Shown here piece after piece: positions 1 through 64,000 of a DNA stretch of 64,000 bases. The DNA comes from Candidatus Iainarchaeum sp. Lineage in GTDB: Archaea > B1Sed10-29 > WALL01. The stretch lies in NCBI GenBank assembly GCA_023129115.1, contig JAGMCR010000009.1:27064-91063 (forward strand), read 5' to 3'. The notes below the pieces were generated by a model. The model saw nothing but the letters and a program-made list of their open reading frames with translations, did not search any database and was not told where the DNA came from. The position numbers and the translations under genes are program-made. Every line of letters starts with the position of its first letter. Within the stretch, counting starts at the first letter, position 1.

Positions 1-141
1 CAGGCAGTGGGTGCACCGCTTGATTGTAATGTCCTCTGTCTCGGCGAGGCCGGGGTGGTCCTTGAGGTAGCAGTCGATGCAGAACCCGCCGTGGAAGGGC
101 CTGTCCGTTGCACCGCACTTGGGGCAGAACTTTCCCTTCAC
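1..141 (-). CDS. NMD3-family protein, N-terminal part (runs off the window)
   Basis: Manual translation from GTG at 141: MKGKFCPKCGATDRPFHGGFCIDCYLKDHPGLAETEDITIKRCTHCL; CxxC pairs typical of the NMD3 N-terminus; start overlaps the stop of the upstream gene. Confidence 0.75.
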   Translation of the reverse strand, partial: MKGKFCPKCGATDRPFHGGFCIDCYLKDHPGLAETEDITIKRCTHCL

Positions 142-1421
142 AGGTAGTCCTCCAGCTTGTACTTTTCGCCGAGCTTTGGCGCGAAGGCGTAGCAGCCGAG
201 CTCGCCCTCGGCCCACTGGCGCAGCAGCTCGCACTGCTCTTCCTCGCCGTGGTTCACAAACACGACGGAGGGGCTCGCCTTTTTCAGCATCTTGTGCAGG
301 CCATCCTTCCCCGCGTGCGCCGAGAAGTCGAAGTGCCGGACGTCCAGCCCAGAGCAGTCTGCCGAGACCCTTTCTGTCTCGAACCTTTTTTCCTCGAGGA
401 GCTGGCGGCCGGGAGTGCCGGGCACCTGGAATCCCGTGAAGAAGACCGCGGACCTGTCGACGTCTCTTATGTCCTGGACGTAGCGCACGGCCGGCCCGCC
501 GGAGAGCATGCCAGCGGTCGAGACGATTACGGAGGGCTCGTTGAAGACGTCGTTGCGCTGTGGCGGCGCGACAATCCAGTTCACCCACTTCATGGCGTTG
601 TAGAACTGCTCGTAGTCCTTCAGGAGCTCGGGGAAGTCGAGGTAGATTTCGGTGACCGCCCTCGACATGCCGTCCATGTAGACCGGCACGTCAAGCTTGT
701 GGGCATAAAGCATCGTGATTATTTCCTGGGTTCGGCCGACGGCAAAGCACGGCAGGAGGACGGAGCCGCCGTTGTCGGTGACGCCCTTGATTGCCTCCAG
801 AAACTCGTCTTCCAGCTGCTTGCGCGGCGGGTGGTCGCGGTCGCCGTACGTGGCCTCGATGATTAGTGCGTCTGCGTTTTTTGGCAGGTCGGCGCCCTTG
901 TGCAGGCAAGTGTCCTCGGTCTTGAAGTCGCCGCTGTAAACGATTGTGCGGCCCTCGGCCTCGGCCTCGACTATTGCGGCGCCGAGTATGTGGCCAGCGT
1001 CCCTCGGGGTGACGGACACGTCGGAAGTGGCGTGGTAGGTCTTGCCGTAGCTCATGCCGTCCGTGTTCCGGAGCATGCGCTTGAACTGGGGCTTGCGGAA
1101 ACAGCGTGTCTTGTTGCTGGCGGCGATTTTCATGGAGTCCTGGAGCAGTAGCTGCACTATGGGGACGGACGCGGTGTGCGTCAGGACCTGTGGCTCGCCG
1201 GCCTGGAAGAGGAACGGGAGTGCGCCGCTGTGGTCGAGGTGCGCGTGCGACAGCACGGCCGCGTCAAGGAAGCCATGGACCGGGAGGGGGAACTGTGGCT
1301 CGCGGTTTTCCTCGTCGCTCATCTTCATTCCGTAGTCAAAAACGACTTTGCTCTTGTTGGTCTCGAGCAGTACCGCGCTCCTCCCAACTTCACGCGCGGC
1401 GCCCAAAAATGACAGCTGCAT
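138..1421 (-). CDS. Beta-CASP metallo-beta-lactamase-fold ribonuclease
   Basis: GAAREVGRS, SHAHLDHSG, AGHILG, EATYG, FSAHAG and NHGE motifs. Confidence 0.92.
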   Translation of the reverse strand: MQLSFLGAAREVGRSAVLLETNKSKVVFDYGMKMSDEENREPQFPLPVHGFLDAAVLSHAHLDHSGALPFLFQAGEPQVLTHTASVPIVQLLLQDSMKIAASNKTRCFRKPQFKRMLRNTDGMSYGKTYHATSDVSVTPRDAGHILGAAIVEAEAEGRTIVYSGDFKTEDTCLHKGADLPKNADALIIEATYGDRDHPPRKQLEDEFLEAIKGVTDNGGSVLLPCFAVGRTQEIITMLYAHKLDVPVYMDGMSRAVTEIYLDFPELLKDYEQFYNAMKWVNWIVAPPQRNDVFNEPSVIVSTAGMLSGGPAVRYVQDIRDVDRSAVFFTGFQVPGTPGRQLLEEKRFETERVSADCSGLDVRHFDFSAHAGKDGLHKMLKKASPSVVFVNHGEEEQCELLRQWAEGELGCYAFAPKLGEKYKLEDYL

Positions 1422-1475
1422 TGCGCTAGTTAAACCCGGGAAGATTTATAAAGCTACGGTGCCTCTTACGCTACA

Positions 1476-2105
1476 ATGCTGAGCATGAAGGCGGGGTTTG
1501 CGCTTCTCGACAAGTACGGAATCCCCACCGCGAAGTTCGCCGTCGTGAAGAGAGTTGACGCGGCGGCAAAGGCGGCGAAAAAAATCGGCTACCCCGTGGC
1601 GGTGAAGATTGACTCGCCGGACATTGTGCACAAGACAGAGCGTGGCGTCGTGGCGGCGAACCTGAAAGACGAGGCCGAGCTGCGCGCCGGGGTCAAGAGG
1701 GTGCTGAAGCGCGCTGGCAAGGCGAGGGTGAGGGGCATCATTGTCCAGGAACACTGCTCGGGGAAGGAAGTCATTATTGGCGGGACGTGCGACGCGCAGT
1801 TCGGCGACGTGGTGCTGTTCGGCCTCGGCGGAATCTTCGTCGAGGTGCTGAAGGACTTTTCTGTCCGCGTAACGCCCATCACCAGGAGGGACGCCAAATC
1901 GATGGTGAAGGAAATCCGTGGCTATCCACTTCTTGCCGGGACGAGGGGGGAGAAGCCCGTGGCAATCCCCACCATCGTGAACACAATTATCAAGGCGTCA
2001 AGAATGCTCGAGAGAGAGCCGAAGATAAAGGAGCTTGACATCAACCCGCTGTTCGTAGATGAAAAAGGGGTTAAGGCGGCTGACGTGAGAGTGATAACAT
2101 ACTGA
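1476..2105 (+). CDS. acdB: ADP-forming acetate-CoA ligase beta subunit (ATP-grasp)
   Basis: IGYPVAVK..SPDIVHKTE.G, FGLGGIFVEVLKD, ELDINPL. Confidence 0.9.
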   Translation: MLSMKAGFALLDKYGIPTAKFAVVKRVDAAAKAAKKIGYPVAVKIDSPDIVHKTERGVVAANLKDEAELRAGVKRVLKRAGKARVRGIIVQEHCSGKEVIIGGTCDAQFGDVVLFGLGGIFVEVLKDFSVRVTPITRRDAKSMVKEIRGYPLLAGTRGEKPVAIPTIVNTIIKASRMLEREPKIKELDINPLFVDEKGVKAADVRVITY

Positions 2106-2116
2106 GCCTCGATGTC

Positions 2117-3475
2117 GTGTTCAAGCCTAAGAGCGTGGCGATGGTCGGCGCGTCAGCGACTCCTGGAAAAATCGGGCACGTAATCCTGCAGGGGCTTATG
2201 AAGGGGTTCGAGGGGAGGGTTTATCCCGTGAACCCGCACGAGGAAGAGATACTCGGGCTCAAGTGCTACCCGAAAGTGGCGGCAATCCCGAAGCAGGTGG
2301 ATCTCGCGGTCATCGCGGTGCCCGCCAAGCTTGTGCCACAGGTGATGAGGGACTGCGGGAAAAAGGGCATGAGGGGCGCGATAATAATCTCGGGCGGGTT
2401 CAGCGAGATTGGCAACAAGGCGCTGGAAGACGAAGTGCGGCGCATAGCGAACAAGAACAAAATTGCAGTCATCGGGCCGAACTGCCTCGGCGTCTACGAC
2501 TCGTACAGCAAGATGGACACACTGTTCAACCCGCGGTACAAGATGGAGCGACCGAGGGAGGGCGGCATATCATTTATATCGCAGTCCGGAGCGGTCGGAG
2601 CGGTCGTAATGGACTGGGCCGGCGCAGAAGGGTTCGGGTTCAGCAAATTCATCTCGTACGGCAACGCGCTGAACATTGACGAGGTCGACCTGCTGGACTA
2701 CCTCGGCAAGGACCCGAGCACCAAGGTAATATGCATGTACCTCGAGGGCACGCGCAGGGGCAAGGACTTCATCAAGGCCGCGAAGCGCGTCAGCCTCAAA
2801 AAGCCCATCATTGGCCTGAAGGCGGGGAAGAGCGACGAGGGTGCGAAGGCGGTTGCGTCGCATACGGGCTCACTTGCCGGCACAGCCAGGGTGTGGGAGG
2901 CCGCGTTCCGCCAAGCGGGCGTGGTCGAGGCGAGGAGCATGCCCGAAGTGTTCAACTACGCGCGCGCGTTCGCGGAGCAGCCGCTGCCGAAGGGCGGCAG
3001 GGTCGGCATAATCACTAATGGGGGAGGGTTCGGCGTGCTCGCGACCGACGCGTGCATAGAGAATGGCCTGGAAGTCCCGCCGCTGGCCAAGAAGACCGCG
3101 CAGGAAATCCGGAAAAAAGTGCCTTCGTACGCGACCGTGAAGAACCCGATTGACCTAGTGGGCGACTCGGACTATTTGAGGTATGAGGCCGCCATCAACG
3201 CCCTGCTGAAGGACAAGTCAATCGACTCGATACTCTGCATCGTGCTGTTCCAGACCGCCGACATAGACTCGAGAGTGATAAGCGTGATTTCAGAGGCGAG
3301 CGACTTGGCGAAGAAGCCGATAGTCTGCTGCGCAGCCGGCGGCGAGTACTCGAGGCTGCACAGCCAATTGCTTGAGGAGGCCGGAGTCCCAACGTTCAGC
3401 AGCCTCAAGGCGGCGGCTGACACGCTGGCAGCAATAACTTATTACGATGAGTTCAGGAAGTCTGTCCGGAAATAA
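2117..3475 (+). CDS. acdA: ADP-forming acetate-CoA ligase alpha subunit
   Basis: FKPKSVAMVGAS, IGPNCLG, SQSGA, SHTGSLAG (phospho-His), NPIDL. Confidence 0.92.
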   Translation: MFKPKSVAMVGASATPGKIGHVILQGLMKGFEGRVYPVNPHEEEILGLKCYPKVAAIPKQVDLAVIAVPAKLVPQVMRDCGKKGMRGAIIISGGFSEIGNKALEDEVRRIANKNKIAVIGPNCLGVYDSYSKMDTLFNPRYKMERPREGGISFISQSGAVGAVVMDWAGAEGFGFSKFISYGNALNIDEVDLLDYLGKDPSTKVICMYLEGTRRGKDFIKAAKRVSLKKPIIGLKAGKSDEGAKAVASHTGSLAGTARVWEAAFRQAGVVEARSMPEVFNYARAFAEQPLPKGGRVGIITNGGGFGVLATDACIENGLEVPPLAKKTAQEIRKKVPSYATVKNPIDLVGDSDYLRYEAAINALLKDKSIDSILCIVLFQTADIDSRVISVISEASDLAKKPIVCCAAGGEYSRLHSQLLEEAGVPTFSSLKAAADTLAAITYYDEFRKSVRK

Positions 3476-4637
3476 TTTTCCGCGCTTCCTCTTCCTTTCC
3501 TTCCACGAGCAGCGGCAGCAGGTCAGGGGCGCGGGGGCCGGAGTAGCCGGCCTGCTCAAGGTTTTTCTCGAGGATGGAGAGGCCGATTTCGTCAATGCTT
3601 TTCTTTGCCTGGGCCTCGCGGAGTATCTCTATTTTTTTCTTGAAGTGCTCGGACTCGGCCGTGCTGTCGACGCTGATGACAAGGGAGTCGAAGCCGCGCG
3701 TGATGTCTGCAGTGCTCAGGAAAGAGCCGGGCGGGAGCGAGCCCGTGACCTTCAGCTTGACGAGGGGGTGCGGGTTGTGCGGCCTGATGCCCTCGAGGAG
3801 CTCGCGGGCCTTGCGCACAGTTTCTGCGGCATCGCCGGTCGCCTTGAGCTCGAGGCAGTAGAGCTTCCTCGGCGTGTCGAGCGATTCGGACGAGAGCTCA
3901 CCTGTAGCGGTGTCGTAGAACCAGACGCGCTTCGGGTGCTCTGACTCGGACTTTATCATCTGTGTGATTATGGTGCTGCCCGGGTGGAGCAAAGTCTTGC
4001 CGTCCTTCTGCTTCACGTCGCCGGTGTGGACGTGGCCATTTATGTATAGGTCGAAGCCGTCTGGGAGGTCGCCCATCGAGAGGAAGGCGGCGTCTTCGTA
4101 GACGTATTCCCTAAAGCTCTGGTGCAGGACGAGTATGTTGACGGCGCCGGGCAGCGGCTTGAAGCTGCATTCTTTGAGTGCGAGGGGCGCGTACTGTTCG
4201 GGCACGCCGCCCATGCCGTGGATGGCGACGCTTTCGCCCTGCCTGGAGATGATGACAGCGTCGTTGTGTGCGGCCACGCACAAGCCCGCGGCCTCGAGGA
4301 GCTGGACAGGGTTCGTGAGCCCCCTGGCGCGCCGCTCGTGCGTGCCGTGTATTGCGACGACTGGAGTGCCCATGCTGGCCGGGACTTCCCTGCCCGAGCG
4401 GAAGCCGGTGATTGCGGCGGGGCTGTGGGACGAGTGCACAAGACGCAGGACGCGCATGGCCTTGTCCATGACCTCTGGCTTGGGCACGCGGGAGTCGAAG
4501 ATGTCGCCCGGGAGGATTATGGCGTCGGCGTCAAGGCACTTGGCGATTGCCTCGCGGCCCTGGACAAAAGAGTCTTCCTGGCGCTCGGTGCCCCACGCGT
4601 AGCCGAAGTGCATGTCACTGGCGATGGCTATTTTCAT
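3453..4637 (-). CDS. mre11: Mre11/SbcD-family DNA repair nuclease
   Basis: Metallophosphoesterase motifs SDMHFG, GDIFD, HGTHE, LHQ, GHVH, HPGS. Confidence 0.85.
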   Translation of the reverse strand: MKIAIASDMHFGYAWGTERQEDSFVQGREAIAKCLDADAIILPGDIFDSRVPKPEVMDKAMRVLRLVHSSHSPAAITGFRSGREVPASMGTPVVAIHGTHERRARGLTNPVQLLEAAGLCVAAHNDAVIISRQGESVAIHGMGGVPEQYAPLALKECSFKPLPGAVNILVLHQSFREYVYEDAAFLSMGDLPDGFDLYINGHVHTGDVKQKDGKTLLHPGSTIITQMIKSESEHPKRVWFYDTATGELSSESLDTPRKLYCLELKATGDAAETVRKARELLEGIRPHNPHPLVKLKVTGSLPPGSFLSTADITRGFDSLVISVDSTAESEHFKKKIEILREAQAKKSIDEIGLSILEKNLEQAGYSGPRAPDLLPLLVEGKEEEARKIISGQTS

Positions 4638-4663
4638 CGAGAAGAGTTAGGCAGAAGAGAGTA

Positions 4664-5635
4664 TTAAAGGGTTTTGATGAACTTCTGTGTCTTGGAGACG
4701 CAAATGGAAAGGGCGTCGTCGAGCGCGTCTGGGTTCACGCCGTTGGCCCCGGCGGCTGCTGCGTGGCCGCCCGCGTCGCCGCCTATTAGTTCGGCTATTG
4801 AGGGTAGGATGTCGCGCCCCAGGTGCAGGCCTTTTTTGACTAGGTCGTCCCTGGCACGCGCGCTTATGCGGGCCTCGCCCTCTTTTGCCGCCGCGACGAA
4901 CGAGACGTCGGCGCCAAGGCGAAGCAGTGAGCGGGCCACGCTGCCCTCGAACGAGCTTACGTGGCTGGCCACGATTATGTAGCCGCCCTCGCGCGTTATC
5001 TTGAGGCGCTGCGCGCCCTTGAGCCGCGCGATTTTCTCTGCCTGCTCGCGGGGGGCGGCAATCAGCTTCAGGACTTCCTGAAAAGAAGCTTTTGTCTCGG
5101 TGAGCGACTCGGCGAGCACGCCGAAGGCCTCTGGCGTTGCCGCGATGAAGTTCGCGGAGTCCGTCACTATGCCCGCGCACACCGCGAGTGCAGTTTCTTT
5201 GGTCAGCGGCTCATCCATTTCCTTCAGGAGGGAATAAATGATTTGTGTGGTGGAGACTGCAGCCTCGTCGATTATGCACTCGTCGAACCCCTTCATCACG
5301 CCGTCTTTGGGCGAGTGGTGGTCAATCAAGATTTTCTTGGCCTTGGACTTCTTGACTGAGTCCAGGTCGAAGAGGGACGGCGAGTTTGTGTCCAGCACGA
5401 TTATGCAGTCCACAGAGAAGTCGGGCTCCGTGATTTCAAGGCCGAACACACTGGCAAAGTCGGCTATCTGGCCGTTGACCGCGCCCTCGGCCGATATAGT
5501 TACTTTCTTTTTCCTGCGCTTGAGGGCGAGTGCGAGTGCGGCCGCTGACGCGATGCTGTCTATGTCGGGAGAACGGTGCGGCAGCAAAAGAAATGAGTTG
5601 GATTCCTTGATTAAGGAAACTGCTTTCTTACTCAT
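4664..5635 (-). CDS. DHH/DHHA1 phosphoesterase
   Basis: H.SPDIDS, IDHH, GGGH-like GGDAGGHAAAAG; usual neighbour of prefoldin beta. Confidence 0.9.
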   Translation of the reverse strand: MSKKAVSLIKESNSFLLLPHRSPDIDSIASAAALALALKRRKKKVTISAEGAVNGQIADFASVFGLEITEPDFSVDCIIVLDTNSPSLFDLDSVKKSKAKKILIDHHSPKDGVMKGFDECIIDEAAVSTTQIIYSLLKEMDEPLTKETALAVCAGIVTDSANFIAATPEAFGVLAESLTETKASFQEVLKLIAAPREQAEKIARLKGAQRLKITREGGYIIVASHVSSFEGSVARSLLRLGADVSFVAAAKEGEARISARARDDLVKKGLHLGRDILPSIAELIGGDAGGHAAAAGANGVNPDALDDALSICVSKTQKFIKTL

Positions 5636-5951
5636 TCTTTTCAGACTCGCGGAGCTTCTTCTGCAGCTCTTCGAGGCGCTTCTTCAGCTTTTCTTCCTGT
5701 GGGGCCAGCTTCGCCAGATCCTCGGTCGCCTGCTTCTTCTGCTCCTCGAGGCGCTTTGTGACATCGTCCTTGGTGCTCTCGATGAGCACGGCGCCGGTGG
5801 CGAAGTAGACCTTGCCGGTGGCGTTCTCGAGCTCCTTGAGAGTCGCGTCCATTTCAGCGTTCCTTGCTTCAAGGGCCTGCTTCTGCAGCGCCACCATTTG
5901 GTATTGCTGGCTGTAGGCCCGGTACTCTTGCATCTCTTCTTCGGTTGGCAT
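5628..5951 (-). CDS. pfdB: Prefoldin beta subunit
   Basis: Coiled coil with VYFATGAVLIE hairpin; exosome superoperon position. Confidence 0.88.
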   Translation of the reverse strand: MPTEEEMQEYRAYSQQYQMVALQKQALEARNAEMDATLKELENATGKVYFATGAVLIESTKDDVTKRLEEQKKQATEDLAKLAPQEEKLKKRLEELQKKLRESEKNE

Positions 5952-5957
5952 ATTGTT

Positions 5958-6179
5958 TCACCTCATTACTGACAGGCACGCGTCGAGCAGCCGGAGGCTG
6001 CTGTTTGCCGACGCGCGGATGGCGACATTGTCGTCGCCGTGAATGTCAATCCTTATTTTTTTCCCTTGCGGGGCGAAGGCAATCGTGCCCCGCTTTGGCT
6101 TCGCGTCTGCCGCGAGGGCCTTCGCGATGGCCCTGGCCTTTTTTTCTTCGCCCGTGTCGACCTCGATTTCGAGCCTCAT
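5958..6179 (-). CDS. pcc1: KEOPS complex subunit Pcc1
   Basis: 73 aa from ATG 6179 ending IRASANSSLRLL; conserved position between Brix and pfdB. Confidence 0.82.
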   Translation of the reverse strand: MRLEIEVDTGEEKKARAIAKALAADAKPKRGTIAFAPQGKKIRIDIHGDDNVAIRASANSSLRLLDACLSVMR

Positions 6180-6634
6180 GCTTTTTCCTTCCTGAGGTGA
6201 AGCCGCGGCCCGACTTCCGCGCCGCCCTGGATGAATGTTATTGCGTCCTTGTTCGCGGAAAGCACTGTGTCGCTTTCCCCTGGCTCGACGCCGAGCGCCT
6301 CGGCGAACCCGATTTCGTCTTCCACTGCAAGCGCGTCCGGCCTCTTGGATCGGCCGAACTCGCGCCCGAGCCTCACGCCCTTGATGGGGAACTCCTTGCC
6401 CCACTCCCAGCCGGCCTCGTCCACTTCAAGGACGCGTATGGAGCTGGGGTTGCCGTGCCGCCCCGTGACGACCGCCACAACCGAATAGCCCTCCTGGCGG
6501 GCCTTTTCGGCTACGGAGTCGATGGGCTGCTTGCCCCTCGTGAGCGAGACAGAGCCGGGGATTAGCCGGGCCATCTCTTTCACGAGCGAGCGCACCCGGG
6601 CACATGGCTTCCGTGAAGTCGTGAACAGTGGCAT
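6176..6634 (-). CDS. Brix/Imp4-domain ribosome biogenesis protein
   Basis: TTSRKP, RGK, HGNP motifs; operon context. Confidence 0.85.
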   Translation of the reverse strand: MPLFTTSRKPCARVRSLVKEMARLIPGSVSLTRGKQPIDSVAEKARQEGYSVVAVVTGRHGNPSSIRVLEVDEAGWEWGKEFPIKGVRLGREFGRSKRPDALAVEDEIGFAEALGVEPGESDTVLSANKDAITFIQGGAEVGPRLHLRKEKA

Positions 6635-6763
6635 TCACACAGCCTGCACTTTCTTTGCGAGTGGGGGGCGCTCCTTTGTGATTATCTTGTGGCCGCAGTA
6701 AGGGCACGTCACGAACTTTTCCACGTCGTCAATCTTTTTTCCGCAGTTCTGGCACGTGTACAT
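6635..6763 (-). CDS. rpoP: RNA polymerase subunit P (Rpo12)
   Basis: Manual translation MYTCQNCGKKIDDVEKFVTCPYCGHKIITKERPPTRKKVQAV (not in ORF track); Zn ribbon, downstream of eL43. Confidence 0.9.
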   Translation of the reverse strand: MYTCQNCGKKIDDVEKFVTCPYCGHKIITKERPPLAKKVQAV

Positions 6764-7330
6764 CTACTTCGCCTCCTCTTCGGCTGGCTCTTCCTCTTCT
6801 TCAGGGTTTTCCTCACCAGAAGAACTGGGAGAGTCGCCAGTTGGCGACTCCCCGGTTGGAACGTTCTCCGGCTCTTCGGTTGGAGAGTCTTCTGCCTTTT
6901 CGGCTGTGGCTTCGGTTGGCTCGGCTGCCTTCTTGGCTTTCTTCTTGGCTTTCTTCTTGGCTTTCTTCTTGGCTGTCTTCTTCTTCGGAGCCGCCGCTTT
7001 CTTCGGCTCTTCTTTTTCTTCGACTGCCTCGTAGGCAGCGATGATTTCTTCCTTGGCCGCGCCCTGGACAGCGCGCTGGCTTATCCTGCCGACGTCTGTT
7101 TGGGGGGCGTACGCGCCGCCGGCCAGCTTGGTCCTGCACTTGGTGCACTCCCAGATGCCGGTCGAGACGCGCTTCAGCGAGACCTTGCCGCACTGCGGGC
7201 ACTTGTGCTTGGACTTGGCCTTAGCCTCCGCCTTTCGCACGTTCTCGCGGATTTTCCTTCCGTAGCGCGCGCCGTACCTTCCGGCTATGCCGACCTTCTT
7301 GGTCTTCCTCAGCCTCTTCCTTGTGGCCAT
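6764..7330 (-). CDS. rpl37ae: 50S ribosomal protein L37Ae (eL43) with long C-terminal extension
   Basis: AGRYGARYG, CPQC, GIWECTKC, AGGAY; start taken at ATG 7330. Confidence 0.93.
   Translation of the reverse strand: MATRKRLRKTKKVGIAGRYGARYGRKIRENVRKAEAKAKSKHKCPQCGKVSLKRVSTGIWECTKCRTKLAGGAYAPQTDVGRISQRAVQGAAKEEIIAAYEAVEEKEEPKKAAAPKKKTAKKKAKKKAKKKAKKAAEPTEATAEKAEDSPTEEPENVPTGESPTGDSPSSSGEENPEEEEEPAEEEAK
6930..6974 (-). repeat. 12-bp tandem repeat encoding KKAK units in the eL43 tail
   Basis: ttcttggctttc repeated about 3.5 times. Confidence 0.85.
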
Positions 7331-7341
7331 GCCAAACCGCC

Positions 7342-8124
7342 TCACAATAGCTTTGTCAGTTCCTTTGACTTCTTGAAGGACATGTCGACGAGCTCGTCGA
7401 TTTCCTTCATTGTGAAAGAGCCGTTCCCGCCCTTCTGCATGGCGCATATCCTGTCGCCGACCGTTGCCACGGTGAGCCTGGCGTCAAGCGCCTTGTCCTC
7501 GCCGAGCGACGGGTCGAGCATCAGCATGTCGCCAATCTTGAAGAAAGTGCACTCCACTGGCTTCTTCTGCACCGACAGCTTGCCCTTCGTCTCCTCGCGG
7601 ATGACTTTGCCGTCCTCGTACTTCGGCATCTTCGTGTTCAGCAGGGCCGAAATCGCGGCCAATGCGAACGCGTCGAACAAGTTGCCGTTGTAGTCCAGGA
7701 CATGCAGGTCAAGTATCACCATCCAGACCTCTTCGCCTTCTGTGACGCAGAGCTTTTCGAAGTCAAGGGTCCCGGACTCACGGATTCCGCGGTCCACGAC
7801 TCTCGCGTACTCTACGGCGTTCGGCCTAGGCGGGCCGGACTCGAACATCGGCGACGCGATTGGCGTCAGCTCAACGCTCGTCATCAGCGTTCCTGCGTTC
7901 AGCTTGTCGGGGTAGGGCGTGCCCATCACGAGGCTTACGCCCGCGATGACTTCCGTCTTCCCGAGCCTCACGCGGGTCGAGCCGAGGGCGTTGGGTATGT
8001 AGCCGTTCTCGAGCTCTATTTTCCTGTACTCGAACGGCTTGCGCTTGTCTTCCCTCATCTTTTTCTTCGCCAAGTGGCGGGTGTAGTCAGTCTTTATTTC
8101 CCATGAAATGTCTTCAACAGTCAT
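7342..8124 (-). CDS. rrp42: Exosome complex component Rrp42
   Basis: RNase PH fold; [26 protein letters not shown]. Confidence 0.95.
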
Positions 8125-8852
8125 TCCTTGCCACCCCCTTTCTTGAAGCGCTCAGTAAGTGCCTTCTTCTGCAGCTCATAGATTTGCTTGGCTGCCTTGA
8201 CAGACATGTCAATTGCCTCCTTGAACTCTTCCTTTGTCAGGTCACCGTCCATCTGCAGCAGAACGATTTCCTCGCTGTGCGGCAGGATGGCGATTGGCAC
8301 GTCGGCCTGGCCGAAGTTGTCCTCTTTTTTGCCCAGGTCAAGCACGACGGTGTCGTCGATTTTGCCTGCGGCGCATGACACAATCAGGTCCCTCATGGGG
8401 AGCCCGGCGTCGGCTGCGGCGACCGCGGCCGCGGTAAGCGCGGCGCAGCGCGTGCCCGCATCTGCCTGGAGGACTTCCACGAACACGTTAATCATTGTGT
8501 TGGGGAACTTCTCTACCTCGATGACTCTCTCGAGCGCCTCTGCCGAGATTTTGCTTATCTCGGTGGACCTGCGGTCGGGGCCCGGCCTCTTCCGGTCGTC
8601 CACAGAAAATGGCGCCATGTTGTAGCGGTAGGTGAGGTATGCCTTGTAGGGGCTGGACCTGTGCCTCGGGAGGCACTCGCGCGGGCCGTAGACGCCTGCG
8701 ATTACCTTGTTCCCACCCCACTCCAAATAAGCGGAGCCATTAGCGTTGTCGAGCACTCCTGCCTTGATTGTTATCGGCCTGAGCTCGTCGGGCTTTCTCC
8801 CGTCCAAGCGCTTTCCGTTTTTTATTAGTTTCAAATCACTTTTCATTCCCAT
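8121..8852 (-). CDS. rrp41: Exosome complex exonuclease Rrp41
   Basis: [31 protein letters not shown]. Confidence 0.95.
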
Positions 8853-9468
8853 CTTTTCCACCTGTCTCCAATAGTTTCTTTATCCTGTCTGTAAGTCCTT
8901 TAGTGTGAGCCTCGCGCTCTATGAGGCGGATGGCCGCCTCGGCGCGAGCGATGTCCTCTTCTTCTCCCTTGATGTATATCCGGCCGTTGCGGCCGACGAA
9001 TATCCTGCAGTTGCTCCCCGCCGCCAGGGTCTCGACCATGGACGCCTGCCTGCCGACGATGCGGGGTATCTTGACCGGGGAAACGTTAATCAGCTTGCCG
9101 CCGTACAGCGGCTTCGCGAAGTCAAGGTCCATCTTGTTGATTTCGTTGACGTGCTTGATTTCCATTATCATGAGGTCGCCGATTTTGTACTCCCTGTCGC
9201 CGAAAAACGATAGGTAGCCGGTGTATGCCGAGTTTATGTCGACGAAGCAGCCCTTGCCCATGAGGCCCTCGATGATGCCAATCACGTGGTCGCCCTCGCG
9301 CGGCATGTACCTGCCGTTGAGCGGGACTACTTTGGCGAATCCCTTGGACGTGTCCACAAGGCCCATGACGTCCGCATAAACGCCGTCCTTTTTCTTGAAG
9401 GTCCCGTGTCCAGCCCTCAGCTCTTTTCCTCCAGCGATTTTTTCGCCGGGAATAACTACTTCACGCAT
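8836..9468 (-). CDS. rrp4: Exosome RNA-binding cap protein Rrp4
   Basis: VVIPGE, Y.PREGD.VIG (S1), KH-like [21 protein letters not shown]. Confidence 0.93.
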
Positions 9469-9492
9469 TTCTCTCTTCCTTCCCAACAAAAC

Positions 9493-10188
9493 TTAGATTG
9501 TTTCTATTAGCTTGGTTTCTACCGAGCCATGGGTTGATGAATTAAGCTTATCATAAACAGCCGACTGCATTCCCGCCGGCATTTCGACGACTGCCACGAG
9601 TGAGCCGTCGTTCTTCCACTCCTCTTTCACCCTCTTCAGGTCGTGCAAGAGCCCGTAGACCTTGCCCGTGTACTGCGGCGGCACGCGGATTTCGACGCGG
9701 ACCAGCGCGAACTTGATTGGCAGCACGGGCCGCAGCTTCTCGACGACTTCGTCGACCTGCCGCGACGTGGCCTTTACGGGGTCGATGTGCACCTTCGCCT
9801 CGTCCATCGCCTTCTCGATTCGGGCGGGCGGGTGCGGCGTGTTGCTCCTCGGGTCAATCGCGTTCTGGGCGATTGCATTGATTATCTGCTTTTTCTTGGC
9901 CTTGATGAGCTCCTTCCGCTGCTCCGTCGTCATCTGGATTTCGCCTTTCGCGATTATCCTCTTCGCGACCTTGTCGAAGTCCGTGGTGCCGAACGACTCC
10001 TTCAGGGCCTCTTCGCTGGCCTTCTCCGCCTTGGACGCGTCGCGGTAGACCTCGTCCGAGGCCACCCAGTCCCTGACCGGGAGGTCTTTCTCCTTTGCCT
10101 CTGCCGCCATCTCGGGGTCCACGAGTATCTCGAAGTGGTGGCCGTGCGTCGTGAGCCTTGCGATGACAGCGTCGTCCAGTGAAATCAT
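9493..10188 (-). CDS. Ribosome maturation protein SBDS/Sdo1
   Basis: From ATG 10188: VIARL..HFEILVDP, PHPPARIEKAM, LPIKF. Confidence 0.93.
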   Translation of the reverse strand: MISLDDAVIARLTTHGHHFEILVDPEMAAEAKEKDLPVRDWVASDEVYRDASKAEKASEEALKESFGTTDFDKVAKRIIAKGEIQMTTEQRKELIKAKKKQIINAIAQNAIDPRSNTPHPPARIEKAMDEAKVHIDPVKATSRQVDEVVEKLRPVLPIKFALVRVEIRVPPQYTGKVYGLLHDLKRVKEEWKNDGSLVAVVEMPAGMQSAVYDKLNSSTHGSVETKLIETI

Positions 10189-10901
10189 TACTTTCCCTTC
10201 AATGCCTTCTTTATCTCGTCCTGCGTCATCTTGACGAACTTCCTGTCCGCCGCAGAAACATAGGAAATCGCGATTGTGTCCGCCGACGCGGACTTGCCGC
10301 CCGCCCTCTTGAGCGCCTTGAGCGCCAGCTTTATCGCGTCGTCGCGCGACGCCTGGGCGCTGTACTCCTTCTCGAACAATGCCTCGACCTCTTTCTTGTT
10401 GGAGCCGATGGCCACGGCAAATACTTCGCTGAACGCGCCGCTGGGGTCTGTCTCGAAGAGCTTTGCCCCCGAGTCGTCGACGCCCATTATGAGGAGAGAC
10501 GTCCCGAACGGCCTCGTGCCGCCGTACTGCGTGTACATCTGCTTGAGGTCGCACACGTCCTTGGTGAGCACCTCGATGCGCACCGGCTCGTTGTACGCGA
10601 CTTTCTCGCGCTGCGCCTCGACGCGGGCGTAATGGATTAGCCTGCGCGCGTCGGCGACCAGGCCCGAAGTGGCTGCGCCGACGTGCTCGTCAATCTTGAA
10701 TATTTTTTCTATGGACGCTGCCTTGACGAGGCGCGTCTTAAGGTTCTTGTCTGTCGCGAGGAGCACGCCGTCGCCGTAAACAATGCCGATTGCGGTCGTG
10801 CCGCGCTTGACTGCCTCGCGGGCGTACTCTACCTGGAACAGCCTGCCGTCAGGTGAGAATACAGTGATTGCCCTATCATATGCTGAAGAAGCTGGATACA
10901 T
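10188..10901 (-). CDS. psmA: Proteasome alpha subunit
   Basis: YDRAITVFSPDGRLFQVEYA signature. Confidence 0.97.
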   Translation of the reverse strand: MYPASSAYDRAITVFSPDGRLFQVEYAREAVKRGTTAIGIVYGDGVLLATDKNLKTRLVKAASIEKIFKIDEHVGAATSGLVADARRLIHYARVEAQREKVAYNEPVRIEVLTKDVCDLKQMYTQYGGTRPFGTSLLIMGVDDSGAKLFETDPSGAFSEVFAVAIGSNKKEVEALFEKEYSAQASRDDAIKLALKALKRAGGKSASADTIAISYVSAADRKFVKMTQDEIKKALKGK

Positions 10902-10962
10902 TACTAAAACACCCCATTTTCCTTTTTTCTCTTAATTCGGCGTATATTACAATTCAAGCCCT

Positions 10963-11286
10963 TTAAATACCTTTGGCTTTCCGGATTGTCTTGAGCGTGC
11001 CGGACACGCTTAAAACCGTGATTCTCGCCTTTTCTCCCTTTATTTGGCCCACGAAGGCCAGGGCGATGAGGATATTGTCGAGCCATTCGTGGGTGCACCT
11101 GCAGATTCCAACACCCTTTTCGTACTCGATTATCGAGAAGTTGGCGCGTGCGTAGCCGTCCTCGCCGAACAGCGAGAGGACCGAGTTGCTGATGGCCTGG
11201 GAAACGTCTTTTTCAGTGGTGGGGCCGTGGACCTTGAACTCTATGTAGCGGCGCTTCTCGCGGAGAGTCGGGGGGAACGGCTTCAT
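10963..11286 (-). CDS. rnp2: RNase P protein Pop5
   Basis: PPTLREKRRYI and VSGTLK motifs. Confidence 0.9.
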   Translation of the reverse strand: MKPFPPTLREKRRYIEFKVHGPTTEKDVSQAISNSVLSLFGEDGYARANFSIIEYEKGVGICRCTHEWLDNILIALAFVGQIKGEKARITVLSVSGTLKTIRKAKGI

Positions 11287-11741
11287 TGCTGTGCCTCCAT
11301 CACGTACTCAGGCGCCTTTGAAATCGCCCACTTGGCCTGCTGGCGCGTCAGGCCGAGGAATACGCCGAATGCAATCAGTTGCTCGGGCGAGCGGAGCTCG
11401 AACTCGTCTTCCGCGCCGGAAGCAAGTATAATCCTGTTTTTCTTTTTGAGGCAGAGCTGAATCAACTTGCGGTAAGCCACAATCAAGCGAATTCTCTTGA
11501 ATTTACTTGCGTTCAAAAACTGGCGGAAAGTGACTGCGATGGCTATGTCGTTGTCCTTCGCCACTTGCAAAGTGGCGGTGTCGATTGTCATCTTGCCGCT
11601 GTCCATGGGGTCGAGGAGGACCTGGGTGCGCGAGCGCGCGATTTTTTTGTTGGCTTCCTCGGTCCCGCCCTTCGTGGACTTCACGGGCTTCGCTGGCGAA
11701 AACCCTTCTTCTTTCCTGAAGGCGAACAAGTCGTAATACAC
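11283..11741 (-). CDS. rnp3: RNase P protein Rpp30 (short form)
   Basis: LASGA..ELRSP, GLT..A..AISK.P; between rpl15e and pop5; start taken at GTG 11741. Confidence 0.8.
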   Translation of the reverse strand: MYYDLFAFRKEEGFSPAKPVKSTKGGTEEANKKIARSRTQVLLDPMDSGKMTIDTATLQVAKDNDIAIAVTFRQFLNASKFKRIRLIVAYRKLIQLCLKKKNRIILASGAEDEFELRSPEQLIAFGVFLGLTRQQAKWAISKAPEYVMEAQQ

Positions 11742-11871
11742 GCTGTTTAATGGGCAAAGGCGGCAATATAAAGGGGTACGCTTATAAAGCCCAGCACGCA
11801 GAATGGATGCTACTCGCTTAGAGTGCCGTGAATGTGGGCGCAATGCCTGAACGCGGGGGAAGTGACCAATA

Positions 11872-12447
11872 ATGGGAGCTTATAAGTACATTCAAAAGAC
11901 TATGCAGCAGGAGTACGCCAAGCGCGACGAGAACTACAAGCAGAGGCTCATCGCGATGAGGCGCGAGCCGACCGTGACCCGGCTCGAGAAGCCGACCAAC
12001 CTTGCCAGCGCCCGGAGCATCGGCTACAAGGCCAAGCAGGGCTTTGTGGTGGCGCGCGTCCGCGTCACGCGCGGGAGCGGGATGCAGACCCGCCCCAACA
12101 AGGGAAGGCGCCCGAAGCGCATGGGCGTGAACAAGCTCACGCGCGGCAAGAGCAAGCAGTCGATGGCTGAAGAGAAGGCACAGAGGAAGTTCAAGAACCT
12201 CGAGGTGCTGAACTCGTACTGGATTGCAGAAGACGGGCAGCACAAGTGGTTCGAGATAGTCATGGTCGACCCCTCGCACCCGAGCATCGCCAATGACCCC
12301 AAAGTGTCGTGGACCGCTAGCCAGCGCGGCAGGGTGTACCGCGGAAAGACTTCTGCCGGCAGGAAAGGAAGGGGCATCACCAAGCGCGGCAAGGGCACGG
12401 AGAAGACCCGGCCGAGCATCAGGAGCAAAGAGAGGAAGGGGAAGTGA
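11872..12447 (+). CDS. rpl15e: 50S ribosomal protein L15e
   Basis: MGAYKY, GYKAKQG, LEVLNSYW. Confidence 0.97.
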   Translation: MGAYKYIQKTMQQEYAKRDENYKQRLIAMRREPTVTRLEKPTNLASARSIGYKAKQGFVVARVRVTRGSGMQTRPNKGRRPKRMGVNKLTRGKSKQSMAEEKAQRKFKNLEVLNSYWIAEDGQHKWFEIVMVDPSHPSIANDPKVSWTASQRGRVYRGKTSAGRKGRGITKRGKGTEKTRPSIRSKERKGK

Positions 12448-12452
12448 TTTGA

Positions 12453-12995
12453 ATGGCAAAGAAGAGCAAAAGGCCGGCAAGCTGCTACAAGAAGCCGCCC
12501 AAGCACGCCTACACGCGGACAGCCAAAAAAGTTGTGAAGAAAGCGTTCGTGCGTGGTGTGCCCAACGTCACCATTTTCCACTTTGACATGGGGAGCTCGG
12601 GCAAGAAGTACAAGTACGTCGTGAAGCTCATTTCCAAGAACGCTGTCCAGGTCAGGCACAACGCGCTCGAGGCCACGAGGATTGTGGTGAACAGGACCCT
12701 CCAGAAGACCATCGGCCTGGAGAACTACCACTTCCAGATAAGGATTTATCCCCACCACGTCATGAGGGAAAACGCGATTATCTCCGGGGCAGGGGCAGAC
12801 CGGCTCCAGACCGGGATGAAGCACGCGTTCGGCAAGCCAATCGGCAAGGCGGCGCGCGTCAAGCGCAACCAGGCCATGATGACCATCAAGGTCAACACGA
12901 AAGCCAACACCGAGAAGGCGAGGCAGGCGTTCAAGAAAATCGTCGCCAAGCTGCCGACGGCGTGCGCAATCGTGGTGGAAGAGCTCAAGAAATGA
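12453..12995 (+). CDS. rpl10e: 50S ribosomal protein L10e (uL16)
   Basis: HNALEA.R, YPHHVMREN, AGADRLQTGMKHAFGKP. Confidence 0.97.
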   Translation: MAKKSKRPASCYKKPPKHAYTRTAKKVVKKAFVRGVPNVTIFHFDMGSSGKKYKYVVKLISKNAVQVRHNALEATRIVVNRTLQKTIGLENYHFQIRIYPHHVMRENAIISGAGADRLQTGMKHAFGKPIGKAARVKRNQAMMTIKVNTKANTEKARQAFKKIVAKLPTACAIVVEELKK

Positions 12996-13879
12996 TTCCC
13001 GAAGAAGTCGTCAGGGAGCTGAAGGGAAAAAAGAACGCGCGCGTTCTGGTCCAGCTCCCCGAGGGCCTCAAGACAAAAGCAGTCGAGATTGCTGGTGAGC
13101 TGCGGCAAAAGGGCTTCGAGCCCATTGTTTCCGGGGACCTGTGCTTCGGCGCCTGTGACCTGAAGACACTGAAGGGCGCGACGACGCTGCACGTCGGCCA
13201 CTCCGAGTTCGTGAGGCAGGAAAATGTTGTCTACTGGGAATACGATTACGGCCAGGGCCTGGTCCCCGCGGCCGAGAAGGCATTGCCGCTGTTGGGGGAG
13301 CGGGTCGGATTGTTCACCACGGTGCAGCACCTCAAGAAGATTGGAGAGGCGAAAAAGTTTCTTGAGGGAAAAGGAAAAACCGTGCTCACCGCCGCAGGAA
13401 AAACGACGCGCGACTACCAGATACTCGGGTGCGACGCCGCGGGCGCGGTGAAGATAAAGGGCGGGGTCGACTCTTTCCTTTACATCGGCGGCGGAAGGTT
13501 CCACCCGATTGCGATTGCATATTACACTGGGAAGCCCGTGGTTGCAATTGACCCGTTTTCCCTCGAGCTGCAGGAAATCGATTCCGCGGTTTGGGAAAAA
13601 GACCGCGCGCTGCGGCAGACCAAGGCCATGAACGCAAGTAGTTACGGAATACTTGTTTCTTCCAAGCCCGGCCAGAAGAACTGGAACCTCGCGGAAACAA
13701 TAAAGAAAAAGCTTGAGTCGGCTGGAAAGGAAACGCTCGTCATTTATCTTGAGAACATTACTCCAGACACTTTGCTGCCGTACGGCGTGGACGCCTTCGT
13801 TGTTACTGCGTGCCCCCGCATCGTTGTCGACGACTGGAAGAGCTACAAGAAGGCAGTGCTGCTCCCGGAGGAAGTGTAA
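12992..13879 (+). CDS. dph2: Diphthamide biosynthesis enzyme Dph2
   Basis: VQLPEGLK, CFGACD, HVGHS, QILGC, GGRFH, TACPR. Confidence 0.93.
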   Translation: MIPEEVVRELKGKKNARVLVQLPEGLKTKAVEIAGELRQKGFEPIVSGDLCFGACDLKTLKGATTLHVGHSEFVRQENVVYWEYDYGQGLVPAAEKALPLLGERVGLFTTVQHLKKIGEAKKFLEGKGKTVLTAAGKTTRDYQILGCDAAGAVKIKGGVDSFLYIGGGRFHPIAIAYYTGKPVVAIDPFSLELQEIDSAVWEKDRALRQTKAMNASSYGILVSSKPGQKNWNLAETIKKKLESAGKETLVIYLENITPDTLLPYGVDAFVVTACPRIVVDDWKSYKKAVLLPEEV

Positions 13880-14733
13880 TGCTTGGCTGGTTCGGGTTCG
13901 CCGTCCTGGCGATGTCGCTCTACGCAATCCAGAACTTTCTCTCCAAGGGCGCGATGGAAAAGAAGTGCAACTCGGCCACTGTCATGTCCATCTTCTTCGC
14001 CACTGCGGGGCTGTTGGCCGCCGGGGCAATGCTCGTCACGGGAGAGGCGTGGGCCAACAGCTGGACCGTGTTCCTCGCTTTGGCCGTCATCAACGGCTCC
14101 TGCTTTCTCATGGGCTCGATAGCCCGGCTTGAGGCGCTGAAGTACCTGCCGCTCATCATGGTCTATCCCATGAAAAAAATGGACGTCGCCATCATCGCTG
14201 TGGTGGGGCTGCTGTTTTTCGGCGAGGCCTTGTCGCTGGCCCAGGGCATTGGGGTGGTGCTGGCGATTGCGGTAATCTGGGTCCTCGCCATGGACAAAAA
14301 AGCCGAAAAGCCAAAGGACTTCAGGAAGGGAATCGTGCTGGTCGGGATTGCGATACTCTTTTTTACAGTTACCGATGTCGTGCTGAAGCCTGCCGCGAGC
14401 GAGGGGAGTATCTACATGTTCATTGTGGTGGCGTACGGCCTGATGCTTTTGCCGTCCCTCCTGCTGCAGAAGAGGCTTGGCAAGGACAGGAGCGCCTCGC
14501 TCGAGACGACGCTGAAGTGGGGCGTGGCGATTGGCGTGGTGAACTTTTTCGCGATTACTGCATTGCTCACGTCACTAATGGATGGGCCGCTGTCCATAGT
14601 GTTCCCGATTACTGCGCTCGCCGTCCCGCTCGCGGGGGCGCTGAGTGTTGTGTTCTACAAGGAAAAGCTCACGGTGAACCGCATCGTCGGGGTGCTGCTC
14701 GCGGTCGCCGTGCTCGTGCTGATGAGCATGTAG
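13879..14733 (+). CDS. EamA/DMT-family transporter
   Basis: About 10 TM segments in two repeats; GPLSIVFPI, FYKEKLT..I.G. Confidence 0.85.
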   Translation: MLGWFGFAVLAMSLYAIQNFLSKGAMEKKCNSATVMSIFFATAGLLAAGAMLVTGEAWANSWTVFLALAVINGSCFLMGSIARLEALKYLPLIMVYPMKKMDVAIIAVVGLLFFGEALSLAQGIGVVLAIAVIWVLAMDKKAEKPKDFRKGIVLVGIAILFFTVTDVVLKPAASEGSIYMFIVVAYGLMLLPSLLLQKRLGKDRSASLETTLKWGVAIGVVNFFAITALLTSLMDGPLSIVFPITALAVPLAGALSVVFYKEKLTVNRIVGVLLAVAVLVLMSM

Positions 14734-14765
14734 TAATTTAAACCGAGCCGCCCCTTTTTGTTTTC

Positions 14766-15242
14766 GTGAAAAAAGAAATCATCGCAGTGCTTGTGCTGCT
14801 GGCCATGGCATGGCTCAGCATGCCCCAGCTGGACCACCACGTTGAGCCGTGGCTCGACACCGTGGTGCTTCCGGGCGAAGTCGAGGCAGCGCGCTGGGTG
14901 AAAAACAATGTCGACGGCCTGTTTCTCGCGGGAATCTTCGGCGGGGAGCTCGTAATGGGCATCGCAAGCCAGCCGTCGCTCGTCGGCGGCGACTGGGCCG
15001 CTAACATTAATTCGCCCAAGCAAATGAGCGACATGGACGAGTTTTATAAGACGGATTCTGCGGATAAAGCAGAAGAAATCTGGCGCAACTACAACGCGAG
15101 CTACGCCTGGTTCCCGGCGCGCCAGGTCTACGCCGGCTACGGGTGGATAGGCGCCAACGAGGAAAAGATGAGTGACCCGCGGTTCGAGGTCGTGTACACA
15201 AACCCGGAGGTGAGGGTATACAAATTAAGCGAGAGCACATAG
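14766..15242 (+). CDS. Membrane-anchored extracellular protein resembling the soluble C-terminal domain of GT-C glycosyltransferases
   Basis: N-terminal TM; E..AARWVKNN, A..I.RNYNASY and FEVVYTNPEVRVYK patterns. Confidence 0.55.
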   Translation: MKKEIIAVLVLLAMAWLSMPQLDHHVEPWLDTVVLPGEVEAARWVKNNVDGLFLAGIFGGELVMGIASQPSLVGGDWAANINSPKQMSDMDEFYKTDSADKAEEIWRNYNASYAWFPARQVYAGYGWIGANEEKMSDPRFEVVYTNPEVRVYKLSEST

Positions 15243-15256
15243 CACTCGCCGCCGCA

Positions 15257-16174
15257 ATGCTGTTCGGCATCTGGTACCGGCTTAAGGCGCTCGAGGGGCT
15301 GGTGCACCCGACGTACGGCAACACGATGTACCACACCGGCATCATCAGGGCAATCGTCGAGACCGGTTTTATGCCCGTGTATGACCTGTCGTACGGCGGG
15401 TTTACCAAGAGCTTTTACGTGCCGGCGTACCGGCTGTTCACAGCGTCGGTCTCGAGCCTTTCCGGCACCGACCCAATTGTCTCGGCGGGGCTGATGGTCG
15501 TCGCGCTCGGCGCAGTATCGATATGCGCAATTTACCTGCTCGGGAAGGAGTTCGGCGGGCCGTGGGCAGGGGCTTGCTGTGCAATACTGTTCGTGCTGTC
15601 GCCCGAATTAACGATATACACGATAAGGCCGTTCCCCGAAGTGCTTGGCGTGCCCATGCTCTTGCTGGCGCTTTACTTCGTGAAGAAGCAGGACCTCGGG
15701 ATGGCCGTGCTTGCCTCGGTATTGACCGCACTCACGCACCAAACCAGCGCGGCGGTCCTCGGCTCGGTGCTGCTCGTCTATTCCGTGCTGGCGAGGGACA
15801 AAAAAGCTGCGGTGGCATTGCTCTCGATGTTCGTGGCGTACTTTGCGTGGCAGCTCTACGCGCTCAACAGCCTAGACATATTTAGCATGAGGCAGATTGC
15901 TCTCAAGGAAAGCGGGAAAATCACGCTGATGCACGTCGAGCGGATTGGGTTGTTTGCATTGCTGGCCGCGCCAATCGGCGCGATAAAAGCGGTGAAGAAA
16001 AGGCATTGGCTGCTCGCGTCGTTCGCAATCGCGGCGCTGCTGCTGGCGAAGAACGAGTGGCTAGGCATCGGGATATTCAACGACCGGCTCTTTACTTTCC
16101 TCGCGCTTGCGGTCGTTGTGCTTGGGGGCGTCGGCCTCGCAGAGCTGGGGAAGATGTGGGGTGAGGCAAAGTGA
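15257..16174 (+). CDS. Polytopic membrane protein, PMT/GT-C glycosyltransferase-like
   Basis: YH....RAI.ETG, YVPAY, IYLLGKE, LTHQT, many TMs; true start may lie a few codons upstream. Confidence 0.65.
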   Translation: MLFGIWYRLKALEGLVHPTYGNTMYHTGIIRAIVETGFMPVYDLSYGGFTKSFYVPAYRLFTASVSSLSGTDPIVSAGLMVVALGAVSICAIYLLGKEFGGPWAGACCAILFVLSPELTIYTIRPFPEVLGVPMLLLALYFVKKQDLGMAVLASVLTALTHQTSAAVLGSVLLVYSVLARDKKAAVALLSMFVAYFAWQLYALNSLDIFSMRQIALKESGKITLMHVERIGLFALLAAPIGAIKAVKKRHWLLASFAIAALLLAKNEWLGIGIFNDRLFTFLALAVVVLGGVGLAELGKMWGEAK

Positions 16175-16428
16175 ACATTGGTGTGCTGGAGTTCGCCTCG
16201 TTCGCCGCGGCGTTCGCGTTTTTGTTCCTCGCGCCGGGTTATGCTTTACTGCGGAAGAAAAAATACGCGCTGCCGGAACTGGCCGCGAGGGCGTTTGCAA
16301 TAAGCGCCGGAGTCGTGCTCGTGGAGAGCTTTTTGCTGGCGTCATTCGTCGGGCTGAGTGCTTTGTCGCTGGCGGTTGTGGTCGGGGCCACGGCTATGCT
16401 ATTTTTCCGGTCTGCCAGTCCCGGATAA
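16171..16428 (+). CDS. Small membrane protein (DUF1616-like N-terminus)
   Basis: FLFLAPGYAL...E..A.AFAIS pattern, 3 TMs, overlaps upstream stop. Confidence 0.6.
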   Translation: MNIGVLEFASFAAAFAFLFLAPGYALLRKKKYALPELAARAFAISAGVVLVESFLLASFVGLSALSLAVVVGATAMLFFRSASPG

Positions 16429-17098
16429 GGCGCTTTGCGGCGCGGTCAAGGTCGAGCTCTGCGCCCTTGCGCAGCATCATCCACTTGCCGGCAAGCTCTT
16501 CGAGCTGCTCGTAGGGCTCGTCGAACGGCTCGGCCGTGTAGGCCTTCGCGATTTTTTGGGGGCCAAGCGTTCTGATGAGCTTCATGGCTGCGCCGATTGG
16601 GTCCTTCAGCTTCGTGACGTCATAGGCGCCCTTGATGGCGAGCTTTGCCTCGTCCTCGTCGCGCGGGATTATGCCGGGCGAGTCGAGCAGGACCACGCGC
16701 TTCGTGACGCGGAGCCACTGCTTTCCGCGCGTGAAGCCTGGCTTGCTGGACGTCTTTGCCTTGCCGCCCAGCGCGTTTATTACGGTGCTTTTGCCGGTGT
16801 TGGCGTAGCCCACCAGCCCAGCTTTTATTTTTTCTTTGCCCGGGAGGCACAAGTGGATTAGCGAGCGGAGCTCGCGCGTGCCCTGGCGCTTCTTGGCGCT
16901 CATCAGGACGACGCGGCCGCTCGGGACTTTGGTCTCCTTCACGAGGTCCATTTTGTTGACGACGAGCAGGAGTACTTTGCCCTTGCGGCGGACGAGGCCC
17001 TCGAGCTTTCTCGAGCGCGTGCCCTCGACGTCCCTGGCGTCCACTACCTCGATTATTACGTCGCACTCGTCGATGACTTCGCGCACGTGGCGGTTCAT
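16394..17098 (-). CDS. Circularly permuted GTPase, YlqF/RbgA family
   Basis: DAR, NKMD, GYANTGKS, DSPG in G4-G5-G1-G3 order. Confidence 0.92.
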   Translation of the reverse strand: MNRHVREVIDECDVIIEVVDARDVEGTRSRKLEGLVRRKGKVLLLVVNKMDLVKETKVPSGRVVLMSAKKRQGTRELRSLIHLCLPGKEKIKAGLVGYANTGKSTVINALGGKAKTSSKPGFTRGKQWLRVTKRVVLLDSPGIIPRDEDEAKLAIKGAYDVTKLKDPIGAAMKLIRTLGPQKIAKAYTAEPFDEPYEQLEELAGKWMMLRKGAELDLDRAAKRLIRDWQTGKIA

Positions 17099-17179
17099 GC
17101 GTTAGTTCACCACGGGGTGGAATAAAAGAGTAGGTGCCAATCAGCGACTGGGAGTTGCTGGGATAAACGGGGTTGAGAC

Positions 17180-18166
17180 TTACTCCTCAAGGAGCTTATT
17201 TACAAACTTAACGAGGAATTCTGAGGCTTGACGGGCTGTTTCACGGTTTTCTTTGTTTAACTTTTGGGCTCCAGCGTAGCCAAGCGAGCAACTGCTGCAG
17301 AAACAGCCACTCCGCTCCAGTCCATTGTAGTATTCCTCAACTTCTTTCGGCGTAAACTCTGATTGCTCTACCTTTGATGGCCGCGTGAGCACTTCCATAA
17401 ACATATCCGCAGGCGGACACGGCGCTAAGTTCTCCGCGGGCTTTATCTCCAACGAGTCTTTTAGTGACTTCGCAACCTTGCGGTGTTCTTCTTTATCTGT
17501 AAGTAACTCAAACGGTGGCTTGTTTTCATCAAAAGAGAATCTAGGGTCCCCGTGAACATCAATGTAGTGTTCAGGCCTCATAAGGTAATACACGACGTGA
17601 TGAATTTCAGGGCGGTCGTACCCCTCAGACGGGATGATATTTTCTTTTATCAGCTCTTCCTCAGCCCGTGTCATCGCTTCCGCGTCTGGCTTAAGCCCAA
17701 TCACTCCTTTTTCCACTAACTCTCTTGGCGTGGCACTCATTAGCCCTTTGTCCACCCATCTTTGGTATTTTTCTTCTGACTCACCATACCCCAACTGCTT
17801 CAGGACCTCGTCGGTCGGAACTGGCTTACTGTACTTGCGTGCTCTTGAATTGATTAATGCGTCTCTGTGGATATCACAAACACCGTTCAGCTCAATGAAA
17901 CCCACTTCTTTTTTGTCCTCAAGATTCTTGCGTGCGAGCATAGCGGTAAGCTTACCAATTTTCTCATTAAGGTGAACGCCATACTGCAAGACTACCTTTT
18001 TGCCAGCTAAGCCAACGAGCTGACGAAGGATGTCTCGATCCACTTCATTTTTGGGCTTACCCATCTCACCAATAATGAGCTTGCGTAGCTCCTTTGGCGT
18101 AGCTTCCTTTGGGAAACCAGGAAAACGCCCGCGCAAGAACTCTTGGTGTCTTTCTCCCTTGGCCAT
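17180..18166 (-). CDS. Hypothetical protein
   Basis: 328-aa ORF, lower GC than flanks; H.D and IDVH motifs; no confident family. Confidence 0.6.
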   Translation of the reverse strand: MAKGERHQEFLRGRFPGFPKEATPKELRKLIIGEMGKPKNEVDRDILRQLVGLAGKKVVLQYGVHLNEKIGKLTAMLARKNLEDKKEVGFIELNGVCDIHRDALINSRARKYSKPVPTDEVLKQLGYGESEEKYQRWVDKGLMSATPRELVEKGVIGLKPDAEAMTRAEEELIKENIIPSEGYDRPEIHHVVYYLMRPEHYIDVHGDPRFSFDENKPPFELLTDKEEHRKVAKSLKDSLEIKPAENLAPCPPADMFMEVLTRPSKVEQSEFTPKEVEEYYNGLERSGCFCSSCSLGYAGAQKLNKENRETARQASEFLVKFVNKLLEE

Positions 18167-18197
18167 GCTACACTATTGTGCAGGTTGGAATAAAAGG

Positions 18198-18935
18198 TTA
18201 GATGCCAAGCAGTGGTTGGAACACTGGATACGGCTTTTTCGCTGTTGGGGGCTCCTTGCCTCCAGTGACGAGTGCGGGATAGTTTTCCATTAGTTCTTCC
18301 ACGCCGCCGTCGGCGTAGTTCACTTCGTGGCCGATGCTCCACTCCTCAATGAGCGGGCTTTTTTCCCCGAGGATGTCGAGCGTGCAGCCGCGCTTCATCA
18401 TCATCCACCCCGCGCGCTGTGCGTCTTTGGAGTCGTTCAAGAGCAAAAGCCTCCCGGAGGTGCCGAGCGGCAGGCCGCCGGGGCCGCGAATGGTTTCCGT
18501 GAATACATAGACTACGTCCTCGAAGACTTCCACGAATACTTCCTGGTCGGGCTTGGACAAGTTTACCTTGTTTCCCTTCGCCTCGACGACCGCGCTGCCG
18601 AGCTCCACCGCGATTTCCTGGCTTGTCTTGGGAAAGCCCTTGAACGGCCGGTTGACGCGCAGCGCGAAAGTTCCCTCGTGCACCAGGGGCACGACTGCTT
18701 TCTTCATTTCTTCGAGTGTTGGCTCGCACGTTGTCACAGGGGAATAGGAAACGATGCCGAATATCTTTCCGATGGCCTCGCCGCTTTTGTCTTCGACAAG
18801 TATCCTGCCGCGGCGCCGCGTTATTTTCGCGCCGGGCATTCCGGCCTGGAGGTTCGCGATTAGCCGCTGCTCGAATCGCTTCTTCACCGGCTCGGACTTC
18901 AGGAACAGCTCGCCGTAGCGGACGAGGAACAGCAT
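18198..18935 (-). CDS. THUMP-domain ThiI-like protein with degenerate PP-loop
   Basis: [35 protein letters not shown]; SGGxDS missing. Confidence 0.8.
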
Positions 18936-19000
18936 CGGTCTTGTTTTGGAGTCCGGGTTTTATAAAGTGGGGAGTCGATAAAGCCCCGCGAGGGATAACA

Positions 19001-19888
19001 ATGCCTAACACTAAACATGGGACACAGGGCCTGAAGCGCGGCTTCGCGAAAATGGTCAAGAACGGCGTGATAATGGACGTCACAACGCCGGAACAGGCAA
19101 AGCTCGCAGAAAAAGCGGGCGCAGTCGCAGTGATGGCGCTGGAAAAAGTCCCTGCGGACATCCGGGCCGCCGGGGGAGTGGCGAGGATGGCCGACCCCGC
19201 AATCGTGGGCAAGATAGTGAGGGCCGTCACGATTCCAGTAATGGCGAAGGCCCGGATTGGGCACCTGGCAGAGGCCCAGGTCCTGGAAACATGCGGCGTT
19301 GACATGATTGACGAAAGCGAGGTCCTGACCCCGGTGGACGAAGAGCACATCGACAAGGCCAAGTTCACAATACCGTTTGTGTGCGGCGCGAGAAACCTGG
19401 GCGAGGCATTGAGGAGAATCAGCGAAGGCGCCGCCATGATAAGGACCAAGGGCGAGCCCGGCACGGGCGACGTGGCAGAAGCGGTCAGGCACATGAAGCT
19501 GATGAACAAACAGATTGCCGCACTCAAGGGGAAGGGCGCGGCTTTCCTGAAGAAGAAGGCGAAGGAATACCGTGTGAGCGTAAGGCTGGTCAAGGAAGTG
19601 GCAAGGCTCCAGAGGCTCCCCGTCGTCAACTTTGCTGCCGGTGGGATTGCGACGCCTGCCGACGCGGCATTGATGATGCAGCTCGGCGCGGACGGCGTGT
19701 TTGTCGGCTCCGGAATCTTCAAGTCAAACAACCCACAGAAAATGGCGAAGGCAATCGTGGAAGCGACCATGAACTACAACCAGCCCGAAGTCGTTGCGCG
19801 GGTCTCAAGAAACCTTGGCGAGGCAATGAAGGGCACTGAGGCAAAGAAGCTTCAGGAAAGCGACAAGATGCAGGCCAGGAGCAGCTAG
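19001..19888 (+). CDS. pdxS: PLP synthase subunit PdxS
   Basis: [33 protein letters not shown]. Confidence 0.97.
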
Positions 19889-20464
19889 ATGCTTGTAGGT
19901 GTTCTGGCGGTCCAGGGCGCGATAGCAGAGCACGTGCAGGCGCTCGAGAAAGCGGGGGCTTCTGCCCTTAAGGTGGAGAACAGGCAGGCGCTCGAGCGGG
20001 TTGACGCGCTCGTGATACCCGGCGGGGAGAGCACCACAATAGGCAGGCTCATCGGGGAGTATGGGCTATACACTGCAATCAGGAAAAGGGCAGCCGCGGG
20101 CATGCCGATAATGGGGACGTGCGCCGGGCTAATCCTGCTCGCGAAAGAGGGAGACAAGGACGTCCAGAGGACAAACCAAAAGCTGCTCGGGCTGATGGAC
20201 ACGAGGATAGCGAGGAACGCGTTCGGGGGGCAGCGCGAGTCTTTTGAGGCCATGCTAGAGATTCCCGTGATTGGCAGGAAGAAGTTCCGCGGGGTATTCA
20301 TAAGGGCGCCCACGATAGAAAAGGCGGGCGAGGGAGTGGAAGTGATTTCCCGCTTCGAAGACAGGATTGTGGCGGCGCGGCAGGGCAGCCTGTTGGCGCT
20401 GTCGTTCCACCCAGAGCTCACCGCGGACACTAGGCTGCACAAATACTTTTTGGGAATGATTTAG
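19889..20464 (+). CDS. pdxT: PLP synthase glutaminase subunit PdxT
   Basis: GVLAVQG, PGGESTT, GTCAG, FHPEL. Confidence 0.97.
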   Translation: MLVGVLAVQGAIAEHVQALEKAGASALKVENRQALERVDALVIPGGESTTIGRLIGEYGLYTAIRKRAAAGMPIMGTCAGLILLAKEGDKDVQRTNQKLLGLMDTRIARNAFGGQRESFEAMLEIPVIGRKKFRGVFIRAPTIEKAGEGVEVISRFEDRIVAARQGSLLALSFHPELTADTRLHKYFLGMI

Positions 20465-20465
20465 G

Positions 20466-22271
20466 CTATATACTCTCTTTGACTGCCCTTGCAATCAATT
20501 GGCCATCGGCTTTTCCGCGCAATTCTTTCATTACTTCGCCCATGATTTTCTGGAACGCGCGTGGGTCGCCGAGCGCGCCCTTGTTCTTTGCAACGATTTT
20601 CTTGACTGCCTTGCGGACCTGCTTCTCGTTCATTTTCGAGAAGTTGTCCTCAACAATGTCGACCACTGTCCTCGTCGGGTTGAACACGATTGCGCGGATA
20701 ATCTCGGGGAAGCCTTCCTTGGCGAACGCGCCCTTGTCGTAGAGCATGAACATCTCGATTAGCTTTTGGTCGGGGAGCATGTCCACGTCAATGCCCTCGC
20801 GCCGCAGCTCGGTGAGCGTGTCCTCGAGCACGTGCGCCACAATCTCGGGGTGCTTCCACTTGAGGTGGTCGAACAGGATTAGGTTGTTTGACGACGCGAG
20901 CTTTTCCGCGAGGTCGTTGCTCATCAGTTTTTTCAGCCGCGCGAGCGTTGCGCCGGGGAGCTCCGGCAAGGGAATCGCGTCGAGCCGTTTTTGCTCAACA
21001 ACAACGGGGGGAATATCTGTTTCGATGTAAAGCCTTGCTGCCCCAGGCATGGGCCGCAGGAACTCACTGTTTCCATCAGGCAATGCCCTCCTTACTTCAG
21101 AAGGAACCCCTACGATTAGCTGATTGGCTCTTGCTGCTACCAGTTTCAGAGCGTTTTTGGCTCGTTTTTCGTCAGCCGCGACAAGGACGAACGCCTCACC
21201 CTCCAGCTTGAGGTTAACAATAATGTCTTTCTCAATCTGGTAGTTGCGCATGTCTTCGTCGCTGTGGATTATGCCGCCAACCCCTGCTTTCTTGGCATGG
21301 TCGGATAGTTCTGTGCCCACCCTTCGGTTGGGCTGCACTTCTTTCCCCAGAATTCCTTCAAAGCCAATCAGAGGTAACGCGAGAACAGTTTTTCCACGAA
21401 TAAACTTACATTTAGTATTTTTGAATAGATTCGTGACGTCTATGATTTTTCCTACTTTGGCTTTTCTCTTTTCTAGCTCTTCAGCTACCTCAATCAATAC
21501 TTGTTGCCGAGCTACTTCTCGGCGGGCTATCTCTGGGAACATTTTGAGGTCTTGTGCTCCTTTGATTTCAACTCTTGCTCCGCCTTTGATGCTGATGTTG
21601 ATGTCCTGGCGGATTGTCCCTATGCCGCGCTTTACCTTCCGGGTCGCCCTCAATAATGAGCCGATAGCCAAAGCGGTCTCGTATACATGCTCCGGTGACT
21701 TTATGTCGGGCTCTGTACTCAATTCAATCAGAGGTATCCCAAGCCGGTCAAGCCGGTACCACACTTCTCCGGGCTTCCGGTCAACTACTGTTGCTGCATC
21801 TTCCTCAAGCTGGGTGTTGACCATGCGTACCGGCCCCAATGAAGTGTCAATTCTCCCCCCCCTCCCCACGAGAGAGGTTCTTTGAAATCCAGTTGTATTT
21901 GAGCCGTCAACTACTGTCTTCCTCATGACGTGTATTTCCCCGATTACATCTGCCCCAATCATCTTGCAGACCTGGAGAGTAGTTTCCAAGGCCTCCTCAT
22001 TCATTGGATGCGGGGGCTCGGAGTCTGTTTCCACAAGGCAGCTCGTGGCCGGGTTGTAGCAATAAACGAAGGTGATGTCGCGTGCTTGCTCGTGGCGGGC
22101 AGCCAAGTCGATTTCGCCCAGTTCGCCTGCCACTGCCCGTAGTTTGCGCCTTATCTTGAACGGAAAATCTTGGCTCCTGTGGGTGGGACACTCACAGAAT
22201 AGCTTGGTAGCAGTATCTAATTGTACGTGAAGCTCCAAGCCGCTGCGGAAACCCATCTTTTCGTAGTCCAT
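20466..22271 (-). CDS. gatE: Glu-tRNA(Gln) amidotransferase subunit E
   Basis: GLELHVQL, DGSNTTGFQRT, LDRLGIPL, GTIRQD, RPMPGAARLY. Confidence 0.96.
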   Translation of the reverse strand: MDYEKMGFRSGLELHVQLDTATKLFCECPTHRSQDFPFKIRRKLRAVAGELGEIDLAARHEQARDITFVYCYNPATSCLVETDSEPPHPMNEEALETTLQVCKMIGADVIGEIHVMRKTVVDGSNTTGFQRTSLVGRGGRIDTSLGPVRMVNTQLEEDAATVVDRKPGEVWYRLDRLGIPLIELSTEPDIKSPEHVYETALAIGSLLRATRKVKRGIGTIRQDINISIKGGARVEIKGAQDLKMFPEIARREVARQQVLIEVAEELEKRKAKVGKIIDVTNLFKNTKCKFIRGKTVLALPLIGFEGILGKEVQPNRRVGTELSDHAKKAGVGGIIHSDEDMRNYQIEKDIIVNLKLEGEAFVLVAADEKRAKNALKLVAARANQLIVGVPSEVRRALPDGNSEFLRPMPGAARLYIETDIPPVVVEQKRLDAIPLPELPGATLARLKKLMSNDLAEKLASSNNLILFDHLKWKHPEIVAHVLEDTLTELRREGIDVDMLPDQKLIEMFMLYDKGAFAKEGFPEIIRAIVFNPTRTVVDIVEDNFSKMNEKQVRKAVKKIVAKNKGALGDPRAFQKIMGEVMKELRGKADGQLIARAVKESI

Positions 22272-22327
22272 ACCAACTGCCTTGTGATTTGTACCCTAAC
22301 CTTCTATCGCATGCTTAAAAAAACTTC

Positions 22328-22810
22328 CTAGTCAGAGAGCCCTGGATACAGCTCAATCGTGCCTTCTGCAATCTTTTTTCCGAGCCTTGTCAAGTAGACT
22401 CTGCCGTCCTTTGTTTTCTTGAGGTGGGTGAACTGCATCCCCTGCTTTACCTCTTTTGTTTGCTTTATCTTTACCGCATTCTGTGGGGAAAAAGCGCCTG
22501 ATTTTAAGAGCTGTGCATACAATTCCGCTGACTCATCTGGCTGTGGGAAATACTTTTGTTTTGCGTACTGGAAGCCCATGCCGGGCATTGTGAGCAGCCC
22601 ATGCGCCTTGTAAAGAACTCTATTCCCTGTCTTCACTTCAATTATCTTGGGGCCTCGCTGGGCTTCTTCTATTACCCTTAAGTAGCGGCCGACGGTTTCC
22701 GGCCTCAGCCCCGTTTCTTGGGAAATCCGGTGTTTTGAAAGGGCTACATCATTATGCTTCTCGATGTAGTCCATCATCTCAGTTACGATTTCAAGCGCGT
22801 CCTTTCTCAT
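22328..22810 (-). CDS. Hypothetical protein, probable tandem winged-helix DNA-binding domains
   Basis: ISQETGLRPETVGRYL HTH-like; YLTRLGKKIA wing-like. Confidence 0.6.
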   Translation of the reverse strand: MRKDALEIVTEMMDYIEKHNDVALSKHRISQETGLRPETVGRYLRVIEEAQRGPKIIEVKTGNRVLYKAHGLLTMPGMGFQYAKQKYFPQPDESAELYAQLLKSGAFSPQNAVKIKQTKEVKQGMQFTHLKKTKDGRVYLTRLGKKIAEGTIELYPGLSD

Positions 22811-22824
22811 TGGGTGATTTATAG

Positions 22825-22858
22825 CTATTGTAGTATATAAATATTACTATTACAATAG
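22825..22858. promoter_or_regulatory. AT-rich divergent promoter with an 8-bp inverted repeat
   Basis: CTATTGTA-N18-TACAATAG enclosing TATAAATA between two divergent wHTH-like genes. Confidence 0.5.
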
Positions 22859-22908
22859 TAAATAACCTTATATGGCTCGGCAGAGAAAGTTTTCCTGGGG
22901 AGAGTAGA

Positions 22909-23169
22909 ATGAGAGACTACGAAGAAGCTGTGCTTATTGCTCTTTTTGATGAGAAAATAATTGGCTCTAGCTATAAGCCAATTGAAAAGGCTGCTCGTAA
23001 AATTAACTGGGGTGGGATTGCCAGGAAGTACGATGTAAAGAAGTCTTTCAAGAAAGTCCTGCAGGGACTTGCCCGGAAGGGCGTTGTAAGTGACCATGGC
23101 AAGTCAGGCAGGGTGGTCTCCCTGACACTGGCTGGACTGGCTTACCTAAGGAGCGAGTTGGAAGTATAA
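22909..23169 (+). CDS. Small hypothetical winged-helix-like protein
   Basis: 86 aa; LQGLARKGVV...VVSLT.AG pattern. Confidence 0.6.
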   Translation: MRDYEEAVLIALFDEKIIGSSYKPIEKAARKINWGGIARKYDVKKSFKKVLQGLARKGVVSDHGKSGRVVSLTLAGLAYLRSELEV

Positions 23170-23186
23170 AGGCGTTCTGGTCTTCT

Positions 23187-23855
23187 TCAAGAGACTTGGC
23201 CCTGGAGTTCCTTGAACAGGCGGAAGGCTGTTATCGCATCGTCGTCTGTGAGAGTGAAAGTTATCTCCGTGTAGCTGGACACCATTTGCAAGACGTTTAT
23301 TGAGTTGCGTGCCAGCACCCCACTCAAAAAGTAAAGGAAGCCAGGGGTGCTGATGGACCGCGCTTCGCTGAACTCAAGGGCAGATAACCCCCTCATTGTC
23401 CCCAAGAGCTTTTTCTTTGGGACGAGGGAGACAAGCCGGTCGAAGCGTTTTTCCTCAAGGACGACTTCTATCTCGCTTGTGCTAAGTATCAAGTAAAAAT
23501 TCTCGCCCTTCCCCCACTCGACTTCTTTCATCACCCTGAAAATCGCTTTCTCGACTTCTTCGTCCCGCTCCAGCGCAACGTCACACATCCCGGACTTCAA
23601 AGAAAAACGGCAGCCCTTCAGCACGTCCAGGACTTCCTCGGAAACGACTTCCTTCGCCAGCTTGTCCTCATACCTCTTCAAGGCCAGCACAATTGCTTCC
23701 CGCGTCACCTTCCTGCCGAACTCCGCTTCCACCTCCGTCTTTATGGAGTTGGCAAAAGCAGAGCAATTCAGCACGCCCAGCCGCAGGGAATCGCGGACAA
23801 AGACCAATCGGTCCACCCTCTGCCGCACTAGCCCCGCCAGGCTACTCTTCTCCAT
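23187..23855 (-). CDS. ACT-domain protein with N-terminal helical/HTH-like region
   Basis: LRLGVLN.SA.A..I, AI.LALKRY, TPG.LY..LA..INV....SSYTE. Confidence 0.8.
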   Translation of the reverse strand: MEKSSLAGLVRQRVDRLVFVRDSLRLGVLNCSAFANSIKTEVEAEFGRKVTREAIVLALKRYEDKLAKEVVSEEVLDVLKGCRFSLKSGMCDVALERDEEVEKAIFRVMKEVEWGKGENFYLILSTSEIEVVLEEKRFDRLVSLVPKKKLLGTMRGLSALEFSEARSISTPGFLYFLSGVLARNSINVLQMVSSYTEITFTLTDDDAITAFRLFKELQGQVS

Positions 23856-23878
23856 AATGTTATATTTGTAACATTATG
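23853..23878. promoter_or_regulatory. Perfect 10-bp inverted repeat (candidate operator)
   Basis: CATAATGTTA-TATTTG-TAACATTATG between the divergent ACT and B3/4 genes, next to TATATATA. Confidence 0.65.
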
Positions 23879-23908
23879 TATATATATGTAACTAAGCCCA
23901 ATTATCGC

Positions 23909-24586
23909 ATGAAATTTGCAATCTCGAGGGAAGTGGCCAGAAAATACCCTGGACTGAAGATTGGGATTGTGGTTGTGAAAAGGCTTGACAACAGCGATTA
24001 CCCCGACTCGATAAGGCTCTTGAAGCAAAACGCGGAAGAATACACCAAGTTCAATTTCCGGGGCCTTGTGCATCCCCACTTGTTGGCCTGGAGAGAGGCC
24101 TACAAGAAGTTTGGCTGCGATGGCGGGTGTTCTGCTGAGTGGCTGGTCAAGCGTATATTGGAGAAGAAAGCACTGCCGAAGATAAACAAGCTCGTCGACA
24201 TCTACAACCTCGTGTCAGCCAAGAACGCCATGCCAATCGGCGGGCAGGACCTCGACAGGATTTGTGGGGACATAGTCTTGAGGATTTCACCGGGCGGCGA
24301 AAGGTTTGTGGGGATTGGCGGGAAAGAAGAAAAGACAACCCCCGGTGAAGTGGTTTACGCCGACGATGAAAAAGTGTTGTGCAGGAATTGGAACCAAAAA
24401 GATTGTGATGCCGCCAAGTTTACCAAGGAAACCAAAAAAGCTGTCTTGTTCGTCGATGGAATCGGTGGCATAAGCGAGGAAGCAGTAAAGAAAACAGCGA
24501 AGGACTTGGAGAGTATTATAACAGAGTACGGGAACGGCGTGGCAACTTCTTATTTTCTAGTGGGAGCCAACAGTGTTTCGCTGTGA
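23909..24586 (+). CDS. Stand-alone B3/4 (PheRS-beta editing-like) domain protein
   Basis: WREAYKKFG, SAEWL.KR, PKINKLVDIYN.VS, GEVVYADD, CRNWN. Confidence 0.9.
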   Translation: MKFAISREVARKYPGLKIGIVVVKRLDNSDYPDSIRLLKQNAEEYTKFNFRGLVHPHLLAWREAYKKFGCDGGCSAEWLVKRILEKKALPKINKLVDIYNLVSAKNAMPIGGQDLDRICGDIVLRISPGGERFVGIGGKEEKTTPGEVVYADDEKVLCRNWNQKDCDAAKFTKETKKAVLFVDGIGGISEEAVKKTAKDLESIITEYGNGVATSYFLVGANSVSL

Positions 24587-24630
24587 GTCAGGTCACAGGA
24601 AAGATGATTTCGAGGCCTGCCTTGAAGCCG

Positions 24631-25173
24631 TCAGTCACTTTCTTCTCCGCCCTGTATCTCTTCCATCACTTCGTCGATTCTTTCGTGGAGCTCTTTAAGA
24701 GTGCCCTCGTTGCGGATGATGTGGTCCGCCATCATGAACACAGTCTCCATGCCCTTGTTCTTGAGGTCGCGCTCGTCCCTCCCGAAGAACGCTTTCTTGT
24801 CCTGGGGGTCACTGTCGTCGCGGCGGGTGTAGCGCATTTCGCGCGGGGCTGACGCCATTAGGAGGAAGAAGTGGGCGGTCTTGGCACGGAAGAACTCAAC
24901 TTCTTGGGGGCTTCGGAATCCCGTTATGACGGCGTCCTCGGCGTCTATGATTGGGAAGAGCATGTTGGCCATTACGCCCATTCCACCTTCCTTGCGGAGC
25001 TCGTCGCCTAAGCGGCTTGCGTTGTCCTTGGTCGGCTCGAGGCCGCGCTTCTCAAGTTCCTTGAGGAAGACGTCATGGTAAAAGTCAAACTGCTTGAAGC
25101 CGTACTCCTTCATCAAGTAATGCGCGACAGTGTCCTTGCCGCTCCTCGCCGGGCCGGTCAAACCGATAATCAT
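24631..25173 (-). CDS. P-loop nucleoside monophosphate/dephospho-CoA kinase-like protein
   Basis: MIIGLTGPARSGKDT Walker A; G.RSP.EV; ADHII.NEG. Confidence 0.82.
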   Translation of the reverse strand: MIIGLTGPARSGKDTVAHYLMKEYGFKQFDFYHDVFLKELEKRGLEPTKDNASRLGDELRKEGGMGVMANMLFPIIDAEDAVITGFRSPQEVEFFRAKTAHFFLLMASAPREMRYTRRDDSDPQDKKAFFGRDERDLKNKGMETVFMMADHIIRNEGTLKELHERIDEVMEEIQGGEESD

Positions 25174-25250
25174 AGTAACCACGTTAGTAAAGGAACCTCG
25201 GAAAGTTATACAAGAAAGCTTTATAAAAGCATGAAGAGGTATTAAAGTAT

Positions 25251-26504
25251 ATGAAAATTCACACCTTGGACGTGTTGCCCCGTCAGGTGAGAACAAAAGC
25301 TGGTAAAAAGCGGCTGCTCGTCTTGAAAGAAGGTTCCATCAGCTCCCTTCTGCCCATAAAACTCAGGATATTGCGCCTACTCTCTAAGAAAGCCTTAAAA
25401 ACAACCCAAGTCACGGAATTGCTAGGGATCCAGAAAAGGACGACCAGAAAATTTTTAAATGAGCTCGAGATTGAAGAAAAAATTGTGAGGACAGAAGGCA
25501 ATCGCATTAACAACTCTTTTCGTTTCGCTGATTCATGGAGAATTGTTGGCAAGATAAGTGGCATCCCAAATAAACCCCCAAAAGACAGGGTATGTGTCTG
25601 GTACTCCACCAAGCACACTAATTACTCTACCCGTCATTACTGTTTTTTGCCGAAAGAGATAGGGCTAACAGACAACATCGCGTCTGCTATTGGCATATTT
25701 GATGGTGAGGGCAGCAAAACAAAAATTACTACGTTGGAGATTGTGAACAACGAGCCACTGGTGATTAAATGCCTACTGGAGTTTTTTGGGATTTTTGGCA
25801 TTCGGAAAAAAGACTGGAAGTGGAGATTAACATTCAATATTAAACTGAAGGACAAGTTGAGTGTAAAGGCTATTAAGAAGGCAAGAGAGTATTGGGTCAA
25901 GAGCACAAAGATATCCGCTGAAAACGAGACTGCTAGCTCCCCACAGTTTTTGGGTACCCGCATAGGCAAAATCAGACGAGGCCCTCCGTGGGGGGCTTTG
26001 AGTATTTTTTACAATAGTGTGATACTGCGGAGCGTGCTAGCCTCAATTATGGAAAACTTAAAACCAATGATACTACAGGATCCGCAGCTGGTCGCGGGGT
26101 ATCTTAGGGGCTACCTCGCTGCAGAAGCATACGTTGGAGCAAACGACAGGGCGATACAAACAGCCTCAACAAGAAAAGAAGAACTTGCTTATCTTGGAAA
26201 ATGCTTTGATGTTATAGGGGTTAAAGCATCCATGAGTAAAGCAACAAGCACGTCGCCACCACGCATTATTGTTACCAATTTTGATTCTTTCATGAAGCTA
26301 TACAAGTTAGACGTGTTCAGGCTTCATCCATACAAAAAGGCTAACTTGCTTTCAAAATTACTAAATTATACCCTATTAACTGGGGATGACAAAGAAAAAA
26401 TTGGAAAAGAATTGAAGACACTAAACAACAAAATAGAAAACAGAGAAAAGCCTTTCAAAAAATTTACTTATACAAAAACATATCTGGCTCGAGCTGGGGG
26501 TTGA
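25251..26504 (+). CDS. Free-standing LAGLIDADG homing-endonuclease-like protein with N-terminal wHTH
   Basis: Two motifs IASAIGIFDGEGS and YLRGYLAAEAYV; AT-rich; no intein splice residues. Confidence 0.75.
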   Translation: MKIHTLDVLPRQVRTKAGKKRLLVLKEGSISSLLPIKLRILRLLSKKALKTTQVTELLGIQKRTTRKFLNELEIEEKIVRTEGNRINNSFRFADSWRIVGKISGIPNKPPKDRVCVWYSTKHTNYSTRHYCFLPKEIGLTDNIASAIGIFDGEGSKTKITTLEIVNNEPLVIKCLLEFFGIFGIRKKDWKWRLTFNIKLKDKLSVKAIKKAREYWVKSTKISAENETASSPQFLGTRIGKIRRGPPWGALSIFYNSVILRSVLASIMENLKPMILQDPQLVAGYLRGYLAAEAYVGANDRAIQTASTRKEELAYLGKCFDVIGVKASMSKATSTSPPRIIVTNFDSFMKLYKLDVFRLHPYKKANLLSKLLNYTLLTGDDKEKIGKELKTLNNKIENREKPFKKFTYTKTYLARAGG

Positions 26505-27798
26505 GCTCGCCCTTAAGATTCGATGTCATGAGTTCTTTTACTTTGTCACCCTTGGCATGCGCCAGCACCCAGCCGAGCTTTACGTACGCCGTCTCGGCGG
26601 TCATGTCGTACGCCGGGATTGCGCCCGCGTCGTGGTACAAAATGCGCAGGTTGGTGTAAACATTCGGGTTCACCGTGCCGTAGATGCACTGCGTCGCGAC
26701 GACAATGGGGACACCGCTTTTGACGGCGGACTTTATGCGGGGAATCCAGCTCTTGCGCGCCTTTGTCGGCACGTGGCCGAGCGCAGTGCCCTCGATGACG
26801 AGGCCCTTGGCGCCGCTGTCCACGTGGTAGTCGATTATTTTTGGGTCCGAGCCGGGATACGCCTTCAGCAGGGCGATGTGGCGCTCGAATTTCGTGTCTA
26901 CCTCGGTTTTACCAGTGCCGCGCTTCTTAAATTTAGAAATGGGCTCGATTTTCCCGTCAGGGTAAATCTTGGCGAGGGGGTAGTCATTAATAGGCTTAAA
27001 AGCAGGCCTGACAGTACTACTCATTTTCCTCACTTTCGTTCCCCTCAAGAAATAGCAGTAATCATCAGAAAAGGTAGCGTGCATACAAGTCCCGACTTCA
27101 GCTATGTCGGACAGCGCGGCGTAGGCGGAACAAGTAAGGTTCAGCACCGCGTCCGCAGAGCCGCGGTCGCTCGAGCGCTGCGCGCCCGTGATTATGACTG
27201 GCTTCGTGGTGTTGAGCATGAAGGACAAGGCGGCTGAGGTGTAGTGCATGGTGTCCGTCCCTTGGGTAATTATGACGCCCTCTGCCTTGTCAAGCGCTTT
27301 TGCAGTGGCCTTGGCAAGGTCCACCCAGTCAAGCGGGTCAAGGTCCTCACTCATTTTCTCGAGGACTGTCTTGGTCTTGATGCACGCAATGTCGCCGAGC
27401 TCGGGCACGAGTGCAATCAAGTCGTCGCCCGTCATGTCAGTATAGACCGCGCCCGTGGAATAGTCAACGCGCGAAGTGATGGTGCCACCCGCACCGAGGA
27501 GCGCGATGTGCTTCTTTCCCTTGCACGACTGCTTTGCCTTTGCGTGGCCGCCGGTCTCGTACTTGTATTCCTTGGTGATTCTCTTGGGCTCGGGAGTGGA
27601 AGACTTGCTGATGGTTTGGCCCTCGTACTTTATGCCAATGTTGTAGCCGTTGTCCAGCTTGAGCACGATGTGGTCCGGTGAAGCAGTGATTTCGGGCGAC
27701 GGCATTAACAGGCCTTCCTCACTCCCAACAACAATTCTGTCGCCTACGGCTGCCTTCGCCGCCTTCAGGGCACCCTGTATCTCCCTGGAATAAGCCAT
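26464..27798 (-). CDS. gatD: Glu-tRNA(Gln) amidotransferase subunit D
   Basis: LKLDNGYNIG, GGTITSRVDY, GTDTM, GAQRSSDRGS. Confidence 0.95.
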   Translation of the reverse strand: MAYSREIQGALKAAKAAVGDRIVVGSEEGLLMPSPEITASPDHIVLKLDNGYNIGIKYEGQTISKSSTPEPKRITKEYKYETGGHAKAKQSCKGKKHIALLGAGGTITSRVDYSTGAVYTDMTGDDLIALVPELGDIACIKTKTVLEKMSEDLDPLDWVDLAKATAKALDKAEGVIITQGTDTMHYTSAALSFMLNTTKPVIITGAQRSSDRGSADAVLNLTCSAYAALSDIAEVGTCMHATFSDDYCYFLRGTKVRKMSSTVRPAFKPINDYPLAKIYPDGKIEPISKFKKRGTGKTEVDTKFERHIALLKAYPGSDPKIIDYHVDSGAKGLVIEGTALGHVPTKARKSWIPRIKSAVKSGVPIVVATQCIYGTVNPNVYTNLRILYHDAGAIPAYDMTAETAYVKLGWVLAHAKGDKVKELMTSNLKGELNPQLEPDMFLYK

Positions 27799-28485
27799 TC
27801 AACCACTCGACGTTAGCTTTTCGCCCTTCTCGTTTTTAATGATAGGCACGGCCACGACTTCCAGTGGCTGGAGCCCGAGCTCGATGCGCTTTTCATTGAT
27901 TAGGTCGGCGCTGGGCCTCGTCTCGTCGCTGACCACGATGGTGCTGAACCGCGGCTCAAGCGCAAAGCCGTAGACGTCATCTATCTCGCAAATCACTGCG
28001 CCCCAGCCCATTTCCGAGAGGAACCGCTCGAGGCCTGCCTGCCTCTCCGCGAACGAAGGCACGTTGGAGTGCTTGGAAGACGCGAACTCGTCGCTCGTCA
28101 AGCCGATTTCCACTATCTTCCCAAGCGCGAACGCCATGCTGAACAAGTACTCGTGGCCCTTGTGGATAGCGCTGAAGGTCCCGCCAACACAGACCATGTC
28201 GCCCTTCTCTGCCGAAGCGTCCGGGAGGCGGATGTGCTCCAGGGAGCTGGAAGGAGTGGCAGCACTGGAGGAGCCGGCTTCTTCGCCACTGGGGGGGCTG
28301 GCAACTGCCAGCCCCCCGGTTTCAGCTTCTTCCTCCCCCGGTTGTGGCTCCTCTTCGACGGTTTCTGGCTCTTCTTCAGTTTCTTGTTTTTCCTCCCCGG
28401 TTTCTTCTTCGGGCTCCAAAAGCAGGTCCTCGTCTTCTTCAATGTCCATTGCCGGGTCCAGCGGCGGGGGTGGGGGGCTGTTCAT
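27799..28485 (-). CDS. coaD: Phosphopantetheine adenylyltransferase with acidic N-terminal extension
   Basis: GGTFSAIHKGH, IGLTSDEF, IVVSDET, IN.KR..GL.PL. Confidence 0.85.
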   Translation of the reverse strand: MNSPPPPPLDPAMDIEEDEDLLLEPEEETGEEKQETEEEPETVEEEPQPGEEEAETGGLAVASPPSGEEAGSSSAATPSSSLEHIRLPDASAEKGDMVCVGGTFSAIHKGHEYLFSMAFALGKIVEIGLTSDEFASSKHSNVPSFAERQAGLERFLSEMGWGAVICEIDDVYGFALEPRFSTIVVSDETRPSADLINEKRIELGLQPLEVVAVPIIKNEKGEKLTSSG

Positions 28486-29150
28486 TGCACCACCGTCCCA
28501 CGCGTTCTTCCCTTGAGCGTCGACTCTATCTCGCCGGGAGTGCCGTTGATTATGAAGGTCCTTATTTTGGAGCGAGCGATTAGCTTGGCCGCGAGGAGGT
28601 CGAACACGAAGTGCGTCCTCGCGCCGCGCGCGTCCTGCTCCGCCGAGAGAGATATTAGTCTGGCGAACTTCATTTTCCGGAATTTTTTGGCGGACTTGTG
28701 CTTGCGCGGGTCCTTGGTGTACACTCCGTCCACGTTGGTGGCGTTGACAAGCTTTTTGGCGCCGATTGCCTCGGCGAGGAGGGCTGCGACGGTGTTCGTG
28801 GTGTGGCCCGGGACAGTGCCACCCATGACCGTGATGCCCTTGCGCTTCGCTTCCCTGCGGGCCTCGTCGATTGTTGCCGGGACTTTGCCGCGGAGGCCGA
28901 GCGCCTTGCGGAGGAGCATCGCGTTCTTGCGGGTTTGCCTGATTGCGACTGCGTCGAGGTCGTACTCGCTCACGCGCCTTTTCCTGGCGGCGAGGAGTGC
29001 TTTTTCGCCGCGCTTCCCCATGCCGACGACCACACCGACGACCGTGCGCCTTTTTAAGCGCTGCAATATAGAACTGACTTCCTTGACGTAACCCGCGTCT
29101 GTTTTGCCGGGAAACACCAGAGAGCCTCCAATCTTCAGGACTATGGCCAA
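28482..29150 (-). CDS. pyrH: UMP kinase
   Basis: VLKIGGS, MGGTVPGHTTN.VAA, TNVDGVYTKDPRK. Confidence 0.9.
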   Translation of the reverse strand: MAIVLKIGGSLVFPGKTDAGYVKEVSSILQRLKRRTVVGVVVGMGKRGEKALLAARKRRVSEYDLDAVAIRQTRKNAMLLRKALGLRGKVPATIDEARREAKRKGITVMGGTVPGHTTNTVAALLAEAIGAKKLVNATNVDGVYTKDPRKHKSAKKFRKMKFARLISLSAEQDARGARTHFVFDLLAAKLIARSKIRTFIINGTPGEIESTLKGRTRGTVVQ

Positions 29151-29203
29151 ATCAACACCTCAGGCATTAAATACGCGGGACTATTATAAAAACGTGACTC
29201 GAA

Positions 29204-30394
29204 ATGGCGCACTCGAAAGAGAGGTACCTCTTCCGCAAGAAGCTGAAGGAACTGTCCGAAATGAAGGGACAGGGGACAGAATTGATTAGTATCTACATTA
29301 CGCCCGGCTACAACGTCAGCGAGGTCACGAACAAGCTCCGCGAAGAAGCTGGCCAGGCCATGAACATCAAGAGCAAGCAGACGCGGAAAAACGTGAGTGC
29401 CGCGATTGAGCGGCTCCTGCACGCGCTGAAGAACATGAAGAAGCCGCCCGAGAACGGGCTCGCGATTTTTTCGGGAAACATCGACGACAAGGTCGAGTTG
29501 TTCTCGATTGAGCCGCCCGAGCCACTGAATATCCAGACGTACAGGTGCGACTCACAGTTCTTTTTGGACCCGCTGTGGGACATGCTCGAGGCCAAGGAGG
29601 CGTACGGCCTGATTATTGTTGACAGGCGCGAGGCCACGCTCGCGCTGCTGAAGGGCAAGCGCATCGAGCTAATAAAGTCCATGGGGTCGCAGGTCCCCGG
29701 AAAGCACCGCGCCGGCGGGCAAAGCAGCGTGCGTTTTGAAAGGCTTATTGAAATCGCCGCGCACGAGTGGTTCAAGAAAGTCGGCGACCTGGCGAACAAG
29801 AACTTCGAGCCCGAAGAGGTCAAGGGCGTTATTTTGGGTGGGCCGGGCCCGACCAAGCACGGGTTCCTGAACGCGGACTACCTCAGCAACAAAACCAAGA
29901 AAAAAATTGTCGCCACTGTGGACACGAGCTACACCGACGAGTTCGGCATACGCGAGCTGATGCAGAAGTCTGGCGACGTGATGCACGACCTCGAGATAAT
30001 CAAGGAAAAGAAGCTCCTCGAAAAGTTTTTGAGCGAGGCGGCGCTAGGCGGCCTGGCGGCGTACGGCGAGAAAGAGGTGCGCGAGGCGCTCACGATGGGC
30101 AAAGTGGACACACTGCTCTTGAGCGAGGAATTGATGTGGAAGCGCGTCGAGTTCAAGTGCCCCCAGTGCGGCGCAATCAAGGAGATGACGGTGAAGGAGC
30201 ACATGCCACTCGTGAAGTGCGACAAGGACCACATGAACATGGCGCCGCACGTCGAGAAGGACTTCGTGGAAGAATTGGCCGAGCTCGCGGAGCAGATGGC
30301 CAGCAAAATCGAGATGATTTCGACGGACACGCCGGAAGGGGAACAATTTAAAGAGGGGTTTGGTGGGATAGGTGCGCTCCTGAGGTTTAAATAA
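29204..30394 (+). CDS. prf1: Peptide chain release factor aRF1
   Basis: NIKS, YRCD, GGQS motifs. Confidence 0.97.
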   Translation: MAHSKERYLFRKKLKELSEMKGQGTELISIYITPGYNVSEVTNKLREEAGQAMNIKSKQTRKNVSAAIERLLHALKNMKKPPENGLAIFSGNIDDKVELFSIEPPEPLNIQTYRCDSQFFLDPLWDMLEAKEAYGLIIVDRREATLALLKGKRIELIKSMGSQVPGKHRAGGQSSVRFERLIEIAAHEWFKKVGDLANKNFEPEEVKGVILGGPGPTKHGFLNADYLSNKTKKKIVATVDTSYTDEFGIRELMQKSGDVMHDLEIIKEKKLLEKFLSEAALGGLAAYGEKEVREALTMGKVDTLLLSEELMWKRVEFKCPQCGAIKEMTVKEHMPLVKCDKDHMNMAPHVEKDFVEELAELAEQMASKIEMISTDTPEGEQFKEGFGGIGALLRFK

Positions 30395-30439
30395 TATATA
30401 AGGAAAAGCTTATATATGTAAGTAATTCCTAATACCTGC

Positions 30440-31003
30440 ATGCGGCTCGACAGAGTTTTAAACGAACTGCTTGGTTCTCAAGCCAAAGTAAGGATTACAA
30501 GGGTGGTTGTCACTAACCCCCGGCTGGAGCACACCGGGAGGGAACTTGCCCTGATTGCGGAAATATCTCAACCACAAGCCAAGGAAGCGCTGGGGGTGTT
30601 GGAGACTTATGGGGTGGTTGGGAGCAGGACCGTGGGGCGGGCAATCGTGTGGAGACTAAATAAAAAAAACTATATTTACAAAGAATTGCTGCTGCCTTTG
30701 TTCACGAATGAAAAAATGGTGCTAAGGGATTTGAAAAAAGAACTTGCCCGGACTCTCGAGCCATTCTCGGAAAAAGTCATTTTATTTGGGAGCATTGCCC
30801 GGGAGGGGGGCGGGTCGTCAAGTGACTTGGACTTGTGTGTTGTCACAAAGAACAAGAAACTAGCCAAAAAAGCACTCTTGGATTTGGGGGCAGAAATTGC
30901 CAGAAAGTATAATATAGTTGTTTCGTCAGTAATTTATTCGCCGAAAGAATACAAAACATCAAAAATAATCGAGGGGGGAGAGGCAATATGCGAACGAGGA
31001 TAG
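30440..31003 (+). CDS. HTH-fused minimal nucleotidyltransferase (MNT antitoxin)
   Basis: N-terminal HTH; ILFGSIAR..SSDLDLCV. Confidence 0.85.
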   Translation: MRLDRVLNELLGSQAKVRITRVVVTNPRLEHTGRELALIAEISQPQAKEALGVLETYGVVGSRTVGRAIVWRLNKKNYIYKELLLPLFTNEKMVLRDLKKELARTLEPFSEKVILFGSIAREGGGSSSDLDLCVVTKNKKLAKKALLDLGAEIARKYNIVVSSVIYSPKEYKTSKIIEGGEAICERG

Positions 31004-31386
31004 TGGAAAAATTCAAGTACAATAATTTTCTTCAAAAGGCTAGAGAGTTTTATGACGAGATGAATGAGGCCCATGCAGCAAAGCGCTGGAATGCTGTTGG
31101 ATTAAACGGTATTCACTGTGCAATCAGCTGCTGCGACGCGGTGACAGTTTACTTTCTCGGCAAACGAAGTGCTGGAGAGCGACACGAAGAAGTGGTCAAA
31201 CTGCTACAGCAAATAAAGGACGTCGATGAAAAAGTAATAAAGCAGAGGATTGTGCAGATTCTTGATGTGCTGAGGTCCAAAACACGAGTGGAGTACCACG
31301 CAGAAGTATTTTCTGAGAAAGAAGCTGGCATGATAGTCAAGCAAACAAAACGGGTTTATGAATGGACAACTGGGCTACTTAAATGA
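30988..31386 (+). CDS. HEPN-domain protein (toxin of the MNT-HEPN pair)
   Basis: FL.KA..F, HCAISCCDA, ERHEEV, RVEY; overlaps the MNT gene; AT-rich. Confidence 0.82.
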   Translation: MRTRIVEKFKYNNFLQKAREFYDEMNEAHAAKRWNAVGLNGIHCAISCCDAVTVYFLGKRSAGERHEEVVKLLQQIKDVDEKVIKQRIVQILDVLRSKTRVEYHAEVFSEKEAGMIVKQTKRVYEWTTGLLK

Positions 31387-32456
31387 TAATCAAGCAGTCG
31401 CCGCAAGATTTTGTTGTCGAAGAAATAACTCTTGACGGGGAAGTGCTGGAGGTCGGGAAAGAATATTCTTTTTCTGGTGGGGAGGGAGAGCACCTTGTTT
31501 TTGTGCTGGAGAAGACAAACTGGGCGACTATGGGCGCGATGAAGGAATTGGGAAAGCGCTTGCATTGCTCGGAAAAGCGCTTGGGGTTCGCGGGCACCAA
31601 GGACCGGCGCGCCGTGACAACGCAGAGGTGCTCTGCGTGGAACGTGAAGAAGGAAGAGCTTGACAAAGTAAATATAAAAGACATAACGCTGAAGCCGCTC
31701 TGCTATGGCGAGCGCGTGGGGCTCGGCGACCTGTGGGGGAACAGGTTCACGATAACAGTGCGGGAGTTCGACGGCGAGGGAAAAATGCCGGAGAAAATCC
31801 CGAATTTTTTCGGGCCGCAGCGGTTTGGGGGGCAGAGGCCGATAACCCACCTCGTCGGCAAGGCGATTGTGAACGGCCAGTTCCACGACGCCGCCGACAT
31901 ATACCTTTTTGAGACGATGGAGGGCGACCCGGAGAGGGAAGTGCGGGAGAAATGCAGGGGCGACTACGCCCGCGCCCTCAAGGAATTCCCGATGCACCTT
32001 AAGTACGAGCGGTCGATGCTTGGCTGGCTCGCGAAGAGCCCGGGCGACTGGGTGGGTGCGCTGCGGGCATTGCCGCGGAAATTGCTGGTGATGTTCGTTC
32101 ATGCTTACCAGTCGCACTTGTTCAACCGCGTGCTCGAGGAGCGGGGCATTGAGCCGAGGAAAGGGGACGTCCTTGAGGAGGGAGTGCCCACGGGCCCGCT
32201 GTTTGGCATGGAGTGCCCGCTCGCCGCCGGGGAGGCGGGCGAGATTGAGCGCCGCGTGCTTGAGGGCGAGTGGCTGGGGCTGAGGGACTTCGAAATCCAC
32301 GGCATGCCTGACCTGACGAGCAAGGGCATGAGGCGGAGGCTCTGGATTGAGCCGAAGGGCTTCGAGGTGTTGGAGGGGGGCGGGAGCTGGATAAAAGTAA
32401 GGTTTTCGCTGCCGAAGGGGTGCTACGCGACTACTGCGTTAGATTACCTGAAGTAG
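31383..32456 (+). CDS. truD: tRNA pseudouridine(13) synthase
   Basis: DFVVEE, FAGTKDRRAVTTQ, GNRF, PNFFGPQRFG, FSLPKGCYAT. Confidence 0.96.
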   Translation: MIIKQSPQDFVVEEITLDGEVLEVGKEYSFSGGEGEHLVFVLEKTNWATMGAMKELGKRLHCSEKRLGFAGTKDRRAVTTQRCSAWNVKKEELDKVNIKDITLKPLCYGERVGLGDLWGNRFTITVREFDGEGKMPEKIPNFFGPQRFGGQRPITHLVGKAIVNGQFHDAADIYLFETMEGDPEREVREKCRGDYARALKEFPMHLKYERSMLGWLAKSPGDWVGALRALPRKLLVMFVHAYQSHLFNRVLEERGIEPRKGDVLEEGVPTGPLFGMECPLAAGEAGEIERRVLEGEWLGLRDFEIHGMPDLTSKGMRRRLWIEPKGFEVLEGGGSWIKVRFSLPKGCYATTALDYLK

Positions 32457-32458
32457 AT

Positions 32459-32521
32459 GCCTCTGGGGGGCGTCAACTGCCACCGGCTTAGGGGGGCGCC
32501 GACTGGCGCCCCCCTAGTCCA
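32459..32521. repeat. GC-rich palindromic repeat: half copy plus full hairpin
   Basis: gcctctggggggcgtcaactg followed by TAGGGGGGCGCC-GACT-GGCGCCCCCCTA; related copies at 37116-37151 and 37277-37310. Confidence 0.8.
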
Positions 32522-32555
32522 TTGCGATGGCTTGGTAGTCTAACGCGAAGTTATC

Positions 32556-33410
32556 CTAAGCTGTTAGATTACCTTCAGTAAGGTTTCCCGGCTCGGCAGG
32601 AATGGCCAAGAAGTACGGCAGGCCTTCCCTCAGGAGCCCTATTGTCGCGTTGACCGCTTTTTGCGAGTCGCCGGGGGCGGGCTGTATGTCTATGGTCGAG
32701 TTGCCCACGTGCACCTGTGTCGTGGGGTAGGACGGGTAGCGCAGGATTATGGACGGCTCCTCGAGGGCCTGGCGGCACTTTTCGACCGGGACTTGCGCGT
32801 TTGAGCTGTTGGTGCACGAGAGCCAGTCGCCGTCCGCCTGCACGCCGTAGACGCTCACGTTCACCCCCTCTGACGCGAGGTGGAAGACGAGCGGCACGAA
32901 CGCGTCGACTGCTCCCTGGGGGTCTTCGCCGGGCTTTACCTCGAAAAAGAAGTTCACTTCGGGGGAGTAGCCCAGCAATGCCGCCTTGAGCAGGGGGTTC
33001 CAGTGGTACGAGTAAAAGATTATGCCTGCCTGCTTGTCGCCGGCGGCGTTGTAGTCTACGTAGAGGCCTTCCGAGTTGTGCAGGAGCTTGTGGCCGTTCT
33101 CGTCAGTGGCGTAGACGCTTATTTGCTTAAGGCCGACGTCGTCGTACGGCGAGACGAAGTAGCTGAAGAAGTAGCTGTTGCCCTCCTGCCTGTCAAGGGT
33201 GGCCTCGCGGTCCGGGAGGAGAACTGATATCTGGTTGAGCGGAATGCTGGAGTCCACGCGTATCGTGGCGTAGCCTATGGCTGCGGGCTGGGGATGGGCG
33301 GAGACATTGAGCTCGGCGCGCTCGCTGTGGGACGTGCCGAAGTACGAAGTGATGCCTATTGAAATGACGACTATAAGGGCGAGGAATATCCATTGCTTTT
33401 GTGCTTTCAT
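32556..33410 (-). CDS. Hypothetical membrane-anchored/secreted protein
   Basis: N-terminal TM, beta-rich body, N-x-S/T sequons; downstream of the S-layer gene. Confidence 0.75.
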   Translation of the reverse strand: MKAQKQWIFLALIVVISIGITSYFGTSHSERAELNVSAHPQPAAIGYATIRVDSSIPLNQISVLLPDREATLDRQEGNSYFFSYFVSPYDDVGLKQISVYATDENGHKLLHNSEGLYVDYNAAGDKQAGIIFYSYHWNPLLKAALLGYSPEVNFFFEVKPGEDPQGAVDAFVPLVFHLASEGVNVSVYGVQADGDWLSCTNSSNAQVPVEKCRQALEEPSIILRYPSYPTTQVHVGNSTIDIQPAPGDSQKAVNATIGLLREGLPYFLAIPAEPGNLTEGNLTA

Positions 33411-33435
33411 GGTATCAGCTAAGGGCTTTTTAGAA

Positions 33436-33476
33436 TAAAAAAGAAAGGGGAAAGGGACCTTATGGTCCCTTCTCCG
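33436..33476 (-). terminator. Hairpin plus T-tract after the S-layer gene
   Basis: Minus strand aagggacc-ataa-ggtccctt followed by a pyrimidine/T run. Confidence 0.6.
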
Positions 33477-33481
33477 GGTTT

Positions 33482-35944
33482 TTAAAGTGCCTCAATCGCA
33501 GATATGAGACTGTTCACAGCCGAAGCAGTGTCCGAAGCGGTGTAACCCGCGACGTACAGTGTGCTTCCGTCCAGCTCAGTCATCGTGGTGCCGGCACCAG
33601 TCAGCGTGCCCTCGGTCTTGCCGACCGCGAGCTTGTTGACGTAGTGGCCGCCGATAACGATGGCGTTGCCGGTTGGGCTGGTCGAGTCACTCACAACGAG
33701 GTTGCTGGAGACAGTACCGAAGGTAACTCCGGTCGCAACAGACTCCACGTCACAGGTGAGCTCGGTCACAGTCACATCAGAGGTCACGTCGTACGGGAAC
33801 GTCTTGGTTGTGTCGACGGTGAACGCACTCTCGCTCACGCCGGTTGTCTCGCTCACGCCAGGTGTCAGGGTTGCCCTGAGCTTCGCGTTTTCCTTGAAGA
33901 CCTCGACCTCAACAGTTGAGGAGTCGGTAGCCTCAAGGTTCGCGTAGGCAAGCTCTTCGTACAAGAACCTGTCTTCACCAGACTTGTCAACGCTCTGCCT
34001 GATGTAGTCGCTGAAGACTTCCCTGATGCCCTCGTAGTCGCCACTTGCAGTCACGTCGTAGACGAAGCCGTGTACCGCGCTTCCAGGCGCGCGATAGATG
34101 GCCGCCACTAAGGTGTTGTTCTCGTAGACATACTCATGGCCCCCAGTGGTGATGTTGGTATAGTTGGTCCAGTTCCACATTGGGCCGGGCCACCACAGGT
34201 CATAGTAGTCACTCGTGATGTTCTGGTCTGCACCACTCATCACGTAGATGACGTCTTCACTGCCGTAGTCCATGTAGTCGCCCGAGGTCAGAGAGATGTT
34301 GACGTTCTGTGTTCCCTGGTTGGTGCTGACGGCTATTTCTTCCCAGATAAGCTGTGCGCCAGCCGTTGTGTTGTCGTAGCCAAGGAAGAACGGTCCAACT
34401 GCATTGACTGCCGCCATCTCGTTGTCACCCTTCGCGTTGGCAGCTGTTATGTTGCCGTAGTTTGAGAGGGTGTACTTGATGTCGTTCAGCTTCACGTAAC
34501 TCTTCGCCTGGTTGGGGGCCGACCTATAGTAAATGGTGTCAATCTTGATTGGCTGTTCATTTGCTATAAAGTAGTCGCCCGACCTGAGCGGGAAGTAACC
34601 AATCTGGTTGATGGTGTGGTTGGTGAAGTTGTCCGCATAACCAACATAGGCGCTGGCATTCTCTGCCAAGAACGTCTGGCCGCGGTAGTCAGAGTCGTCC
34701 CACATGTCGACGGTGTACTGGTTCTCGTAGGTGTCCGAGTACGTCAGCTCGTCAATGATGTACCTGTCGCTCGACTCAGTGCCATGGATGGTAAACTTGT
34801 CCACCTCAATCTCGTTGCGGTCTGCGTTTGTTCCGGCGTACTTCAGGGTGAAGTACCCCTTCGGGCCGACAATCTCGGTCACCATATCGTTCTTCCCGTA
34901 GTTCTTGTTCAAGTAGAGGTCTACGTAGTTGGTGTTGGGTGGTGCGTTAACAATGTCGACCTTCCAGATGTCGCTGCCGGGGAACTTGTCGTTGTCAATT
35001 AGCTTCAGCAGCTCGCCGCCAACGCGGAGGGTTGCCGAGCCGCCCTGTCCAGGCGTGTAGGACTTCTGGACCGACTGCAGGTAGGTGTAGAAACCACCCT
35101 GGGTCGCGTCCTGGTTGTTGCCTGTGTCGAGCTGCGTGCTCACCGGGCTGGTAAGGTCGCCGCCGCTCACGGTCACTGTTGCATAACCAACGTTGACCAC
35201 GCCGGTTTCGTCCAGGCTCGCGCTGTCGAGCGTGACCGTGTAGGTCAGGTCGCCGACAGTCACGTCAGTGCTCTGTCCGATACCGAGGCTGACTTTCTCG
35301 CCCTTGACCAGGTGCATCTCGTTGGACGTCATCTTGTTCACGACATACGTCTCGCCGAGGAACACAATCTCGAGAGTCTGGTTCAGCTTGTTGTCCGAGT
35401 ACGGGAAGTTCTTGATAAAGTCAAACCTGTACTTTACCGCCGGGCTGCCGGTGTCCTCAAAGTAGACACCGTGGTGGTCCTTGTCCTCCTCGTACTGCAG
35501 GGTCACGGCATTGCTCACGTCCACGCTTTCCTTGTAGTCGTATTCCAGGTTGTTGAAGGTAAACGTGCCCTTGTGCATGCCGTGGGCTTCACCCAGGGTC
35601 AAGGAGTCAATTGCTTCGTTGACAATGGTTCCGGTAACATCCTGATCCATATAGGTGCCTTCTGTCGGAACAGCGGAGGCGCCACTAACCTTCAGCTTGA
35701 CGGTTCCGGTCGCGTCGGGGGTAACTGCCCCGCCGGTCTCGACGTATGCCTTGCGACCAATCCTAGCGGCCAAGTTGCCCGCCAAAACAGCGTCGTCAAG
35801 GGAACCGACAACAATCTGAACATTGGTGTTGCCACTTACGTCCCAATAGAAGTCCTTTGCTGGCAGCGCAGCTAGAGCCGCACCGACAAGCAAAGCAGTA
35901 CCTGCCGCCACAGCAGCTGCTTTCTTTATGTTTAGAGACTTCAT
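33482..35944 (-). CDS. S-layer protein
   Basis: IKKAAAVAAGTALLVGAALA signal, IVVG..D N-terminus, IVIGGH.VN.L and LYVAGY.A.DT C-terminus; many sequons; GAGGTGA RBS. Confidence 0.88.
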   Translation of the reverse strand: MKSLNIKKAAAVAAGTALLVGAALAALPAKDFYWDVSGNTNVQIVVGSLDDAVLAGNLAARIGRKAYVETGGAVTPDATGTVKLKVSGASAVPTEGTYMDQDVTGTIVNEAIDSLTLGEAHGMHKGTFTFNNLEYDYKESVDVSNAVTLQYEEDKDHHGVYFEDTGSPAVKYRFDFIKNFPYSDNKLNQTLEIVFLGETYVVNKMTSNEMHLVKGEKVSLGIGQSTDVTVGDLTYTVTLDSASLDETGVVNVGYATVTVSGGDLTSPVSTQLDTGNNQDATQGGFYTYLQSVQKSYTPGQGGSATLRVGGELLKLIDNDKFPGSDIWKVDIVNAPPNTNYVDLYLNKNYGKNDMVTEIVGPKGYFTLKYAGTNADRNEIEVDKFTIHGTESSDRYIIDELTYSDTYENQYTVDMWDDSDYRGQTFLAENASAYVGYADNFTNHTINQIGYFPLRSGDYFIANEQPIKIDTIYYRSAPNQAKSYVKLNDIKYTLSNYGNITAANAKGDNEMAAVNAVGPFFLGYDNTTAGAQLIWEEIAVSTNQGTQNVNISLTSGDYMDYGSEDVIYVMSGADQNITSDYYDLWWPGPMWNWTNYTNITTGGHEYVYENNTLVAAIYRAPGSAVHGFVYDVTASGDYEGIREVFSDYIRQSVDKSGEDRFLYEELAYANLEATDSSTVEVEVFKENAKLRATLTPGVSETTGVSESAFTVDTTKTFPYDVTSDVTVTELTCDVESVATGVTFGTVSSNLVVSDSTSPTGNAIVIGGHYVNKLAVGKTEGTLTGAGTTMTELDGSTLYVAGYTASDTASAVNSLISAIEAL

Positions 35945-36137
35945 TTGTTTTTTCACCTCATGCATCTGTAAAAAGATTTACATCAAGGATAGAGCAAGAG
36001 CCCTACCCTTGGTGAGCATAAATCACACTCCATTTATAAACATATCGCTTTATTATCGTCATTTTGCGAATATTTGGGTTTAAAGGGGTGTTGCCTGTTT
36101 GATGGATTCAGACCTATATAAGCCTATTTAAAAGCCC

Positions 36138-36773
36138 TCATTTTATGAAGATTTCCTTGCTTTGCTTGCGGTATTCCTTGATTGCGAGGTCTTTCTGGAC
36201 CAAATTGGCTGCATAGGCCTGGAGGACTGAGGCTATATCCATGAGGATGCCCTGGGCCTCATTGGGGCTGATTGTGTACTCTTCCATGGGCTCCAGCTCT
36301 ATTGAAGAGGGCCCATACGTCAAAACGAAGTAAACGATGTCCTCGAGCCGCTTTGCCGCCACATCAGCTTCTATCAGGTTGGTATAGAACGCGTCTTCCT
36401 TTATAATCTCGTCCTGGAGCGTGTTGCTCACTGCCACAATCTGGTCCTTGGCCATTTCTCCCACCATGTGCTTCGTGGCGTCCTCCAAATCCTTTTTTTT
36501 CTTGGCCTGGCCCTCAATAATGACGTGCGCCCTGAAAATGTGTGCTTCTGTTGGTTTTTCACCCATAACTCCTCGCCTCACTGCCTCTACAGCCCTGTAC
36601 TTGGTTGGGTAGCCGCCCAGCTTTTCCACTGTCCTTAGCTTAATCAGCTTGGCCAGGTCGCCCTCGAGCTCGTGGAGCGGCATCCCAAGCTCGTCCCTGA
36701 GCTCTTTCGCCGTCTTCTCGCCATCGACAAGCGCCTTGGCAATCAGTGCCTGATTGCGGCTAAACCCGGGCAT
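36138..36773 (-). CDS. Hypothetical protein with N-terminal wHTH
   Basis: GEKTAKELRDELG...P.KY.A (TrmB-like HTH); YGPSSIE C-domain. Confidence 0.7.
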   Translation of the reverse strand: MPGFSRNQALIAKALVDGEKTAKELRDELGMPLHELEGDLAKLIKLRTVEKLGGYPTKYRAVEAVRRGVMGEKPTEAHIFRAHVIIEGQAKKKKDLEDATKHMVGEMAKDQIVAVSNTLQDEIIKEDAFYTNLIEADVAAKRLEDIVYFVLTYGPSSIELEPMEEYTISPNEAQGILMDIASVLQAYAANLVQKDLAIKEYRKQSKEIFIK

Positions 36774-36809
36774 AGGGCTTTTTATAATTGGGTTTGTTTA
36801 AAAACGCTT

Positions 36810-37106
36810 ATGGTCAATCCCGCCAACTTCACGGCGCTGCCCATTGCATTTAACGAGCCGAGCGGGCTCATAGTGCTCGCCGTGGGCGCAGTCGTCGTCG
36901 TTGCCGCGTTCTACATATTCTTCCGCATAATCAAGGACGTCATCGCAAACGCCATAATCGGCGGAATCGGCTTGATAGTGCTGCACTTCGCCGGCCCACA
37001 CATCGGCGTCAGCGTGCCCATCGACTTGATAAACATCGTAATCGCCATCCTCGGCGGATTGCCGGGACTGGCCATAATAGTCGTTTTCTCGGCTCTTGGG
37101 CTATAG
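36810..37106 (+). CDS. BofA-like small membrane protein
   Basis: IANAIIGGIGLIVL..IG..VPI..INI.IAILGGLPG. Confidence 0.75.
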   Translation: MVNPANFTALPIAFNEPSGLIVLAVGAVVVVAAFYIFFRIIKDVIANAIIGGIGLIVLHFAGPHIGVSVPIDLINIVIAILGGLPGLAIIVVFSALGL

Positions 37107-37115
37107 CCTAGCTCA

Positions 37116-37151
37116 GTAGACTAGGGGGGCGTCAACTGACGCCCCCCCTAG
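37116..37151. repeat. GC-rich palindromic repeat copy
   Basis: GTAGA-CTAGGGGGGCGTC-AACT-GACGCCCCCCCTAG. Confidence 0.8.
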
Positions 37152-37167
37152 GCTGGTTTGAATTAAG

Positions 37168-37255
37168 TTATTTGAATACTCCAGCAATCTTCGCGCTGCA
37201 CGACGGGCACTTCCCCTTGTCCACGTGGCTTTCCAGCAGCGCGAAGCCGTGCCGC
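37168..37255 (-). repeat. Orphan duplicate of the last 28 codons plus stop of the radical SAM gene
   Basis: 37206-37255 identical to 37351-37400; encodes RHGFALLESHVDKGKCPSCSAKIAGVFK* versus RHGFALLESHVDKGKCHSCGQKIAGVFK*. Confidence 0.9.
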
Positions 37256-37276
37256 AGCCCAAACCTGAGCTGGCGA

Positions 37277-37310
37277 GGTAGACTTGGGGGGCACAAAGCC
37301 CCCCAGAGGC
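37277..37310. repeat. GC-rich palindromic repeat copy
   Basis: GGTAGACT-TGGGGGGC-ACAAA-GCCCCCCA-GAGGC. Confidence 0.75.
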
Positions 37311-37312
37311 AG

Positions 37313-38317
37313 TTACTTAAAAACGCCGGCAATCTTCTGCCCGCAGCTGTGGCACTTCCCCTTGTCCACGTGGCTTTCCAGCAGCGCGAAGCCGTGCCGC
37401 TTTATCAATGCCTCGCCGCAGTTGGGGCAGTGCGTGTTCTCGAACGGGTCGCCGGGATAAGTGTTGCCGCAGTACACGTACTTCACGCCGCTCTCGAGCG
37501 CGATTTCCCTTGCCTTTACGAGCGTCTCGCGCGGGGTGGGGTTGGTGTTCCGCATCTTGTACGCGGGAAAGAACGCGGAGAAGTGGAGGGGCATGTTTGG
37601 GTCGAGGTCGTGCACGAACTCCGAGATTTGTAGTATGGACGCGTTGTCGTCGTTCTGGCCGGGGATGATGAGGTTGGTCACCTCGACCCAGGTCTTGTTC
37701 CGCTTCATTCTTTTTATTGAGTCGAGGACGTGCTGCATCTCGACGCCGCCGCACACTTTTTTGTAGAACTCTTCGTTGCCCTTTACGTCGACGTTGGCGG
37801 CGTCCAATTCCTTGTAGTCCTTGAGCATTTCTTTGGTCATGTAGCCGTTCGTGACGAAGACGTTCTTGATTTTTTGTTTGTGCGCGAGCACGCTGGTGTC
37901 CTTGGCGTACTCGTAGAAAATCGTTGGCTCCGTATAAGTGTAGCTGATGCTTGGTGTTTTGTACTCGCCCGCCAATCGCACGACTTCACTTGGCGGGACC
38001 TCGCGCTGCGGCCCGGCCTCCCACGCGGCCTGGCTGATTTCCCAGTTCTGGCAGTGCTGGCAATGCAGGTTGCATCCCACAGTCGCGATGCTGAGGGTTT
38101 CGGTGCCCGGCAAAAAATGAAACAGCGGCTTTTTTTCGATGGGGTCCGTGTTGACCGAGCATGGCTTGGCGTACGTCATTGCGTACAGGGTGCCGCGGAT
38201 GTTCTCGCGCACCTGGCAGTTGCCCCTGCCGCCCTCGGGGATTTTGCACCGCCGGTTGCACAGGCTGCACTGGACGGCCTTGTCCTTGAGCTTTTTGTAT
38301 AGGTACGCTTCTTTCAC
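37313..38317 (-). CDS. AmmeMemoRadiSam-system radical SAM enzyme (PFL-activase-like)
   Basis: DPIEKKPLFHFLPG, CNLHCQHCQNWEISQ, YTYTEP; start taken at GTG 38317. Confidence 0.92.
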   Translation of the reverse strand: MKEAYLYKKLKDKAVQCSLCNRRCKIPEGGRGNCQVRENIRGTLYAMTYAKPCSVNTDPIEKKPLFHFLPGTETLSIATVGCNLHCQHCQNWEISQAAWEAGPQREVPPSEVVRLAGEYKTPSISYTYTEPTIFYEYAKDTSVLAHKQKIKNVFVTNGYMTKEMLKDYKELDAANVDVKGNEEFYKKVCGGVEMQHVLDSIKRMKRNKTWVEVTNLIIPGQNDDNASILQISEFVHDLDPNMPLHFSAFFPAYKMRNTNPTPRETLVKAREIALESGVKYVYCGNTYPGDPFENTHCPNCGEALIKRHGFALLESHVDKGKCHSCGQKIAGVFK

Positions 38318-38340
38318 GCGAGAGACAAAGCGCCCCGCCG

Positions 38341-38385
38341 ATATAAAGGTTTTGTGCAAAAATAATGCAAGGGTTTTATATAGTG
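38341..38385. promoter_or_regulatory. Divergent TATA boxes for the radical SAM gene (-) and the his leader/operon (+)
   Basis: atataaa at 38341 (TTTATAT on minus) and TTTTATATA at 38374, each roughly 25-35 nt from a start codon. Confidence 0.6.
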
Positions 38386-38416
38386 GGAAAGCCGCAATAG
38401 TAGCTACGTGATAGCG

Positions 38417-38711
38417 ATGAAAGGCGATTCACTTCACAAGGGCATGGAAAGTTAGGCTGGACAAGAAGTTCAGGCTAGTTCTGCCTTTGGAAGCGAGGGA
38501 GTCGCTTGGAATCACGGACGAGGTTCTTGTTGTTTTTGACGGCAAAGCGGTAGCCATAACCAATTCGAAGGGCGAGAGCGGGAGAGCTATTTCAAAGAAT
38601 GTTGTTGAGTGCGGCTCGGGTAGTGTAACGGCTGGCACAGTAGGTTGTGGTCCTGCTAGAGCGGGTTCGACTCCCGCCCCGAGCCCTAAACGAGGTGGTG
38701 AAGATGATTAA
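38417..38711 (+). CDS. his leader ORF1: AbrB/MazE/SpoVT-like protein, apparently requiring a +1 frameshift at CTT-CAC (38432-38437)
   Basis: 0-frame MKGDSLHKGMES* (38417-38455); +1 frame TRAWKVRLDKKFRLVLPLEARESLGITDEVLVVFDGKAVAIT...EDD* has no canonical start before the AbrB motif. Confidence 0.7.
38613..38685 (+). tRNA. tRNA-His(GUG) or tRNA-His-like element
   Basis: G-1 + GCTCGGG/CCCGAGC + C73; D arm GTGT/GCAC; GTAGG-TTGTGGT-CCTGC; GCGGG-TTCGACT-CCCGC; CCA not encoded. Confidence 0.88.
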
Positions 38712-38866
38712 GGGTGTTTCACTTCACCAAAGCCTACTTTCTGGAGACGCAAGGCTCGGCAGCCCTCATAGCTGAAGCAGTCATTCTCAGGAATGGCATT
38801 GTTTGCAATGTAGAGATTATTGTTAATGGTTCAATGCGGGGCAAAGCAGAGGTGAGTTTTTCATGA
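38704..38866 (+). CDS. his leader ORF2, putative +1 frameshift at CTT-CAC (38722-38727), coupled to hisD
   Basis: GAGGTG RBS; 0-frame MIKGVSLHQSLLSGDARLGSPHS* (38704-38775); +1 frame TKAYFLETQ...AEVSFS* ends in ATGA overlap with the hisD start. Confidence 0.6.
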
Positions 38867-40035
38867 ATGAAAAAGTTCAGGGAATTATCCTGGATGTTCG
38901 GGAGAACGGCGACGCAGCTATTCGCAAGTATGCCAGGCAATTCGACGGCGTTGAGATGGACTGTCTGGAGGTAACAAAAAAAGAAATCCGGGAAGCGTAC
39001 GCCGCCTTAAGCGAGAAAGAATTGGCTGCGATAAAAAAAGCCGCGTCAAACATCAAGTGGTTTGCAGAGAAGCAGAAGCCAAAGGAGTGGATGGAAGAGA
39101 GGGAGGGGATGCTCCTCGGCCAGATAGTGAAGCCGCTTGACTCTGTGGGCGTGTACGTGCCCGGCGGGAATTATCCACTGCCGTCCTCGGCCCTCATGGG
39201 CGTGATACCGGCGAAGGTGGCTGGCGTAGGGGAAATTGTCGTGTGCTCTCCAAAGGCAAGGCCGGCGGTCCTGGTGGCGGCCGACATTGCCGGCGCTGAC
39301 AGGATATTCAGGATAGGGGGAGTCCAGGCAATAGCTGCAATGGCGTATGGCACAGAAAGCGTTCCAAAGGTAAGCAAGATTGTTGGGCCTGGGAACGCCT
39401 ACGTGACCGCAGCCAAAAAACTGTTGTTCGGCGAGGTCGGGATTGACATGCTCGCGGGGCCGACCGAGGTCATGATAATTGCCGACGAAAACGCGAACCC
39501 AAAGTACATCGCAGCCGACATGCTCGCGCAGATGGAGCACGACACGAATGCGGAAGCGATTCTGGTCACGACATCAAAGGAAGTTGCTGCAGAAGTGGAG
39601 AAGCAGCTCGAAAGGCAGCTGGAAACGCTTTCGACAAGCGGGATAGCGAGCGAGGCAAAAAAAGAGATAATCGTTGTTGGGAACCTGGGCGAGGCGTTTG
39701 AGCTGGCGAACGAGCGTGCGCCGGAGCACCTCGAGATAATGATTCCGGATGAGGGGCTGCTGGAAAAAGTGAGGAACGCTGGGGCAGTCTTCATCGGCGA
39801 GTACAGTGTGGAGGCTGGGGGCGATTACGCCACTGGCCCCAACCACGTTCTGCCGACTGGCGGCTTTGCAAAAGCAAGGGCGGGCCTTTCGGTCATGGAC
39901 TTCGTGAAAATGCCAAGCGTCCAGATTGTTTCCAAAGAAGGGCTGGAGAACTTGAGGGAAACCGTTGGGACACTGGCGGACATGGAGGGATTGGAGGCCC
40001 ACAAAAAATCAGTGGAGGTGAGGTTCGATGGGTAA
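38863..40035 (+). CDS. hisD: Histidinol dehydrogenase
   Basis: GVYVPGG, GPGNAYV, IDMLAGPTE, APEHLE, GDYATGPNHVLPT. Confidence 0.96.
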   Translation: MNEKVQGIILDVRENGDAAIRKYARQFDGVEMDCLEVTKKEIREAYAALSEKELAAIKKAASNIKWFAEKQKPKEWMEEREGMLLGQIVKPLDSVGVYVPGGNYPLPSSALMGVIPAKVAGVGEIVVCSPKARPAVLVAADIAGADRIFRIGGVQAIAAMAYGTESVPKVSKIVGPGNAYVTAAKKLLFGEVGIDMLAGPTEVMIIADENANPKYIAADMLAQMEHDTNAEAILVTTSKEVAAEVEKQLERQLETLSTSGIASEAKKEIIVVGNLGEAFELANERAPEHLEIMIPDEGLLEKVRNAGAVFIGEYSVEAGGDYATGPNHVLPTGGFAKARAGLSVMDFVKMPSVQIVSKEGLENLRETVGTLADMEGLEAHKKSVEVRFDG

Positions 40036-41647
40036 GAAACCAAGAAAGTGCATTGAGGCGTTGAAGCCGTACGTATGCGCCAGAAGCCTTTTCAAAAAAG
40101 GCGTGATGATGGACGCAAACGAGAACTCGATAGGCTCAGCCGTAAGCAATGGGCTAAACAGGTACCCGGACCCGGCATGCAGTGAACTGAAGAATGCTTT
40201 GTCGGAATACGTTGGTGTTCCCGCTGAAAACATATTTGTGGGGAACGGCTCGGACGAATGCATTGACCTCTTGGTCAAGTGCTTTGTGGAGGCGGACGAG
40301 AACGTGGTGGTCCTCGAGCCGACGTATGCAATGTACCGGGTCGCCGCAGAGTCCTATGGCGTTGAGTACCGGAGTTGTTTGCTTGACGAGGGCTTCCAGA
40401 TAGACTTCGCGGAATTGGAAGGGATTGTTGACCGCAAGACCAAGCTGGTCTTCTGCTGTTCCCCGAACAACCCGACCGGCAATAGTTTGGAGAGTGTGCT
40501 TGAGGTGGCGAAGAGGCTTGACGCGATTGTCGTGGTGGACGAGGCATACGCCGAGTTCTCGGGAAAGGGCCTGGCCGCTGACGCCGTGGGCTATGACAAC
40601 CTGGTTGTGCTCCGGACCTTTTCAAAGGCGTGGGGGCTTGCTGGCGCGAGGGTCGGCTACTTGGTTGCCGCCAAAAGGATTGTCGAGTGCCTGGACAAGG
40701 CCAAGCTCCCTTACAACGTCAGCGCTGTCTCGCAGCGGCTTGCGCTGGGCGCGCTCAAGAACAAAGGCAAAATGCTCGCGATGGTGGAAGAAATAACCAG
40801 GGAGCGGGAGAGGATGGCGCAGGAGATTCGCCGGATGGGGGGCGAGGCCTTTGCGTCAGAAGCGAACTTTGTTTTGTTCAGGTTTAACAAGAATGCCAGG
40901 CAGATACAGGAAAGGCTTGCACGCAAGGGCATCGTGATAAGGGACAGGTCAGGGCTGCCAAGAACAGGGAATTGCCTGAGGGTGACTGTCGGGGGAAAAA
41001 GTGAAAACGATGAGTTCCTGAAGCGGCTTGGGTTGGCTGTCGCCGATGCAGTCATCTTCGATATTGACGGCGTGCTTGTTGATGTGTCCAGCTCTTACAG
41101 GGAAGCAATCCTGCGGACAGTGGAGTGGTGGGGGGGACAGGCAACGAATGGCGACATCAGCCGGCTCAAGGGCTTGGGATTCAATAACGATTGGGACGTC
41201 ACGTATGCGCTCGCGAAAAAAACTACGGGCGTGGACCGGGGCGACCCGGATTACTCCCTGCTGAAGCAAAAGTTTCAGGAACTCTACCTCGGTGGGCTCA
41301 TAGACAAAGAAAAAAAGATTGTCAAGCCGGAGATGCTGGACAGGTTAGTGGGTTATAGGCTTGGCATCGCCACCGGCAGGCCAAGAGCCGAGGCACTCTA
41401 CTGCCTGAAGGGCTTCATCCCGAAATACTTCAGAGAGGGGTGTATAGTGGCGCTCGAGGACTGTGGGAAAGAAAAGCCGGACCCCACACCGCTGCTCAAG
41501 GCAAAGAAAGCACTGGGGTGCAAGGCGCCAGTGTATGTCGGGGACACTGCAAGTGATGAGCTCGCGGCAAAGGCAGCGAACATGCCCTGCATCATTGTTG
41601 GCAGGGACATCGAGGACGTTAACGAATTACCGGAGGCAATGGGATGA
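40028..41647 (+). CDS. hisC: Histidinol-phosphate aminotransferase fused to a C-terminal HAD phosphatase
   Basis: NRYPD, GNGSDE, SPNNPTG, RTFSKAWGLAG.R; then FDIDGVLVD, TGRP, KPDP, VGDT..D. Confidence 0.93.
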   Translation: MGKKPRKCIEALKPYVCARSLFKKGVMMDANENSIGSAVSNGLNRYPDPACSELKNALSEYVGVPAENIFVGNGSDECIDLLVKCFVEADENVVVLEPTYAMYRVAAESYGVEYRSCLLDEGFQIDFAELEGIVDRKTKLVFCCSPNNPTGNSLESVLEVAKRLDAIVVVDEAYAEFSGKGLAADAVGYDNLVVLRTFSKAWGLAGARVGYLVAAKRIVECLDKAKLPYNVSAVSQRLALGALKNKGKMLAMVEEITRERERMAQEIRRMGGEAFASEANFVLFRFNKNARQIQERLARKGIVIRDRSGLPRTGNCLRVTVGGKSENDEFLKRLGLAVADAVIFDIDGVLVDVSSSYREAILRTVEWWGGQATNGDISRLKGLGFNNDWDVTYALAKKTTGVDRGDPDYSLLKQKFQELYLGGLIDKEKKIVKPEMLDRLVGYRLGIATGRPRAEALYCLKGFIPKYFREGCIVALEDCGKEKPDPTPLLKAKKALGCKAPVYVGDTASDELAAKAANMPCIIVGRDIEDVNELPEAMG

Positions 41648-42219
41648 AAGTTGAAGTGGAAAGGAACACAACGGAAACGCAGGTTGAAGTAAAGCTGGAC
41701 ATCAATGGGACAGGAGAAAGGAGGATAGACACGGGCGTTGGGTTCCTGGACCACATGCTTGAGTTGTTCGCGAAGCAAGGGCTTTTTGACCTGGAGGTGA
41801 AGGCCACTGGGGACCTAAGGGTCGACGACCACCACACTGTCGAGGACGTCGGGATTGTGCTGGGCCAGGCGTTCAGGAAAGCGATTGGCGACAAGATAGG
41901 CATTGGGAGGTACGGCTACTTTGTCCTGCCAATGGACGAATCGCTTGCAATGTGCGCCATTGACCTTTGCGGGAGGGGCTCGCTTGTGTTCAACGCAGAA
42001 TTCGAGAGGGAGCGGGTCGGCGACTTGAGCACTGAATTGGTCTATGACTTTTTCAAGGCGTTCGCGGACAACTGTGGCGCAAGCGTGCACGTGAAAGTGT
42101 TCTACGGGCGGAACGAGCACCACAAGATAGAGGCAATCTTCAAGGCGTTCGCAAAAGCGATGCGCATGGCCTGCGAAATTGAAGGCGGAGGGATTCCGAG
42201 CACGAAGGGGATGCTATGA
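41644..42219 (+). CDS. hisB: Imidazoleglycerol-phosphate dehydratase
   Basis: FLDHML, DDHHTVED, NEHHKIEA, PSTKG. Confidence 0.96.
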   Translation: MKVEVERNTTETQVEVKLDINGTGERRIDTGVGFLDHMLELFAKQGLFDLEVKATGDLRVDDHHTVEDVGIVLGQAFRKAIGDKIGIGRYGYFVLPMDESLAMCAIDLCGRGSLVFNAEFERERVGDLSTELVYDFFKAFADNCGASVHVKVFYGRNEHHKIEAIFKAFAKAMRMACEIEGGGIPSTKGML

Positions 42220-42806
42220 TTGCAATAGTTGACTATGGCATGGGAAACATTAGGAGTGTTGAAAAGGCTCTGCAGAAAGCCGGGGCAGAAGTAGTGGTAA
42301 CCAGCGATGCCGAAGCAATTCGGGAGGCGGATGGCGTCGTGGTGCCGGGCGTGGGTGCGTTCGACAGCGCGATGAAGAGGCTGGGCCCGTTCAGGGAAGC
42401 AATCCTTGGCTCGATAGAAGACGGAAAGCCTTTCCTCGGCATTTGCCTCGGGATGCAGGTGCTGGTCGAAAAAAGCGAGGAGGGAAAGGAGCCCGGGCTG
42501 GGGGTTGTGAAAGGAAGGGTCGTGAGGTTCCGTGGCGTGAAGACGCCGCATGTTGGGTGGAACCAGCTGGAGATGGAGCCTGGCTGCCCGCTGTTCAAGG
42601 GGATTCCCCAGGAGAGCCGGGTTTACTTCGTGCACTCCTATTACGCGGTCCCGGGCGAGCAGGTGATTGCAAGCAAAACAGAGTACGGTACAATGTTCTG
42701 CTCGGCGATATGGAAAAAGAACGTGCTGGCGACGCAGTTCCACCCCGAAAAAAGCGGCGAAGCCGGGCTGAAGATGCTCAAGAACTTTGTGGAGTTGGTT
42801 GAATGA
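42216..42806 (+). CDS. hisH: IGP synthase glutaminase subunit
   Basis: DYGMGN, PGVGAF, GICLGMQ, QFHPEKS. Confidence 0.96.
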   Translation: MIAIVDYGMGNIRSVEKALQKAGAEVVVTSDAEAIREADGVVVPGVGAFDSAMKRLGPFREAILGSIEDGKPFLGICLGMQVLVEKSEEGKEPGLGVVKGRVVRFRGVKTPHVGWNQLEMEPGCPLFKGIPQESRVYFVHSYYAVPGEQVIASKTEYGTMFCSAIWKKNVLATQFHPEKSGEAGLKMLKNFVELVE

Positions 42807-43468
42807 AAGTGATTCCGGCAATAGACATCATGGACGGAAAAGCAGTGAGGCTTGTGCAGGGAGACCCAAACAAAAAGAGGGTTTACGGAGAGCCTGCAGA
42901 GGTAGCGGAAGCCTTTGCGGAATGCGTTGACTTGGTGCATGTGGTTGACCTTGACGGCGCGTTCGAGGGCAGGCCGGTGAACACGGGCACAATCAAGAAG
43001 CTGTCGGGAATCGTGCGCGTGCAGGTGGGCGGCGGAATACGCTCTGAAAAAGCATTGGCGGAAATCCTGGAGTGCGCAGCGAAGGCAGTCGTAAGCACGT
43101 GGGTGCCAAAGGAACTCAGCCGGGTAGTTGTCTCGCTCGACGTGCGGGACGGGGTGGTCTTCACCAGGGGATGGAAGGAAAGGACGGATGTGGACGTGGT
43201 CGAGTGCGCGAGGCGCCTGGAGTCACGGGGCTGCAAAGAACTCATAGTTACGGACATTGATTCGGACGGGACGCTGGAGGGGCCGAACATGGAGTTAATC
43301 AAAAGGGTCGTGCGTTCGGTGGAAGTGCCTGTGACAATCGCTGGTGGAATCAGTTGCCTGGGGGACATAAGAAAGATTAAAGAGACAGGGGCGGCGGCTG
43401 TGATAATCGGGAAAGCCTTGTACGAGAAAAAGTTTGGCCTGGAGGAGGCGATTGAGAGTGCTCGCTAA
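42803..43468 (+). CDS. hisA: ProFAR isomerase
   Basis: [39 protein letters not shown]. Confidence 0.95.
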
Positions 43469-44195
43469 AAGAATCATTCCTTGCCTGGACGTTGACTGCG
43501 GAAGAGTGGTGAAGGGAACAAAGTTTGTTGAGCTGAAGGACGCGGGCGACCCCGTGGAACTGGCCAGAAGGTATGATAAAGAAGGGGCGGACGAGCTGGT
43601 TTTCCTGGACATAACCGCATCCTCTGACAAGCGGGGGATTATGCTTGACGTCGTGAAAAGGGTTTCCGAGCAAGTGTTCATACCGTTCACTGTTGGGGGC
43701 GGCATAAAAACAATTGAGGAAATCAGGGAGATACTGCGGAACGGTGCGGACAAGGTTTCCCTGAACACTGCCGCGATTGAGGACCCTGCTTTGGTGAAAA
43801 GCGCTTCAGAAGAGTTTGGCTCGCAGTGCATCGTGGTCGCGATAGACGCGAAACGGGGCAGTGTCTACAAGTACGGCGGGCGGGAGGACACTGGCATGGA
43901 TGCAGTGCAGTGGGCGAGGCGGGCCGAAGCGCTTGGGGCAGGGGAAATCCTCTTGACGAGCATGGACGCCGATGGCACGAGAAAAGGGTTTGACCAGGAA
44001 TTGACGAGGGCCGTGGCAGGGGCGGTGAACATACCCGTAATCGCGTCGGGAGGGGCGGGGACGCCCCGGGATATTTACAATGTTTTGGAATATGCGGATG
44101 CTGCGCTGGCCGCGGGCATCTTTCACTATGGCGCTTACTCCATTCAGGAAGTGAAGGACTACTTGAGGAAAAAAGGAATGCAGGTGAGATTATGA
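43458..44195 (+). CDS. hisF: IGP synthase cyclase subunit
   Basis: [40 protein letters not shown]. Confidence 0.96.
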
Positions 44196-44758
44196 AGGTA
44201 AAGTTTGATGAGAAGGGCCTGGTGCCCGTGATTGCACAGGACTGCGAGACGAACAAGGTGCTGATGCTGGCATACGCCAACAAGGAAGCGCTGGACAAGA
44301 CAGTGCAAACTCGGGACGCGTGGTACTGGAGCAGGAGCAGGAAACAGCTCTGGAGGAAAGGCGAGGGCAGTGGCAACACTCAAGCGGTTGTGGACATACT
44401 GAGTGACTGCGACAGCGATGCACTGATTTACCGGGTGAAACAAAATGGCGTTGCGTGTCATTTGGGGAATTACTCGTGCTTCAGGACAATCCTTGACGAA
44501 GTCTACGGTGTAATCCAGGACAGGGCGAGGAACCCGACGCCTGACTCATATACTTGCAAGCTAATCCGGGACAAAGAAAAAATCCTTCGGAAGATAAACG
44601 AGGAGGCGTACGAGCTGGTGCTGGCCGCAAAGGAAGGGAACAAAAAAGAAATCGTGTGGGAAACAGCTGACCTTCTTTACTTCGTGCTTGTGCTTCTCGC
44701 GGTGAATAACGTAGGGCTGGGCGATGTATGGAGTGAACTGAGGAGGCGAAGAAAATGA
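44192..44758 (+). CDS. hisIE: Bifunctional PR-AMP cyclohydrolase/PR-ATP pyrophosphatase
   Basis: WSRSR..LWRKGE.SG, DCDSDAL, ACHLG..SCF; SYT..L, KI.EEA.E, E.ADLLY. Confidence 0.94.
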
Positions 44759-45609
44759 TTAAGGTTGTTCTGCCAAAGGGCAGGCTTTTCAAGGAAGTGG
44801 TTAAGCTCCTGGGGGAAGCTGGCTACACGCTCAAGGGGACGGAAAGGTCTTACCGGCCTGCCATCAATGACCCGGAGATAGAAGTCAAGATAATGAAGGC
44901 CCGGAACATCCCGAAGCTTGTGGAGCTTGGCTCGCATGACTTGGGCATCACGGGATACGATTGGGTTGTGGAAAACAAGGCAGACGTAGCCGAGCTTCTG
45001 GACCTTGGCTATGGGCGGGTGCGGCTGGTCGCTGCTGTCCCAAAAAACGGGTGCAAAAGCATTCAGGGCCTCAAAGGGAAAAAGGTTGTGGCTGCATCGG
45101 AGTACCGGAGCATCACAGAGCAATACCTTGAAGAGAACGGCATTGAATACGAGTTCATCCAGTCGTTTGGCGCGACAGAAGTATTTCCGCCGGAAGATGC
45201 CGACATAATAATTGAGAACATAGAGACCGGCGAGACGCTCAAGCAGAACAACCTGGCCGTGATAGGCACGCTCATGGAATCGAGTGCGAGGCTGATAGCG
45301 AACAAAGAAAGTTTGGAAGACGGCAGGAAAAAGAAGAAGATAGAAGACATAACCATGCTGATTAACAGTGCGCTGATTGCGAGGGAACGGGTTTTCCTTG
45401 AGATGAACGTGTCGGAAGAAAAGCTGGAGGCTGTTTGCAAGCTCTTGCCGGCAATGAAGTCCCCAACAATAAGCAAGCTGTACAGCGACGAGGGCTATGC
45501 GATAAAAGCGGCGGTAAAGAAAAACGACGTGCCTGCATTAATCCCAAAGCTAAAGCAGGCGGGAGCGACCGACATACTGGAATTTGAGCTGCGGAGGGTT
45601 GTGGCATAG
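44755..45609 (+). CDS. hisG: ATP phosphoribosyltransferase (long form)
   Basis: [34 protein letters not shown] regulatory domain. Confidence 0.95.
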
Positions 45610-45647
45610 GGAAAGAATAAAAACAACGCATTCAAAAGGTGATTGGC

Positions 45648-46901
45648 ATGTTTCAAACAGTGCGCGGCATGAGGGACCTCGAGCCCGAGGAAATGCGGAA
45701 GAGGCAGTTCTTCTGGGACAAGGTCAGGAAGGTTTACGAGAGCTACGGGTTTGCGCGGCTCGAGACGCCTGCCGTGGAAAGCTTTGACTTGTTGTCTGCC
45801 AAGGGAGGCGGCGGCCAGGAAATCAAGAAAGAAATCTATTACTTCAAGGACCAGGGCGACAGGGAATTGGGGCTGCGGTTCGACATGACCGTCCCAACCG
45901 CGCGCTACGTCGCGAGCGACGCGTCGCTGCCGAAGCCGTTCAAGCGGTATTGCTACGGCCAGGTGTGGAGGTACGACCGGCCGCAGGCCGGGCGCTACCG
46001 CGAGTTCACGCAGTGTGATATCGATATCTTTGGGATTGCGACGCCCGCTGCGGACTTTGAAATCTTTGCGGCGACTGTCGACGCGTTCCTCGCGCTCGGG
46101 TTCAAGAAATTTTTCATCCGCGTGAACAACAAGAAGTTGCTGGCGGGGCTGATGGACGCTGCGGGAATCAAGGACGACAAAAAGCTTGACGCGTGGCGCG
46201 CGATTGACAAGCAGGACAAAATTGGGTGGGGCGGCGTCGAGGAAGAACTGAAGAAAAGGAAAGTCCCCAACGGAAAGAAAGTGATTGCGCTGATCAAGGG
46301 CAACAAAATCACGAAAGAGATTACTGCCTCGGAAGCGGGCGCAAAAGGCAAGGAAGAAATGGACGCGTTCCTTGCCTTGTGCAAGGCCGCGAAAATGGAG
46401 AAGTACGTCAAAGTCGACTTGTCTCTCGTGCGGGGACTGGAGTATTACACTGGGATTACTTACGAGGTCATGGCCGGCGGAAAGTGGTCGTGCGGCGGCG
46501 GGGGGAGGTACGACGACTTGATAAAACTGGTTGGGGGGCAGGACACGCCCGCAGTGGGGATTTCGTACGGCGTGGACCGCGTGATTCAGTTAATGGGCGA
46601 GGCGGGCCTGTTTCCAGAGCTGGGGGGCACGAAGTGCTTCGTGGCCGCGGTGAACGACTCGGTGCGTTTAAAGGCGGCTGAGATAGCTGCGGGGCTGAGA
46701 AAAGAGGGGGTTTCAGCCGAGACCGACTTGGCGGGAAGAGCCCTCCGCAAGCAGTTCGACTACTGCAATTCCCGGGGCATCCCCTACTGCGTGATTGCCG
46801 GGCCCAAGGAGCTGAAAGACAAGCAGGTGGTATTGCGGGACATGGGGACTGGCAAAGAGGAGAAGGTCAACCTCGCCTCGCTCGCCGGCAAGCTGAAGTG
46901 A
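45648..46901 (+). CDS. hisS: Histidine--tRNA ligase
   Basis: LRFDMTVP, RPQAGRYREFTQ, RGLEYYTG, GGGRYD. Confidence 0.96.
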   Translation: MFQTVRGMRDLEPEEMRKRQFFWDKVRKVYESYGFARLETPAVESFDLLSAKGGGGQEIKKEIYYFKDQGDRELGLRFDMTVPTARYVASDASLPKPFKRYCYGQVWRYDRPQAGRYREFTQCDIDIFGIATPAADFEIFAATVDAFLALGFKKFFIRVNNKKLLAGLMDAAGIKDDKKLDAWRAIDKQDKIGWGGVEEELKKRKVPNGKKVIALIKGNKITKEITASEAGAKGKEEMDAFLALCKAAKMEKYVKVDLSLVRGLEYYTGITYEVMAGGKWSCGGGGRYDDLIKLVGGQDTPAVGISYGVDRVIQLMGEAGLFPELGGTKCFVAAVNDSVRLKAAEIAAGLRKEGVSAETDLAGRALRKQFDYCNSRGIPYCVIAGPKELKDKQVVLRDMGTGKEEKVNLASLAGKLK

Positions 46902-46934
46902 CTTTTATATAGTTTCGGGGCTAAAAACAACACC

Positions 46935-47801
46935 ATGACCACTACGCTAGCCCAAAATCTCGGGGAAGGCGAGCTAAAAGAGCTGATTCTGGCTATTGCA
47001 GGCGTTACAAAGGAAATCAGCGCCGGCTTTTTCGACAAGGACGGCGGCTCTGCCGGCACCGAGAACGTGTACGGCGACGAGCAGCAGAAAATGGACGTCT
47101 GGGCCGACGGGAAAGTGATTGAGGCCCTGAAGGCGAGCGGGCTGGTGGCGTGCATCGGGAGCGAGGAGCAGCCCGAAGAAGTCAAGACCGGGCAAGGCAA
47201 GTACGCTGTCGCGGTGGACCCGCTGGACGGCTCGGGAAACCTCGGGGCGGGGCTTCTTGTGGGAAGCATTTTCGGGGTCTACGAGGGCGACACTGTCGTG
47301 AAGCCGGGGAAGGAACTGAAGGCCGCGCTGTACGCGCTGTACGGGCCGGTGACAACGCTGGTCGTGACCACCGGGAATGGCGTGGACGAATACGTGCTGG
47401 AGGGCGGCGAGTATTTGCTGCGGGAGACTGGCCTGAAAATGCCCGAGGGCAAGTTTGTGGTGCCGGGCGCTTCGAGGGACATCTGGACAGATGATTACAA
47501 GGCACTCATTGACTCATTGTGCGAGAGCGGCGTGAAGATTCGGAACCAGGGCTCGATGGCCGCGGACTTTCACCTCGCTTTGAAAAAAGGCGGGATGTAT
47601 ACTTACCCCGGAATCAAGGGCGCGCCCGAAGGAAAAATCAGGCTCTTGTTCGAGGCCAATCCCCTGAGCTTCATCGCGGCGCAGGCCGGGGGGATGGGGA
47701 CGGACGGCAAGCAGAATATTCTCGATATTGTCCCCGGGAAGCTCCAGCAGCGGACGCCTGTCTTCGTGGGGAGCAAAAACTTTGTTGAGAAGGTGCTTTG
47801 A
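46935..47801 (+). CDS. fbp: Fructose-1,6-bisphosphatase class I
   Basis: N.YGDEQQKMDV, SEE, DPLDGS, GK.RLLFEANP. Confidence 0.94.
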   Translation: MTTTLAQNLGEGELKELILAIAGVTKEISAGFFDKDGGSAGTENVYGDEQQKMDVWADGKVIEALKASGLVACIGSEEQPEEVKTGQGKYAVAVDPLDGSGNLGAGLLVGSIFGVYEGDTVVKPGKELKAALYALYGPVTTLVVTTGNGVDEYVLEGGEYLLRETGLKMPEGKFVVPGASRDIWTDDYKALIDSLCESGVKIRNQGSMAADFHLALKKGGMYTYPGIKGAPEGKIRLLFEANPLSFIAAQAGGMGTDGKQNILDIVPGKLQQRTPVFVGSKNFVEKVL

Positions 47802-48908
47802 ATGATTGATGGAAAAGAACTGTTTGGCGCAGTGCGGGACAAGGGCTGCATAGTCATGGCGGCCAACACGCGGATGACCCTTGTTACCGAAGGGATTTTC
47901 CGCGCTGCGAAGGACGCGGACTCTGTTGTTATGGTTGAGCTCGCGAAGAGCGAGAGCAACTTGAGCGGCGGATACACGGGATTGACTCCTGCGGAGCTCG
48001 CGAAGCGGTCGAAAGAGGCGGCCGAGGCAGTCGGGTTCGACGCGTGGTCCCTGCACGCGGACCACTTGACGGTGAAGAAAGGCACGCCAGAAGAGATTGC
48101 GGACACGAAGAAGCTGATTAAGGCGCAGATTGATGCGGGGTTCAACAGCTTTGCGATTGACGCGTCGTTTTTGTTCGACGAGTCCGGTGCGGCGCCGGCA
48201 GAGCAATTGGCGCGGAACGTTGAGGTCACTACCGAGCTGGTGAATTATATTAAGGACAACTATAACGGCGACTCGTTCGGTTTGGAGGTCGAGGTCGGCG
48301 AGATTGGGAAAAAGAGCGACGCGGGGCTGGTCGTGACTACTCCGGAGGAGGCGACTGCGTTCATTTCCGCGCTGAACAAGAACGATATTTTCCCGGACGC
48401 GCTCGCGATTGCGAACGGCTCGACGCACGGGAATATTTATGATTCCGAGGGCAGGCTGATGGAGCAGGTGTCGATTGACATTCCGCAGACCGTTGCCGTG
48501 GCGAAGGCGCTGGCGGCGATGGGGTCGGGCACGCGGATTGCGCAGCACGGGATTACTGGGACGCCGAGGGAACTGATTTACGAGAAGTTCCCGCACGGCG
48601 ACATTATCAAGGGCAATGTCGGGACTTTTTGGCAGAACGTTTGCTTTGACGCGTTCGAGGAGCTCGAGCCGGAGCTGTACAAGAAGATTCGCGACTGGAC
48701 TCTGGAGAACTACCGGGAGAAAATGCCGGGCAAGGGCGACGAGGAAGTGTTCGGCAAGATGGGCAAGAAGGCGGTCAAGGAATTCTTCGGCGAGATTTAT
48801 GCTGTTGGGGACGAGGCGAGGGAGAGGATTGACAGTGTTTCTTACAAGGAGGCGCTCGGGTTCTTCAAGGCCTTTAGGTCAGAGGGCAGCGCTTCTTTCC
48901 TCAAATAA
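47802..48908 (+). CDS. fba: Class II fructose-bisphosphate aldolase
   Basis: LHADH, EVEVGEIG, ALAIANGSTHG, AQHGITG, KGNVGT. Confidence 0.9.
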   Translation: MIDGKELFGAVRDKGCIVMAANTRMTLVTEGIFRAAKDADSVVMVELAKSESNLSGGYTGLTPAELAKRSKEAAEAVGFDAWSLHADHLTVKKGTPEEIADTKKLIKAQIDAGFNSFAIDASFLFDESGAAPAEQLARNVEVTTELVNYIKDNYNGDSFGLEVEVGEIGKKSDAGLVVTTPEEATAFISALNKNDIFPDALAIANGSTHGNIYDSEGRLMEQVSIDIPQTVAVAKALAAMGSGTRIAQHGITGTPRELIYEKFPHGDIIKGNVGTFWQNVCFDAFEELEPELYKKIRDWTLENYREKMPGKGDEEVFGKMGKKAVKEFFGEIYAVGDEARERIDSVSYKEALGFFKAFRSEGSASFLK

Positions 48909-48935
48909 TATAAGCGCTGGCGCGAATAACTAATT

Positions 48936-49985
48936 GTGGCAAAGAAGAAAGGCGCAGAGTGGAAGAGGAGCCGAAGGGAAAAACAGAGGGTAGCCGCGGT
49001 AGTGGAAAAGATTGCCAAAGAGGCGGGCGTCGAGACGCCTGCCAAGGGATGGGAGCTCTACACGCCCCCGGGCCTGCGAGAGGAAGAATTGAAGCCCGAG
49101 CACATGTTCTACAGCCTGAATCTTTTGCCCATGAGCAAAGCGAAGGCCGAAAAGGCGGGCGCAATTGGGATAAGGAGCGAGCTGGTCAAGTCAGGCCAGC
49201 CGGCGCCCTTCGTTATTACCATGACTTACCACGACGCGGAAGAAAGGATGCTCATGTCAAGGGAAGAGGCCAAGAACTCTTTGCCGTTCATCCAGGAAAT
49301 CAAAAGGCAGTACGGGGAAAAGCGGTGGGCCTACCCCGTGTTTTACGCCGACCCCGAAGACCCGTTCATCAAGGAGCTGCTCAAAAACGAGCAGATTGAG
49401 ATAGACAGGGAAAGGAAGCACGTCAACGTAAAAATCACGACCAAAATGTTCAATGCGATTACGGACAAGCTGTTCGGCCGCTACCTGAAGGCGCACGTTG
49501 GAGTGGAGATGGCGCTGCGCGCGAGCCCCAACACCAAAAAAAAGAGGGGCAAGCAATGGATGAGCGACCAGATGAGGGAGAGGCATAAACGGCACGCGCC
49601 CGTCTTCAAGGAAATCATTTGGTCTATTATAGACTCCATAAAGGAGAGCGAGGGCCTCGCGCTTGTCGACTACACTCTCCTGAACAAGAAAGAGAAGGGG
49701 CATGTCGACATAGTCGTGAACGGCATCATGCAAAACACGAAGCCGAGCCACAGGGAGAGCCTCATCAAGCTGGTCACAGAGAGCCTGAGGGAAAACATGT
49801 CGCCTGACTCCGAGGCGCCCGAGGAAAGCGCCCGGAACCTGGTGGCGTACTTGAACAGCGGGGAGGACGCGAAGCAGCTGCGCGCCTACCACGCCGCCAC
49901 GGAGTTCGAGGCGGGGGAGCTCCTCGCGCTCGTGAAAAAGGCGAACAAGCTGCAGTTCAAGAAGGAAAGGGGGGCGGGGAGCTAA
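48936..49985 (+). CDS. Hypothetical protein
   Basis: 349-aa ORF with host-like codon usage, coupled (TAATG) to the next gene. Confidence 0.7.
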   Translation: MAKKKGAEWKRSRREKQRVAAVVEKIAKEAGVETPAKGWELYTPPGLREEELKPEHMFYSLNLLPMSKAKAEKAGAIGIRSELVKSGQPAPFVITMTYHDAEERMLMSREEAKNSLPFIQEIKRQYGEKRWAYPVFYADPEDPFIKELLKNEQIEIDRERKHVNVKITTKMFNAITDKLFGRYLKAHVGVEMALRASPNTKKKRGKQWMSDQMRERHKRHAPVFKEIIWSIIDSIKESEGLALVDYTLLNKKEKGHVDIVVNGIMQNTKPSHRESLIKLVTESLRENMSPDSEAPEESARNLVAYLNSGEDAKQLRAYHAATEFEAGELLALVKKANKLQFKKERGAGS

Positions 49986-50404
49986 TGGGCACGCGCTACA
50001 AGCAGGGCTACATGCTAGAGAAGATGATTGTGGACAGGCTAAACAAGTCTGGCGAGTGGCTGTGCCAGCGCGGTCCCTCGAGCAAGGGAATCGATGTGCT
50101 CGCCTGCTCGAAGAAGCACTACAAGACCGTGTTCCTCGAGTGCAAGAACACGGACCAGTTGACGTTTTCAATCGCGCGCGAACAAGTGGTGGATTTGGTG
50201 CGCAAGGGATTCATCGGCGGGGCGGAAGTATACGTCGCAATCCACTGGCGGAAGCTGAGGCATGACACAGACAAGCGGAGGAAAAAATTGTGCCTTTACC
50301 CGATTGAGTTTTTGTCGAAGCAGTTCGACGGGAACGAGCAAAAGACTGTCACGTTCAAGCCGAGTGACTATCACTTGAGCTTTGAGGATGTGTTCAGGGT
50401 CTAG
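49985..50404 (+). CDS. Hjc-like PD-(D/E)XK nuclease (Holliday junction resolvase family)
   Basis: G...E..I...L, R.PSS, IDVLA, FLECK. Confidence 0.75.
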   Translation: MGTRYKQGYMLEKMIVDRLNKSGEWLCQRGPSSKGIDVLACSKKHYKTVFLECKNTDQLTFSIAREQVVDLVRKGFIGGAEVYVAIHWRKLRHDTDKRRKKLCLYPIEFLSKQFDGNEQKTVTFKPSDYHLSFEDVFRV

Positions 50405-51405
50405 CGTTTTTTGCGCTTCAGGCGGCGCAGGTACACCGCAAGTTCGTCTTTCATGCCTTCTGGAATCGGAATGTCTCGGTTGTCTGGAATCGCTTCTCGA
50501 GTATCGGGATGAACTAAATAATCTTTTGGGAGCACTTCCCCGGTATCGGGATGAACCAAATCCTTCCCAGTAAAAATTCCATAGCGGTAGTGCACCATGC
50601 CCGACTTTCCGGGGACCTTTAGCTCGGTTCCCTTCCTGACGGGCCTGCCCTCTGTCAATCCCTCTTTGTGGAGGGCGTTATCGATTTCCAGTGCAAGCTC
50701 GGCCGCCTCTTCTGGCGTCTCTGGATAAATCGTGATTAGCTTGCCGTGCAGGTTGTGCCCCGGGCTGTCCTTCAGTTCATCGAAATACTCTGGGCTGACA
50801 TACTTGTGGAGTACCTCCCTCTTCTGCAGAATCGGGAGCACCGTGTCTAGGACATCCCTCGAGTTGTTTTCGTTCGCAGTGATGTGCAGCTTGTATCCCT
50901 GATCGACATCGTTTTTGATGGAATACTCATGGAAGTTGCCGCCCCAAGGAAAATAAAAGCGTTTTTCATTAGTTTCTGGGGGATCATACTCCTCTTCTTC
51001 GTCCTCTTTCTCTTTCCACTTGAACATTAGCTTTTCGCGAGGCTCAGGGGCCTCATCGAGCCACTCCTGCTCGTCCCATTTGGGCTTCTCCTCGCCCCAT
51101 TCCACTAAGGGCTTTTGTTTGTCCCACTCCACTTCTGGCGCCTTTTTGTCCCACCCCACTTTGGGCTTTTCCTTGTCCCACTCGACTTTTGGCTTTGCGC
51201 CACGCTTCGCCGGAGGCCTCGGGGGCTGTGGCCCCTGGAGCTCTTTTATGCTTCTGATAATATCTTTCATCAGCGGTGCGGACCGAATCTTTGAGCCCGC
51301 GGGCTCCTCCCACCCGACTTTTGGCTTTTTGCCATGCTTCTTCCGAACCTCATGCGCTCGCGCCATTACTGGTATTAGGGGATTTGCTCTATAAAAATAC
51401 TGCAT
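50401..51405 (-). CDS. Protein with KPKVxWDK repeats and a LanKC/RamC N-terminal lyase-like domain
   Basis: QGYKLHIT, HKY, GKLITIYP, VHYRYG; start uncertain (51405 or 51366). Confidence 0.7.
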   Translation of the reverse strand: MQYFYRANPLIPVMARAHEVRKKHGKKPKVGWEEPAGSKIRSAPLMKDIIRSIKELQGPQPPRPPAKRGAKPKVEWDKEKPKVGWDKKAPEVEWDKQKPLVEWGEEKPKWDEQEWLDEAPEPREKLMFKWKEKEDEEEEYDPPETNEKRFYFPWGGNFHEYSIKNDVDQGYKLHITANENNSRDVLDTVLPILQKREVLHKYVSPEYFDELKDSPGHNLHGKLITIYPETPEEAAELALEIDNALHKEGLTEGRPVRKGTELKVPGKSGMVHYRYGIFTGKDLVHPDTGEVLPKDYLVHPDTREAIPDNRDIPIPEGMKDELAVYLRRLKRKKR

Positions 51406-51416
51406 TGAGCGAATTC

Positions 51417-52070
51417 TTACAGCCACTTCTTGAGCCACTCGACCGACACAGCAATCGCTTTTTCCTCGGGCCTCTTTGGCTCGTCTTCTTTCGACGCGGG
51501 CGCAAACGTGTGCCCCCCGCCCTCGACGAGGACGAACTTTTTTGGCTCTGGGAGCATCCAGTACATCATCTTTTGTGAGAGTGGGGGCACTGTCTTGTCC
51601 TTTTCGGCTGTGACGACGAGGACCGGGGCCTTGATTTTTCTGCCGGCCCACCAGTCGAGCGGGAACTGCAGCGGGAACAATGAGTAGGGGTACGAGAAGC
51701 CGCTCATCAGGACAAGCGCACGCACCCACGGGTGATGGGTGTGCACAGCAGTGCACGCGCCGAACGAGAGGCCAAGCAATCCAATGCGGCTGTACTTCGT
51801 GGCCGCGAAATCAAGTGCGGTGGTGAGGTCGCGGGCTTGAGAGCTGATGCTGCCCAAAGAAATTTTTGGGTGCAGGCCCGGGCTCTCGCCCTGGCCGGTG
51901 AAGTCAAAGCGGAGCACGGCAAACCCCTCCTTTACAAGGGCCTTCGATAGCTTCACGAAGAAGTTGTGGTCCTCGTCCTTGCTGCCGGTGAACCCGTGCG
52001 CGAGCACGACGCACTTGTTGGTCTTTTTCTTTGGCCTGTCCAGGACGAACGCGAGCCGGCCGTCAATCAT
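51417..52070 (-). CDS. Alpha/beta hydrolase
   Basis: AHGFTG, RFDFTGQGES, GLSFG, D..VP, GGHTF. Confidence 0.9.
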   Translation of the reverse strand: MIDGRLAFVLDRPKKKTNKCVVLAHGFTGSKDEDHNFFVKLSKALVKEGFAVLRFDFTGQGESPGLHPKISLGSISSQARDLTTALDFAATKYSRIGLLGLSFGACTAVHTHHPWVRALVLMSGFSYPYSLFPLQFPLDWWAGRKIKAPVLVVTAEKDKTVPPLSQKMMYWMLPEPKKFVLVEGGGHTFAPASKEDEPKRPEEKAIAVSVEWLKKWL

Positions 52071-53326
52071 CAATAGTCACCAAGCTTTTTCTGTGAATCC
52101 TGCTGTTGTGCTTTGTGGGTAGGGGGTTCCGTGCCGAACACAGGAACGCCGTATACTCCATCATAACCTGGCCGGATTTTGATTTTTCCCTCGCGGTTTT
52201 TCATGATGGCATTCACGATGCGCCGGTCAGTGGCCTCAGCAAGTTTTATAGAAGGCACATTAAGCAAAACATCGAACTCGCTGCCCAGCCCGAGCAGCTT
52301 GTTGTATTCCTTCCAAACTGTATTAGTCGCAACGCCTTTTTTCAAGACCCCTGCAAGGAGTTCTGACAGGGGGACCAATTTTTTGAATGGGGCTGCATTC
52401 TTGGGAGCGGCTCCTTCTGGCTGATTCGCTAACTGCTCAACACGGTACTCCACTCCAAGAGTAAGCGGGCGATTGCAGACCGGGCAAATCCCTTTGTGCT
52501 TTCGCGTTTCCTCTGGGGGAAAAGACACGCCGCAATTGCGGTGGCCGTCCCAGTGGTACTTTCCCTGTTCCGGGAAGTATTCAATTGTTGAATGAATATT
52601 CTTTTTCCTTATTGCGCTAATCACGTTTGCGTACGTGACATCCTTTAAGTCAAAAACAGTGCACTCGCGGCCCAGCCGCCAAGGCCAGTAGGAATGGGCG
52701 TCAGAAAAAGAGACCAATGCAATGCCGTCCAATTCCGAAAGCCTCCAGTTCATAGCGGGGTCAGAAGAAAGCCCTGTCTCAATCGCGTGAATGTGCCTTG
52801 TTTTTTCTTTGAAACATTCCTCCAGGCTGTCAAACCCGGATTTCGAGCCAAACACACCAAAATATGGAGTCCAGGCGTGTGCGGGAATGACTTCGATGCC
52901 CTTGGATATGGACAAGAGCATGTCCAGAAACTCTATTGAGGACTTCCCAAAAATTGGGCGCCCGTCATAATCCCTCCGCCCCCACTTGTCCAGCTCTTCG
53001 TTTATTTGGTCGACGACTTCAAACGACGGGGCGAGGACAACGTGATGCACCTTCCGGGACTTTCCGCCTTGCGAGTACATCAACGATATTTCCGTAGAAA
53101 GCAAGAAATCGAACCCTGTTTTTGTCTTGTAAATGCCTGTATCCCCCTCTGGCGAAAGCTCCCGCTTTAGCTCTGCCAGCCATTCAGGGTGCGTGAAATC
53201 AGCAGAGCCGAGCAGGCTTAGTCCCTTCATTCTCGCGTACTTCTCAAGGTTGGGGACAGTAATCGAACGAGACGTCGCTCTTGAAAACCTGCTGTGGATA
53301 TGCAAATCAGCGTATGTTAGGCTCAT
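52070..53326 (-). CDS. Endonuclease Q-family PHP protein
   Basis: DLHIHSRFSRATS, PAHAWTP, ETGLSSD, SDAHS, GKYH.DGHR.C, PGYDGVYG. Confidence 0.9.
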   Translation of the reverse strand: MSLTYADLHIHSRFSRATSRSITVPNLEKYARMKGLSLLGSADFTHPEWLAELKRELSPEGDTGIYKTKTGFDFLLSTEISLMYSQGGKSRKVHHVVLAPSFEVVDQINEELDKWGRRDYDGRPIFGKSSIEFLDMLLSISKGIEVIPAHAWTPYFGVFGSKSGFDSLEECFKEKTRHIHAIETGLSSDPAMNWRLSELDGIALVSFSDAHSYWPWRLGRECTVFDLKDVTYANVISAIRKKNIHSTIEYFPEQGKYHWDGHRNCGVSFPPEETRKHKGICPVCNRPLTLGVEYRVEQLANQPEGAAPKNAAPFKKLVPLSELLAGVLKKGVATNTVWKEYNKLLGLGSEFDVLLNVPSIKLAEATDRRIVNAIMKNREGKIKIRPGYDGVYGVPVFGTEPPTHKAQQQDSQKKLGDY

Positions 53327-53390
53327 CTAATTTCCTCGTGAGTTTATTTGATGACACAGCTATAAAAACGCTGGGGCACTAAAGCCAGGC

Positions 53391-53918
53391 GTGGACTTCA
53401 GGAAGGTGTTCAGCAGGAAGCGGCGGGACGAGCTCGTCGCCGAGACCGTCGAGTTCCTCAACAGCAGCTATCCGTTCATCGCGGGGAACGCGCTGGAGGG
53501 CCGGCTCAACGACATTGCGGCAGGGCACCTGATGAACTTGGCGCGGAGGGAAGAGCTGGCCGGCGGCCTCTCCAAGAAGGCGCTTGGGGAAATGGACAAG
53601 CTGTTTTTCCTGATGTCCCTGCGGGCGCTCAACATCTTCACGCGCGAGTGCCAGGGCCTAGCGCTCGTGAGGGCTGTGCGGGGCGAGGCGTTGCCCGGCC
53701 CGCCGATTGAGTCAATGCCCGAGCTTGCGGGCCTGCTCGAGGAGCGGATAAAGATTATTTCTGACGAGGAAGAGCTGCAGAAAAAGATGCTGCTCGCCGT
53801 CGCCAGTGGAAAGCCAAGGCGTGCGCTGTCCGGCCAGCTGAAAAAGAAGCAGGACGAGCTCCACGAGCTCACTGTCGAGATACAAAAAGTTGCCAGGATG
53901 GGCGGCGCCGTCACCTGA
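53391..53918 (+). CDS. Hypothetical helical protein
   Basis: 175-aa ORF filling the gap; upstream TATA-like tataaaaa; C-terminal coiled coil. Confidence 0.65.
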   Translation: MDFRKVFSRKRRDELVAETVEFLNSSYPFIAGNALEGRLNDIAAGHLMNLARREELAGGLSKKALGEMDKLFFLMSLRALNIFTRECQGLALVRAVRGEALPGPPIESMPELAGLLEERIKIISDEEELQKKMLLAVASGKPRRALSGQLKKKQDELHELTVEIQKVARMGGAVT

Positions 53919-54681
53919 TGTAGGTCGGGCCCTCGGCCGGGAGTGCGCTGAACGCTGCCTTCTGCTGCTGCTCCGCTTTTCTGGCCTTCTCAATCATTTT
54001 CTCCGTGTCCTTGGCGCGCTTCTCGAGCCTGGAGAGGTTGACGTCGACCTTGAGCAGCTTCTGCAGGACCTCGAGCACTGACTTCGCGGAGCGCGCGTCA
54101 ATTATTTGGCCGTGCGTCTCGCCCATGAGGCAGACGCCGTCCATGCCCCGGAGCTGGCCGAGGCCGAGCAAGAGGCCGGCCGCGCCGACAATCCCGCCGC
54201 CCGTCTTCTCGAACGAGACCCCCGCCTCGCGCAGCATTTTCTGGTGCTTCTTGTTCGTCACTGCGCCGAATACCTTGGGCTTGCGCGGGAGGTGCCCGGT
54301 CGCGAACCCGCCGAGCGTGTAGAGCATCTTGGTGTCGTACATCTCCGCGATGTCGAGCGTCTTGCCCGTGATTTCGTAGTGGCTGGTGGGCGTTGCGCCC
54401 TGGTGGTCGCCGACGATGAACAGCAGGTCCTTCTGTGTTTTTTTCTCTGCCTGCCAGTAGTAGAACTCGTTCTGCATCAGGCGCACGGTCCCGTCGTCCT
54501 GGATGATTACCTGTGGCGGGAAGTGCGGCGAGTGCATGGTCCCGAGCTTTTCTGCCTTCAGCTCCTTAATCATGTGGTCTGCCGCGAGCTTGCCGACCAG
54601 GCCCAGGCCAGGAAGGCCCTCGATAAGTATTGGCTTGTCGAGCCGGGCTTCCGTCTCAAGAACGACTTCGGTTGAGATCAT
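53911..54681 (-). CDS. PAC2-family proteasome assembly chaperone
   Basis: IEGLPGLGLVGK, TLGG, GIVGAAGLLLG, CLMGET; C-terminal YIR. Confidence 0.92.
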   Translation of the reverse strand: MISTEVVLETEARLDKPILIEGLPGLGLVGKLAADHMIKELKAEKLGTMHSPHFPPQVIIQDDGTVRLMQNEFYYWQAEKKTQKDLLFIVGDHQGATPTSHYEITGKTLDIAEMYDTKMLYTLGGFATGHLPRKPKVFGAVTNKKHQKMLREAGVSFEKTGGGIVGAAGLLLGLGQLRGMDGVCLMGETHGQIIDARSAKSVLEVLQKLLKVDVNLSRLEKRAKDTEKMIEKARKAEQQQKAAFSALPAEGPTYIR

Positions 54682-54815
54682 TTCGATTCCTCTTTTGCCT
54701 TGCGGCGGTAGTCTCCGTACTTGTCCGCGGGGGAGTACTTTGGCGGGTACGCCGTGACAGTCCCCTCCTCGGAAAAGGTGTATTCGCCGCTGGGGCGCTT
54801 CCGGAGCTTCTTCAT
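54678..54815 (-). CDS. nop10: H/ACA RNP protein Nop10
   Basis: Manual translation MKKLRKRPSGEYTFSEEGTVTAYPPKYSPADKYGDYRRKAKEESK (not in ORF track); between aIF2-alpha and PAC2. Confidence 0.88.
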   Translation of the reverse strand: MKKLRKRPSGEYTFSEEGTVTAYPPKYSPADKYGDYRRKAKEESK

Positions 54816-55573
54816 TTCTGCGCACGCTCTACAGACATTTCGCCGTGCTTCTTGAACTGCTTCTCGATTTTTTCGAGGCCGTTGCGCAGCACCTTCTCGG
54901 CGTCAGGGTAGTCCCCCGCGGTCACGGAGAGAGTGTACCCCGGCGCGCTGAGGTAGGTGACCGAGATGCCCTCTTTTTCGAGGGTCTGGAGCGCGGAGCG
55001 GAGCGTCTTGACGCCGTCCGGCTCGTACGACATTAGCGTGAGCTTGCGCGTGATTGTGACTTCGGGGGCCGTGACGTTTTCCTCGGCGAGCTTTACCAGG
55101 TGGTCCACCCACTTCTTGGGGAGCTTCAATTGCTTTATGGCCTCGGCGCCGCTTGCGCTGATGGCCTCGAACCCGGTGTAGAGGTCGCCGAACTCTTCCT
55201 TGAGCGGCTCCGCGACTTTCTTGTACGACTCCTTGGGGTCCTCCTTGAGCTCATTGGCCGCGCGCTCGAAGAGCTTGTCCGCGCGCTTGGCGCGCTTGTA
55301 CTGGCTCATGCGCCGCTTTTCCTGGTTGTCGTTGACCTTCCTCAGCGAGACGTCAATCATGCCCTTCTCGCGGTCCACGTTCGTGACCAGGGCGACGCGT
55401 ATCTGGCCCTCGCTGACGTGGCTCCGGATGTTTTTTATCCAGCCCGAAGCGATTTGCGAGATGTGGATGAAGCCCTCCTTTGGGTATTCCAGGAGGTCGA
55501 CAAAGGCGCCGTAGCCCTTGATGTTCTTTATCCTGCACACGACGAGCTCGTTGGGCTCGGGATATTCACTCAT
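54812..55573 (-). CDS. eif2a: Translation initiation factor 2 alpha
   Basis: YPEPNELVV S1 domain, GFIHIS, IDVSLR, SAPGY. Confidence 0.94.
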   Translation of the reverse strand: MSEYPEPNELVVCRIKNIKGYGAFVDLLEYPKEGFIHISQIASGWIKNIRSHVSEGQIRVALVTNVDREKGMIDVSLRKVNDNQEKRRMSQYKRAKRADKLFERAANELKEDPKESYKKVAEPLKEEFGDLYTGFEAISASGAEAIKQLKLPKKWVDHLVKLAEENVTAPEVTITRKLTLMSYEPDGVKTLRSALQTLEKEGISVTYLSAPGYTLSVTAGDYPDAEKVLRNGLEKIEKQFKKHGEMSVERAQK

Positions 55574-55575
55574 TT

Positions 55576-55752
55576 TCAGTATACCTTCACGACCTGTGCT
55601 TCCTTGGTGAGCTCGGCCTTGCCGCCCTTGGGCTCGGCCAGGATGGTCCTGCACTTGCTGCACTCGACGCGCTTCGTGGAGTGGCTGAACATCGTCTGCT
55701 CGTTGTCGCACGACGCGCACTTGACTGTCATGTATTTTGACTTTGGCTCCAT
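55576..55752 (-). CDS. rps27e: 30S ribosomal protein S27e
   Basis: SKYMTVKCASCDNEQ, CSKC, LAEPKGGKA. Confidence 0.94.
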   Translation of the reverse strand: MEPKSKYMTVKCASCDNEQTMFSHSTKRVECSKCRTILAEPKGGKAELTKEAQVVKVY

Positions 55753-55757
55753 GTGAA

Positions 55758-56039
55758 TCACTTCGTTAGCTCGAGGACCTTTTTCGTGCGGGTGCCGATT
55801 GTTTTGGGCCGCTTCTTGTTGCAGACCGTGCACGTGAGTATGACGGTCGGGTTCTTGGCCTGCTTGTAGACAGTGACCTTGCCGGCTATCTTGCTGGTGT
55901 AGCCCTTGCCCTTGAGCACGTGCCGCTTTTGCCCCACGGCGTCCTTGCGTGTCTTGCCCTTCTTGTAGAGCTTGACCTTGTGCTCCGTGTTCTTCTTGCA
56001 ATGCGGGCAATACGTCCTGATTTTGTCTGGCATCTTCAT
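55758..56039 (-). CDS. rpl44e: 50S ribosomal protein L44e (eL42)
   Basis: TYCPHCKKNTEHKV, CTVC; operon context. Confidence 0.92.
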   Translation of the reverse strand: MKMPDKIRTYCPHCKKNTEHKVKLYKKGKTRKDAVGQKRHVLKGKGYTSKIAGKVTVYKQAKNPTVILTCTVCNKKRPKTIGTRTKKVLELTK

Positions 56040-56052
56040 TGTGAATCACCGT

Positions 56053-56610
56053 TCACATAACTTCGACCAAGTCCTGCTTGGCGAGAAGCTCGGCCTCCGC
56101 CCTGGGCAGCTTCACTATGTCACCTGATTTGTATGGCCCGTACTCCTTGGTGTCAGAGCCGACAAAAACAGGTATTTCCTTGCGTACCCGGGCGAGAACT
56201 ACATTATTCCCGTTTTCCTTTATAAGTGTATCTTCATCCGCCACTTTAAGGGAATAGTCCCCCAGCATCACCCTGTCGAAGAATTTTTTGTTGCCGCGGA
56301 TGGCGTCGACAAGCGCCTTGAACAGCTTTTTTTCCTCTGCAGTCATGTGCTCGTCGTCGTACTCCTTGGTGCGGACAGACCGGAGCGCCTTCATCACGAG
56401 CTTCTGCTCGCGCTTGTCGAACACGTCCCGCGCCAGCTTCATCGAGTTCTCGAGCTCGCGGAAGCCGTCCCCTGAGTCCTTGCACTCCTTGGTGCACGTC
56501 TTTACGTAGGCGGCGAGCTCGGAATAGAACTTTGGCTCAATCTCTGCGATTCGGCTCGAGTTGCGCTCCTTGCGCTGGATTTCCCTTAGGTATTCGAAAG
56601 TTATCCCCAT
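56053..56610 (-). CDS. GINS subunit (Gins51-like)
   Basis: IPVFVGSDTKEYGPYKSGDIVKLP B-domain; directly after priS. Confidence 0.85.
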   Translation of the reverse strand: MGITFEYLREIQRKERNSSRIAEIEPKFYSELAAYVKTCTKECKDSGDGFRELENSMKLARDVFDKREQKLVMKALRSVRTKEYDDEHMTAEEKKLFKALVDAIRGNKKFFDRVMLGDYSLKVADEDTLIKENGNNVVLARVRKEIPVFVGSDTKEYGPYKSGDIVKLPRAEAELLAKQDLVEVM

Positions 56611-57716
56611 ATGCTCACTAGGCCCTTTGCCGCGCAGTAGAACGCCGCGTACTCCGGCAGCGCCAATTGTTTTTCTTCTTCTAGTTCAAAAACCTTGTCC
56701 TTGAGCACGACGTCCATGGTCGCGCGGGCGATGCACCGCACGTCCCCGTCGCCGAGCACGACCGGGTCATTGTAGTAGACGAACTTGTCGAGGCTCGGCA
56801 CCTCGCACGCGATGAAGCCCGTGCCGCCGTGGATGCTGTTCGGGAGGCGCATCAGGCGTGACACGTCCATGGTAACGCCCTTGTCGACCTCGGCGTTCAT
56901 CTCAATCGCCAGCAAGCCGAATGCGCGGCGCCACGTCTTGGGGTCGAGGTTGACCTGGTCCCAGTCGCCTTGCCCGATGCCGCCCAAAACCAGCCCTTTC
57001 TTGGCGAGTATCTTTTTGGCTGTCGAGGTGGACATGCCCATTCGCCTCGCGATGGACTTTTCGTTGCCTGTGCCGATTTCGTCCACGATTGCGCGCGTGA
57101 TTCTCCCGGGCCAGCCCCAGTCGTCGGGCCTCGGCCCAAGCAGGTGCTTGCCCCTGCGGCGGATGTGCCGCGCCGGCTTAAGCCCGCTCGCGGTGATGAA
57201 GTCGAGTATTTCTTTTCTTGCGTTTTGTGAGAGGCCGTGCACGTCCTCGCGGCGGATGTGGATGTGGTACCCGCGGTTGCCGCTAAAGACCACGTGCAAG
57301 TCGTCGTGCGCGAACCCGAAGTCGGGGATTAAAAATTCTTCGATGAGCTTTATGCATTCTTCTTTGACGCGGTTCATGCACTTGTCGCACACCAAGTCCT
57401 TGGAGTGGGAGCAGTCGACCTCGTACTCGTCCGCGTCGAGGTCGAACACGAGGTCTGCGCCGAGCCAGTTTTTCTTGGGCATGGGCCTTCCCTCGGGGAA
57501 CTCGTAGTAGCCAGCGGAATAGGATATGTACAACGGCGTTTCGCTGCGGAGGTACGCGTTGAGCTGCTGCTCGGCGGGGAAGGACATGTGCCTCCAGTCG
57601 ATTTTTTTGTCGTTGCCCGCGCCGAACTCGCGCCGCTCGATGGACGGCGGGGCCGGCACGGTATGCGAATCGTAGTACTTTCGAAGCGTGTCCCTGATGA
57701 ACTCAATTTTTTCCAT
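56601..57716 (-). CDS. priS: DNA primase catalytic subunit
   Basis: REFG, DLVFDLDAD, FSGNRGYH, D.SRLMRLPNSIHG. Confidence 0.95.
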   Translation of the reverse strand: MEKIEFIRDTLRKYYDSHTVPAPPSIERREFGAGNDKKIDWRHMSFPAEQQLNAYLRSETPLYISYSAGYYEFPEGRPMPKKNWLGADLVFDLDADEYEVDCSHSKDLVCDKCMNRVKEECIKLIEEFLIPDFGFAHDDLHVVFSGNRGYHIHIRREDVHGLSQNARKEILDFITASGLKPARHIRRRGKHLLGPRPDDWGWPGRITRAIVDEIGTGNEKSIARRMGMSTSTAKKILAKKGLVLGGIGQGDWDQVNLDPKTWRRAFGLLAIEMNAEVDKGVTMDVSRLMRLPNSIHGGTGFIACEVPSLDKFVYYNDPVVLGDGDVRCIARATMDVVLKDKVFELEEEKQLALPEYAAFYCAAKGLVSIWG

Positions 57717-58206
57717 GCTCTTCTCCTAGCAACAAGTCGTGGAACTGCTTGACCGTGTACTTGCCGTTGCGGAAGTCGTCGACATTGATAGAGTGCCTGC
57801 CGAAGAAGCCCTTCAGCCCGGGCAGCATGCCCTCGGTGCTCTCGATTTTGACCGTGTACTTGCCTTTTTTCTCGAGCATCGGCCCGAGCATGTGCAGGAA
57901 GACGCCCTTCATTATGCCCTTGCGCTCCAGGGGCTCGTAGCCGACCTTCCCGTGCCTCGACGGGCCCCTCATCTTGAGGCTCAGCGAATAAGTGGGGAAG
58001 ATGTTGCTGAACTGCACAGTCTTCTTGTGGACGGACACGCCCATATAGAAGTCGCCAATCTTGTCCCCGGGCTTTACGGGCTTGGGCAGCCCTGTGAAAG
58101 CCGTGGCAATCTTGTCGGAGCGGACGTGCGCGTCTTTTTCGCTGCAGGCGTGCAGCTCGTGGTACTCGCCGTGCGGCGTTATCTTGATGCCAAGCCGCTC
58201 AGGCAT
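57703..58206 (-). CDS. Hypothetical protein between priL and priS
   Basis: 167-aa ORF overlapping both neighbours, preceded by GAGGTGA. Confidence 0.7.
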   Translation of the reverse strand: MPERLGIKITPHGEYHELHACSEKDAHVRSDKIATAFTGLPKPVKPGDKIGDFYMGVSVHKKTVQFSNIFPTYSLSLKMRGPSRHGKVGYEPLERKGIMKGVFLHMLGPMLEKKGKYTVKIESTEGMLPGLKGFFGRHSINVDDFRNGKYTVKQFHDLLLGEEHGKN

Positions 58207-59194
58207 TGGGCTTCACCTCTTTTTTCTTGGAGTAATACTTCAGCGGGTGCTTCACGCGCTCGCAGAGCGCGTCCTTGTTGCGGCAGAGGCCGTAGAAGAC
58301 CATTTTTTCGCAACTCGGCGGGGAGTACTTCGTTCCGGAGCCGCGCTTGCCTAAAGAGTATTCTATATAGTACCGCGTCTTTTTTTCGTTGAAGTTGGGG
58401 GTGTTGCGGAACAGCTCTGTGACCTGCTCGACAGGCATGCCGACGTTGACCAAAAAGGTCGCTAGCACGAAGCGGGGCTGGTGCGCCATTGGCTGGCCGC
58501 TCTCCGCCTCCTGGATTAATAGCTTTATGCAGGGCGGGAAAATTCCTGCCTCGACCTTGCCGAACTCCTCGGTTATTTTGAACGCCTTGTCGCGGTTCGT
58601 CTCTTTTGCGACCTCCGCAGCGTAAGTGTCGAAGACTGTTGGCACGTCCATTGGCTGGTAGAGGTCTTTCTCGATTTGGTCGCGGAGCTTTTCGGGCAGG
58701 AGGTGCGCGATGGACTCGTTGTCGACTTGTACCTGGCCGTCCTTGAGCGGCGCGTTGACGAGCTTGTACTCTTCCTCGCGCGGGAGGTACTTGAGGTAGT
58801 CGGTGAAGGGTATCACGGCGTCGCTGATTGAGAAGCCGAAGTCCCTGGCGAGCGCGCCGAGGTTGGCTGGCGACTCGTGCAACAGGAATTTTTGGAATGC
58901 CCTGGCCTCGGCGCGGGCGTATCGGCTTATCAAGAACTTGTCGCGGGTCTTGCCCACGATGATTTTGGCGAGCGGGTACGAAAGGATTTCTGCTATCATG
59001 ATGCGCTCGCTGCTCGTGTTTGTCTCGACAGTGGTGCGGCCGGTCTCTATTCCCTCGATGGCGCGCTGCTTCGCGCGGTCGAGGAGGCGGGGCTCGACGC
59101 TCGAGAAGTCGAAGTTTATCCACTTGGCCAGCCCCTTCGTGGCGCTGGAAAAAGGGTACTTTACCGAGAACTGCAGCTCTCCTCGCGTGAACAC
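58199..59194 (-). CDS. priL: DNA primase large subunit
   Basis: KYPF, FPPCI, H..RF.LATFL, PNFNE..TRY, YSPPSC, HPL.YY. Confidence 0.94.
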   Translation of the reverse strand: MFTRGELQFSVKYPFSSATKGLAKWINFDFSSVEPRLLDRAKQRAIEGIETGRTTVETNTSSERIMIAEILSYPLAKIIVGKTRDKFLISRYARAEARAFQKFLLHESPANLGALARDFGFSISDAVIPFTDYLKYLPREEEYKLVNAPLKDGQVQVDNESIAHLLPEKLRDQIEKDLYQPMDVPTVFDTYAAEVAKETNRDKAFKITEEFGKVEAGIFPPCIKLLIQEAESGQPMAHQPRFVLATFLVNVGMPVEQVTELFRNTPNFNEKKTRYYIEYSLGKRGSGTKYSPPSCEKMVFYGLCRNKDALCERVKHPLKYYSKKKEVKPNA

Positions 59195-59282
59195 CAGCGG
59201 CTATTATGCGCGGCTTTCATTAAAAAGCATGGTGATAGGGGTTGCCGAGGCATTTTTATAGAATAGTTGGCTATTTAGCCGC

Positions 59283-61862
59283 GTGAGAAGAGGATTGACC
59301 CCAGTCGTGGCCATTGTTTTGATGATAGGCGTGGCTATTGTTGGCAGTGCCGCGGTCTACTTCTTCAGCGGCGGCCTCGCCACCAGCGAGCCTGAGGTAG
59401 ACTCGCCGGTGCCGCTCACGATTGTGCCGCTCGGCAACGGCGACATCCTGGTGGCGAACCTCGGGCAGTTTGACTTCACTGACACGCTTTACTCCACAGA
59501 CCCCGCCCTCACCGTGGACTGCCCCGCCATTCCTGCGGGGGAGCAGGGGGTGTGCAACGTTACGGGCTACACGAACCAGTCCACTTTCGTGCTCTACGGC
59601 CCGGGCTCGGCTTCCGTGGTGCTGGAGAGCGCCTCGGTGTTTGACCCCCGGGCCTGCGACGCGGACGACACGTGCGAATACGTCTGGACGAACGCCATGG
59701 GCGACGGCAAGTGGGAGGACGGCAGGAACTGGGGGAACGCCGACCGCCGCCTCTACCCACAGACCCAAAACCACATGGCAGTCTTCAACGGGACGAGCAC
59801 ATCCAACTGCACGACCAACGGCGGCCTGACGGTCGGGAAGATATACATCAAGAGCGGCTACACAGGAAAAATCACTCTCGGCGGAGACCTCGAGGCGGAT
59901 GACTCGGGGATTTATGGCGGGCAGCTCTGGATTTACGGTGGCGAGTTCGACGCGAACGGCTATGGCCTGGACGTGGACCAGCGGACGATTATTATGGGTG
60001 GGGCGACGCTGATGTGCAGGAGCGGGAACCACAAGTTCGGCGCGCGGGACTATGTGAACTACACCCGCTTCTCGCTTTACGTAGACGGTGGGACTTTTGA
60101 CGGTGGGACCGGGAACCACACTGTCGCGAACGCGCAGTTCAAGTTTGGGAACGTGAAGCTGACGAACGGCACGACGGAGTTCACGAGCAATACGTGGGGA
60201 TATACACTTCGGTTCTGGGGCGGCACGTTTGACAACAACAACGGCACGATTAAGTTCACCAGGAACGGAATCCAGACCATGTACAACGTGTACAAGACGC
60301 CCATAAGCTTTTACAACATGGTGGTGGACACGGGCAGCGGGAACACTGTCCAATATTATCTTAGCTCCGGATTCCACCTCACGGTCGAGAACGACTTGAC
60401 GATTGAGTCAGGCACGTTCAGCACAATGGAGACAGGCGGCGGCGTGGCCAGGGACCTGACAGTGAACGGGACGACTACGGTTTCAGGCACGTTGAGGACG
60501 CACGACTCCACAGTATCGCTTGGCAGCAACCCCGGCGGGGTAATCCAGAGCTATGCAGTCCAGGTCAAGAACGGGGGCTTGTTCGAGGCCGGGACCGGGA
60601 ACCACACTTACGGCGCGCTTACTGTTTATTCCGGCGGCAGCTACACAATGACGAACGCCACGACAACAATCGACTCCAGCGTGCAGGGCGGCTTCTGCTT
60701 CAGGGTGGACGTCGGCAGGACTGGCTTTGACAACGCGGACGGGGCGATTCGGTTCGAGTCCAGCGGGTTCGGCTCGTTAATGGCGCTGGGGAACGCGAAC
60801 GACAACCTGCACAACATGGTTGTTAATTATCCCGGCAAAACCCTCACGACGCACTGGCAGGGCAACCTGCGCGTGGACAACGACCTGACGGTTGAGGCCG
60901 GCGAGCTCGACAACGCGTATGCGGGAAATGACAAGGACATCACAGTCACGAACGACGTCGTAATCCAGAACACCGGGACAATAGATGGGAACGACGGGAC
61001 GCACTCGTTTGGCTCGCTCGCACTCAACGCTGGCGGCACGTACGACGCGACGAGCGGGACGACAAGCATCTATGGGACCTGTAATTTCGACGGGACGTTC
61101 AACCACAACAATGGGACAGTAACCCTTAATTGGAAGGGGATAAACCTAAACCACTACTTCGCGAACAATACATTCTGGAACCTGAATGTGGCGGGCAATA
61201 TCCAGCGCATGTACGAGGACTTAAACGTTGAAAACCAGTTGGTCGTAACTGGATTATTCACGTCAATCAGTACGCTTCGGACAGTAACGCTCGGGAATAG
61301 CCAGCAGTCCGGGAGCCTGAGTGGGACAAGCTCGAGGTTCCGGCACCGCTCTTCAACAATAATCCAGGCCGCAAGCCAGGCACACCCGGTACAGATTACT
61401 TCTGATGTCATGGACTGGAACTTCCGATATGGGGCACAAACAATAAAGCAATACCGGCTCGACAATGTGAATGTTGTCCCTGCCACTGTAACCGGTGGTG
61501 GGGCAGACATTATCGTGCTCGGGGACTGCAACTTCAGTGATTTGACTATTTCCGCGGGCGCCAACCTGACACACACTGCCGGGAAGATTGTGGTGAGCGG
61601 CAACTGGACGAACAACGGGAACTTCACCCACGGCAACGGGCTTGTTGAGTTCGACTCGAACGGGTACATCACTTCGGGAATCAGCGCGTTCAACAACGTC
61701 ACCGTTTCGGCGGGCACGTCAATCACGCTGGACAACGCTACTGCTGACTATACTTACATTGCCGCGGGCGCCAACCTCACAATCGGTGCGGGCACGTGGT
61801 ACCACTGCAACACGATTGCTGGGCCGGGCACGCTCAAGGTCAACGGCGCCAAGACCTGCTAA
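59283..61862 (+). CDS. Large surface protein with class III (pilin/archaellin) signal peptide, adhesin-like
   Basis: RRG/LTPVVAIVLMIGVAIV; G/T/N-rich beta repeats; many sequons. Confidence 0.85.
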   Translation: MRRGLTPVVAIVLMIGVAIVGSAAVYFFSGGLATSEPEVDSPVPLTIVPLGNGDILVANLGQFDFTDTLYSTDPALTVDCPAIPAGEQGVCNVTGYTNQSTFVLYGPGSASVVLESASVFDPRACDADDTCEYVWTNAMGDGKWEDGRNWGNADRRLYPQTQNHMAVFNGTSTSNCTTNGGLTVGKIYIKSGYTGKITLGGDLEADDSGIYGGQLWIYGGEFDANGYGLDVDQRTIIMGGATLMCRSGNHKFGARDYVNYTRFSLYVDGGTFDGGTGNHTVANAQFKFGNVKLTNGTTEFTSNTWGYTLRFWGGTFDNNNGTIKFTRNGIQTMYNVYKTPISFYNMVVDTGSGNTVQYYLSSGFHLTVENDLTIESGTFSTMETGGGVARDLTVNGTTTVSGTLRTHDSTVSLGSNPGGVIQSYAVQVKNGGLFEAGTGNHTYGALTVYSGGSYTMTNATTTIDSSVQGGFCFRVDVGRTGFDNADGAIRFESSGFGSLMALGNANDNLHNMVVNYPGKTLTTHWQGNLRVDNDLTVEAGELDNAYAGNDKDITVTNDVVIQNTGTIDGNDGTHSFGSLALNAGGTYDATSGTTSIYGTCNFDGTFNHNNGTVTLNWKGINLNHYFANNTFWNLNVAGNIQRMYEDLNVENQLVVTGLFTSISTLRTVTLGNSQQSGSLSGTSSRFRHRSSTIIQAASQAHPVQITSDVMDWNFRYGAQTIKQYRLDNVNVVPATVTGGGADIIVLGDCNFSDLTISAGANLTHTAGKIVVSGNWTNNGNFTHGNGLVEFDSNGYITSGISAFNNVTVSAGTSITLDNATADYTYIAAGANLTIGAGTWYHCNTIAGPGTLKVNGAKTC

Positions 61863-62341
61863 GTGCACCTGCAGTCCAGGACGCCCATTATTTCGTCGCA
61901 GCCCCAGGACGGGAAGCCGTCCTGCTCTTCGCAGTGCTGGACGCACGAGGCGCGGATTTTTATGAGGTCCTCGAGGGGGCTGTCGTAGTACTGCTCGCAC
62001 GTCAAGTGGTACGTCTCCCACTTCGGGGCATGGGTTCTTGGCATGGTCGGCTCGGTCTCGGCCGGCAGCGGGACCTTCACAAGAGGGAGGTCACAGAACT
62101 GGGACTCGTTGCGGAGCGAGCCGCAGCCATCAGTGCACTGCCTCTCCTGCCGGCCAATCGACTCGTTGAGTTTGGCGCACGGCGCCCAGGAGGCACACTG
62201 CCACGCCGGCACGCACTCGGGCGCCGCGGCAGCCACGTAGCCAGCAAAGGGCAGGGCAGGCTGCTGCAGCAGCACGAGCACCGCCCCCAGAATCACAAGC
62301 ATGACTATGCCGCTAACAACAGTGTCGAGAAGCGCCTTCAT
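61859..62341 (-). CDS. Cys-rich membrane-anchored hypothetical protein
   Basis: N-terminal TM; C.P.WQC..W.PC....Q.R.C.D.C (TSP1-like) module. Confidence 0.7.
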   Translation of the reverse strand: MKALLDTVVSGIVMLVILGAVLVLLQQPALPFAGYVAAAAPECVPAWQCASWAPCAKLNESIGRQERQCTDGCGSLRNESQFCDLPLVKVPLPAETEPTMPRTHAPKWETYHLTCEQYYDSPLEDLIKIRASCVQHCEEQDGFPSWGCDEIMGVLDCRCT

Positions 62342-62373
62342 GTCCAAAATAAACGAAGAAGGGAGTTAAAAAG

Positions 62374-62931
62374 CTACTTCTTTTTCTGCTTCCTGGGCTT
62401 TGCCTTCTTTTTTTCTTTCGGCAGGTGCTCTGCCTTCCACACGCCCCAGACAATGCCGAGTACCGTGCATATGGTGATTATCGAAGTCGTGGCAGTCACT
62501 GCATTGCCCTGGGCCGTCGCCGTGAAGAAGAACGGGATTGAGTAAGTGCCAGAAGAGCCCGACAGGACGGCGAGCAAGAACATGGACATCACGAAGCCGA
62601 TGGTCAGGCCCCAGAAGCCGTGCCACAGGATTGTGACTGCCTCGCGCGCGGTGCGGCTCTTCACGCGCTTCTTGTATTGCCTGCTGATTGAAGACTCAAA
62701 GTCGTCGACCAATTGGATGGCCGCGAAAATCAGCCCAACGGTGATTGGGGCTAGCCACGACGCGTGCACCACGCCCTTCGCCGACTTCTCTAGCTCAAAA
62801 GTGGCTTTCCACCCAACCTGCAGCTCGAAGCCGAGCACGGGGGCGAGTATCTGCAGCAGCAACAGCACAGCCGCCACCACGATGAAGCCCGTCATAAAGG
62901 CCTTGAACAAGTTCCACAATTTCTTTTTCAT
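62374..62931 (-). CDS. Hypothetical 4-TM membrane protein
   Basis: Four hydrophobic segments, basic tail, overlaps the sppA stop. Confidence 0.72.
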   Translation of the reverse strand: MKKKLWNLFKAFMTGFIVVAAVLLLLQILAPVLGFELQVGWKATFELEKSAKGVVHASWLAPITVGLIFAAIQLVDDFESSISRQYKKRVKSRTAREAVTILWHGFWGLTIGFVMSMFLLAVLSGSSGTYSIPFFFTATAQGNAVTATTSIITICTVLGIVWGVWKAEHLPKEKKKAKPRKQKKK

Positions 62932-63824
62932 TTTAATGTCACCTTTGCGGTTGTAGAGCTCATGAAGCCCTCGCCGAACGAGCGGCCCATGCTCCCGAGC
63001 AGGCTGGCAAACGAAAACTCTTCCTCAAAAAAATACTTTTCTTCCGGCTCTCCCTCGATGCCGCCCAATGCAGCGGCGCGCCCCAGGGCAAAGTCCCGCG
63101 AGCCGATGTGGTCGATGAGGCCGTGCGAGAACGCCTGGCGGCCGGACAAAAGGCGGCCGTCCGCGATTGAATCGAACCCTGTGGGGTCGAGGCCCGGGCG
63201 GTTCGCCAATACATCGGAGCGGAACTGGGCGTGCGCGTCCTCGACAATCGTGAGAATCATTTCCCTTTCTTCGTCAGTGAGCTCTTCGAACGGGCTGCCC
63301 ATGGCCTTGTAGTCGCCCGACGCCAGCAGGGTCACGTTCAGCCCAAGCTTTTCCAGCAAGCCCATGTAGTTGTGTATTTCACTGACCGCGCCAATGCTCC
63401 CGGTCAGCGAGTCCGCGTCCGCCACAATTTCGTCCGCGCCAGTGGCCACAAGGTACGCGCCCGAGGCGCCGACCTCATTGATGTATGCCACCACTGGCTT
63501 CTCTGTGTCGCGTACCACGCGCATCAGTTCTTTTGACGCCACGATTGAGCCGCCGCCAGAGTTTATGTCCAGGAGTATTACCGAGACCTCGGGGTCGGCG
63601 TCCGCCTCCCTCACAAAGTCAATTGTCTTGCGCACCCCCGAAGAAAAGTATACATAGTTGTCCTCGCCGTCAATGGCCAGCTCGCCCTTGACATCGACCA
63701 CGCCGACTTTTGTGTAGAGCGGGAAAGAGGGGAGGAGCAGGGCGAGCAGCACGAGGAACAGCACTGTCACCACTGCCAGGACTGCCAATAGCTGGAGAGT
63801 GGTGTGCTTCTTCCTCATGGCCAT
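62928..63824 (-). CDS. sppA: Signal peptide peptidase SppA (S49)
   Basis: INSGGG, ASGAY, TGSIG, GDYK, DGR..SG.QA..GLID. Confidence 0.92.
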   Translation of the reverse strand: MAMRKKHTTLQLLAVLAVVTVLFLVLLALLLPSFPLYTKVGVVDVKGELAIDGEDNYVYFSSGVRKTIDFVREADADPEVSVILLDINSGGGSIVASKELMRVVRDTEKPVVAYINEVGASGAYLVATGADEIVADADSLTGSIGAVSEIHNYMGLLEKLGLNVTLLASGDYKAMGSPFEELTDEEREMILTIVEDAHAQFRSDVLANRPGLDPTGFDSIADGRLLSGRQAFSHGLIDHIGSRDFALGRAAALGGIEGEPEEKYFFEEEFSFASLLGSMGRSFGEGFMSSTTAKVTLK

Positions 63825-63858
63825 ATGCTGGGAAGAAGGGGCTACTAGAATAAAAGGG

Positions 63859-64000
63859 TTATCTCCCGTTCGCGCGGATTGCAGCCTGTGCAGCGGCCAA
63901 ACGGGCAATCGGCACGCGGTACGGGGAGCAGCTCACGTACGCCAGTCCCGCGTCGTGGCAGAAGCCAACGGACTCCGGCTCGCCGCCGTGCTCGCCGCAG
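63859..64000 (-). CDS. ppdK: Pyruvate phosphate dikinase, C-terminal end (partial)
   Basis: Manual translation [39 protein letters not shown]. Confidence 0.93.

Follow-up and report, generated by a model that had tools for sequence, protein, structure and literature searches.

The stretch of DNA analysed here (the window, 64,000 nucleotides; all coordinates are window positions) carries a his operon behind two short leaders, and the question it raises is how ribosomes pass from these leaders into the frames that follow. The region 38374-38866 is the control region of the histidine regulon of an Iainarchaeota-like (DPANN) archaeon; judged from its reading frames, the ribosome probably has to slip by +1 base at a leucine-histidine codon pair of the leaders, and recurrence of the arrangement in related genomes suggests an undescribed way to sense the shortage of one amino acid. 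The two sites are termed cassette 1 (W1) and cassette 2 (W2), the window's own genome of 1.25 Mb is G000, and loci in related genomes carry L-numbers (L002, L036 and so on). The control region and operon contain the following features.

38374-82, + strand: TATA box, with GTGGGAA (38383-89) directly behind it as a candidate operator of predicted function.
38417 (ATG) to 38453-55 (TAG), + strand: leader mini-ORF 1 in frame 0, 12 codons, MKGDSLHKGMES followed by the stop.
38423-38437, + strand: cassette 1, comprising GGCGAT 38423-28, spacer TCA, P-site CTT 38432-34 and A-site CAC 38435-37.
38421-38612, + strand: gene of an AbrB-type (swapped-hairpin) small protein, conserved core 38433-38612, its frame open on to TAA 38709-11.
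38614-38686, + strand: tRNA-His(GUG), called by ARAGORN and by Rfam RF00005 (52 bits, E 1.3e-9), with a cloverleaf and G-1 encoded at 38613 opposite C73.
38692-38701, + strand: SD of leader 2, GAGGTGGTGA.
38704 (ATG) to 38773-75 (TGA), + strand: leader mini-ORF 2, MIKGVSLHQ...
38713-38727, + strand: cassette 2, comprising GGTGTT 38713-18 (which contains the in-frame GTG 38714), spacer TCA, CTT 38722-24 and CAC 38725-27.
38714-38866, + strand: +1 ORF 2, 50 codons from GTG 38714 and 47 past the site, stop TGA 38864-66.
38863-46901, + strand: hisD, hisC+HAD, hisB, hisH, hisA, hisF, hisIE, hisG and hisS (HisRS), assigned with Pfam and NCBIfam.

The first-pass annotation had described two mini-ORFs with early stops, a TCA-CTT-CAC in each, open +1 frames and overlaps with the next start; all of these sequence statements are correct, as is the SD-like stretch that it placed 3 nt ahead of each CTT (GGCGAT and GGTGTT, at the positions listed above). 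The +1 frame of ORF1 runs without a stop from 38421 as far as TAA 38709-11, where the stop overlaps the ATG of ORF2 as ATGATTAA; in ORF2 the +1 frame is uninterrupted from 38708 until TGA 38864-66, and this stop and the hisD ATG (38863) overlap as ATGA. Leader 1 also has an in-frame GTG at 38408 and an SD-like GTGAT 4 nt before ATG 38417, and the frame-0 leaders of relatives begin with ATG or GTG and conserve a Leu/Val-His pair. A repeat search finds the two sites as a 22-nt direct repeat (38416-37 and 38706-27, 82% alike), and the 21 nt from ATG to CAC are identical at 21/21 positions between the window and L002 copy 1, while pS over the ORF body is 0.70. The duplex of cassette 1 with the 16S 3' tail is calculated at -6.2 kcal/mol, against a control mean of -2.07, and tRNA-Leu(GAG) genes are present in G000. 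The pair of TATA box and GTGGGA(A) also occurs upstream of the AbrB-like gene at L002, L012, L015-L017, L019-L021 and L036-L038. The pattern with GTGGGAA has 3 copies in G000, of which only the window copy at 38374-89 is intergenic; a general promoter element was rejected on the ground that there are merely these 3 matches.

The +1 frame of ORF1, whose AbrB-type nature was missed in the first-pass annotation, encodes a conserved DNA-binding protein of this type as judged by family profiles and, more tentatively, by predicted fold. Profile A3 matches AbrB N-domain structures with an E of 7.7e-8; among family members, Pfam MazE_antitoxin is matched by 7/14 (best E 4.5e-8) and MraZ by 4/14, and the L027 protein passes TIGR01439 (34.6 against 28.3), while the window's own product scores 17.7 bits for MraZ and so falls short of the cutoff of 23. 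The AF2 monomer of the +1 product has a pLDDT of 78.9 and a pTM of 0.51; the top 10 Foldseek matches are AbrB, Abh, SpoVT, Sso7c4 and histone-like structures (5itj/5itm), with TM 0.51-0.65, probability 0.60-1.0 and no E-value at or below 0.001. A search of a protein collection with the 62-aa ORF1(+1) protein returned no homologue, and a contig scan and a metagenome scan for further loci gave one locus apiece. The frame is under purifying selection, with a dN/dS of about 0.18: it is 0.18 between the window and L002 copy 2 and 0.17 between L015 and L016 (pS 0.56-0.57), and ranges over 0.17-0.22 among start-less copies of different genera. Two sets of candidate relatives were set aside: L009/L024 are a spurious match (ribosomal protein L6), and 22 further AbrB/VapB-like loci (L058-L062, 12 from one batch of 20, L091, L103, L105, L109 and L111) have ordinary starts and lie outside the subfamily.

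This conserved frame has no evident place at which to begin. From its stop TGA at 38418-20 to the invariant LD..R..P core there is no ATG, GTG or TTG, and the first TTG lies at 38487; initiation at that TTG was rejected since it would remove the invariant LDKKFRLVLP, and re-initiation past the frame-0 stop would remove it likewise. ATT 38427, which the first-pass annotation had raised as an alternative start, was rejected as a general one, since its counterpart is other than AUN in at least six start-less cases, which have ATC, AAT, GTT or AGT there. The AbrB-type gene being without a start codon of its own, we propose that its reading needs a +1 slip.

A one-base error, which the first-pass annotation had named as a ground against its reading, is absent from every copy inspected. 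The cold-seep contigs X1 (possibly the source sample) and X2, from the same study, are identical to the window over 38322-39000 without an indel; contig X5, from another habitat, about 93% alike and of depth 2, keeps the cassette and shows no indel in 38375-38554. A search for RNA runs containing the stretch listed none. These indel-free contigs, together with conservation across genera, rule out a sequencing or assembly error, and transcriptional slippage was rejected for lack of any homopolymer run longer than 3 at either window cassette. That the pair is more than chance is indicated by a full-cassette scan of the whole of G000. The pattern, drawn up after both window sites were known, asked for a start codon followed within at most 8 codons by an SD-like window, then [CGT]TT and a sense codon, with a frame-0 stop soon after and at least 40 codons in the +1 ORF; it gives 57 matches with any A-site codon and 3 with His; these 3 are W1, W2 and a shadow within gene 17180-18166, the last rejected as antisense to a 328-aa gene.

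A generalised form of the cassette, an SD-like hexamer and, 3 nt on, NTT followed by CAY, is found in related small archaeal genomes; the conserved CTT-CAC with a frame break, which the first-pass annotation proposed to look for, does occur well beyond G000, beside histidine genes. At 21/29 His-type loci the fetched stretch contains tRNA-His, HisRS (hisS), HisG or HisD, counts across relatives being non-independent and the geometry having been defined on the same His-type loci in which it is counted. Uninterrupted homologues, which had been named as evidence against a shift, divide the loci: 11/29 (W1, L002a, L002b, L015, L016, L019, L037, L038, L067, L083 and L080) have no canonical start ahead of the core, a state common to the clades W1/L002 and L015/L016, whereas 18/29, and also cassette 2 with its GTG 38714, have an in-frame GTG or ATG 2-3 codons ahead of the site, so that part of the homologues do have unbroken ORFs. 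The in-frame GTG is mostly part of the SD-like hexamer GGTGAN; in these loci ordinary initiation explains the ORF, and the SD-like signal is inseparable from a conserved start codon.

At the site itself, the main-frame codon is NTC, which yields the frame-0 CAY, in 24/24 His-type loci tabulated, while other two-fold codons of these ORFs, taken as controls, vary (Asp GAC 17, GAT 7; Asn AAC 10, AAT 6) and 4/4 paralogues without His linkage have TTT. The P-site codons of the 29 His-type loci are CTT in 15, GTT in 9, TTT in 2 and others in 3; GTT (9), TAT (1) and CGG (1), as well as the GAA of the Asn type, are poor candidates for +1 re-pairing. Duplexes with the 16S tail average -5.60 at the sites (n=24) and -2.07 in the controls (n=23037; MWU p 2.7e-11), with the peak in windows ending 1-3 nt ahead of the P codon; the tail (...GATCACCTCC) was read in 4/5 genomes searched, the 16S rRNA of G000 itself being unassembled. 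Of the two His codons, G000 uses CAC the more (8674 against 4045), and it shows no avoidance of CTT-CAC pairs in frame (211 against 189 expected), so that the site by itself is not strongly prone to shifting. Ordinary long ORFs show a mild depletion of strong SD-like windows ahead of in-frame [CGT]TT-CAY (5.8% against 8.3%, in a crude ORF set that includes shadows).

By sequence, the predicted A-site codon matches the amino acid of the adjoining tRNA or synthetase gene for His, Asn and Tyr. When the A site is chosen by the strongest SD-like window alone, the cognate residue is the first choice in 21/34 loci, including 3/4 of the Asn and Tyr loci. Analogous cassettes ahead of other amino-acid genes, for which the first-pass annotation proposed a search, were found in part: 3/3 loci before tRNA-Asn read hexamer-NNN-GAA-AAT (1/3 without a canonical start), and one locus before tyrS (NF006330, 435 bits) reads GGTGAA-CGT-CTT-TAT, but the odd paralogue L055 has CTT-TAT without an adjoining tyrosine gene. 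A search of 401 genomes with the L027 protein gave no further tyrS-linked copy, so that the Tyr case is a single locus. Among the His-type loci, the cassette of L036 (...GAG-TGT-CTT-CAT) runs into a HisG without a canonical start ahead of its conserved KGRL, where it is by its reading frames the predicted sole way into hisG; L073 and L081 have cassettes at HisG-looking starts, and L037 has MSKGELLHL and a stop ahead of tRNA-His. At L104 the cassette is followed by a 42-codon +1 ORF ending 4 nt before hisD, placed like +1 ORF 2 of the window but unrelated in sequence; its frame-0 ORF has 46 codons, so an early stop is not universal.

Two further elements belong to the path from leader 1 to the operon, and the relay drawn in the first-pass annotation overlooked both the gene for the AbrB-type regulator and the tRNA-His gene, the latter lying wholly inside the open +1 frame of ORF1. 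A second tRNA-His gene is located on contig C15 of G000. Translation through the tRNA gene requires an unprocessed transcript. In 21/34 loci the stop of the AbrB frame falls within -5 to +13 nt of the start of the next ORF; in W1, L002b, L019 and L021 this proximity is reached only after the frame has crossed a called tRNA-His, and in 6 loci (L017, L018, L022, L023, L037 and L080) the ORF ends before or at the tRNA start. ARAGORN and Rfam call no tRNA in L015-L018, though translations there show a tRNA-His-like stretch; our guess is that these tRNA-His genes have introns or are split. An Rfam scan of 37000-40000 in the window gave no family over threshold besides tRNA, with a chance miRNA match as the only extra.

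Of the proposed relay into hisD, the stop/start overlaps stand, but a second shift is not required, given the in-frame GTG 38714, and hisD needs no coupling, since a suitably spaced SD (GAGGTGA, 7 nt, ATG) precedes it. No homology is detectable for the body of +1 ORF 2, in which the invariant D, R and P of the AbrB family are missing; a demonstrable relation to that family as a paralogue was rejected (hhalign with its profile, probability 1%), and so was homology to the L104 hisD-leader ORF (no BLASTP alignment). In 5 family relatives searched (84-98% complete) hisD was not found.

The mechanism proposed for the window is as follows. The TATA and GTGGGAA promoter would drive a transcript that opens with the 12-codon leader, and the AbrB-type gene in the +1 frame would be readable only through a +1 slip at GGCGAT-TCA-CUU-CAC by ribosomes initiated at ATG 38417. 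When His-tRNA is plentiful, these would read the leader in frame and stop at 38455; with an empty A site at CAC, the peptidyl-tRNA-Leu, held on CUU by a G:U wobble, would re-pair on UUC, and translation would continue in the AbrB frame across the unprocessed tRNA-His. The AbrB frame stops on the ATG of the second leader, which bears the same cassette, and the second +1 frame stops on the hisD ATG; we propose from these serial overlaps that downstream translation may be gated by coupling. The likely target of the AbrB-type protein would be the GTGGGAA beside the TATA box. That the leaders are prfB-like +1 frameshift leaders with a cognate sense codon in the A site, coupled downstream by stop/start overlaps and presumed to respond to histidine, is the account we favour, at a probability somewhat short of even. 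More tentative, although possible, is the extension to a general class of aminoacyl-tRNA sensors in DPANN archaea, made of a leader, an SD-like element, a wobble-read P codon and a cognate A codon; a shortage of charged tRNA (His, Asn, Tyr) would cause a +1 shift that yields an AbrB-type regulator and, by way of the stop/start overlaps, brings ribosomes into the genes for the corresponding tRNA, synthetase or biosynthetic enzymes, at some loci crossing a tRNA gene and passing 2-3 cassettes in series.

An alternative is an overlapping regulatory uORF without any frameshift, in which ribosomes would pause at the His codon when His-tRNA is short; the pause, or the lack of one, would control initiation for AbrB, HisG or the +1 ORF at the hexamer GTG or, in loci without that GTG, at a near-cognate codon such as ATT 38427. 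The in-frame GTG or ATG of the 18/29 loci and of cassette 2 fits such an arrangement, as do plain in-frame ATGs in L012, L018, L022 and L023 and an ATT at the equivalent place in W1, L002a, L015, L038 and L067; the conserved frame-0 His codon and the cognate rule would suit a pausing sensor equally, and the MFE fold pairs CTTCACC at the cassette-2 site with GGTGAAG in that leader's SD. The 11/29 loci without a canonical start are nonetheless under purifying selection, and the ATT-equivalent is ATC, AAT, GTT or AGT in at least six start-less cases (L016, L019, L037, L002b, L036 cassette 2 and L083); where GCG or GGG replaces the hexamer's GTG, the codon differs from AUG at two positions, which counts against a near-cognate start. 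A ribosome halted at CAC would moreover cover the proposed start 6-9 nt upstream and so repress when His is scarce, the wrong sign for hisG and hisS, and we regard this explanation as unlikely. Somewhat more doubtful is a real +1 shift that senses nothing, a fixed-ratio or 'corrective' event after loss of the start, with the His codon arising from the Phe-Thr/Ile (TTC-ACN/ATY) at the AbrB N-terminus. That dipeptide is conserved in the +1 frame of 28/29 loci and aligned with the AbrB and MraZ domain start, CAC is common and nothing marks it as slow, and a single change separates the start-less loci's hexamers from GGTGAN. However, the Phe codon is TTC in 23/23 loci where other two-fold codons vary, and TTT in the 4/4 non-His paralogues; the cassette also occurs with no AbrB behind it (HisG in L036, L073 and L081, the pre-tRNA-His spacer of L037 and the hisD leaders W2 and L104), and Asn-type loci have AAT at the geometric A site, apart from the Phe codon.

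The remaining explanations dispense with decoding at the site. With neither recoding nor regulation, the likeness of W1 and W2 might reflect a local duplication of the AbrB 5' end, with start-less copies decaying or mis-assembled and the overlaps owed to operon packing. ATGA overlaps are common in compact genomes, a 50-codon open frame is not rare at this G+C (about 0.13 by our own estimate), the body of W2(+1) has neither detectable homology nor the invariant residues, and the his operon, which none of the 5 family relatives searched possesses, may have been inserted recently; but the dN/dS of 0.17-0.22 between start-less copies of different genera, the absence of indels, the clade-wide start-less state in W1/L002 and L015/L016, the 21/21 nt identity of the cassette between genera at pS 0.70, its enrichment beside His genes and its adherence to the cognate rule together make this very improbable. 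A nucleic-acid signal, whether a hairpin GTGAA...TTCAC, an AbrB-type operator or a T-box-like specifier for tRNA-His, is the least probable of all: GGTGAA and TTCAC are complementary in L073, L081, L098 and L104, the SD of the cassette-2 leader pairs with the site, and CAC is the complement of the tRNA-His anticodon, yet the hairpin is impossible in W1, L002a, L015, L019 and L038, folds are no better than shuffles (z -0.84 and -1.70), no Rfam family but tRNA exceeds threshold in 37000-40000, and the frame relations (always +1, starts in frame 0, stops past the site) are left unexplained.

If the shift-based account of the leaders is correct, it would constitute a third solution, besides attenuation and T-boxes, for matching tRNA, synthetase and biosynthesis genes to demand, and, for the general class, the archaeal counterpart of both; it would explain why gene callers miss or truncate these small regulators and be evidence for SD:anti-SD pairing acting on elongating archaeal ribosomes. 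The cassette would be short and portable, with clear mutational predictions, and hence directly testable. To our knowledge, no amino-acid-specific sensor of tRNA charging is known in archaea, and the regulatory +1 shifts that are known sense release factor or polyamines rather than aminoacyl-tRNA; full-text literature searches returned no paper on such His-codon frameshift leaders. In the part of a 2021 review that was consulted, only one instance of programmed frameshifting, a -1 shift, is counted as proven in archaeal cells (PMC8211752); in the part consulted of a 2016 review, the shift in the pheL leader is called incidental (PMC5009743).

Among known systems, the +1 product shares its sequence profile and, tentatively, its predicted fold with AbrB, SpoVT, MazE and MraZ proteins; its own features are a C-terminal [IV]S[KR]N motif, linkage to tRNA-His, hisS and hisG, the absence of a toxin partner and, in 11/29 loci, of a start codon of its own. 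Attenuation at hisL of enterobacteria likewise places a short leader ORF with cognate His codons ahead of histidine genes as a gauge of charged tRNA-His. The hisL leader has a run of seven His codons, whereas each leader here has one, and the output would be a change of frame with translational coupling; the window leaders show neither the His-codon run nor the alternative hairpins of an attenuator, no terminator/antiterminator structure being found (folds z -1.70 and -0.84; 1 terminator-like site against 0.6 expected). T-boxes of Firmicutes also use a cognate leader codon for amino-acid-specific control of tRNA, synthetase and biosynthesis genes; here there is no Rfam T-box match, and the codon would be read by the ribosome rather than by uncharged tRNA. 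In the antizyme +1 shift and the ketolide-induced shift of ermC, a frameshift in a short leading ORF is again the sensor, although the signals are polyamines or an antibiotic and the site types are unlike those here; for ermC, ribosomes in the new frame are described as opening the way to the downstream gene (PMC5009743, in the part consulted).

The yeast CUU-AGG sites of Ty1, ABP140 and EST3 share with the cassettes a wobble-read P-site CUU that slips onto UUN while the A-site tRNA is scarce. We know of no SD-like stimulator in eukaryotes. At Ty1-type sites the A-site tRNA is always scarce, whereas CAC is the major His codon here, so that its slowness would depend on conditions; the 'hungry codon' concept is treated in the consulted parts of PMC5009743 and PMC8211752. 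The cassettes also resemble prfB, whose type of frameshift, at once sensor and effector, is described in the part of PMC5009743 that was consulted. As in prfB, a short zero-frame ORF precedes a product encoded in +1, CUU would serve as the shift codon with an SD-like element exactly 3 nt ahead of it, and a slow A site would trigger the shift. Cassette 1 has the short zero-frame ORF with an early stop and the start-less +1 ORF, cassette 2 has them in part (given GTG 38714), and both have a P-site CUU able to re-pair on UUN (CTT-C at 38432-35 and 38722-25); the SD-like element is likewise present (p 2.7e-11), confounded in many loci with the in-frame GTG. In prfB the A site holds UGA, which is read by the product itself, RF2, and a release factor is sensed; here a His sense codon occupies the A site, an aminoacyl-tRNA would be sensed, the product is an AbrB-type regulator or HisG, and the setting is archaeal. 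Given the A-site CAC and the AbrB-like product, the locus is not a member of the prfB family and would only work like one, and, unlike prfB, it sets its cassettes in series and ties them to stop/start coupling.

The his operon of the window is preceded by two short leader ORFs, each of which contains TCA-CTT-CAC and is open in the +1 frame, the frame one base forward of its own (frame 0). The first-pass annotation described both leaders, their +1 frames and the stop/start overlaps correctly; however, it overlooked that ORF1(+1) is an AbrB-type gene and that a tRNA-His gene lies inside it. The features are:

38417 to 38455, + strand: leader ORF 1, ATG 38417 to TAG 38453-55
38704 to 38775, + strand: leader ORF 2, ATG 38704 to TGA 38773-75
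38614-38686: tRNA-His(GUG) gene, inside ORF1(+1)

ORF1(+1) terminates at TAA 38709-11, overlapping the ORF2 ATG, and ORF2(+1) at TGA 38864-66, overlapping the hisD ATG; the two cassettes (SD-like hexamer, 3 nt, P-site codon, A-site codon) form a 22-nt direct repeat and are 82% alike. A one-base sequencing error had been raised as an alternative; 38322-39000 is free of indels in contigs from two samples. A ~93%-alike contig from another habitat retains the cassette, as well as the frame-0 ATG and a frame-0 stop, and its +1 frame is still devoid of a canonical start. Downstream lie hisD, hisC+HAD, hisB, hisH, hisA, hisF, hisIE, hisG and hisS; hisC carries a fused hydrolase domain of the HAD family (40028-41647, + strand, 539 aa; Pfam Aminotran_1_2 and HAD_2), which could combine histidinol-phosphate aminotransferase and phosphatase. 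The operon (38863-46901) may have been acquired along with its leader; a search of five same-family genomes (G001-G005, 84-98% complete) found no hisD, and among the fetched loci HisD is matched best by L104, which shares the leader layout and belongs to a distant genome. The genome of the window (1.25 Mb, 19 contigs, 88.6% complete) carries a second tRNA-His(GUG) gene with a different D-loop (contig C15, 18132-18207, − strand, 76 nt), beside which a profile search found no AbrB-like gene.

ORF1(+1) is a real gene encoding an AbrB-type protein. L002, from a relative in another genus, has two copies with 66% and 53% protein identity to it, and differences between the window and L002 ORFs are mainly synonymous; dN/dS is 0.18 for the window and L002 copy 2 (pS 0.57), and 0.17 for L015 and L016. 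A 14-member profile matches the solved AbrB N-domain (E 7.7e-8) and also the Abh, SpoVT and MraZ N-domains, and 7/14 members match Pfam MazE_antitoxin; the predicted model has a pLDDT of 78.9, and its top ten Foldseek matches comprise nine AbrB-type chains and one histone-like protein, at weak E-values. In the window, the stretch from the +1-frame stop (TGA 38418-20) up to the invariant core of the ORF contains no ATG, GTG or TTG; a canonical start before the core is lacking in 11 of the 29 His-type loci (window cassette 1, L002a, L002b, L015, L016, L019, L037, L038, L067, L083 and L080) and likewise in L057 of the Asn type. TTG 38487 is the first canonical codon of ORF1(+1) and as a start would delete the invariant core; ATT 38427, named in the first pass as a possible start that would refute the idea, fails as a general answer, the counterpart codon elsewhere being ATC, AAT, GTT or AGT. 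In L080 (genome G157, upstream of oriented position 765) the start-less AbrB-like ORF lies directly 5' of tRNA-His and HisRS; the frame before it closes with three His codons followed by a stop, and no start codon was seen for that frame.

Profiles were run against 31 genomes of the phylum plus 401 relatives, from which stretches of 1.5-3 kb were fetched. His-type loci are the 29 subfamily members in which a His codon stands where the AbrB ORF is entered, in the frame lying one base behind that of AbrB; counts across relatives are non-independent. Conservation of the CTT-CAC cassette in related genomes, proposed as a check, is found, with tRNA-His, HisRS, HisG or HisD inside the fetched stretch in 21/29 loci. 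The codon before His is CTT in 15, GTT in 9 and TTT in 2, with TAT, CGG and CAT occurring once each. At the site, 24/24 tabulated loci have NTC as their main-frame codon; the invariant Asp/Asn codons of those ORFs vary (GAC 17, GAT 7; AAC 10, AAT 6), and the site reads TTT in 4/4 paralogues unlinked to histidine. Duplex energy with the 16S tail (read in four relatives), taken over the 10 nt ending 2 nt before the P codon, averages -5.60 kcal/mol, as opposed to a control mean of -2.07 over 23037 codons (p 2.7e-11), and the SD-like signal peaks 1-3 nt upstream of the P codon. A whole-genome scan for the cassette, with a pattern defined after both sites had been seen, also bears on its tie to histidine; of 57 matches with any A-site codon, three have His (the two window cassettes and an antisense shadow).

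Analogous cassettes for other amino acids, a further proposal of the first pass, do occur: hexamer-NNN-GAA-AAT is found in three loci with an AbrB-like ORF directly adjoining tRNA-Asn, the +1 frame opening precisely at AAA, the codon on which a shift would land, and GGTGAA-CGT-CTT-TAT at the sole locus before tyrS. When the A site is instead chosen by the strongest SD-like window alone from which a +1 slip enters the AbrB frame, a geometry not fitted on the four Asn/Tyr loci, the cognate residue is the first choice in 21/34 loci, including 3/4 Asn/Tyr loci. L055 has CTT-TAT, yet no tyrosine gene nearby, and a search of the 401 genomes gave no further locus linked to tyrS. The Asn-type AbrB-like ORFs end within the tRNA-Asn 5' end, with the stop at U8-A9-G10 (L056 120-328; L057, oriented, 1319-1522; L089, oriented, 1501-1730), and in their promoters the TATA box is preceded by TTCCCAC, which is GTGGGAA inverted.

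The relay proposed in the first pass fits better than expected as regards coupling, as the AbrB-frame stop lies -5 to +13 nt from the next ORF start (HisRS, HisG, hutH or another leader) in 21/34 loci, and in window cassette 1, L002b, L019 and L021 that start is reached only once the frame has crossed the called tRNA-His gene; six loci, however, stop ahead of or at the tRNA start. Transfer RNA sequence is constrained regardless, and overlaps are common in compact genomes; that hisD carries an SD of its own counts against the need for a relay. Downstream of the AbrB-like ORF, L015-L018 show in translation the tRNA-His-like stretch known from other loci, with extra sequence; ARAGORN and Rfam both call no tRNA in it, and the tRNA-His genes there may be split or contain an intron. 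L002 (− strand) repeats the tRNA-His 3' end (about 1431-1449 and 1500-1520) ~70 nt past the tRNA and immediately ahead of hutH, which could be an integration scar; it also has an amino-acid racemase gene between the two AbrB-like copies, in frame with the first (1724-2572), and after tRNA-His a histidine ammonia-lyase gene (2-1423) with Cys at the position of Ser in the Ala-Ser-Gly cofactor triad.

Cassettes also occur with other ORFs behind them. In L036 the leader MKNSAECLH... overlaps the hisG start, no canonical start precedes the conserved KGRL in the HisG frame, and a slip at CTT-CAT would give HisG a normal-looking N-terminus. Cassettes are also present in L073 and L081, at starts resembling HisG, and L037 carries another leader (MSKGELLHL*) in the interval from the AbrB stop to tRNA-His. 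In L104 a cassette 3' of AbrB is followed by a 42-codon +1 ORF ending 4 nt before hisD; this shares its layout with window cassette 2 but differs in peptide sequence, so translation itself rather than the peptide would matter there. Two or three serial cassettes, with every ORF shifted forward by one base relative to its predecessor, are seen in L040, L067, L081, L083, L095, L097 and L104. Folding reveals no outstanding RNA structure in the leader region; the leader 2 SD GGTGAAG (38695-38701) exactly complements its own shift site CTTCACC (38722-38728), with which it pairs in the MFE fold, and TCACC at this site resembles the 16S tail. A hairpin of 7 pairs with a T-rich tract behind it (38780-38797, + strand, inside the leader 2 +1 ORF) is the sole terminator-like match in 38250-39000, where 0.6 are expected.

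Start-less ORFs under selection are most economically explained by a probable +1 shift out of the leader, at a site resembling that of prfB whose A site holds the cognate codon. Such a shift would also account for hisG in L036, for the frame-0 His codon being invariant, for the constant distance of the SD-like element and for the cognate rule. Against it, 18/29 His-type loci and cassette 2 have an in-frame GTG or ATG 2-3 codons upstream of the site; the GTG usually lies within GGTGAN, so that start codon and SD-like stimulator are indistinguishable in those loci. CAC is moreover the major His codon, CTT-CAC is not avoided in genes, and GTT, CGG, TAT and GAA re-pair poorly on a +1 slip. Under the fuller reading the shift would measure His-tRNA, gating the AbrB-type regulator and, via coupling, hisD, hisS and hisG; shift, sensing and gating together are put forward tentatively, as falling just short of probable.

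Full-text literature searches found no published description of this His-codon frameshift leader system. According to a 2021 review (PMC8211752), archaeal recoding includes one proven case, a -1 shift, with +1 only suggested, in a virus; a 2016 review (PMC5009743) names RF2 and polyamines as signals sensed by frameshifting and calls the pheL leader shift incidental. The putative shift site described here is likened to that of prfB, but its A site holds a cognate sense codon.

What the first reader, a model, noticed from the sequence alone, without database searches (positions are those of the whole stretch)
38613..38685. tRNA-His(GUG) embedded in a coding frame inside the his operon leader
Seen: a full cloverleaf with GUG anticodon, G37 and the His identity pair G-1:C73 lies on the sense strand inside the open +1 frame of leader ORF1 (it encodes GSGSVTAGTVGCGPARAGSTPAPS), 18 nt before the ORF2 start and with no obvious TATA box of its own. 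It is slightly non-canonical (G21, A at 48, U28-G42, no CCA). Known: RNase P and RNase Z cut tRNA structures, and Pop5/Rpp30 are encoded in this window. Inference: when His is plentiful, ribosomes stop at 38455, the tRNA folds and is excised or bound by HisRS (the last gene of the cluster), altering downstream expression; frameshifted ribosomes would unfold it. It may be a cis-acting tRNA mimic, an extra tRNA source, or both.
Basis: partly seen in the sequence, partly recalled or inferred. Interest (0 to 1): 0.88.

Follow-up and report, generated by a model that had tools for sequence, protein, structure and literature searches.

The report
tRNA-His gene inside a frameshift ORF
A genuine histidine tRNA gene lies inside a protein-coding frame in front of an archaeon's histidine genes, apparently as part of a conserved ribosome-frameshifting sensor of histidine supply, which would be a new kind of gene control in archaea.

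Summary
A tRNA-His(GUG) with G-1 and C73 lies at 38613-38685, inside an open frame and 18 nt before the ORF2 ATG. In this GC-rich genome such an overlap alone is not unusual. The comparative evidence gives it meaning.

The frame encodes an AbrB/SpoVT-like domain under purifying selection (dN/dS 0.17-0.18). In 13 modules it has no canonical start. It lies +1 to a short AUG-initiated ORF that always contains CUU-CAY (Leu-His).

Across the phylum (Iainarchaeota, by one relative's record title) the order is promoter, short ORF, +1 ORF, tRNA-His, hisS. In 11 of 15 tRNA-linked loci the +1 frame crosses the whole tRNA. It usually stops on the next gene's start codon (ATGA). This holds even where the AbrB domain has decayed.

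In the window, a second CUU-CAC module and the his biosynthesis operon sit between the tRNA and hisS. In another lineage hisG itself lies in the +1 frame.

Best reading: a real, co-transcribed tRNA-His nested in a prfB-like +1 frameshift ORF. The shift is triggered by a hungry His codon and coupled to the histidine genes. This is inferred from sequence only; no expression data exist.

The parts
38374..38389 (+). Archaeal promoter: TATA-like TTTTATATA overlapping the conserved box ATAGTGGGAA
   Evidence: Read. The same TATA + AGTGGGAA box precedes the module in loci of relatives. ATAGTGGGA occurs only twice in the genome.
38408..38412 (+). SD-like GTGAT, 4 nt before the ORF1 ATG
   Evidence: It is complementary to the 16S 3' end ...GATCACCTCCT seen in relatives G004 and G015. 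The same GTGAT-N4-ATG occurs in G003.
38417..38455 (+). Short 0-frame leader ORF1, MKGDSLHKGMES, stop TAG
   Evidence: Homologous short ORFs with an L-H pair occur in every related locus.
38432..38437 (+). Putative +1 shift site A: CTT (P site) CAC (His, A site)
   Evidence: CTT-CAY is invariant in 19 modules. This is the only such start-less module in the whole genome.
38433..38612 (+). AbrB/SpoVT/MraZ-like domain in the +1 frame, with no ATG/GTG/TTG of its own
   Evidence: dN/dS is 0.18 against G004 copy 2. Pfam hits to MraZ and MazE are sub-threshold. AF2 model plus Foldseek give AbrB/SpoVT/Sso7c4/MraZ as top hits. The family has 42 representatives.
38613..38685 (+). tRNA-His(GUG) from G-1 to C73, wholly inside the +1 ORF
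38433..38711 (+). Whole +1 ORF A (AbrB-like part, tRNA, trailer). Its stop TAA 38709-11 overlaps the start region of ORF2 (ATGATTAA).
38704..38775 (+). Second short ORF (ORF2), MIKGVSLHQSLLSGDARLGSPHS, a paralogue of ORF1
   Evidence: Direct repeat 38416-37 / 38706-27.
38722..38727 (+). Putative +1 shift site B: CTT CAC
38723..38866 (+). +1 ORF B (FTKAYFLETQ...), which ends in a TGA overlapping the hisD ATG (ATGA). It also has an in-frame GTG at 38714.
38863..45609 (+). his biosynthesis operon: hisD, hisC-HAD fusion, hisB, hisH, hisA, hisF, hisIE, hisG
   Evidence: Pfam.
45639..46901 (+). hisS (histidyl-tRNA synthetase), the last gene of the cluster
   Evidence: Pfam tRNA-synt_His 2.9e-48 plus HGTP_anticodon.

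Best explanation
The element is a genuine tRNA-His gene. It has no promoter of its own and is co-transcribed from the TATA/AGTGGGAA promoter at 38374-38389. It forms part of a conserved archaeal unit: short leader ORF, then a +1 ORF (ancestrally an AbrB-like protein), then tRNA-His, then the histidine genes.

Proposed mechanism:
1. Ribosomes start at the AUG of the short ORF.
2. At CUU-CAC, peptidyl-tRNA-Leu(GAG) can re-pair one base forward on UUC.
3. It does so when the His codon in the A site stays empty, that is, when charged tRNA-His is scarce.
4. This resembles the prfB +1 frameshift, but with a hungry sense codon in place of the stop.
5. Shifted ribosomes translate the AbrB-like domain, run through the whole tRNA sequence and terminate on the start codon of the next cistron.
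6. In the window that is ORF2, where a second CUU-CAC module repeats the test and ends in ATGA with hisD. In relatives it is hisS directly.
7. Translation of the histidine genes is thereby coupled to low His-tRNA-His.

Unshifted ribosomes stop after 12 codons. The tRNA can then fold and be cut out by RNase P and tRNase Z, which severs the downstream message.

Shown by computation: the tRNA and its covariation; the coding signature and the lack of a start in the +1 ORF; the invariant CTT-CAY; the conserved open phase through the tRNA; the stop/start overlaps.

Inferred: co-transcription, the frameshift itself, its dependence on histidine, and the competition between translation and tRNA processing.
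For: 1. The tRNA is real.
- Searches identify it.
- On 11 tRNA-His genes, 99.6% of cells pair, 10 of 21 pairs change on both sides, and 0 of 500 shuffles reach this.
- The acceptor, anticodon and T stems of the window, G004 and G003 copies differ by compensatory changes.
- The embedded or hisS-linked copy is the only tRNA-His found in 11 relatives.

2. The +1 ORF is translated.
- dN/dS is 0.18 (window vs G004 copy 2) and 0.17 (G013 vs G017). Both pairs lack an in-frame start.

3. Frameshift module.
- 19 modules carry ATG/GTG, 2-6 codons, then CTT-CAY in the -1 frame relative to the long ORF.
- 13 of them have no ATG/GTG/TTG in the long frame.
- Leu is always CTT, although CTT makes up about 21% of Leu codons in this genome.
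- The three loci with GTT-CAY instead all have an in-frame ATG.
- SD-like sequences sit 3-7 nt before the short-ORF start, matching the anti-SD of relatives.
- A G-rich, SD-like hexamer lies 3 nt before CTT, as in prfB (passages of PMC12421855).

4. Read-through and coupling.
- In 11 of 15 tRNA-linked loci the frame crosses the whole tRNA, introns included.
- The phase is (G-1,1,2) in 9 loci, although the linker varies by 0-6 codons.
- The stop overlaps the next ATG as ATGA in window module B (hisD), G017, G014, G020 and G030 (hisS), G147 (hisD), and G025 (hisS, no tRNA between).
- The stop lies within 11 nt of the next ATG in window module A, G003, G004 and G021.
- The downstream gene is HisRS in 10 of 10 loci tested.

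5. Translation itself is selected.
- Where the AbrB domain has decayed, the frame still runs open from CTT-CAY through the tRNA to hisS.
- Shuffle probabilities for the linker and the trailer: G020 0.019 x 0.60; G003 0.16 x 0.21; G021 0.052 x 0.115.

6. Outside the phylum.
- In G147 a separate short ORF (MSKGELLHL) leads +1 through the tRNA-His to an ATGA with hisD.
- In G223 the +1 frame of MKNSAECLH... is hisG itself (Pfam 4.6e-46). It has no canonical start before the conserved KGRL.

7. The sequence is not an assembly error.
Against: - There is no RNA, ribosome or protein evidence. No RNA run holds the locus, and the organism is known only from metagenomes.
- In this genome alone the overlap is within chance.
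- In 4 of 15 tRNA-linked loci the ORF stops before the tRNA (G023, G024, G027) or at U8-A9-G10 inside it (G016). Read-through is therefore not obligatory.
- Six CTT-CAY modules (G014, G016, G024, G025, G223 module 1, window module B) have an in-frame GTG or ATG, so they do not need a shift.
- CTTCAC also encodes the conserved x-Phe-Thr N-terminus of the protein family. Part of its conservation could therefore be at protein level.
- In several start-less loci an ATT or ATC lies two codons before the Phe codon and could act as a weak start.
- In G004 the gene after the tRNA is an aromatic/histidine ammonia-lyase. Inducing it under histidine shortage would be counter-intuitive.
- The SD-like elements are imperfect.
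- The hairpin that would sequester the ORF2 start is not better than shuffles (z -0.4).
- RNase P cleavage at G-1 would cut the ORF, so read-through needs ribosomes to outrun processing. This is untested.
Confidence: 0.5

Rival explanations
1. Ordinary mixed tRNA-mRNA operon with 'tRNA punctuation'. The AbrB-like gene, tRNA-His and the downstream genes are transcribed together and cut apart by RNase P and tRNase Z. The AbrB-like protein starts at a weak non-canonical codon (ATT/ATC) or at GTG. The open frame across the tRNA is a passive by-product, because the message is cut at G-1 before ribosomes arrive. No regulatory frameshift is involved.
For: - The gene order with hisS is conserved.
- The embedded tRNA is the sole tRNA-His in 11 relatives, so it must be matured efficiently.
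- 4 of 15 loci stop before or inside the tRNA.
- Several modules have an in-frame GTG or ATG.
- ATT/ATC lies two codons before the Phe codon in several start-less loci.
- Open frames over tRNAs are common in this genome.
- tRNA-like elements inside longer transcripts are processed by RNase P and tRNase Z in Haloferax (passages of PMC4946936).
Against: - It does not explain why an SD-preceded AUG in the -1 frame with an invariant CTT-CAY is kept in 19 modules.
- It does not explain why G022 (AAT) and G004 copy 2 (AGT) have no near-cognate start at that position.
- It does not explain why the frames stay open through decayed AT-rich linkers.
- It does not explain why the frames end in ATGA with the next gene.
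- It does not explain why hisG in G223 lacks any start.
Confidence: 0.25
2. Cis-acting tRNA mimic. In this genome a canonical tRNA-His exists elsewhere. The embedded copy would therefore act mainly as a structure in the leader that binds HisRS or is cleaved, so as to set expression of the his operon, like the tRNA-like operator of E. coli thrS.
For: - A second canonical tRNA-His has its own TATA box and terminator.
- The window copy deviates at tertiary positions: A15/A48 instead of G15/C48, and G21 instead of A21.
- It sits next to the translation start of ORF2.
Against: - The cloverleaf, G-1, C73 and GUG are all intact.
- Its score against the phylum tRNA-His model equals that of the canonical copy (86.3 vs 86.1 bits).
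- Homologues are the only tRNA-His found in 11 relatives.
- In the window hisS lies 7 kb downstream.
Confidence: 0.08
3. Relic att site. The tRNA-His marks the border of an integrated or transferred his island, and the overlapping frame has no meaning.
For: - hisD was not found in the 5 other genomes of the family.
- In G004 the last 18 nt of the tRNA are repeated 45 nt downstream.
Against: - The tRNA 3' part is not repeated anywhere in the window.
- The only tyrosine integrase in the genome is on another contig.
- GC content of the his genes (0.53-0.57) matches that of the genome.
- The tRNA-hisS linkage predates the his insertion.
- G147, outside the phylum, has the same tRNA-His-hisD arrangement with a frameshift module.
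Confidence: 0.04
4. Chance overlap next to a decaying pseudogene. The AbrB-like frame would be a dead gene that lost its start and stop.
For: - The frame has no start codon.
- Pfam hits are only sub-threshold.
- The overlap is statistically unremarkable in this genome.
Against: - dN/dS is 0.17-0.18 in two independent pairs.
- The family has 42 representatives, and about 15 of the 30 sequences read carry tRNA-derived tails.
- The same start-less design occurs in several families and outside the phylum.
Confidence: 0.03

Closest known systems
prfB (release factor 2) autoregulatory +1 programmed frameshift in bacteria
   Same: - A short 0-frame ORF is followed by a functional +1 ORF without its own start.
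- The P-site codon is CTT, followed by a pyrimidine (CTTT there, CTTC here).
- An SD-like purine-rich element lies 3 nt upstream.
- The A-site codon is decoded slowly when the product of the regulated gene is scarce.
(prfB features from passages of PMC12421855; the local pattern.)
   Different: - The A-site codon is a sense His codon, not a stop.
- The regulated genes are reached by termination-reinitiation coupling rather than being the shifted ORF itself, except hisG in G223.
- The organism is an archaeon.
- A tRNA gene lies inside the shifted ORF.
- Nothing here has been shown experimentally.
Hungry-codon frameshifting (E. coli under aminoacyl-tRNA limitation; yeast Ty1 CUU-AGG-C, recalled)
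   Same: P-site tRNA-Leu slips +1 on CUU while the A site waits for a scarce aminoacyl-tRNA.
   Different: Hungry-codon shifting is described as a starvation side effect whose natural use is unclear (passages of PMC5009743; PMC8211752). Here it would be a dedicated sensor placed in front of the cognate synthetase and biosynthetic genes.
Leader-peptide attenuation of the enterobacterial his operon (recalled)
   Same: A short leader ORF with His codons in front of his biosynthesis genes senses charged tRNA-His through ribosome pausing.
   Different: - The leader has one His codon (two in G003), not a run.
- No terminator/antiterminator hairpins were detected.
- The read-out is a change of reading frame and translational coupling, not transcription termination.
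T-box riboswitches of hisS and his operons in Firmicutes (recalled)
   Same: The regulatory logic matches: low charging of tRNA-His turns on HisRS and histidine synthesis.
   Different: - No T-box or any other Rfam family apart from tRNA was found at E <= 1 in 38300-38900.
- The tRNA here is encoded in cis as a gene, not bound in trans by a leader RNA.
tRNA-like elements and tRNA punctuation: Haloferax t-elements, plant mitochondrial t-elements, mitochondrial tRNA punctuation, the E. coli tRNA-tufB operon (the last two recalled)
   Same: A tRNA structure inside a longer transcript is cut by RNase P and tRNase Z and so defines mRNA ends. (Passages of PMC4946936; title and abstract listing of PMC1920247.)
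   Different: Here the tRNA is a full functional gene that lies within a conserved, apparently translated ORF on the same strand, in a fixed codon phase.
thrS operator (a tRNA-Thr anticodon-arm mimic bound by ThrRS, recalled)
   Same: A tRNA-shaped RNA lies just upstream of a synthetase start codon (true of the relatives).
   Different: A complete tRNA with all identity elements that is the sole tRNA-His in many relatives is not a mimic. Binding by HisRS is untested.

Membership tests
tRNA-His gene | Cloverleaf that scores as a tRNA, with covarying stems | tested here: met
   RF00005 scores 52 bits against a gathering score of 29. ARAGORN also finds it. On 11 tRNA-His genes, 99.6% of cells pair and 10 of 21 pairs show double changes.
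tRNA-His gene | His identity set: anticodon GUG, G-1, C73 | tested here: met
   Read: G-1 at 38613, GTG at 38647-49, C73 at 38685.
tRNA-His gene | Canonical tertiary nucleotides (R15-Y48, A21) | tested here: not met
   The window copy has A15/A48 and G21. The other 10 aligned tRNA-His genes have G15 with C48 or a compatible base, and A21.
tRNA-His gene | Own promoter and terminator | tested here: not met
   The only A/T-rich stretch (TATTTCAA, 38588-95) ends 17 nt before G-1 and lies inside the conserved ISKN codons. Stand-alone copies have a TATA box ending about 25-30 nt upstream and a T-rich trailer. This was judged by inspection; no archaeal promoter model was run.
tRNA-His gene | Aminoacylation by HisRS and use in translation | not testable with these tools
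   Indirect only: homologous embedded copies are the sole tRNA-His found in 11 relatives.
prfB-type +1 programmed ribosomal frameshift | Functional ORF in the +1 frame, without its own start, downstream of a short AUG-initiated ORF | tested here: met
   13 of 19 CTT-CAY modules have no ATG/GTG/TTG in the +1 frame. dN/dS is 0.17-0.18. hisG in G223 is one such +1 ORF.
prfB-type +1 programmed ribosomal frameshift | Slippery CUU-Y with a slow A-site codon | tested here: met
   CTT-CAY is present in 19 of 19 modules that need or may need the shift. GTT-CAY occurs only where an in-frame ATG exists (3 loci). The A-site codon is a sense His codon, not a stop, so this is a variant.
prfB-type +1 programmed ribosomal frameshift | SD-like stimulator 3 nt upstream of the slippery codon | tested here: inconclusive
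   G-rich hexamers (GGCGAT, GGTGTT, GGGGAG, GTGGAT and others) match 4-5 of 6 bases of the SD complementary to ...GATCACCTCCT of relatives. No statistical test was made.
prfB-type +1 programmed ribosomal frameshift | Demonstrated trans-frame protein product | not testable with these tools
   No proteome or ribosome profiling is available. No RNA run is listed.
Leader-peptide transcription attenuator | Run of regulatory codons plus alternative terminator/antiterminator hairpins | tested here: not met
   There is one His codon in ORF1 and two in ORF2. Folds of 38400-38470 and 38686-38760 are not better than shuffles (z +0.98 and -0.40).
T-box riboswitch | Match to the T-box covariance model | tested here: not met
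   cmscan of 38300-38900 at E <= 1 returns only tRNA and a sub-threshold mascRNA hit.
tRNA-gene att site of an integrative element | Direct repeat of the tRNA 3' part bounding an island, with an integrase | tested here: not met
   There is no second copy in the window at up to 3 mismatches. The only PF00589 hit is on contig C12. There is no GC shift.
SpoVT/AbrB (swapped-hairpin) domain | Sequence or fold match to AbrB/MazE/MraZ | tested here: inconclusive
   Pfam MraZ E 0.0035 and MazE E 0.039 are both below the cut-offs. The AF2 model has pLDDT 74.7. The Foldseek top hits are AbrB, SpoVT, Sso7c4 and MraZ, but the best E-value is 0.037.

The most novel reading that the evidence does not exclude
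One transcript is a two-way switch set by the charging level of tRNA-His.

When His-tRNA-His is plentiful, ribosomes stop after the 12-codon leader. The embedded tRNA then folds and is excised as a mature tRNA-His, and the severed histidine-gene message stays silent.

When His-tRNA-His is scarce, a +1 slip at CUU-CAC sends ribosomes through the tRNA sequence. This keeps the tRNA unfolded and uncut, and delivers the ribosomes to the start codons of hisS, hisD or hisG.

If true, this would be three things at once:
- the first programmed +1 frameshift in cellular Archaea;
- the first natural amino-acid sensor built on a hungry sense codon;
- the first tRNA gene whose maturation is gated by translation across it.
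Probability: 0.3. Interest if true: 0.95.

Novelty: new variant of a known kind. Interest (0 to 1): 0.87.

Why it matters
How archaea adjust amino-acid biosynthesis and aminoacyl-tRNA synthetase levels to amino-acid supply is largely unknown. Neither attenuators nor T-boxes have been found in them. A 2021 review (passages of PMC8211752) records a single -1 frameshift as the only programmed frameshift shown in cellular archaea.

This locus offers a compact, sequence-defined and testable candidate. It is a prfB-like +1 frameshift in which a His codon replaces the stop. It sits in front of HisRS, hisD or hisG in at least 15 genomes of small-genome archaea.

It also shows a functional tRNA gene kept in a fixed codon phase inside an open reading frame. 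This raises the question of how translation and RNase P/Z processing share one RNA.

The module is short (ATG, 3-5 codons, CTT-CAY), so it can be moved into reporters. In principle it could be re-targeted to other amino acids by changing one codon.

Tried and rejected
- T-box or other known RNA families: only tRNA was found. A mascRNA-like hit (19.7 bits against a gathering score of 42.5) is the tRNA shape again.
- SD-sequestering or attenuator hairpins around ORF1 and ORF2: a GGUGAAG/CUUCACC stem is predicted, but it is no better than shuffles. Not used as evidence.
- Att site or island: rejected.
- Transcriptional slippage: the A-runs are only 3 nt long and are not conserved. Rejected by inspection.
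- TAG read as sense: this gives a non-AbrB peptide (read). Rejected.
- Expression data: no RNA holder is listed for the locus.
- 16S 3' end of the window's own genome: not in the assembly. Relatives were used instead.
- The metagenome scan with the AbrB alignment gave only one further locus (L007, no tRNA, own ATG).
- The genome-contig scan returned only two loci already held.
- The word-index protein search gave one hit. The full HMMER search was needed.
Their tRNA-derived tails were judged by eye from the protein sequences.
- Supplements of papers were not consulted.
- Claims that the arrangement is not in print rest on searches (listings), and on passages of PMC8211752, PMC5009743 and PMC12421855.
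Full report
**1. The observation**

ARAGORN finds a single tRNA in the window, tRNA-His(gtg), at 38614-38686. Rfam's tRNA model scores 52 bits against a gathering score of 29 at 38614-38685.

The sequence shows:
- G-1 at 38613, acceptor stem GCTCGGG/CCCGAGC, anticodon GTG at 38647-49, G37 and C73 at 38685;
- no encoded CCA;

The cloverleaf is the minimum-free-energy fold of 38600-38700.

The frame whose codon is (G-1,G1,C2) is open from 38421 to the TAA at 38709-11. It reads GSGSVTAGTVGCGPARAGSTPAPSP across the tRNA. The ORF2 ATG is at 38704, exactly 18 nt after C73.

Contigs from two DNA runs agree with the window over 38350-38900 without any indel.

**2. Is it more than chance?**

Not in this genome alone. 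In this 57% GC assembly, 25 of 40 ARAGORN tRNAs have a same-strand frame open across them. Nine of 40 lie in stop-to-stop frames of at least 96 codons. Everything that follows therefore rests on comparison with other genomes.

**3. Context in the window**

- A divergent radical-SAM gene ends at 38359.
- A TATA-like TTTTATATA overlaps the box ATAGTGGGAA at 38374-38389.
- ORF1 (MKGDSLHKGMES) runs 38417-38455.
- The +1 frame then encodes a 60-residue domain up to 38612, directly abutting the tRNA.
- After the tRNA comes ORF2 (MIKGVSLHQS...), a diverged repeat of ORF1.
- hisD starts at 38863, followed by hisC-HAD, hisB, hisH, hisA, hisF, hisIE and hisG. hisS is at 45639-46901.
- The genome has a second tRNA-His on contig C15 with a TATA box and a T-rich trailer.

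**4. The frame is a real gene without a start**

The domain gives sub-threshold Pfam hits to MraZ and MazE. An AlphaFold model (pLDDT 74.7) has AbrB, SpoVT, Sso7c4 and MraZ as its best Foldseek matches, with weak E-values.

A profile search of 1.84 billion representatives finds 42 members of a small-protein family. The consensus is M-x-(H)FTW..RLDKK.RLVLP..AR..LGI...KPNGE.G..ISKN..EV.

Between the window and a relative of another genus (G004), the domain differs mostly at third positions, with dN/dS 0.18. A second start-less pair (G013/G017) gives 0.17.

Yet downstream of the promoter there is no ATG, GTG or TTG in this frame. This holds in the window, both G004 copies, G003, G013, G017, G022, G020, G147 (both modules), G166, G357 and the hisG module of G223.

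**5. The frameshift module**

In every one of these loci an ATG (GTG in G017) lies in the -1 frame, preceded by an SD-like sequence. That SD-like sequence matches the ...GATCACCTCCT 3' end of the 16S rRNA of relatives. The start opens a short ORF of 9-30 codons, whose 4th to 8th codons are always CTT-CAY, Leu-His:

| Locus | Short ORF |
|---|---|
| Window module A | MKGDSLH |
| G003 | MQGDRLHH |
| G013 | MDCLH |
| G022 | MGECLH |
| G014 | MSGSLH |
| G025 | MRAGGLH |
| G020 | MGDSLH |
| G147 | MEMKGGLLH |
| G223 | MIMASEYLH |

I count 19 CTT-CAY modules, 13 of them with no canonical start in the long frame. Leu is always CTT, although CTT is about a fifth of Leu codons in this genome. tRNA-Leu(GAG), which the genome has, pairs about as well with UUC as with CUU.

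A G-rich, SD-like hexamer sits 3 nt upstream of CTT. That is the geometry of the prfB frameshift site: SD-like element, 3 nt, CTT-T (passages of PMC12421855).

The three loci that have GTT-CAY instead (G021, G023, G027) all have an in-frame ATG.

Genome-wide, the strict pattern occurs once in the 1.25 Mb assembly, at this locus. The strict pattern is: ATG, 2-6 codons, CTT-CAY, a short 0-frame, and a long start-less +1 frame. Control codon pairs give 0-3 hits.

**6. Read-through of the tRNA and coupling**

The conserved gene order across the phylum is promoter, short ORF, +1 ORF, tRNA-His, hisS. The phylum comprises 31 held genomes. One relative's public record is titled Candidatus Iainarchaeum. 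The order is documented. The downstream gene is HisRS in 10 of 10 loci tested.

Of 15 loci with a tRNA-His behind a module, 11 keep the frame open across the entire tRNA:
- phase (G-1,1,2) in the window, G003, G004, G013, G017, G022, G014, G020 and G147;
- phase (2,3,4) in G021 and G030, whose tRNAs have G9 and so lack the UAG at positions 8-10.

The linker between the ..E(V/C) end of the domain and G-1 varies from 0 to 6 codons. Three kinds of tRNA intron are read through.

The other four loci stop 7-15 nt before the tRNA (G023, G024, G027) or at U8-A9-G10 (G016).

Where the +1 ORF stops relative to the next start codon:
- It overlaps as ATGA in window module B (hisD), G017, G014, G020 and G030 (hisS), G147 (hisD), and G025 (hisS, with no tRNA between).
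- It lies within 11 nt in window module A, G003, G004 and G021.

In G003, G020 and G021 the AbrB domain has decayed, yet the frame remains open from the shift site through the tRNA to hisS. Dinucleotide shuffles keep the linker and the trailer open with these probabilities:

| Locus | Linker | Trailer |
|---|---|---|
| G020 | 0.019 | 0.60 |
| G003 | 0.16 | 0.21 |
| G021 | 0.052 | 0.115 |

This suggests that the act of translation is under selection, not only the protein.

**7. The tRNA is a working gene**

Acceptor, anticodon and T stems of the embedded copies differ between genera by compensatory changes.

A covariance model of tRNA-His was run over the 31 genomes, and ARAGORN was run on the next-best hits. 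The embedded or hisS-linked copy is the only tRNA-His found in G004, G013, G014, G015, G017, G020, G021, G022, G023, G024 and G027. These assemblies are 77-98% complete.

Only G000 and G003 have an extra stand-alone copy. The window copy's A15/A48 and G21 may reflect relaxed constraint after that duplication.

**8. Outside the phylum**

A search of 401 archaeal genomes finds full-length family members in four other small-genome lineages.

- In G147 the AbrB-like ORF has its own stop. A second short ORF (MSKGELLHL) overlaps it. Its +1 frame runs through a tRNA-His and ends in ATGA with hisD (Pfam 9e-126).
- In G223 the +1 frame of a second short ORF (MKNSAECLH...) is hisG itself (Pfam 4.6e-46). 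It has no canonical start before the conserved KGRL motif, which aligns to residue 8 of the window's HisG.

The module is thus tied to hisS, hisD and hisG in different lineages.

**9. Mechanism, and what is inferred**

I propose a prfB-like autoregulatory +1 frameshift with a hungry His codon. Low His-tRNA-His leaves CAC empty, tRNA-Leu slips CUU to UUC, and ribosomes translate on through the tRNA to the next start codon and reinitiate. With ample His-tRNA-His they stop after the leader, and the tRNA folds and is excised.

In the window two modules act in series in front of hisD, and hisS closes the operon.

Co-transcription, the shift, its histidine dependence and the competition with RNase P/Z are all inferences. 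That tRNA-shaped elements inside archaeal transcripts are cut by RNase P and tRNase Z is known for Haloferax (passages of PMC4946936).

**10. Caveats**

- No expression data exist.
- Six CTT-CAY modules have an in-frame GTG or ATG.
- CTTCAC also encodes the family's x-Phe-Thr N-terminus.
- ATT or ATC two codons before the Phe codon could be a weak start in several loci.
- G004 places an aromatic/histidine ammonia-lyase after the tRNA.
- Predicted hairpins are not significant.
- Loci within the phylum are related, so the counts are not independent events.

**11. Comparison and novelty**

The closest known system is prfB. Hungry-codon shifting, his leader attenuation, T-boxes, the thrS operator and tRNA punctuation each share one aspect.

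Reviews state that only one -1 frameshift has been shown in cellular archaea, and that the natural role of hungry-codon shifting is unclear (passages of PMC8211752 and PMC5009743). Five literature searches gave no description of this arrangement.

I rate it a new variant of a known kind, of high interest. Confidence in the full mechanism is 0.5, and confidence that the tRNA itself is genuine is much higher.

Noticed in passing
window 40028-41647: hisC is fused to a HAD-family hydrolase domain (Aminotran_1_2 plus HAD_2 in one 539-aa ORF). This may be a fused histidinol-phosphate aminotransferase/phosphatase.
   Followed up: no
window 38380-38389; also L002, L007, L020-L028, L080-L082: The box ATAGTGGGAA directly after the TATA element is conserved in front of the module across families and even outside the phylum. 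It occurs only twice in the genome. It could be the operator of the AbrB-like protein.
   Followed up: partly
L021, L023, L020, L026, L024: tRNA-His genes of relatives carry introns at unusual places. G013, G017 and G016 have T-loop introns (about 105 nt in G016). G024 has a D-loop intron. G022 has a canonical 37/38 intron. ARAGORN and Rfam at the gathering score miss several of them.
   Followed up: partly
L002 (G004), minus strand about 1447-1465 and 1724-2620: In G004 the last 18 nt of the tRNA-His are repeated 45 nt downstream. A first AbrB-like copy is fused in frame to an Asp/Glu racemase, whose C-terminal codons carry another CTT-CAC site leading into the second AbrB copy. The gene after the tRNA is an aromatic amino-acid lyase.
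   Followed up: partly
L037/L010 (G001 contig start): Upstream of the stand-alone tRNA-His of G001, a unit of about 110 nt is repeated in tandem. Each unit begins with the first 19 nt of the tRNA. The same fragment recurs on a second contig. This may be an assembly effect or a real repeat.
   Followed up: no
window 37313-38359 (-); L002 and L024 upstream: A radical-SAM gene lies divergently next to the module in the window, in G004 and apparently in G022. The shared intergenic promoter region may therefore be bidirectional.
   Followed up: no
own genome and family: hisD was not found in the five other genomes of the family with this query. The his biosynthesis operon between tRNA-His and hisS seems to be a speciality of this genome within its family. 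G147 and G223, outside the phylum, also link his genes to the module.
   Followed up: partly
window 33482-35965 (-): An 827-aa ORF gives a weak S-layer-like (S_layer_C) match at E 7.5e-05, below the curated cut-off.
   Followed up: no
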